From Chthoniobacteraceae bacterium (GTDB lineage: Bacteria; Verrucomicrobiota; Verrucomicrobiia; Chthoniobacterales; Chthoniobacteraceae): 31,953 bases of DNA. The stretch is taken from NCBI GenBank assembly GCA_031409655.1, contig JANNXQ010000279.1:1-31953 (forward strand), read 5' to 3'. Shown here piece by piece: positions 1 to 31,953 of the stretch. The notes under the pieces were generated by a model. That model was not told the DNA's origin, searched no databases, and saw only the letters and a list, made by a program, of their open reading frames with translations. Both the position numbers and the translations under genes were made by a program. The first letter of the stretch is position 1. Every line of letters begins with the position of its first letter.

Positions 1-217
1 CGAGTCGCGGATGGTGGCGGGCTCGCCTTTCTCGACGCTTCAATGGGGCCGCGATCTTTCGACCGCGGATAGCGAGTCGGTGTACGACAATCGGCACCTC
101 GTGGACGGGCTTCAATGGGGCCGCGATCTTTCGACCGCGGATAGCACGGGCAGACAGGTGGCGCCAAAGCTCACCCCTGCAGCTTCAATGGGGCCGCGAT
201 CTTTCGACCGCGGATAG
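1..217 (-). CRISPR. CRISPR array, leader-proximal end (continues left of the window); type I-G-like 36-bp repeat
   Basis: Three identical repeats GCTTCAATGGGGCCGCGATCTTTCGACCGCGGATAG at 37-72, 109-144 and 182-217. Spacers at 1-36 (at least 36 nt), 73-108 (36 nt) and 145-181 (37 nt). On the minus strand the repeat ends ATTGAAGC and folds CCGCGGTC-GAAA-GATCGCGG. Confidence 0.98.
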
Positions 218-473
218 AGTCGTGTGGTAAACCGTTCTTCATAAACGCGCAATCCAGAAGAGCGCGAGACGACCGGCGCGATCCTTTTAGCGAGTTCCCA
301 TTTCAGACGTTTTTCTTCTATACTTCGATCCCGAAGGGCCGCCGGCACTTGATCGCGAGCGACCAGCCCAGCAGGCGCCATCATGCCACCGCTCGCGTCA
401 TTCACGACGCGCAGAGATTTCGTCTTCAGAATATCAATGAACCGCGTCCCGGTGAGCGGAACGCTCGATCCGG
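218..473 (-). promoter_or_regulatory. CRISPR leader
   Basis: Non-coding stretch between the cas2 stop and the first repeat, upstream of the array in its inferred minus-strand orientation. Confidence 0.75.
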
Positions 474-764
474 TCACACCACGTAGCATGGCGAGTCCAA
501 CTTCGTATAGGGTTTCCCCAGCGCGGCGATGACGCGGTCCCCACGGCCTTCCGACGGCCCGAGGCTTACGAAAAGCACCTGGTCGTCCGTTTGCGAGATG
601 ACGCTGAGCAGTTCCCGCTGCAAACCAGCCAGCTCGCTCCCGTTCAGGTCGCACTCGAAGACCGAGAATTGCAGATGCTCGCCGTGATTCTTGCACACCT
701 TGAAGACCCGGTCGCGGCGCTTGTCTTCGGTGATGTCGTAGCAGACGAGGTAGGTGTTTCGCAT
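474..764 (-). CDS. cas2: CRISPR-associated Cas2
   Basis: 96 aa; YLVCYDI...KRR...LQFSVFEC signature; directly downstream of cas1. Confidence 0.97.
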   Translation of the reverse strand: MRNTYLVCYDITEDKRRDRVFKVCKNHGEHLQFSVFECDLNGSELAGLQRELLSVISQTDDQVLFVSLGPSEGRGDRVIAALGKPYTKLDSPCYVV

Positions 765-782
765 GAGGCAAGCCTTTGCGCG

Positions 783-2921
783 TCACCGCGTCAGGAACGG
801 CACATACTCCGGGATCTCGCCGGTCAGCACCCGGGCGAGGATGCGAAATTGCAGTTCGATCGCACGACGGTAGCTCACTTTGTAGTCGAAAACGGGATGC
901 GTGATGAGCGAGTTCATCCGCTGCTCGAAGCATTGGAAGAATTGCTTCCTCCCGGCGGCATTGAGATTCACGGCGCGGCCCGCAGAGACGAAATCCCTGG
1001 TCGTGACAAAGCGATTGTTGATCGCCGTGAGCACTGCGGACTCTGCGATGAGCGGGCGGAATTCCTCCATCACATCCAGCGCCAGCGCGGGCCGGCCGTG
1101 GCGTGGCTGATGGTAAAAGCCGACGTAGGGATCGAGTCCGACGGCCATCGCAGCGAGCGTGCATTCCTTCGCGAGCAGACTGTAGGCGAGCGAAAGCAGC
1201 GCGTTCACCGGGTCGGTCGGCGGACGGCGATTGCGCGTGGTGAAGTCGAACGTGAACGCCACCTCCGGCGCCGCCGCTGGCTCGGGCTGCGCGATCCCTT
1301 CCAGAAAATCCTCCTCCTCGATCCGCTCCCGTATCATCCCGCCGAACTGCTGAAAATACACGCTCGCCGCCGCGCCTTCCACGCCGAGCAACTCCTCCAG
1401 CGAGCGCGTCGCCAGCGCATCCTCGCGCGCCTGGCCGAGCCGCAGCTTCGTGCGCTCCGGCGGCTCCACATGATTGCGCATGAAGAGCACCCGATGATTG
1501 TGAATCTTCCCGCGCACGAACTGCTGCGCCAGCCGCAGACAGCTCGCCGGGTCCGCCGCGTGCCGGAATTGCTCGATCCGCAGCAGCACATTTTTCAGCG
1601 AATGCCCGCGCGTCATCCCGTAAAACCAGCCGCCCATGGAAAACCAGGTCACCGGGATGTCCGCGTCGCAGAGCCGCTGCACCGCCTGCGTGGACATCTG
1701 GATATTGCCGAACAGCGCGACGTGGCAGACATCCATCACCCGCACCTCCTCCACGAGCCGGTCTTTCTCCTTCACCTTCAGCACCGCATCATTGCAGCCC
1801 ACGCGATAGCCTTGGGTATTGAGATAAAGCGCCCGCTTTTCGTCGCGCGGCGCGATCAGGCGGCGGGGCGGGGAGGAAGGTGAATGGTGATCGGTGATTG
1901 GTGATTGGTTGGTGCCGTCTCGGTCCTCGGCTGGCGCAAACTTTTCCACCGTCGGGATCGAGAGCATCCGCGTCTCATCCGGCAGACACACCGGCGCGAG
2001 CGAACACCGCGCGCACTTCGGCGAATCGACCAGCGGCGGCGGAATCGGCCCCTTCGCACAGACCCGTGCCTCGGCGATTTTGGAAATGACCCACGCCTCC
2101 AGCTCCGGCGTCAGCTCCAGCGGCACGCGCTGCTTCGTCTTTCGGTAGTAAATGATCCCCGTATCGCAGGCGTAACCATTGTCCCGCAGCACCAGGCATT
2201 GCAGACCGAGCTGCATTTTATCCGCATCCCACAACTCCAGCCCGTCCGCGCCTTCGCGCGGCGCACCCACTTTGTAATCCACCGGCTGCACCGCCGCGAC
2301 ACTGCCATCCCGGCTCAATGTCGCCTCCACGAGATCCATCTTCGCCACCACCCCGAGCCGCTCCGACCCCAGCATCACTGAGCGCGAATGAATCTCGTCT
2401 CCATCGGCCACGGACTTCGCCTCAACTCCCTCACCCAGCGCGCTCGTCGCTTGCGGCAACGCACCCTTGCCCTTGTCCACCCGCGCATGCACCGCCGCGC
2501 CCTTCACCGTGTCCGCACTTTCCACGAAAACCCCTTCGACATGCTCGTAGTAAAAAAGCCGCGGACAATAGACGAACTCGTTCAACATCCGTGCCGGGAT
2601 CGACTCCGCCTGCTGCTCCACCTTCGGCGCATCTTCGTCCTCTCCGGTCGCTTCCAACTCCGCATCCTCCACTACCACGACCTCCACCGGCCTGTCCGGC
2701 GCATCCGCCGGCGCAGTCGGGAATGTGTCCGGCGGGACGCCTACCCTACCCTCGACGGGTGCTTCGGGCGGGACCGTTGCCTCGACCACACCGGCCTCGC
2801 CACCCGTCGCGGTAAACGCCTGCTGCACGACTTCGGAAAGCTGCTTCGCAAACAAATCCGGCCCGCCGTCTCCGCCTGAGCGGCGACGTCCTCCGCGTCC
2901 CGAACGATTTCTTTCACGCAT
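783..2921 (-). CDS. cas1: Cas4-Cas1 fusion (type I-G) with a ~105-aa low-complexity N-terminal extension
   Basis: Cas4 motifs (LNEFVYCPR, DYK, QLGLQ, CARCSLAPVC) followed by Cas1 motifs (LLGVEG, RNRRPPTDPVNALLSLAY, GFYH, LALDVMEEFRP). GGAG RBS precedes the ATG at 2921. Confidence 0.96.
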   Translation of the reverse strand: MRERNRSGRGGRRRSGGDGGPDLFAKQLSEVVQQAFTATGGEAGVVEATVPPEAPVEGRVGVPPDTFPTAPADAPDRPVEVVVVEDAELEATGEDEDAPKVEQQAESIPARMLNEFVYCPRLFYYEHVEGVFVESADTVKGAAVHARVDKGKGALPQATSALGEGVEAKSVADGDEIHSRSVMLGSERLGVVAKMDLVEATLSRDGSVAAVQPVDYKVGAPREGADGLELWDADKMQLGLQCLVLRDNGYACDTGIIYYRKTKQRVPLELTPELEAWVISKIAEARVCAKGPIPPPLVDSPKCARCSLAPVCLPDETRMLSIPTVEKFAPAEDRDGTNQSPITDHHSPSSPPRRLIAPRDEKRALYLNTQGYRVGCNDAVLKVKEKDRLVEEVRVMDVCHVALFGNIQMSTQAVQRLCDADIPVTWFSMGGWFYGMTRGHSLKNVLLRIEQFRHAADPASCLRLAQQFVRGKIHNHRVLFMRNHVEPPERTKLRLGQAREDALATRSLEELLGVEGAAASVYFQQFGGMIRERIEEEDFLEGIAQPEPAAAPEVAFTFDFTTRNRRPPTDPVNALLSLAYSLLAKECTLAAMAVGLDPYVGFYHQPRHGRPALALDVMEEFRPLIAESAVLTAINNRFVTTRDFVSAGRAVNLNAAGRKQFFQCFEQRMNSLITHPVFDYKVSYRRAIELQFRILARVLTGEIPEYVPFLTR
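1879..1906 (+). repeat. Four tandem heptamers GGTGA(A/T)(T/C) in the Cas4-Cas1 linker
   Basis: GGTGAAT GGTGATC GGTGATT GGTGATT; encodes QSPITDHHSP in the linker. Confidence 0.7.
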
Positions 2922-2969
2922 GGCAGTCTCCTGATCTTGCCGCTTCCATCCTTGGTAACGAACTGGCCT
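2891..2969 (-). repeat. csb2/cas4-cas1 junction, copy A (contains the real cas4-cas1 start)
   Basis: 2891-2932 matches 4471-4512 at 39/42 nt. Upstream reads GQFV on the minus strand, versus GLFV at the csb2 3' end. Confidence 0.85.
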
Positions 2970-3506
2970 TCATGATTTGTCCTCCTCGCGATGAAAGCCG
3001 ATCCGCGGCTTCGGCGGGTCCGGCGGCGGCAGCAGCAGCGGACGCAGTTTTTGAATCACATCCCGCAGCGCGCTGTCGTGGCTGAGCAGCGTCTTCTCGA
3101 TCTTCTGCAACCGCGCTTCGAGCGTCGCATCGGCCAGCAATTCCCGCCGCATCTTCACGAACGCCCGCACCACATACACACTCATCGCCACCGCCCGCTC
3201 GCTACTCAGAATCGTCGCCGCCATGATCGCCCCGTGCTCGGTGAAGACCAAAGGAAGGTATTTGCGGTGCTGCCCGCGCCCTGCGGTCTTTAAGGTTCCA
3301 ATTTGGCACCTTAAAGAAGCCCATTCCTCCTTGGTGAGCTGGAAAACAAAATCGGCAGGAAAGCGCGCCGCATTCCGGCTGATTGCCCGATTGAACTGCT
3401 TCGTCTCCACGCCATAAATAATCGCCAGATCGCTATCGAGCATCACGGACTCGCCGCGGATGGCAAAGATGCGGGGGACAATGGCTGACAGCTCGTCCGG
3501 CTTCAT
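2970..3506 (-). CDS. ORF6N-domain DNA-binding protein
   Basis: IRGESVMLDSDLAIIYGVETKQFNRAISRNAARFPADFVFQLT...YLPLVFTEHGAIMAATILSSERA is typical of ORF6N proteins. Start placed at MKPDELS (3506), not 3701. Confidence 0.88.
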   Translation of the reverse strand: MKPDELSAIVPRIFAIRGESVMLDSDLAIIYGVETKQFNRAISRNAARFPADFVFQLTKEEWASLRCQIGTLKTAGRGQHRKYLPLVFTEHGAIMAATILSSERAVAMSVYVVRAFVKMRRELLADATLEARLQKIEKTLLSHDSALRDVIQKLRPLLLPPPDPPKPRIGFHREEDKS

Positions 3507-3526
3507 GATTCTTTGGTCACTGGGTT

Positions 3527-3715
3527 CTACGGCATCGTGTGCCTCCCGCCGGGCAAACTTGAGGTTGCAATTTGTGACATCAAGTCTGTCCACTCCTGAG
3601 CAGTAAGCTGAAATGCAAAGTCCAATGAGGGCACGGCATCGGCCATCTTTAGGATCACAGTCTGTGACCTTAAAGCCACGCTCCCTTGAGCATCGGACCA
3701 ACTTTTTTCACACAT
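3527..3715 (-). pseudogene. Chimeric 62-aa ORF: degenerate cas4-cas1 start fused to ORF6N fragments
   Basis: MCEKSWS resembles MRERNRS. LRSQTVILK and DFAFQLTAQEWTDLMSQIATSS resemble DFVFQLTKEEWASLRCQIGTLK of the adjacent ORF6N gene. Confidence 0.65.
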
Positions 3716-3783
3716 GGCAGTTTCCTCTTTGCTTGCCGCTTTCTAGGCGTGCCCGGCAGGAATGCACAGCCCCAATCCAAAGG
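3690..3783 (-). repeat. csb2/cas4-cas1 junction, copy B (diverged)
   Basis: GCAGGAATGCACAGCCCCAATCCAAAG versus csb2 GCAGGAACGAACAGCCCCAATCCGAAG (FGLGLCIPA vs FGLGLFVPA). Also minus-strand GAGGAAACTGCCATGTGTGAAA versus GAGGAGACTTCCATGCGTGAAA. Confidence 0.8.
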
Positions 3784-3824
3784 ACGAAAACATCCATCGT
3801 CGCGGAGTGCCTCCAATCCTCAGC

Positions 3825-3861
3825 TTGACCCGTGCATACAACAGAGGCATCAGTGTATGCA
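3825..3861 (+). promoter_or_regulatory. vapBC promoter/operator
   Basis: TTGACC at 3825-3830. Perfect inverted repeat TGCATACA (3833-3840) / TGTATGCA (3854-3861) overlapping the start codon, as expected for TA autorepression. Confidence 0.65.
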
Positions 3862-4067
3862 TGAGAACGACGCTGAACATTGACGACTCCCTGCTCGCGC
3901 AAGCCGGCGAATACACCGGCGAGACCGAAAAAACCGCGCTCGTCCGCATGGGATTGGAAGCACTGATCCAGCGTGAATCGGCCCGGCGTCTCGCTGCCCT
4001 TGGTGGCACCATGCCATCCCTCACCGTGCCTCCACGCCGCCGTCCGGAGACCAAGCGGCGCAAATGA
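3861..4067 (+). CDS. vapB: VapB-type antitoxin
   Basis: MRTTLNIDDSLL RHH-like N-terminus; ATGA overlap with the PIN toxin. Start moved from 3762 to 3861. Confidence 0.9.
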   Translation: MRTTLNIDDSLLAQAGEYTGETEKTALVRMGLEALIQRESARRLAALGGTMPSLTVPPRRRPETKRRK

Positions 4068-4429
4068 TCCTCGCCGACACGTCGGTCTGGGTGCAGCACT
4101 TCCGGCGCGGGGTGCCGGACTTTGCGACGGCCCTGCAAAACGGCCAGATTTCCATCCACCCCGTCGTCCTCGGCGAGCTGGCGAGCGGCAATCTGGCCAG
4201 GCGCACCCAGACTCTGGCCGCACTGCGCAGTCTGCCGCGCACCAAAGCCGGCACCACCGAAGAATGCCTCGATTTCATCGAGACCCACACGCTCTACGGT
4301 CGCGGCATCGGTTGGAACGACCTCCAGTTGCTCGTCGCCGCCCGGCTCTCCGGCAACCCGCTCTGGTCGCTCGACACCCGTCTCACCGCCGCCGCGGTCG
4401 AACTGGGCGTGGCTCATTCCGCTCCCTGA
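4064..4429 (+). CDS. vapC: VapC PIN-domain toxin
   Basis: MILADTSVW, VLGEL, GIGWNDLQL and LWSLD carry the PIN acidic residues; 121 aa. Confidence 0.93.
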   Translation: MILADTSVWVQHFRRGVPDFATALQNGQISIHPVVLGELASGNLARRTQTLAALRSLPRTKAGTTEECLDFIETHTLYGRGIGWNDLQLLVAARLSGNPLWSLDTRLTAAAVELGVAHSAP

Positions 4430-4529
4430 CTTGCCGGCCACCGGCGAGCGATCGATTCGATCCCGCTCCGCTCCACGACCCGAACGATTTCTTTCACGCA
4501 TGGAAGTCTCCTCTTTTTCTGCCTGCCAT

Positions 4530-9306
<4,777 letters not shown>

Positions 9307-9310
9307 CGGC

Positions 9311-11761
9311 TTAGGCGTTCGAGGTGGCGAGTGCCGACGCTCGCATGTCGGCGACGCGGAGCAGTGTTTCGAGATAGGCGAGGCGGAATGGACCGAAGCG
9401 GTCGCGCAGGGCGATGGTGCGGGCGAGCCATGACGCGCCGCGCGGGCCGTCGCCCATTTTCATGAAGCTGAGATCGAGCGTGACCGGGCTGGTTGCGCCG
9501 CCGGGGAGACCGGCAGCGGGGAGTTCTTCGCCATCCCAGATGCCGCGTGCGTGCAGTCGGTCGGAGGCTCCGTCGGGTGCTTGTTCGTTTGGCAGCGCGC
9601 GGATGGAGAGGCGCACTTTGCCATGATGCGTGGCGATGAGATAGGCGATGAGATCGCGCTCGGCGGCATCGGCAGGTGCGGCGATGAGCCACGCAAGCGC
9701 GGAAGCGAGTTCGTGGCGAAATCCTTTGCGCTTATAGCGTCCGCCTTTGCCGGCAGACTTTGCCCAAATGGTGTCTCCATCCGGCGGCGTTCCGCCGTTG
9801 CGAAGCGCCTGCTGAAAGACCGAATGCGCCTTGCCCGTGTCGTGCCAGAGGGCGGCGGTTTCGAGAGCGGCGATCTCGTCCGGCGTGAGCGAGAGGGCCG
9901 TAGTGAGAGAGCGCGCGGCGGCGATGACATCGGCGGTGTGGTCTTGGAGGCTCAGCCACCGGCCGACGAAGCTGTTGGGATCGCCGGAAATTCCTTCGCG
10001 CTTTTTGTCTATCTCGCCCGGAAGAGGAGCTGGTTGATCCTTCGGCTCGCGAGTCCATCCGAGTTCCTCGGAGTAGCCGCCGCTTTCTGCTGCGACCAGA
10101 TAAAGCCCGCCGGGTCGTGGCCGCTTCGCTTCCTGCCATCGGTCTTCCAGCGCATTCCACACAAACGCCTTCGGCTTTTTGGAACTGAGGAACTTTGCAA
10201 ACTCCGCGAGCGAGACGCGGCATAATTCGCGTCGGGTGGGAGCGGTTGTGTCTTCCGCAGGCCCGCCATCTGGAACGACCCGCCAGAAAACTTGCACGTC
10301 CGTATCGTCGCCGTCGCGGATGTAGCGGGAGACATCGAGATCGTTTCCGCAGAGGTCGGGAGTGGTGTCGAAAAGATCAAGGAGGTCTTTGCGCCGCAGG
10401 ACGGGGCGAACGACGCGCGGGACGGGGACGGTGACTTTTTCGAGCAACGCCAAGCCGACATCGGAACCGGCTTGGTGCAATCCATCGCGAGCGGCGTTCA
10501 ACTCCTCCGCGGTGTAGGGCAATGCGAGGTCATCCGATGCCGTCTCCACGTCGATCCAAATGACTTCGGCACCGGTGACGAACTCGCCTGCTCGATTGCA
10601 ACGGCCAAAGCGCTGAACGAGCGAAGCCCACGGGGCCAGCTCGGTGATGAGCAAACGCGCGGAGATGTCCACGCCAGCCTCGACAGCTTGTGTGGCGATA
10701 ATGATGCGATCACCGCTGGCGGTGAGCAGCGACTGATGCCGCTCGCGATCCGCTGGCCGGAATCTCGAATGGATGAGGGCGAGCCGCACATTCGGAACTT
10801 TGGCTTTCAACAGCGCCGAATAGATCGCTTGCGCGCGGGCGACACGGTTCACGACGACAAGCGTCAATGAACCTTCCGTGTGCCGAGTAGTAATGAGTTC
10901 AGCGACGTGCTTCGCGTAATCCTTCTTGGTCGCCGAATCGAGGGCGAGTGGCGCGGCGGTGAGAGTCTTCGCCGCCTCAATGCGGGCGCGGACCGCCGGC
11001 AATGCGCGATCACTTTCGCTGAGAGAAATTGTCGGCCAGCCGCTCTCGGGTTTCTTGTGGTCAACGGTCGCGAGTTGAGCCTGGTCGAGCGTGGCGCTCA
11101 TCCACCACGTCGGGCACTGGCTGAGTGTGGATGAGGCCCGGAAGGCGTCGAGTTGCGCGCTCGTCTCGACACCGACTCCCATCAACTGCGTTTCATCGAG
11201 CACCCAAAGGCAATCGCTGTTGAGCAGGCCGAACTGCATCGGCCAGCGGTAGCGGCTCATGCCATAGCCACGGCTCAAGGCGCGAGAGAGGAGCATGTCT
11301 TGAGTGCCGATGAGGATGGCGTTGTGCTCGGGGTAGAGATCCCAATCAGTCTTCTCTTCGCCGCCCATGAGGATGTGGAGGCCGACTTTGCCGTCGTGCT
11401 TGCCTTCACCTTTCCACTCCCGATCACCAAGATTGCTTAGCCATGTTCGCACGTTGTCCCGCGTCTGTTCGACGAGGGTGCGCACCGGTAAACAGAGGAC
11501 GAGGCGGCGCGGCCATTGGGCGCGGGCGTCGGCATTCGGCTGCAACGCCCGATTCCAAAGCCACGCCATGACGACCGCGGCAGTTTTTCCGCAGCCGGTC
11601 GGGATTTGGATGAGTTGCGAGTCGCATGCTGTGCCGCTGCCCAAGGACTCTGGGTCGCTCGGCTTAGCATCAGGACCGCAGGCGAGACGGCATTGATAAG
11701 TGAAAGGCGAAGGCAGACCGGTGCCCTCCTTGAAAACCGCGAAGTAGTTGGTGCCGCTCAT
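9311..11761 (-). CDS. cas3: Cas3 helicase with C-terminal HD nuclease (type I-G architecture)
   Basis: PTGCGKT, LDETQ, MSAT, HSRF, TQAVEAGVDI and QRFGRCNR helicase motifs; WHDTGKA, FRHELAS and ATHHG HD motifs at the C-terminus. Confidence 0.96.
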   Translation of the reverse strand: MSGTNYFAVFKEGTGLPSPFTYQCRLACGPDAKPSDPESLGSGTACDSQLIQIPTGCGKTAAVVMAWLWNRALQPNADARAQWPRRLVLCLPVRTLVEQTRDNVRTWLSNLGDREWKGEGKHDGKVGLHILMGGEEKTDWDLYPEHNAILIGTQDMLLSRALSRGYGMSRYRWPMQFGLLNSDCLWVLDETQLMGVGVETSAQLDAFRASSTLSQCPTWWMSATLDQAQLATVDHKKPESGWPTISLSESDRALPAVRARIEAAKTLTAAPLALDSATKKDYAKHVAELITTRHTEGSLTLVVVNRVARAQAIYSALLKAKVPNVRLALIHSRFRPADRERHQSLLTASGDRIIIATQAVEAGVDISARLLITELAPWASLVQRFGRCNRAGEFVTGAEVIWIDVETASDDLALPYTAEELNAARDGLHQAGSDVGLALLEKVTVPVPRVVRPVLRRKDLLDLFDTTPDLCGNDLDVSRYIRDGDDTDVQVFWRVVPDGGPAEDTTAPTRRELCRVSLAEFAKFLSSKKPKAFVWNALEDRWQEAKRPRPGGLYLVAAESGGYSEELGWTREPKDQPAPLPGEIDKKREGISGDPNSFVGRWLSLQDHTADVIAAARSLTTALSLTPDEIAALETAALWHDTGKAHSVFQQALRNGGTPPDGDTIWAKSAGKGGRYKRKGFRHELASALAWLIAAPADAAERDLIAYLIATHHGKVRLSIRALPNEQAPDGASDRLHARGIWDGEELPAAGLPGGATSPVTLDLSFMKMGDGPRGASWLARTIALRDRFGPFRLAYLETLLRVADMRASALATSNA

Positions 11762-11853
11762 AGTTTCTGCGAGTCGAAGATTTGCTCAGGCTTCCGATGT
11801 CTCAGCGGCCCGGCTTCTTGCAAATACGGCCCCGCTAAGGCAGCTTTGCCGAC

Positions 11854-12084
11854 GTGAGCACGCTGACCGAAATAGAAGCAGCCATCGCGAAACTTCCGCC
11901 TCCGGAGTTTCGCGAGCTTTTGCACAAGCTGAACGAACGCGACGCCGCCGAGTGGGATCGCCAAATCGAAGACGACGCGCAGAGCGGCAAGCTGGATCGC
12001 TTGTCTTCGCGGTTGATGAAAGAGGAGGGCGGTCAGCCGGAGGTAGCGTTCGATGAAATCCTCGACGCCCCCAAGCTTTCGTAG
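11854..12084 (+). CDS. Putative antitoxin
   Basis: 76 aa, GTG start, acidic WDRQIEDDAQSGKLD motif; overlaps the downstream toxin-like gene. Confidence 0.75.
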   Translation: MSTLTEIEAAIAKLPPPEFRELLHKLNERDAAEWDRQIEDDAQSGKLDRLSSRLMKEEGGQPEVAFDEILDAPKLS

Positions 12085-12310
12085 GCGTCTGCATGAACTT
12101 CCGCCGCCGGTTCGCCGACTCGCGCGCAAGAACTTCAAACTCTGGCTGCGCGAACCGCATCATCCCTCCCTCCATTTCAAGAAAATCGGGAGGTTTTGGT
12201 CCGCTCGTGTCGGCGGCGATTACCGCGCCCTGGCCATGGTGCAGGCCGACGAGGCCGAGTGGTTTTGGATCGGGCCGCACGATGAGTATGATCGGCTGCT
12301 CAATTCCTAG
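12053..12310 (+). CDS. RelE/ParE-like toxin
   Basis: 85 aa, basic; HPSLHFKK, WSARVGGDYRAL and WFWIGPHDEYD motifs. Confidence 0.82.
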   Translation: MKSSTPPSFRRRLHELPPPVRRLARKNFKLWLREPHHPSLHFKKIGRFWSARVGGDYRALAMVQADEAEWFWIGPHDEYDRLLNS

Positions 12311-12470
12311 CGCTCCGAATCCATCATGTGAAACGAGTTGAGCGATGCCGGCGACTTGGTTGACGCCGACCTTCACAAGGACCGCACGATATGGATTGCC
12401 TCTCATACTCCGGGGGGTGATTTCGTGCAAAGGCCTGACAGCCACCGAGCCGCGTGGCAAGACGTGAGGT

Positions 12471-13154
12471 TCACGACTCGCCGCGGCTTTTGCGGTCTTC
12501 CTCCCGGACGAGTTCTTGCATAGGAGCGGCGGCGGCCAGCTCTTCTTCAGCGTTGGCCACGCCGGCGGCGCGCGCCCGCAGGCCGGCGGTTTTGCGAGAA
12601 ATGCTACGTCCGGTCGAGCGGATGCCGATGCCGTCGGCCTGGTAGGTGGCGGCGTTGCCAGCGGCAATGTGGAGCTGCGCGGCGGTGGCAATGGCGTCTT
12701 GATTCGCGCCGAGGAAGAGGAACTCCCAGGCATAATTCTCGGTTTGATGGCGGATGCGTTTGGAGACAGTCTTCCACGTTTCGTGAACGGAGGCGTTTTC
12801 AAGGCCGTCGGTGAGGATGGTGACGATGACTTTTCCGGGACGCGCCGCTTCCGGCAGCGCGGCGAGGCGGGCGCCGAGTTCATCAATGGTGCGACCGATG
12901 GCGTCGAGCAGGGCAGTGCTGTTGCGCGGGACGTAGGTGGTGTCGTCGAGCGGGACGACTTCAGCAACGGGGATCGACTGGATCGGGACGAGGTATTCGT
13001 CGTCGAAAAGCACCAGAGTGAGCCGGGCCTGGCCCTGCGCGTGTTGTTGTTCCAGAAGGAAGAAATTGAATCCTTCGATGGCTTGGGCGGCCATGGATTG
13101 CATGGAGCCGGAGCGGTCGAGGAGGAAGACGAGTTCAGCGAGGTTTGCGTTCAT
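12471..13154 (-). CDS. Cytoplasmic vWA-domain protein
   Basis: MIDAS motif LDRSGSM, TALLDAIG, LTDGLENAS, FLFLGANQDA. Start placed at MNANL (13154); no signal peptide. Confidence 0.9.
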   Translation of the reverse strand: MNANLAELVFLLDRSGSMQSMAAQAIEGFNFFLLEQQHAQGQARLTLVLFDDEYLVPIQSIPVAEVVPLDDTTYVPRNSTALLDAIGRTIDELGARLAALPEAARPGKVIVTILTDGLENASVHETWKTVSKRIRHQTENYAWEFLFLGANQDAIATAAQLHIAAGNAATYQADGIGIRSTGRSISRKTAGLRARAAGVANAEEELAAAAPMQELVREEDRKSRGES

Positions 13155-13178
13155 GCGAGGAGATTGCCTTACCGGGAC

Positions 13179-13193
13179 GGACATTTGCGGTCC
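13179..13193. promoter_or_regulatory. Candidate WYL-regulator operator 1 (GGAC-N7-GTCC)
   Basis: GGACATTTGCGGTCC, about 25 nt upstream of the vWA start. Confidence 0.55.
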
Positions 13194-13243
13194 TATGCCC
13201 GAGCTTTTGATATCAACTCTAATCGCACGGCTACGGTCGCCGA

Positions 13244-14251
13244 TCACCCGGCCGCAAGGACCGCCTCGGCCACTCGCCGGATTCGTCGTTTCAGCTCCGC
13301 CGGCTCCAGCACCCTCGCGTGCTGGCCCCAGCTCAGCACCCAGCGCTCGATCTCCTCCAAACTGCCGAGCTCGATACTCATCTCCAGGTCGCCGCCCGGC
13401 AACGTCCGCATTTTCTGCGTCGCATGCCATTGCCGCTCGGAGACCAGCCGCGCGGCGAACGCATCAAAGCGAACTTTCACCCGATGCCGGGCCTTTCCCT
13501 TAAACACGCCAAAGCTGTCCCCAAGATGATTTGCGATGGAGAAATCGGCCGGACGCAGGAAGCGCATTCCGGTGTTCTTGACTGTGCGCATCCGGGGCAT
13601 GGCAAAGGTCCGGAGTTGCTGGCGGGCCAGGTCCAAACCGAAGAGATACCACTGATTTTCGACGCAACCGAGGTGATAGGGCTGCACCCGGCGGGCCTCG
13701 TGCCGGGCACTGCCGAGCTTCTTGTATTCGAAGGCCAGCTCGTGGGAATCGAGCACCGCCCGGCTCACCGTCTCGAACAATTCGAGATCCGCCACGCTGG
13801 TGCCGAGCCCGCGGAACGAAATCGCCGAATCCACATCGCCCCACTGGAACCCGATCCGGTCCTTCAACCCTTCAGTGATCTTCTCGAAGGCGGTCCGCAA
13901 TGGCTTTTCGAAGGACGTGCCCCGGTATTGTTCCAACGCCTTTTGTGCCACGAAGAGGGCCACGACTTCGCCCTCGGAGACCTCGATGCTCGGGAAACTC
14001 GTGACCGGCTCCGTGTAAATGAAACCGAAATGGAGCTGGTCGTATGCGATCGGCAGTCCGAGCTGATCGCGCATGAAGTCGATGTCGCGCTGGATGGTCT
14101 TGGTTGAGACCTCCAACTCGTCGGCCAGCTTCCGGCAATTCGGGAAACTCCCCGCCTGAAGCTGCTGATGCATCTGGAGCATCCGGGCCAGCGGCGGCCG
14201 GGAGAATTGCTGGATCTTGGGGGAGCGAACTCGGGATCTCGAACGCGACAT
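13244..14251 (-). CDS. HTH-WYL-WCX transcriptional regulator (YafY/PafC-like)
   Basis: LADELEVSTKTIQRDI winged HTH, VQPYHL...WYLFG...LRTF WYL core, and WVLSWG...VLEP WCX domain. Confidence 0.95.
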   Translation of the reverse strand: MSRSRSRVRSPKIQQFSRPPLARMLQMHQQLQAGSFPNCRKLADELEVSTKTIQRDIDFMRDQLGLPIAYDQLHFGFIYTEPVTSFPSIEVSEGEVVALFVAQKALEQYRGTSFEKPLRTAFEKITEGLKDRIGFQWGDVDSAISFRGLGTSVADLELFETVSRAVLDSHELAFEYKKLGSARHEARRVQPYHLGCVENQWYLFGLDLARQQLRTFAMPRMRTVKNTGMRFLRPADFSIANHLGDSFGVFKGKARHRVKVRFDAFAARLVSERQWHATQKMRTLPGGDLEMSIELGSLEEIERWVLSWGQHARVLEPAELKRRIRRVAEAVLAAG

Positions 14252-14317
14252 GTCTCTTCGGGTAACGGGGGCGTTTCACCGCCTCAAGAAAAATACGGAA
14301 AAGAAAACTTCCGGGTG

Positions 14318-14332
14318 GGACAGCATTTGTCC
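14318..14332. promoter_or_regulatory. Candidate WYL-regulator operator 2 (GGAC-N7-GTCC)
   Basis: GGACAGCATTTGTCC, about 66 nt upstream of the WYL start; same half-sites and spacing as operator 1. Confidence 0.55.
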
Positions 14333-14598
14333 GGGAGGCCGTGCTGAACTCGACCCTTGGTTGAAAAACCTGGCTCTGGGAGATGGCACGAAGGCCTCAC
14401 GGAATGCAGGAGGAACCCGGAGCCAGGCTTTTCGTGGCAACAACCTTAACCATTTCCACCTGAAAACTTCCGAAGGCGGCGCGCTCAGGCCCGATGCTCC
14501 TTCACCTACCGACAGCGCCAAACTGCATGAACACGGCGAGAATGCTGAACTTCGCTATCGATTCAAGGCGCTACTCGCTCGCATTCGCAACGATGCGC

Positions 14599-14725
14599 TC
14601 ACGCCTTTGCGTCTTTCATCCGCTGCTCCAATTCCTCCAGAGTCATCCGCCGGTGTCGCACTTCGGTTTCCAATTCAACCTTGTTCCCATAGAGCTTCGG
14701 CATGTGCGCGGCCAGCAGGCGGATG
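14599..14725 (-). pseudogene. 3' fragment of the TerS-like gene (duplicate of 17312-17438)
   Basis: 14608-14725 matches 17321-17438 at 113/118 nt; encodes IRLLAAHMPKLYGNKVELETEVRHRRMTLEELEQRMKDAKA*. Confidence 0.9.
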
Positions 14726-15390
14726 CGCCCGTGGAAGGGTTCGAGCACTTCGACGAGGAGTTTGACGAGCTGGTGGGCGTGTAGAATTGATGAGTGCCTC
14801 CGCGCTCACCCTACGGGCTGCCACAGCAGTCGATCTCGCTCCGCTCGGTTCGCCGCCTTTCTGCCCCTCGCTGATGGCGAAGGTGCCGAGGAAGTATTCG
14901 TAGATTTTGCCGAAGGCGTCGCCGCTCAGTCCGCTGGGGATGGAGGAGAGCGTCTTGAGCAGCTCGGCGAGCAGGCGGGAATCGAAGATCTGGTAGCTCT
15001 TCGGCAGGACGCCGGCCATGTGGGGATTGTCCCGCTCGATGGCCCGCATGGCGTCGTTGACGGCGAGGCCGATGTCGGTGCCTTCGGGGAGATTCAGCAG
15101 GTGCGCGTAGCGCGTGGTGGCGGGCAGATAAAGGATGGCCTCGGCGTGGTAGGCCGCGGGGTCGTCCATGCGCGTGCCACGGAGGGAGGAGCCGGCGGCT
15201 TTTTCGAGTTCAGCCCGGTGCTTGGCAAGCGATCCTCGGCAAAGCGCAGAAAGATGAGGCCGAGGACGGGCTCGGAGTATTCCGATTGTTTCAGCCTTGC
15301 GCCGGCCCAGAGCTGATTGGCAGCGGCCCAGAGGCGCTTTTCGAGCGCGTCGTTGGCAGCGTCCTTTTCCGAGGGGGCAATCCAGATCAT
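14722..15390 (-). pseudogene. hsdM: Truncated, frameshifted type I restriction-modification methyltransferase subunit
   Basis: [49 protein letters not shown] and VKLLVEVLEPFHGRI lie in several frames. Ends before the DPACG motif. Confidence 0.9.
14787..14848. mobile_element. 60-bp structured mini-insertion with a 2-bp TT duplication in hsdM
   Basis: Splits GGCGAA|TTCTAC (GGE|FYTP) exactly; contains three short hairpins. Confidence 0.7.
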
Positions 15391-15547
15391 TCATTGCAGT
15401 AGGAAAAATCCACCGCTGGGAGGCGAGCACAGCGCTCGACGCCCCGCAATGGCGTGCAATGTGCCGGGACGGCGTGCAAACTGGCGGATGGCGCGGATTC
15501 CGCCAGCCTGCTCACAACCCCTATCGGTCCAGCCCCCCAACGTCGCC

Positions 15548-17305
15548 ATGAAGACAATCACACCCTCCACCACCCTCCCCTCACTCCTCGCGTTCCGGCA
15601 CCTCCGTCCCCTCGTCTTGCTCGCATTTGCTGCCCTCGCGACGCTCTGCCGCCCGGCGACCGCCGCACCGGGCGACCTTGATCTCACCTTCGGCGGCACT
15701 GGCAAGGTGACGACCGACATTGGTGGCAGCGATGACTCCGGCAGTGGTGTAGTCGTCCAGAGCGATGGAAAGATCATTCTCGCGGGAACCTCGACGAATG
15801 GCAGCAGCAGCTACTTCACTGTGGTCCGCTATAAAATCGATGGGAGCCTCGACACGAGCTTTAATGGCATTGGAAAGGTGGCAACCTCAATCAGCAACGG
15901 CGACAATTACGCCAGAAGTGTGGCCCTACAGAGCGACGGAAAGATAGTTGTTGCCGGCTCTTCTGGCGTAACGAGCAACCCGGATTTTGCGGTGCTGCGC
16001 TACAATACCAACGGCACCCTAGACACGACATTCAACGGCACCGGCACGGTGACGACGGAGTTCATCGGGGCGGATGATCATGCAAACAGCGTGGTCATCC
16101 AGAGCAATGGCAAAATAGTGCTGGCCGGCAACTCTAATGGCAACAACACCCGTTTTGCGCTGGCGCGCTACAACGCTAATGGCAGCTTGGACACGAGTTT
16201 CAACGGCACTGGCAAGGTGACCACCGCGATCGGCATTTATTCTGACTCCATTCAAAGTGCCACGTTGCAGAGCGATGGGAAAATCGTGGTCGCGGGTTAT
16301 ACGCACAACGGCAGCAGCAACGACATTGCGGTGGCGCGTTACAACGTCAACGGCACGATCGATACCACTTTCAACAACACTGGAAAGGTTGTCACCGTGG
16401 TAGGCTTCGAAGCATCCGCGCAAAGCGTGGCGATGCAGACAGACGGCAAAATCGTGGTAGCCGGATACTCTTACACCATTGGCACCAGAAGTGACATAGT
16501 AGTGCTTCGGTATAACTCCGACGGAAGCTTGGATACGACTTTCAATGGCACTGGCAATGTGATTACTGCGTTCGCTTCCAGCTCATTTGGTGAGAGCGTG
16601 GGGGTGCAAGGTGGCGGGAAAATCGTCGTGGCTGGCAATGCCGTGAGCGGTGCAACTCAGGCATTCGCGCTGTTGCGCTACAACTCCAATGGGAGTCTCG
16701 ACACGACTTTCAACGGCACAGGCAAGGTGGCCACCGTGATCGGGAGCAGCGGCTTTGGGATAGGCGGAAGCCTGGCCTTTCAGCGCGATGGCAGGATAGT
16801 GGTGGCAGGCACTACTTACAATAGCAGCAACAACGACTTTGTAGTCGTGCGCTACGGCGATCCCGATGGAGATGGTGACGGAGTTCCGGATCGTTACGAA
16901 ACTGGAACTGGCATTTATGTTTCTCCAGAAAACACCGGCACGAGTCCGACCAATCCCGATACCGACGGCGACGGACTCAACGATGGCGCGGAAGTGAATA
17001 CGTATCATTCCAATCCCCACGTTCGGGACACGGATGGCGATGGGTTCGACGACGGTTTCGAGGTCTCGACCGGATTCAGCCCGACATCCGCGGCGAGCAC
17101 TCCCGATGCCCTCTCTACGATCCTCACGGCGGTTGAATATCGCTTTAACGCCGCAAACGGAATCAGCTACCGGATCGAAGCCTCCACCGACCTCGCGAGC
17201 TGGACGACGGTAGAGACGCCCGTCGTCGGCACGGGCGGCGTCATCACGCGTTTTTACTCCATCGAAGGGCAGACGAGGCGCTATTTCCGCTCTCGGCGCA
17301 ATTGA
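15548..17305 (+). CDS. Secreted delta-60 repeat (beta-propeller) protein with Ca-binding DxDGDG repeats
   Basis: Signal-peptide-like N-terminus, seven G(S/T/D)(L/I)DxxFxxxGxV/QSDGKIVVAG repeats, DGDGDGVPD and DTDGDGLNDG repeats, C-terminal YRIEASTDLASW...RRYFR domain. Start placed at ATG 15548. Confidence 0.9.
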   Translation: MKTITPSTTLPSLLAFRHLRPLVLLAFAALATLCRPATAAPGDLDLTFGGTGKVTTDIGGSDDSGSGVVVQSDGKIILAGTSTNGSSSYFTVVRYKIDGSLDTSFNGIGKVATSISNGDNYARSVALQSDGKIVVAGSSGVTSNPDFAVLRYNTNGTLDTTFNGTGTVTTEFIGADDHANSVVIQSNGKIVLAGNSNGNNTRFALARYNANGSLDTSFNGTGKVTTAIGIYSDSIQSATLQSDGKIVVAGYTHNGSSNDIAVARYNVNGTIDTTFNNTGKVVTVVGFEASAQSVAMQTDGKIVVAGYSYTIGTRSDIVVLRYNSDGSLDTTFNGTGNVITAFASSSFGESVGVQGGGKIVVAGNAVSGATQAFALLRYNSNGSLDTTFNGTGKVATVIGSSGFGIGGSLAFQRDGRIVVAGTTYNSSNNDFVVVRYGDPDGDGDGVPDRYETGTGIYVSPENTGTSPTNPDTDGDGLNDGAEVNTYHSNPHVRDTDGDGFDDGFEVSTGFSPTSAASTPDALSTILTAVEYRFNAANGISYRIEASTDLASWTTVETPVVGTGGVITRFYSIEGQTRRYFRSRRN

Positions 17306-17311
17306 TGTCGC

Positions 17312-17899
17312 TCATGCCCGTGCGTCTTTCATCCGCTGTTCCAATTCATCCAGAGTCATCCGCCGGTGTCGCACTTCGGTTTCCAATTCGACCTTGTTCC
17401 CATAAACCTTCGGCATGTGCGCGGCCAGCAGGCGGATGAGCAGCGCATCGGAATACTGGTGTTCGACGTACGGCTCGCCGGTTTCCGGATCGAGATAGGG
17501 TTCGCCGGTCTTTGGATTGAACTTGATCGTCCGCACGCCATCGCGCGCCCTTCGCACCGCCTCGTCCACCAGCGACAAATCTGCCTGCTCGCGGGCGGCA
17601 GTTTCCAAAGCCGCAAATTCCGGGTTGCTCTTGCGCTCCTGCCAGACCGTTTGCCGATCCACCCTGGCCGCTTCACACGAGCGCACGTGCATCCCGGTCT
17701 CGCTCAGCGCCCCCAGGTAGGCCGGACGCCAATCCCGACGGGTGCATTGCTTAGCGCGCGCGTGCGCATCTCTGTGGCAATTCCCCGTCCGCTTCGCCCG
17801 CGCGCGTGTGGGATGTAAGTCTTGGTAAGGTTTCTCAGGACGGGTCGCGGTAGCTTTCAATGGATCGGCAGCCTTCTGAATGGTGGATAGAGTTTTCAT
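17312..17899 (-). CDS. Phage terminase small subunit-like HTH protein
   Basis: YLGALSETG...SCEAARVDRQTVWQERKSNPEFA HTH, EAVRRA, and YSDALLIRLL...PKVY motif; downstream of the helicase in the element. Confidence 0.65.
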   Translation of the reverse strand: MKTLSTIQKAADPLKATATRPEKPYQDLHPTRARAKRTGNCHRDAHARAKQCTRRDWRPAYLGALSETGMHVRSCEAARVDRQTVWQERKSNPEFAALETAAREQADLSLVDEAVRRARDGVRTIKFNPKTGEPYLDPETGEPYVEHQYSDALLIRLLAAHMPKVYGNKVELETEVRHRRMTLDELEQRMKDARA

Positions 17900-17965
17900 A
17901 GAAGTCACATGTGACCCTCAGTCGCTGTGTCGAGCGCTGAGTCAGTTGTCCCTCTGCATTCGTTC

Positions 17966-18069
17966 GAGACAGAGACTTTCCCGCCCGTATAGAATACGGG
18001 GCGGGAGAGTCTGTCTCATTCCTCGCGGTGTGAGACTCTCCCGCTGCCTGGGAAAGTCGGGAAAGTCTC
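17966..18069. other. Putative replication origin (palindrome plus iterons)
   Basis: Imperfect inverted repeat 17966-18017 centred on CCCGTATAGAATACGGG. Five GACT(T/C)TCCC units in both orientations, immediately after the helicase stop. Confidence 0.6.
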
Positions 18070-19591
18070 ATCCATTCACCACTGCAAGCCCTTGCTGGTG
18101 GAGGGAAATCCTCACTTCGGCGTTTGTTCCACTGCGATTTATACGCCAGACGAAAGCCTGCTCGTTCTTAATCAACCGCTTGAGCGTCTCTTCGGCACCA
18201 TGCTTCGAAAAACCTCGCTCCCGCGCCGCCTTTATCAGTTCCGTCTTTGGGCTTGCTCCATCTGTCGGGATGAGCGCCTTCAGGTCCGCATCCGTCTTCA
18301 CTGGCTTCCGGGCTTTCTTTGCGGCTGTAGCGGCTTCTAAAGCCTCCATGTCCTCATCCGTTGCCAAACGCCAATAGAGCCCGTCTGATGCGTGGCAATA
18401 GTGCCGCATCGTCTCGCGCACGCCTTTCTCGGTCACCCATCCGATGCGTCCTCCACGTTTGGCAGCAATGAATCGGAAAACGTGCGGGGCATGTGTCGGG
18501 TCAATCACCAGTATAGCCCTTGCCCAATTGGTGACATCGGCACTACCCGCGCCGGCATACATCCAATCGCTGCCACGCCAGCCCGATGTGTCGCGGTTTG
18601 TTACTTTTGGGGTATGATGATTCAGCACACAGGCCACGGCACGCTTCGCGAGAATCGGATTGAGACCTTTCCTCAGAAACGCCGCCGTGCTTTCGGCGTC
18701 GCTTACGTCGGCGCCGAGATACGCCATGAAAGGGTCAATCCGCAATAGATCGAACTTCCCACTGCATAACCTTGAATCGACATAGGTCAGAAATTCCGCG
18801 CCAGTACGCCCGCAGTCGGTCTCGTAGAATACCCTGTGACGGACGGCTTCGCGATCTTCATCGGACAGACGCAGGCCGGAACAAACACCCTCCCTCATTT
18901 CGACAAGATCCCCATCGTCATTCTCGGCCTGAATGCAGAGTATGCGCAGCGGCCGTTGAGGGCGAATGCCAAAAGCTTCACGGCCCAGCGCCCATAGTAA
19001 ATCCTGCTGTACGCTCGCAGACGATTTGCCGATGCCCGATGGGCCTACGAATAGCATCGACCCGCCAACGCATAGGAACCGGCAGCCGAGAATGGTCTTT
19101 TCCGACTCCAGCGTGCAGGATTCGATGTCCATCAGGGCGCGCGGTGGAGCAATGCGAGCGGCGCTCTCACGGAGTTTCTCGACACTCTGCATCGCATTGT
19201 CAAAGGCAGAGAAGCCCTCTCCGGACACGATCTTCTCGCTGAGTTCTTTCGCAGTCCGTATCTGCTCACGATGTATCCACTTGTCGCGGATCCTGTCGAG
19301 GTAGTACCTCGCTGCCGGTATTCCTGGCGCAGCCTCGTCAATCAGTGCGTGAATACCCACCGCACCGCCGACTCTGGCAAGTTGGTCGCGCTCAGTTAAC
19401 AAGTTGAGCACTGAATGCGGAATGAGAGCCCCCCCCTCGCTGGCGACATCGACGATTGCTTGCAATACGAGATTGAGTGGCTCGCTAAAATAGTCGGGCG
19501 AAACCTCGGCCGATAACTCCGCAAAAAGCTGAGCCCGGAACAACGATCCGAGGACAGCCCGCTCCGCGATAACGTCAAAGAATGATTTCAT
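18068..19591 (-). CDS. RepA/AAA_25-family helicase with a DnaB-like N-terminal domain
   Basis: AERAVLGSL N-terminus, Walker A GPSGIGKS, IQAEND, LLRIDPF, NHHTPK, AGSADVTNWARA. Start placed at MKSFF (19591). Confidence 0.85.
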   Translation of the reverse strand: MKSFFDVIAERAVLGSLFRAQLFAELSAEVSPDYFSEPLNLVLQAIVDVASEGGALIPHSVLNLLTERDQLARVGGAVGIHALIDEAAPGIPAARYYLDRIRDKWIHREQIRTAKELSEKIVSGEGFSAFDNAMQSVEKLRESAARIAPPRALMDIESCTLESEKTILGCRFLCVGGSMLFVGPSGIGKSSASVQQDLLWALGREAFGIRPQRPLRILCIQAENDDGDLVEMREGVCSGLRLSDEDREAVRHRVFYETDCGRTGAEFLTYVDSRLCSGKFDLLRIDPFMAYLGADVSDAESTAAFLRKGLNPILAKRAVACVLNHHTPKVTNRDTSGWRGSDWMYAGAGSADVTNWARAILVIDPTHAPHVFRFIAAKRGGRIGWVTEKGVRETMRHYCHASDGLYWRLATDEDMEALEAATAAKKARKPVKTDADLKALIPTDGASPKTELIKAARERGFSKHGAEETLKRLIKNEQAFVWRINRSGTNAEVRISLHQQGLAVVNG

Positions 19592-19775
19592 CGCTGCGCG
19601 TATCCCCCTCGAAAAGAGGGGCGAACTGCTGCTTCGCTCCCGCCGAACCAAAGGGCCAGTGCAGCAAGAGTACGTCCATTCCGAGCAATTGAAGGAGACG
19701 TGCCACCCTTGGCCCCGCATGGAGCGGACACACTTCTTCCTTGGCGCGGTGATTGCCATTGTGTAGCTTTTTCAT
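19575..19775 (-). CDS. Small hypothetical protein, possibly a remnant primase-polymerase N-terminus
   Basis: Between xis and the helicase, overlapping the helicase start. LLGMDVLLLHWPFGSAGAK weakly resembles Prim-Pol N-termini. Confidence 0.4.
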   Translation of the reverse strand: MKKLHNGNHRAKEEVCPLHAGPRVARLLQLLGMDVLLLHWPFGSAGAKQQFAPLFEGDTRSDEIIL

Positions 19776-19838
19776 CGTAGTTTCTTCAAAAGCCGTTCCC
19801 AAACTTGCCAGCGCGGGAGCGGCTTTTGCGTGGTTGGG

Positions 19839-20069
19839 TTAGTCGTCGCTTCGGTCAGGAATCTTGTGGGTTTTGGCAAACTCCCCGGCGGCTACGCGGC
19901 GCTCGAAGTCTGCGATCGCCTCGCGATGTACGTACAAACGTCCGCAGATATTTTGGGTCGCGATCCAGCCGCGTTTGCGCCAGCGCCATCCGGTCGCCGG
20001 GGTCTTGCCGATCGCCTCCAGCCATTTCTCGTATGAAACGAGGTTGCTTGTCGTGTTTTGGTCAGTCAT
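19839..20069 (-). CDS. Excisionase-like HTH protein
   Basis: 76 aa; IGKTPATGWRWRKRGWI...GRLYV winged HTH; follows the integrase. Confidence 0.75.
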   Translation of the reverse strand: MTDQNTTSNLVSYEKWLEAIGKTPATGWRWRKRGWIATQNICGRLYVHREAIADFERRVAAGEFAKTHKIPDRSDD

Positions 20070-20234
20070 GGCACGCACATGCGACCCGCCACGCGTGTGT
20101 CGAGACTAAACTTTCACAAACTTCACGTCGCCCTCCGTCCGCGAATGCCGCGTTCAACTCGCGCTGCTATTGGCAGGCCTGGAGTTCAGATCAAACTCCC
20201 GCGCAATCTCAAAGCGGCCGGGGATTGCCAGGCG

Positions 20235-21464
20235 TCAGCGCTCAGTCTGCGCTTCTGGCAGGGCCGCAATCCCACCGTCCGCCACCTGCGGGAACGTCAC
20301 GATGGACGGACTGAAAACCAACCGCGCGGCCATGTCCCGCTTATGACCGTCCAGCAAGTGGGAATAGACTTTGCACAACAGCACCCCGCCATCCTGATGC
20401 CCAAGCCACTCGGAGATGGTCTTGAAATCAATGCCGGCCATGACCGCTCGCGAGGCGAAATAATGCCGCAGGTCGTGGAAACCCACCCAAGGCAACTCTG
20501 CTAGTTTGCGCGCCAGCTTGAACGAATCCCGTAAAGACGTGGCCGGAATGTCCGTTGAACCACGTTGGGGGCTGGGAAACAGCCAAACCGTGTCTGGAGC
20601 ACGCCGGGCAAACATCTCCCGCAGATGCCGCTCAAGATCGGGATTGAAATCCACGTAGCGCGCCCGGCCATTCTTCGACGCCCCATTCGCCCCGATGCAC
20701 AGCAACCGACCGGTGAAATCCACATCCTCCCATTTGATTTGCAACGCCTCAGTGCAACGCGCTCCACAGAACGCCAGGAAGCGCAGGTAGTCGGCAAGCT
20801 GAGGGCCATTTTTGCTGCAAGTCCGGGCCGCGGCGAGCAGCACCTCGAAATCTGCCGGAGTCAGCGTGGGTCGCTTTGGTGAAATCGCCTTCAACGGCCG
20901 AAGTCCGACCGTGGGCAGGGCGACGAGCAAGCCATCGTCCACGGCGGATTTGAGCACATTACGCAACACGATCACGTCGAGATTGGCGGTGCGCGGTGCG
21001 GCCCCCGCCCGAATCCGAGCTTTCACGAAGGCGGCAATCATGGGTTTGGTCAGCTTGTCGATGCGCACATGCCCGAGGGTTTTGATCCACTGCGCCATTG
21101 AAGTCCGCTCCCGGCTCACGGTGCCGGCCTTCCGTCCGCTGGTATTCTGCTCGTGATACTCCAGATAGTCCCGCGCGTGATCCGCCAGACTCGGCTTCAC
21201 TCCCCCTTTGGGCAGCGCCCCCTCCCGAGCCTCGACGCGGCGCCGGGCCATCTCCACTTTCGCATCCGCCAGCGTCTGAGCGACGAGCGGAATCTTGCGC
21301 GCCGACTTCTCGCCCGGCACCCGCATCTGCGCGTAATAGCGTTCCCCGCGAATCCAGAGTCCCCGGACTTTCCGATTGCGGGCATCCCGTGCGCTGTTAA
21401 AACGCAGGCGATGACTTGTGACGTTGAGTTCCGCTTCTCTGCTTGCCGTTTCATGCGTTTGCAT
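20235..21464 (-). CDS. Tyrosine recombinase/integrase
   Basis: Catalytic R (CGARCTE), K (SKNGRAR), HDLRH, WLGH and Y (KVYSH). Start at 21464 or 21482. Confidence 0.95.
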   Translation of the reverse strand: MQTHETASREAELNVTSHRLRFNSARDARNRKVRGLWIRGERYYAQMRVPGEKSARKIPLVAQTLADAKVEMARRRVEAREGALPKGGVKPSLADHARDYLEYHEQNTSGRKAGTVSRERTSMAQWIKTLGHVRIDKLTKPMIAAFVKARIRAGAAPRTANLDVIVLRNVLKSAVDDGLLVALPTVGLRPLKAISPKRPTLTPADFEVLLAAARTCSKNGPQLADYLRFLAFCGARCTEALQIKWEDVDFTGRLLCIGANGASKNGRARYVDFNPDLERHLREMFARRAPDTVWLFPSPQRGSTDIPATSLRDSFKLARKLAELPWVGFHDLRHYFASRAVMAGIDFKTISEWLGHQDGGVLLCKVYSHLLDGHKRDMAARLVFSPSIVTFPQVADGGIAALPEAQTER

Positions 21465-21473
21465 ACCATCAAA

Positions 21474-21534
21474 GTAGAACAAAATGTAGAAACGGTCAAC
21501 CTGCGCGCCCGAAAAAAGTCATAAGCTACTGATA
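21474..21534. promoter_or_regulatory. Candidate att arm: GTAGAA direct repeats and an IHF-consensus site
   Basis: GTAGAA at 21474 and 21486. The minus strand of 21522-21534 reads TATCAGTAGCTTA, matching WATCAR-N4-TTR. Confidence 0.5.
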
Positions 21535-21544
21535 CTGAACACAC

Positions 21545-21629
21545 GGCGGTGTGATGGAATGGCAGACATACCGGACTTAAAATCCGTTGGGAGGTTTCTC
21601 CCGTGCGGGTTCGAGTCCCGCCACCGCCA
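21545..21629 (+). tRNA. tRNA-Leu(TAA)
   Basis: Acceptor stem GGCGGTG/CACCGCC plus discriminator A, anticodon loop CTTAAAA, long variable arm, GGTTCGAGTCC T-arm; CCA not encoded. Confidence 0.96.
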
Positions 21630-22446
21630 CTGACTTTCGGCCCAGGAGCCGCGCGAAGGGGCGGATCATCTGGCCGAAAAAATCGCGCGGGAATTCTTCC
21701 GGGATGCCGAAGTTCACCGGGACGCGGCCCGGCGGCATGTAGTAGGTGCAGAAGATGCGGTCCCAAAATGGCAGCAGGCCGGCGAAGTTTTTGTCCCAGG
21801 CTTCGCGGTCTTTCGAGTGGTGCCAGCGGTGGAAGACGGGCGAGGCGATGACGCTGCGCAGGGGGCCGTAGTCCCAGTCCACATTCGCGTGGAGCATGAT
21901 GGCGTAGAGCGTGAAGAAGGGCGCGGCGGAGAGGGTGGCGAAGGGATTGAAGCCGAGGAGGAGCAGCGGGGTGACTTGCAGGAACTTGTTCACCAGATCG
22001 TTCACCGGATGCACGCGCACGCTGCTCAGCCAGTCGAGATCCTCGGAACTGTGATGCACGGCGTGAAAGGGCCACCAACGACCTCGGTGAAAAAGCCGGT
22101 GCGTCCAGTAGCCGATGAGATCGGTGAGGGCGTAGATCTCGATGATTTGCAGCCAGAGCGGCTGGCGGGAGATCGGACCGAAGCCGCTGAAATCGCGGGA
22201 ACGCAGAGATTCGACATTTGCGACGCCGAACCAGATGAGCGCACCGAACGGCAGGATCAGGACGAAGCGCGTGAGGGCCTGAGTGACGAAAGGCGTAAGG
22301 AACCAGTAGCAGACATCGAGCAGCCAGCCGCGCCGGAAGTAGGGCCGATCGCGGCCCCTGCCCAAGAAGCGCTCCACGGCGAAGAAGAAGAGCGAAAGGA
22401 CAATCAGGGCCGCGGTGACACTGAGGAAGGTCTGGTCGGATTTCAT
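21577..22446 (-). CDS. Sterol desaturase / fatty acid hydroxylase family protein
   Basis: Histidine boxes YWTHRLFH, FHAVHHS and FHRWHHS; hydrophobic segments. Confidence 0.92.
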   Translation of the reverse strand: MKSDQTFLSVTAALIVLSLFFFAVERFLGRGRDRPYFRRGWLLDVCYWFLTPFVTQALTRFVLILPFGALIWFGVANVESLRSRDFSGFGPISRQPLWLQIIEIYALTDLIGYWTHRLFHRGRWWPFHAVHHSSEDLDWLSSVRVHPVNDLVNKFLQVTPLLLLGFNPFATLSAAPFFTLYAIMLHANVDWDYGPLRSVIASPVFHRWHHSKDREAWDKNFAGLLPFWDRIFCTYYMPPGRVPVNFGIPEEFPRDFFGQMIRPFARLLGRKSVAVAGLEPAREKPPNGF

Positions 22447-22505
22447 GGTGGCGATGGGGAAGACGCGGGCCGGGTGGCAAAGGTTTCAGCGAGGGTCGCA
22501 CCGCG

Positions 22506-22566
22506 TGACATCTCTTTGACAATCCTCGCACCCGGCCCTGACACACGCCGCGGCGGGCCGCACTAG
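22506..22566 (+). promoter_or_regulatory. Candidate OmpR/PhoB-type boxes upstream of the vWA-HK-RR cluster
   Basis: TGACA at 22506, 22517 and 22539 (11-bp phasing). Confidence 0.5.
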
Positions 22567-22575
22567 CGTGCCGGC

Positions 22576-23904
22576 ATGAAGAAACTCACTCTCCTCATGT
22601 TATTGGCTGGCGCCCTCGTGCGTCAGGTCGCGGCGTCCACTCCGGGCGATCTCACCCTGCGCGTCACGCCGGAACGTGATCTCCTCTATTCGCGCGGCTC
22701 GCGGGAAGTCATCGTGCAAATCGACCTCGATGGCCGGCGACCCGAGCGCGGGCGCCGCGTGCCGATGAACCTCGCGATCGCGCTCGATCGCAGCGGCTCG
22801 ATGCAAGGCCCGAAGATCGAGAAGGCGCGGCAGGCGGCCTGCGTCGCCGTCGATCATCTCGCGGACGACGACTTTTTCTCCGTCGTCACCTACGACAATG
22901 CGACGGACGTCCTGATCCAGCCGCAGCGCGTGGGCGGGCGCGGCAACCGCGAGGAACTCAAGGGCCAGATCGAGCGCATCCGGACGGGCGGCGGGACGGC
23001 GATCCACGCGGGCGTTTCGCTCGCCGCGCGGCAGGTCCGGCAACATGCGGGAAAGGAGTATTTGAATCGCGTGATCCTGCTCTCGGACGGCTTGGCAAAT
23101 GTCGGCCCGAGCCGTCCCGCCGATCTCGCCGCGCTCGGTCGCGATCTGCGCGAGGACGGCATCTCGGTCACGACCATCGGCGTCGGCGAAGACTACAATG
23201 AAGACCTCATGACCGCCCTCGCGGAAGCCAGCAACGCGAACTACTACTACGTCCGCGATGCGGAAAAACTCCCTGGCATTTTCAGCGAGGAACTCGGCGT
23301 GGCGCGCACCCTCGTCGCTCGCGGCGTCACCATCCGCATCACGGTTCCGGGTGGGGTGCGGTTAAAGGAGATCATCGGACGTCCGGACATCACCGTGGGG
23401 GAACGGGAGGCGGCCATCCATCTGCCGGAGTACTTTGGGGCGGAGAAACGTCGCTTCCTCGCGCGCTGCCTCGTCGATGAAGCCGCGGCCGATCGTCTGG
23501 AAGTCGCCTCGGTCGATTTGAAATACGAATCCGCCGACGGCTCTGCAGGAATGCCGCAGGAGCAGTCCGCCGCGATCAATTTCACGGAAGAAGAACGCAA
23601 AGCAGACGCGAGCCTGCGTCCGGAAGTGGCGCGCGAGGTCGCGGTCGCCGGCAATCGTCTCGCGAAGGAAAAGGCGGTGCGGCTCGCGGACGAGGGCAAG
23701 GCAGGCGAAGCCGCGGATGTCCTGCGTCGTCAGGCGACCGCGAATAGTGCGCTCCCGGCATCCGCGCAATCTCCCCTGCTCGCCGAAGAAAACCGCAAGC
23801 TCGAAGCCACCGCCAGCGAACTCGGAGCCAGTGGCCAACTCGGCAAGGACAGCCGCAAGCGGATGCAGTTTGAGAACTACCAGGACAAGTATCAAAAGCG
23901 CTGA
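22576..23904 (+). CDS. Secreted vWA-domain protein (YfbK-like)
   Basis: Signal peptide, LDRSGSM MIDAS, GGTAI, LLSDGLAN. Confidence 0.9.
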   Translation: MKKLTLLMLLAGALVRQVAASTPGDLTLRVTPERDLLYSRGSREVIVQIDLDGRRPERGRRVPMNLAIALDRSGSMQGPKIEKARQAACVAVDHLADDDFFSVVTYDNATDVLIQPQRVGGRGNREELKGQIERIRTGGGTAIHAGVSLAARQVRQHAGKEYLNRVILLSDGLANVGPSRPADLAALGRDLREDGISVTTIGVGEDYNEDLMTALAEASNANYYYVRDAEKLPGIFSEELGVARTLVARGVTIRITVPGGVRLKEIIGRPDITVGEREAAIHLPEYFGAEKRRFLARCLVDEAAADRLEVASVDLKYESADGSAGMPQEQSAAINFTEEERKADASLRPEVAREVAVAGNRLAKEKAVRLADEGKAGEAADVLRRQATANSALPASAQSPLLAEENRKLEATASELGASGQLGKDSRKRMQFENYQDKYQKR

Positions 23905-23907
23905 CTG

Positions 23908-24034
23908 GGAGCGGCGATTTGCAATCGCCGAACCAAAACCAATCTCGCGCAGCGAGCCCTTCATTCCTTCTGGCAAAAGTGCGCACTGTCGGCTGACGGG
24001 CGGGGTTGGAACGGCGATTGCAAATCACCGCTCC
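23908..24034. repeat. REP-like inverted pair
   Basis: GGAGCGGCGATTTGCAATCGCCG (23908-23930) and its reverse complement with one mismatch (24012-24034). Confidence 0.8.
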
Positions 24035-24069
24035 TTGGCCTCCGCTGTTCGCGCGCCACACTCAACCCT

Positions 24070-26124
24070 TTGAAAAAGAGCATCTGGATTTTTCTCCTCG
24101 CGGTCCTGCTCCCGAGCCTCGGGCTTGGGTGGCTGGCGCTGCGCAGTGCGGAGGAGCAGCAGATCATCCTGGAACGCCGCACCGCCGAGCTTTTTCAAAA
24201 GGAAACCGAGTCTGCTGCCGCGGCCGTCCGCGGGCTGATCGATGAGCAACGCCGCGCCTTTAACGACACCGTGAACACGCTCCTCGCCCGCACCGATGCC
24301 GACCGACTCGGCGCGGAGTTTGCCACGAGCCTGCCCGGAGCCTGGCCGCGCGCGGCAGTGGGCTTCGTGATCGATGGGCGGGGACGGATGCTCTCGCCCA
24401 CGCCATCGGCCGCACGGAGCAATCCGGCGTGGCAGCGTTTCCTCGAAGGCAACAGCGCCTTCCTCAGCGCGAACCTTCCGGCGACGGTCTATGCGGTCTC
24501 CGGGGACGAACTGAATCGCACCGATCAGCAGCGCAAGATGAAGAGCGCCCCGGAACCGCGGCAGCAATCGGCACTCCCCAAGAAAACAGCCAGCGCGCCG
24601 ACGAATCCGGCACCGACCGCCGCGGGTGAAATGATCAAGCGACGAGAGTCCGAGGCCGCCCCGCCGATCCCGGCACTCGCGCCGGCTTCGGCGCCGAAAT
24701 CAGCGACCTCCCCGAGTGCCGGGACGACGATCGCACCCACCACCAGTCTCGGAAAGGAAGTCGCCGACGCCGCTTTCCGCGAACACCCAGCGTTGCTGGA
24801 CAAGTCTCAACAACTCGCTGCGGCTCCCGCGGAAAAGCAGGAGGAGAAAGATTTCGTGGAACTCGTCACTCGCAACGTCGCCCCGCAACGCCGTCCGGAA
24901 GACCCCGGCGAGGCCGCCATCTCGCAACTCGTGGCGGCCACCACCGACTTTCGCGCGCTCACCGCGGACGGGACCGACGGGGTGATCTCGCGCTTCGTCC
25001 AGGACAAGCTGGAGATCCTCTTCTGGCTGCGACCGGCGCAGGCCCCAGAGATGATCTTTGGCTGCCTGCTGGAAGCGGAAAGCCTGCGCGATCTCTGGAT
25101 CGCCGCGCTCCCCGAGTCCACCTCCTACGGATCTCGCGGATCGGCATCAGAGTTCATCCTCGCGCTCCTCGACGACAAAGTGCGGCCCGTCGCCACCCAG
25201 CCCACCGGGGTGACTGGCCGCGAGTGGAAGCGCCCCTTCGTCGCGTCGGAAATCGGCGAGGCCCTGCCGCATTGGGAAGCCGCGCTCTACTTGCAGCGAC
25301 CCGAGCAGCTCCAGGAATCCGCGCGCGCCCTGCGGCGCAATCTCGTGCTGCTGATCGCGGCCGCGCTCTGCGCCATCACCTTCGGCGGTTGGATCGTCGT
25401 GGCGGATGCGCGCCGCCAACTCGCGCTCGCGCAGAAGAAGACGGACTTCGTCTCAAACGTCTCGCACGAACTCAAGACGCCGCTCACCTCGATTCGCATG
25501 TTTGCCGAGATGATGCAAAGCGGCCGCCCGGAAACTGCCGCGAAGGCGCCGCAGTATCTACGCATCATCATGGTGGAAGCGGAACGGCTCACGCGCCTGA
25601 TCAACAACGTCCTCGATTTTGCGCGCAGCGAGCGGCAGCAAAAGCGGCTCGAGCGGAAGCCGCTCGATTTGCACGGCGTCATCGCGCGCACCTGGGAAGG
25701 CCTGGAGCTGCATCTGCGGGAGCACGGCTTTGCCACCCGCTGGGAAGCAGCCTCTCCACCGTATCCTGTGATCGGCGACGAAGACGCGCTCGCACAGATC
25801 CTCGTGAACCTGCTGTCGAATGCGGAGAAGTATTCGCCCAACGACCGCAAGGAAGTGGAACTGCACAGCTACCTCGATGGCGATCACGTCTGCGTGAGCG
25901 TGCTGGATCGCGGCTCTGGGGTGCCGGACGGCGAGGAGCGGAAGATCTTCGAGGCCTTTTACCGCGCGCACGATTCGCTCTCGAGCGGCATTCAAGGTTC
26001 CGGTCTCGGCCTCACCCTGGCGCAGCGCCTCGCCCGCGAACAAGGTGGCGAGATCACCTATCAACCACGCACCGGCGGCGGGAGTAATTTCACCCTGCGC
26101 ATTCCCCTTGCTCGCGAAACGTAG
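24070..26124 (+). CDS. Sensor histidine kinase
   Basis: Two TM segments, H-box VSHELKTPL, NLLSNAEKY, DRGSG, GSGLGL; TTG start. Confidence 0.95.
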   Translation: MKKSIWIFLLAVLLPSLGLGWLALRSAEEQQIILERRTAELFQKETESAAAAVRGLIDEQRRAFNDTVNTLLARTDADRLGAEFATSLPGAWPRAAVGFVIDGRGRMLSPTPSAARSNPAWQRFLEGNSAFLSANLPATVYAVSGDELNRTDQQRKMKSAPEPRQQSALPKKTASAPTNPAPTAAGEMIKRRESEAAPPIPALAPASAPKSATSPSAGTTIAPTTSLGKEVADAAFREHPALLDKSQQLAAAPAEKQEEKDFVELVTRNVAPQRRPEDPGEAAISQLVAATTDFRALTADGTDGVISRFVQDKLEILFWLRPAQAPEMIFGCLLEAESLRDLWIAALPESTSYGSRGSASEFILALLDDKVRPVATQPTGVTGREWKRPFVASEIGEALPHWEAALYLQRPEQLQESARALRRNLVLLIAAALCAITFGGWIVVADARRQLALAQKKTDFVSNVSHELKTPLTSIRMFAEMMQSGRPETAAKAPQYLRIIMVEAERLTRLINNVLDFARSERQQKRLERKPLDLHGVIARTWEGLELHLREHGFATRWEAASPPYPVIGDEDALAQILVNLLSNAEKYSPNDRKEVELHSYLDGDHVCVSVLDRGSGVPDGEERKIFEAFYRAHDSLSSGIQGSGLGLTLAQRLAREQGGEITYQPRTGGGSNFTLRIPLARET

Positions 26125-26202
26125 GATTTCAGATCGCAGATTTCAAATTGCAGATTGATCTCCGGAGCCGCTCTTCAGTCTGCAATCTGAAATCTGAAAT
26201 CC
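26124..26202. repeat. Inverted heptamer arrays (AGATTTC / GAAATCT type)
   Basis: Five AGATT(T/G)C-like units followed by four reverse-complement units in the HK-RR intergenic gap. Confidence 0.75.
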
Positions 26203-26206
26203 CAAA

Positions 26207-26899
26207 ATGAAGAAACATCTCCTCGTCATCGAAGACGACGCCCACATCCGACTCGGCCTCTGCGATGCGCTGCGCGGGGAAGGCTACGAAGTCAGCGAGT
26301 GCGGCGATGGCCGCCAGGCACTCCCGCTTTTCAAACAACTCCGCCCCGATCTCGTGCTCCTCGACATCATGCTGCCCGGTCGGAGCGGCTACGATCTCTG
26401 TCGCGAAATCCGCGCCGGGAAACATCGCACGCCGATCTTGATGCTGTCGGCAAAAGGCCAGGAGATCGACAAAGTGGTGGGCCTGGAGCTCGGCGCCGAC
26501 GATTACGTGACCAAGCCCTTCAGCCTGCGTGAACTCCTCGCCCGGGTGCAGGCGCTGCTCCGGCGCGCCACGCCCGGCGCGGTGGTCAGCGAACTGCCGG
26601 ACGAAATCGCCTTTGGCAAAGTCCACGTGGACTGCGCGGCGCTGCGCGGAAAGCGCGGGCGCGATCCTTTCGATCTCACGCCGCGCGAGTTGAAGGTACT
26701 CGCGCTGTTGCATCGCGAACGCGGGAAGGCCGTGTCGAGGGAAACGATCCTGAACGAAGTCTGGGGCATCGAGTACTACGGCACCACCCGCACGCTCGAC
26801 ACGCTGATCGTGAAGTTGCGGCAGAAGATCGAAGAAGTCGCTGGCGAGCCGCGGCATCTACTGACGGTCCACGGGCTTGGCTATCGGCTGGATGCGTGA
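26207..26899 (+). CDS. OmpR-family response regulator
   Basis: IEDD, LLDIMLP, GADDYVTKPF; winged helix with TVHGLGYRL. Confidence 0.96.
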   Translation: MKKHLLVIEDDAHIRLGLCDALRGEGYEVSECGDGRQALPLFKQLRPDLVLLDIMLPGRSGYDLCREIRAGKHRTPILMLSAKGQEIDKVVGLELGADDYVTKPFSLRELLARVQALLRRATPGAVVSELPDEIAFGKVHVDCAALRGKRGRDPFDLTPRELKVLALLHRERGKAVSRETILNEVWGIEYYGTTRTLDTLIVKLRQKIEEVAGEPRHLLTVHGLGYRLDA

Positions 26900-26916
26900 A
26901 CGACCACGCGCGCATC

Positions 26917-26945
26917 TGTAACCTCCCCCACCCCGCCCGCGTCTC
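26917..26945 (+). promoter_or_regulatory. ECF-sigma-type promoter
   Basis: TGTAAC-N17-CGTC just upstream of the ECF sigma gene. Confidence 0.6.
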
Positions 26946-26959
26946 TCCCTGACGAATGC

Positions 26960-27586
26960 ATGATCTCGACCGCTCTTCCCTGGCCCGCATTGTCTTTCGC
27001 GCCGCCGCTTCCTAGAACGGCGGCGATGCCCGCTGCCGATGCCGATCCCGACGATTCGCTCGTCGCTGCGACGCTGGAGGGCGATGACGACGCCTTCGCG
27101 GAGATCGTGCGCCGGCACAAACGCCGCGTCTTCGCCACCGCCAGCCGCTTTGCCCGCGACGCGCATCAGCTCGAGGATCTGTGCCAGGAGGTTTTCCTCC
27201 GCGCCTTTCGGCATCTCGGGAAATTTCGCCGCGACGCGCCTTTCGAGCACTGGCTGGCGCGGCTCACGGTTTCCGCGTGCTACGATTTTCTCCGCCGCGA
27301 GCGCCGGCATCGCGGGCAGCTTTCGCTCGATGAGATGGAGTTCGATCTGCGCGATCTCTCCGCGGACGCCGCCCTCAACGCAGACCGCGCCCGCGAAATC
27401 GTGCAGTGGGCGCTGACCCAACTTTCGCCCGACGAACGCCTGATCCTCACCCTGCTCGAACTCGAAGAACGCAGCGTGCGCGAGATCGCCGTGCTCACCG
27501 GGTGGAGCGAGAGCAATGTGAAAGTCCGCGCCTTCCGCGCCCGGCACCGCCTGAAAAATGTCCTCCAACTCAGCCATGAATCCTGA
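26960..27586 (+). CDS. ECF RNA polymerase sigma factor
   Basis: EDLCQEVFLRAF, FEHWLARL, and region 4 SVREIAVLTGWSESNVKVRAFRAR. Start may be 27026. Confidence 0.93.
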   Translation: MISTALPWPALSFAPPLPRTAAMPAADADPDDSLVAATLEGDDDAFAEIVRRHKRRVFATASRFARDAHQLEDLCQEVFLRAFRHLGKFRRDAPFEHWLARLTVSACYDFLRRERRHRGQLSLDEMEFDLRDLSADAALNADRAREIVQWALTQLSPDERLILTLLELEERSVREIAVLTGWSESNVKVRAFRARHRLKNVLQLSHES

Positions 27587-27878
27587 CGACCGCCTCGACT
27601 CCCTCTTCCGCGCCGCGCGGGAAACTGCACCCGACACCGCGCGCGCCGAACAGGCCTTTGAAACTCGGCTCGCCGCGCGGCTGCGCGAAGAGCGCGGTGC
27701 TTCGTGGCTCGCGTGGGGATGGAGACTCTCGCCATTTTTCGCCGCGCTCGCCGTCGCCTCGGCGGTGTGGTGCCATGCGAATACGGGCATCGACGCGGAT
27801 TCCGAAACGCTGCTCGACACAGTGCAAAGAGGCGGGCGATCCGCGGTCTTTGCCTGGGTCGCAGAGGAGGTGCGATGA
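27576..27878 (+). CDS. Putative membrane anti-sigma factor
   Basis: Overlaps the sigma stop; about 100 aa with one TM segment. Confidence 0.7.
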   Translation: MNPDDRLDSLFRAARETAPDTARAEQAFETRLAARLREERGASWLAWGWRLSPFFAALAVASAVWCHANTGIDADSETLLDTVQRGGRSAVFAWVAEEVR

Positions 27879-28306
27879 GACGGCTGCGCGGCTGCCTCAC
27901 GGTGTTGTTCATCTTCGGCTGCGGCTTGCTCGTCGGTGGATTTCTCGGCGCGGCGTTTGGGTGGATGGCGTGCTTCAACAAAATTGTGAAGGGCGGCCCG
28001 GTTGCGGTGCAAGAGATCGTGATCGATCGCGTGAAAGGCGATCTGAAGCTCAAGGGCGAGAAGAAGGCGGAAGCGCGGAAGATCGTGGAGGAAATGGCCG
28101 TCGAGCTCGATTCCGCGACCAAGGACGCGCGTCCGAAGGTCGGGGAAATTCTCGGGCGCGGCGAGGAGCGGATCGGCGCACTGCTGACGGAAGACTGGCA
28201 ACGAGCGCGGCTGAAAAAGACGCTCGATGCCGCACGGTTGAAGTGGGTGCCAGCCGCGCCAATCCCACCATCGGCAACAACAGCTCCCCCATCGGTTCCT
28301 CAATAG
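27875..28306 (+). CDS. Membrane-anchored helical protein of the ECF operon
   Basis: GAGGAGG RBS, ATGA overlap, N-terminal TM segment, LTEDWQRARL Spy-like tail. Confidence 0.7.
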   Translation: MRRLRGCLTVLFIFGCGLLVGGFLGAAFGWMACFNKIVKGGPVAVQEIVIDRVKGDLKLKGEKKAEARKIVEEMAVELDSATKDARPKVGEILGRGEERIGALLTEDWQRARLKKTLDAARLKWVPAAPIPPSATTAPPSVPQ

Positions 28307-28339
28307 TGATCGATAGCTCGCGAGGCGGCGGGAAAGAAC

Positions 28340-28503
28340 TCCGGGGAGCATGCGCGTCTCGCGCGTTGGTCGCAGCGTCCCGCCGCGACGGACTTTTCTT
28401 GCCGCGCCTGAAACCGGATCGCCCGACCTGAATTCGTTGACCATCGGAAGTTCGTTTCGGCGGGACGCCGAAACCAACGGGCGGGACGCCCATGCTCCCC
28501 GGA
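28340..28503. repeat. REP-like inverted pair between convergent genes (possible terminator)
   Basis: 28340-28395 and 28448-28503 are imperfect reverse complements (TCCGGGGAGCATG...CATGCTCCCCGGA). Confidence 0.75.
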
Positions 28504-28513
28504 ACTCGGGACT

Positions 28514-30283
28514 TTAGCTCACGAGCGGGAGCAGGCGGCTGAGCAACTCTTCGATCTTCACGCGTTCCTGGCGGCCATCATCGCGGTGGCGCAGGGTCAC
28601 GGTGTCGGCCATTTCGGGGCCTTTTTCGCCGAGCGTCTCAAAGTCGATGGTCACGCCGAAGGGCGTGCCGGCTTCGTCCTGACGCGCATAGCGGCGGCCG
28701 ATGTTGCCGGTCTCGTCGTAGAAGCAATTCATCTGGCGCTTGAGCGTGTTATAGACTTCGCGCGCTTTGGCCACAAGTTCGGGCTTGTTCTTCAGCAGTG
28801 GGAAGACCCCGACTTTCACCGGAGCCACGCGGGGATGAAATCGAAGCACGGTGCGCTTCTCGATCTTGCCGTTCACGTCGGCCTTTTCCTCCTCGAAATA
28901 CGCGGCGGCGAGGACCGCGAGCGCGAGCCGATCAAGGCCAGCGGATGGCTCGATGACGTGCGGGACGTATTGGCCTTTGAAGAGCTTCTCGCAGAACTCC
29001 TGCGCGGCGGTGCGCGCGGCGTCTTCCGGTTTGCCGTTCTTCGCGGCGCGCGCAACCCATTCGTCCTGCGCTTTGCTCACGAAGGCCGCCTTCGCCGCGT
29101 CGTCGAGTTTACCGGCAGCGGCGCGGAGTTCTTCGTCAAAGATTTCCTGCGACTTGCCGCTGTGCTTCTGGTGCTGCGAGAGGTCGAAGTCGCTGCGCGC
29201 GGCGATGCCTTCGAGTTCCTCGGTGCCGAAGGGGAACTTGAAAAGGATGTCCACGCAGGCGCGGGCGTAGTGCGCGAGTTCGTCGGGCTTCTGCCGATGG
29301 TAGTCGAGCAGGTCGCTGCCGAGACCGATGCCGTCGTAGTAGGCGACGCGCTGCTTTTCCCAATAGTGATGCCACATGTCCCAGCCCCAGTTTGGCTGCG
29401 GCGCGGAGAGATCCGCAGCCTCGCTCCACTGCGCCACGGAGCCATGCAGGATCTCGACGGCCTCATCTGGGGCAATGAAAAACTCGAGCTCCATCTGCTC
29501 AAACTCGCGCGAGCGGAAGGTGAAGTTGCGCGGCGTCACTTCATTGCGGAAGGCTTTACCGATCTGGCAAATGCCGAACGGCACCTTCTGGCGCGAGGAG
29601 TCCACGACGTTCTTGAATTGCGCGAAGATGGCCTGCGCCGTCTCCGGTCGCAGATAGGCCTTGTCATCGTCGGACGCGGTCGCGCCGACGAAGGTGTGAA
29701 ACATCAGGTTGAAGGGCTTCGGTTCGGTGAGCTGCGCGCCGTTTTCGGGATTGAAGGCGCGCGTGTTTTCCACCTTCGCCGTCGTTTCACCGAGCAACGC
29801 TGGATTCGTCAGACCGCGCGTGGTGTAGAACTGCACGCCCACCTTGCGGGCGCTTTCTGCCGGTTTGCCCAGCGCCAGCAGCACGCTGAAGGCATCGGCA
29901 GATTCCCTGCCGTCATCACTCGTCGCGCCCGTCCAGGAATAGACGACGCCCGACTGCGGCTCGACGTGGTCTGCGCGGAAACGTTTCTTCGTCACGAGGC
30001 AGTCGCACATCGGATCGCTGAACGTGTCCACGTGGCCGGACGCCTTACAGATCGCCGGGTGCATGATGATCGTGGCGTCGAGGCCGACGACGTCTTCGCG
30101 TTCGCGGGTCATGGCGCGCCACCAGGTTTCGCGCAGGTTGCGCTTCAGCTCGGCGCCAAGTGGGCCGTAATCCCAGAAGCCATTGATGCCGCCGTAGATT
30201 TCCGAGCTTTGGTAAATGAAGCCGCGGCGCTTGCATAGCGACACGATCTTTTCCATCAGGGGTGGCTCTTTCGGCTGGCTCAT
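28514..30283 (-). CDS. glyQS: Glycine--tRNA ligase, homodimeric type
   Basis: KRRGFIYQSSEIYGG, YLRPETAQ, FRNEVTPRNFTFRSREFEQME, PHVIEPSAG, IGRRYARQDEAGTP. Confidence 0.97.
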   Translation of the reverse strand: MSQPKEPPLMEKIVSLCKRRGFIYQSSEIYGGINGFWDYGPLGAELKRNLRETWWRAMTREREDVVGLDATIIMHPAICKASGHVDTFSDPMCDCLVTKKRFRADHVEPQSGVVYSWTGATSDDGRESADAFSVLLALGKPAESARKVGVQFYTTRGLTNPALLGETTAKVENTRAFNPENGAQLTEPKPFNLMFHTFVGATASDDDKAYLRPETAQAIFAQFKNVVDSSRQKVPFGICQIGKAFRNEVTPRNFTFRSREFEQMELEFFIAPDEAVEILHGSVAQWSEAADLSAPQPNWGWDMWHHYWEKQRVAYYDGIGLGSDLLDYHRQKPDELAHYARACVDILFKFPFGTEELEGIAARSDFDLSQHQKHSGKSQEIFDEELRAAAGKLDDAAKAAFVSKAQDEWVARAAKNGKPEDAARTAAQEFCEKLFKGQYVPHVIEPSAGLDRLALAVLAAAYFEEEKADVNGKIEKRTVLRFHPRVAPVKVGVFPLLKNKPELVAKAREVYNTLKRQMNCFYDETGNIGRRYARQDEAGTPFGVTIDFETLGEKGPEMADTVTLRHRDDGRQERVKIEELLSRLLPLVS

Positions 30284-30355
30284 AGGGAGGGCGAAAGTGG
30301 GTGCGGCCTAGGCGTGGCTCAAGCGAAAAGTCCGGCGCGGACGGCGGCGTTTTTC

Positions 30356-30469
30356 GGTGGATGGCGTCGCTCCGCGAGCCAAGCGTTGTTCCGCGCCGAA
30401 GGCCCATCTTCCAAGAGTGGCGCTAAAGCGCGTGGATTTGGCATGGCGCGCGGAGCGACGCCATCCACC
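30356..30469. repeat. REP-like inverted pair
   Basis: GGTGGATGGCGTCGCTCCGCGAGCCA (30356-30381) and its reverse complement with one mismatch (30444-30469). Confidence 0.8.
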
Positions 30470-31953
30470 TAGGCGGCTGCTTTTCCCGCCTGGCCGAGAG
30501 CGGCAGACATGACCTCGTGCGGATCGGGCGCAGCGCCAAACATCGCGGCGACGCGGCCTCCGCGCAGGACGGCGATGCGGTCGCTCATGCCGAGGATCTC
30601 GGGCAGATCGCTGGAGATGAGCAGCACGGCGAGGCCTTCCTTCGCGAGTCCGCGGATGATTTTGTGAATCTCCCCTTTCGCGCCGACATCCACACCCTGC
30701 GTGGGTTCGTCGAGGATGAGCACTTTCGGCTTCGTCGCGAGCCAGCGGGCAAGCGCGACCTTCTGCTGATTGCCGCCGCTGAGCGAACCGCCGGGCGCGT
30801 CGGGACCGGCGGTCTTGATGCCGAGCGAGCGGATGTAGTCCAGCGTGAGTCGGCGCTCGGCCTCGGTGCGCAACCATGAGCCGGGGAAGAGCGTCGGATG
30901 AATCGCCATGGTGACGTTGTCCGCGATCGGCATCTCGAGGATCACGCCATGGCGGCGGCGGTCTTCCGGGACGTAGGCGAAGCCGTGGGCGATGGCTTCC
31001 TGCGGGGAGGAAATGCGGACGCGTTGGCCGCGCAGAAGGATTTCGCCGGAGTCCGCGGGGGTGAGGCCGAAGAGGACGCGGGCGAGTTCCGTGCGGCCCG
31101 CGCCGACGAGTCCCGCGAGGCCGACGATCTCCCCGGCGCGCACTTCGAGGTCGATGCCACGCACTCCGCCAGCGGTGCAGCCGAGGCCGCGCAGGGCGAG
31201 GACGACGTCGCCGGGCGAGCTTTCGGCAGGCGGGTAAACGGCGGAGAGTTCGCGACCGACCATCATCTTGATGAGCGAGGCTTCGTTCATCCCGTCCACG
31301 GGATTCGTCCCAACGCTCGTGCCATCGCGCAGCACCGTGACGCGATCGGCGAGGGCGAAGATTTCTTCCAGTCGGTGCGAAATGTAGATCACGCCGACAC
31401 CGCGCGTGCGGAGACCACGGACGACGGCGAAGAGAAGGTGCTGCTCCTTCTGCGTGAGCGAAGCGGTGGGCTCGTCCATGATGACGATGCGCGCGCCGGA
31501 GCCGAGGGCGCAGGCGATTTCCACGAGCTGCTGTTCGGGCATGGAAAGCGCGCCGACCTCGCTCGCGGGATCGATCTCCGCGCCGATGCGGGCGAGCAGT
31601 TCCAACGCTTGCTGCCGACGCTCGGGCCATTGCACCCGTTGCCAGGTCGCGCCTTTTTCCAGACGCAGCGCGATATTTTCCTCGACGCTGAGATCTCGAA
31701 AGAGCGCCGGCTGCTGATAGATGCAGGCGATGCCGAGCGCGCGCGCCGTGGACGGCGTAAGGTGTGCGACGCGCTGGCCGCCGACTTTGAGCTCGCCGCC
31801 ATCCGGCTGATGCGCGCCGGTGATGACTTTGATGAGCGTGGATTTTCCTGCGCCGTTTTCGCCGAGGAGCGCGTGGACTTCGCCGGCTTGCAGCGAAAAC
31901 GAGACGCCTTTCAGCGCGCGCACGGCGCCGAAGGATTTTGCGATTTGAGTGAG
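30469..31953 (-). CDS. Sugar ABC transporter ATP-binding protein (RbsA/RhaT-like, two ABC domains); 5' end outside the window
   Basis: GENGAGKST, MDEPT, LSGGNQQK, LDEPTQGVDVG; the frame stays open to the window edge (LTQIAKSFG...). Confidence 0.95.
   Translation of the reverse strand, partial: LTQIAKSFGAVRALKGVSFSLQAGEVHALLGENGAGKSTLIKVITGAHQPDGGELKVGGQRVAHLTPSTARALGIACIYQQPALFRDLSVEENIALRLEKGATWQRVQWPERRQQALELLARIGAEIDPASEVGALSMPEQQLVEIACALGSGARIVIMDEPTASLTQKEQHLLFAVVRGLRTRGVGVIYISHRLEEIFALADRVTVLRDGTSVGTNPVDGMNEASLIKMMVGRELSAVYPPAESSPGDVVLALRGLGCTAGGVRGIDLEVRAGEIVGLAGLVGAGRTELARVLFGLTPADSGEILLRGQRVRISSPQEAIAHGFAYVPEDRRRHGVILEMPIADNVTMAIHPTLFPGSWLRTEAERRLTLDYIRSLGIKTAGPDAPGGSLSGGNQQKVALARWLATKPKVLILDEPTQGVDVGAKGEIHKIIRGLAKEGLAVLLISSDLPEILGMSDRIAVLRGGRVAAMFGAAPDPHEVMSAALGQAGKAAA

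Follow-up and report, generated by a model that had tools for sequence, protein, structure and literature searches.

The stretch of DNA analyzed here (31,953 nt; the window) carries a type I-G CRISPR-Cas operon on its minus strand, in the order cas3, cas8g, cas7g, csb2, a cargo region, the cas4-cas1 fusion (cas4-1), cas2, and a CRISPR array at the contig end. The cargo lies between csb2 (Cas5/6g; 4530..6074, minus strand; PADLOC Cas56g profile, E = 2.1e-135), which is the upstream host gene of the junction, and the type I-G cas4-1 fusion (783..2921, minus strand), identified by Pfam and PADLOC profile matches. It consists of a vapBC toxin-antitoxin pair on the opposite, plus strand (3861..4429; PF09957 and PF01850, with the start read from the sequence) and a block that contains an ORF6N gene encoding 178 amino acids (2970..3506, minus strand). 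The cas4-1 gene follows directly downstream of the ORF6N gene after a gap of 48 nt. A sigma-70 promoter scan of positions 2800 to 4700 returned 0 promoters, against 0.3 expected, and so carries little information. The array (37-218) runs off the contig end; the assembly yielded only 2 spacers, neither of which matches ORF6N loci. Farther away, the window contains a WYL-domain regulator upstream of cas3 (13244-15430), with an ORF within that interval that we take to be an apparently broken type I methylase start, and a probable small integrated element (18068-21630) in which a tyrosine integrase and a DnaB/AAA_25 protein lie beside a tRNA-Leu. A 16-nt repeat of this tRNA-Leu was sought elsewhere in the window, and none was found.

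The junction between the end of csb2 and the start of cas4-1 is present in the window in three diverged copies, all on the minus strand and identified by alignment. Copy A (2891..2950; repeat family D7) holds the functional ribosome-binding site and start of cas4-1. Copy B (3696..3782; families D4 and D9) is a diverged junction that matches the empty csb2/cas4-1 junction of a relative (locus L362) at 81% over 80 nt, and copy C (4471..4569; families D7 and D9) combines the 3' end of csb2 with an orphan copy of the cas4-1 start. Each cargo, vapBC as well as the ORF6N block, is bracketed by such copies; likewise, the 3' end of cas4-1 is repeated behind the ORF6N gene of another locus (L005, 3510-3605). 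A related-strain contig (X4 record 27) has an apparent empty junction, judged by eye from the match of its loose end to the end of csb2, and a genome of the same genus (L353) carries a broken ORF6N allele at the same junction position, among other cargo. We propose that the ORF6N gene rides as a passenger in host operons, entering where two genes meet, in this case csb2 and cas4-1. A CRISPR setting is not a fixed trait of the family: cas matches, scored with the type I-G queries of this window and over uneven flanks, were found at 10 of 271 loci. Its genes occupy gene junctions of many operons, including those for ATP synthase (L047), NADH dehydrogenase (L073), restriction-modification (L011 and L023), and Cas proteins. 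Such genes separate ATP synthase alpha from gamma, NADH dehydrogenase subunits from each other, hsdR from hsdM, and a methylase from a ResIII helicase, or they follow hisF and recA (loci L047, L073, L011, L023, L043, and L037).

The ORF6N protein matched Pfam PF10543 at 105.3 bits (cutoff, 27.8; E = 2.1e-30) and three PADLOC PDC-S05 profiles (E = 2.6e-49, 2.1e-44, and 2.4e-33), and its gene is the only ORF6N gene over the cutoff in the assembly, which is 94.9% complete. The profiles and a structure model describe a winged-helix-type domain, a long helix that is probably a coiled coil, and a proline-rich tail ending in RIGF. The tail (2970-3030, minus strand) is found in most homologues, with G and F invariant in 69 sequences; we presume that it resembles the ClpP-docking IGF loop. 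In the model, helices span residues 24 to 31 and 35 to 44, and the residues encoded by the palindrome described below form the end of a helix (59 to 69) and a poorly ordered loop. Comparison of the model to solved structures gave weak matches. The best Z score was 7.0, to an unrelated flagellar chain, and no match had a Z of at least 8. Dachshund was matched at Z 6.5 (RMSD, 3.6; 84 residues aligned), the pSK1 Par-DNA complex (8csh) at Z 5.3 (RMSD, 2.3; 53 aligned), and Mbp1 at Z 4.8 (RMSD, 3.4; 80 aligned), the last falling to Z 3.7 with the domain alone; many MerR-type and Dachshund chains scored at Z 3 to 6.5. Foldseek gave no match at E ≤ 0.001 (Ski had a probability of 0.95 at E 0.09), a sequence search of solved structures yielded nothing below E 0.58, and Pfam names only ORF6N. 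The modeled fold is thus consistent with, but only weakly matched to, Dachshund/Ski, pSK1 Par, RacA, MerR, and Mbp1. Because these matches are weak, we base the label "recognition helix," used below for the helix at residues 35 to 44, on its position and on covariation.

The first-pass annotation had picked out three related palindromes around this gene, and its positions, pair counts, and peptides all proved exact. The in-gene palindrome (3287..3317, centered on 3302) has 14/15 pairs and falls on codons S64 to K73, including the peptide LRCQIGTLK. A near upstream copy (3557..3585, center 3571; LMSQIATSS) has 11/14 pairs, and a far upstream copy (3647..3675, center 3661; LRSQTVILK) has 12/14. 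All three peptides are read on the minus strand. Single palindromes with at least 11/14 pairs are not rare, numbering 10 in the window and 2.3 per shuffled window; three within 400 nt occurred in 0/300 shuffled windows. As a control for coding constraint, each 11-codon block was recoded synonymously (20,000 draws, two codon tables). Recoded blocks averaged 3.9 to 5.6 of 13 pairs, versus 12, 10, and 11 observed for the in-gene, near, and far copies (p ≤ 0.0005, p = 0.007 to 0.009, and p ≤ 0.00035, respectively). A matrix built from homologous sites scored the three at 35.0, 32.3, and 27.7; in the rest of the 6.85-Mb assembly, the same matrix gave no score above 10.6 and thus no further site for a regulon. 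The three palindromes are genuine, and each exceeds what chance would produce.

This symmetry is a property of the family. At least 11/14 pairs about the same base were present in 72 of 79 homologues mapped in genome contigs. In a set of 76 ORF6N loci, the mean was 12.1/13 pairs versus 4.6 after synonymous recoding, and every one of the 76 exceeded its recoded, codon-shuffled expectation (p < 0.05). Four of 80 loci are missing from this set, namely one that was unmapped, one with a 9-nt shift, and two in another frame; all four have a site. When the sets were pooled, a site was present in 236 of 239 parsed ORF6N genes; in the first set, none was called in 3 of 166. Changes at most site positions are paired, as at position 4 (G-C in 44, A-T in 22, and C-G in 8). 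The site of 17 genes is read in another frame and encodes peptides such as VVTNCDHL; 34 of the 239 genes carry tandem in-frame copies. Pairing is uneven along the arms: the innermost pair is the least conserved (59/76 loci), and outer positions such as -10 are paired in 75/76.

The symmetry had been taken to imply selection at the DNA or RNA level. The DNA part holds, given that 76/76 loci lie above recoding; the RNA-hairpin part is not supported. Each of the three copies does fold as a hairpin (z = -2.1 to -4.8), and the poor conservation of the innermost pair is as expected in a 3-nt loop. However, mismatches on the mRNA strand (A-C, 85; G-U, 48; other, 83) reveal no wobble preference. Palindrome arms can also be copied onto each other by template switching, and such a mutational artifact could account for the paired outer positions, with the link between helix and site described below then reduced to hitchhiking. 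That link argues strongly against this, since columns in the linker carry ≤0.11 bits and the code crosses reading frames. Moreover, in genes with tandem copies, the better match to the code was the copy farther from the helix in 10 and the copy nearer to it in 4, with the two equal in 20. Taken together, an origin of the symmetry in an RNA hairpin or in arm copying is highly improbable, although arm copying may be the way in which a switch of helix and site is completed.

The proposal that the coding sequence may be the protein's own DNA site gains its main support from a code that connects the predicted recognition helix to the palindrome. The codons of this helix, E34 to S43, lie at 3378..3407 (minus strand). 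Across 176 genes, the positions of Q37 and R40 shared 1.12 and 1.38 bits of mutual information with the site type, defined by bases -5/-4, and the position of K36 shared 0.72 bits with base -7. Only three or four helix columns carried the signal: columns between helix and site had ≤0.11 bits and other columns ≤0.19. We drew classes by eye from a first set of 163 genes. Here, genes with E at helix position 7 had CG at -5/-4 in 51/54 cases, those with QA had CA in 55/62, those with R..QQ had TG in 14/14, those with K had TC in 5/6, and those with R had GC in 10/17 (CC in 2 and ties in 5). These classes were then fixed before the held-out genes were examined. There, 74 of 80 loci could be parsed, 3 duplicates and 1 gene without a rule were dropped, and 72 genes were tested. 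The code predicted 150/168 held-out half-sites correctly (shuffled mean, 62; maximum, 96; 5,000 shuffles), and 68 of the 72 genes had a fully cognate site. Noncognate half-sites made up 39/376 in the first set and 18/168 in the held-out set. A second rule concerns helix position 3: K went with G at -7 on both arms in 137/138 single-site genes, and R with A at -7 on one or both arms in 32/39. Kin among the genes mean that these counts are not independent.

The code was also followed between related genes and across reading frames. Among close relatives (at least 80% identity outside the helix and loop), 32/34 pairs of differing helix class each carry the predicted site type, although the pairs are not mutually independent. 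Two tandem paralogues at a Parabacteroides distasonis locus (L382) are 90% identical, and both helix and site have changed between them. The code holds in 16 of the 17 genes whose site lies in another frame; among named plasmid genes from three phyla, at least one arm is cognate in 6/6 and both are in 4/6. On trees built without the helix and loop, the site type changes 33 to 48 times, and joint changes add almost nothing to that number. The tree test typed 110/120 proteins, from the peptide alone; one contrast gave 6 same and 0 opposite of 7 independent pairs (p = 0.031), and the remaining contrasts were underpowered, with 1 to 5 supported pairs each (p = 0.06 to 1) and no opposite pair in any helix-site contrast.

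With its helix ETKQFNRAIS, the window protein is predicted to read G at -7 and GC at -5/-4. The two arms of its in-gene site carry G/G and GC/TC at these positions, leaving a single mismatch, at -5. The arms differ at -5 in the same way in 5/18 single-site R-class genes, so the lone mismatch falls at a position that appears to be tolerated, and the in-gene palindrome is the predicted cognate self-site. Such a code is most simply explained if the helix reads the site directly. We therefore envisage the ORF6N protein as a sequence-specific DNA binder whose target would be a 27- to 31-bp palindrome in its own gene. Two subunits, a dimer suggested by the dyad symmetry, would each place helix 35-44 on one half-site, with residue 36 setting base -7 and residues 37, 40, and 41 setting -5/-4 (E to CG, Q to CA, R..QQ to TG, R to GC, and K to TC), and alleles would have switched helix and site together, repeatedly. 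The code does not explain why the outer arm bases stay paired: positions such as -10 share ≤0.12 bits with any helix position.

The upstream copies have a different history. They lie in what had been described as an ORF6N fragment ORF. Its relationship to ORF6N is borne out, if below the PF10543 cutoff (17.7 bits; E = 0.0046); it is not a single fragment, however, being a 62-amino-acid chimeric pseudo-ORF (3527..3715, minus strand) in which a duplicated cas4-1 start is fused to two separate ORF6N remnants and which stops 20 nt before the ORF6N start. The near copy sits in a remnant of ~100 nt from a sister allele (DFAFQLT...GGRH; 85% over 68 nt to L324), and each of its arms is identical to the in-gene arm of other ORF6N genes (L009/L164 for one, L068 for the other). 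The far copy belongs to a short piece left from another allele (85% over 41 nt to L314). The resident protein is predicted to read GC at -5/-4; the upstream half-sites read CA/CA (far) and CA/TG (near, a hybrid), so that 0/4 are cognate. These alignments show the upstream copies to be remnants of sister alleles with other specificities. Among homologues in cas operons, the nearest (L004, L005, L272, and L008) are Q class, as is the broken allele of L353, which fits earlier CA-type occupants of this junction. By its predicted gene content, the assembly encodes no binder matching the upstream copies.

These observations bear on the suggestion that all three palindromes are operators of the resident protein, which would repress its own promoter and block cas4-cas1-cas2. 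In favor of it, the upstream copies lie 65 and 155 nt ahead of the start codon; variation at -5 is tolerated among R-class proteins; and cognate sites do stand just before the start elsewhere (L062, L383, and the group L331 to L350). Yet C at -4 is absent from all four upstream half-sites, whereas it is present in both in-gene arms and in 18/18 single-site R-class genes, and the upstream copies keep the coding-sequence flanks of other alleles. An operator role of the upstream copies is not supported, and we regard the three-site arrangement as quite improbable.

Copies flanking an ORF6N gene, just before its start, just after its stop, or in arrays, were found at 52/229 loci. In the first set, 26/88 of their half-sites were cognate versus 23.9 expected (p = 0.37); in the pooled sets, there was a mild enrichment (58/140 versus 43.2; p = 0.027), helped by one related group (L331 to L350) with a cognate site before the start. 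Because of this enrichment, flanking copies cannot in general be treated as mere relics. Both kinds exist, as predicted from the code: upstream cognate sites that are putative self-operators, as in L062 and in the Butyrivibrio gene L383 (where a perfect cognate site lies 29 nt before the start), and foreign sites. In L163 and L173, a decayed sister gene broken just behind an intact site lies upstream of a whole gene, a likely route to foreign flanking sites. Some loci (L074, offsets -432 to -350; L038; L327) have head-to-tail arrays of three or four site types before or behind the gene, including sites of the other-frame subfamily. At L382 (1910-3643), three tandem intact ORF6N genes precede leuS, and gene 2 is a mosaic whose first 47 residues are as in gene 3 and most of the rest as in gene 1.

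The first-pass annotation also proposed that crossover at the palindromes swaps variant segments into the gene. In a wider form of this reading, elements would integrate there as well, and the upstream copies would be a donor store or scars. The near copy is indeed a chimera of two arms that each occur unchanged in other genes, hybrid types are more common in flanking copies (14/70) than in genes (14/274), and the tandem in-frame copies noted above point the same way. However, chimeras of two valid arms numbered 4/20 versus 2.3 under random decay (p = 0.19), and an element interrupted the site in 0/14 broken loci. If only the site were exchanged, its match to a helix 90 nt away would be lost, yet the coupling is tight. 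The symmetry also runs to a 1-nt center, without an asymmetric overlap core, and the only integrase among 15 scanned window proteins is 17 kb away (20235-21482). Among 88 neighbors of homologues (88 of 155 heuristic neighbor ORFs were scanned), none belonged to the phage integrase family, and two were ISL3 transposases. No recombinant joints or base changes at the three sites appeared in contigs of 4 runs from one study, one run perhaps being the source of the assembly; contigs are a form of data that drops rare variants. A crossover function is thus improbable, although recombination at palindrome centers may play some part in turnover, and the near copy resembles a chimera formed in this way.

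We consider it highly likely, from the covariation, that the ORF6N protein binds its own in-gene palindrome and that the upstream copies are leftovers of sister alleles, bound weakly or not at all. If the binding is real, self-limitation is the likeliest use of the in-gene site, an interpretation that we favor with some reserve: the protein would throttle its own transcription as a roadblock, be held on its own gene, or both. As a passenger, the gene would have no promoter that it could reliably call its own, and a control element placed within its frame would be the only one that is never lost. A roadblock on cas4-cas1-cas2 is geometrically possible at the in-gene palindrome, which lies 381 nt ahead of the cas4-1 start on the same strand.

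The same binding could serve another purpose. Free ORF6N protein might harm invading DNA or the cell, with the cognate site acting as a DNA antidote and flanking foreign copies conferring orphan immunity to rival alleles; this is compatible with self-binding and differs from self-limitation in purpose. The window protein matches PDC-S05, one member of which cut T7 and T5 plating ~1,000-fold (10.1101/2024.09.26.614923), and a site of this kind is also present in RhuM genes. That member, however, had a RhuM domain and not ORF6N. BstA variants have cognate DNA elements overlapping their own gene (PMC8585504). The repeated switching of specificity suggests selection for rarity and is better explained by action against rivals or invaders; on the other hand, many ORF6N neighbors are housekeeping genes. 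Several pseudogenes break just after an intact site, and the 82/140 flanking half-sites that are noncognate still average 11.2/13 pairs, a value biased upward because the copies were picked by a symmetry threshold. Phages carry few members of this ORF6N subfamily (4 in 50,697 phage records; 0/57 and 1/83 candidate stretches in viral contigs). On balance, we see the antidote function as possible but doubtful.

Other gene families have in-gene palindromes at a fixed place. Counting at least 8 pairs with 10-bp arms, we found them in 26/30 RhuM genes (L195 to L224), 16/16 KilA-N genes (L225 to L240, of which L227 and L240 are from the window genome), and about 25/30 Bro-N genes (L242 to L271); these counts come from a best-palindrome search without the recoding control. 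The KilA-N sites have no central base. In RhuM, helix motifs seem to track the site, a hint from 12 parsed genes among the 30 loci. Two further genes of the window genome (C1:3974 and C11:20550), which we take to be DUF1016/YhcG, have a 12/13 palindrome in the motif FPICDALRHEL. The RhuM, KilA-N, and Bro-N sites suggest a general design of small mobile genes riding inside host operons. More speculatively, and in our estimate rather unlikely, ORF6N, RhuM, KilA-N, and Bro-N genes could be widespread one-gene self/non-self systems, each a weapon with a DNA antidote, in which the protein would be disarmed on an in-frame palindrome, specificities would diversify through a three-residue code, and rival sites would serve as orphan immunity. 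Here, the two foreign sites would let an incoming CA-type protein dock before the CRISPR adaptation genes.

Within the window, only the in-gene site would be expected to respond to the resident protein. For the family, the code offers a predicted base-by-base target where none was known for these very common proteins, and a natural residue-to-base code. It also points to DNA in which a single change affects the binding site and the protein reading it alike, and this site has outlasted changes of reading frame.

Self-sites inside genes and cognate protein-DNA pairs are both known kinds of system; the literature searched did not yield a mid-gene palindrome that is shared across a family, follows a predictive code, and has switched repeatedly. 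Nor were in-gene palindromes found described there, in titles and abstract openings, for the ORF6N, PDC-S05, KilA-N, Bro-N, RhuM, or DUF1016/YhcG families. The winged helices of MerR-type, Dachshund, and KilA-N-APSES proteins (pSK1 Par on its centromere [8csh], RacA, Xis, and Mbp1) appear to share the strand and helix arrangement over 53 to 84 residues, with a long helix behind the domain, but the matches to ORF6N have Z scores of only 3.5 to 6.5 and 4 to 18% identity. We know of no such binder that encodes its own site within its own DNA-binding domain. The product of lambda gene O binds origin iterons inside its own coding sequence, so that one stretch serves two codes. Those iterons are direct repeats that start replication, with one specificity; ORF6N differs in having one palindrome, no adjoining replication genes, and many switched specificities. 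The PADLOC PDC-S05 profiles match the window protein, but the antiviral member of that system carries a Virulence_RhuM domain, and the passages on its test mention no internal palindrome or self-binding (10.1101/2024.09.26.614923).

The closest precedent is BstA with its aba element (Owen et al. 2021). BstA is described as a putative DNA-binding abortive-infection protein with a KilA-N-like domain, whose aba element overlaps its own gene and whose variants form cognate pairs (PMC8585504). The likeness lies in a DNA-binding-type protein, a short element overlapping its own gene, and cognate variants, the last supported for ORF6N by covariation only. The two differ in layout: aba is described as 63 bp long, overlapping the gene start, with terminal direct repeats, whereas the ORF6N site is an inverted repeat in mid-gene, at codons 64 to 73. 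The bstA gene is reported beside a prophage repressor, and the window ORF6N gene lies inside a type I-G cas operon, its family being found in chromosomal operons. The main text of the BstA paper does not use the term "palindrom" and contains no demonstrated direct binding or residue-base code, whereas the proposed ORF6N code is readable from sequence (PMC8585504). If the parallel is true, the helix-site code would supply the missing physical basis for DNA-encoded self-immunity in defense genes.
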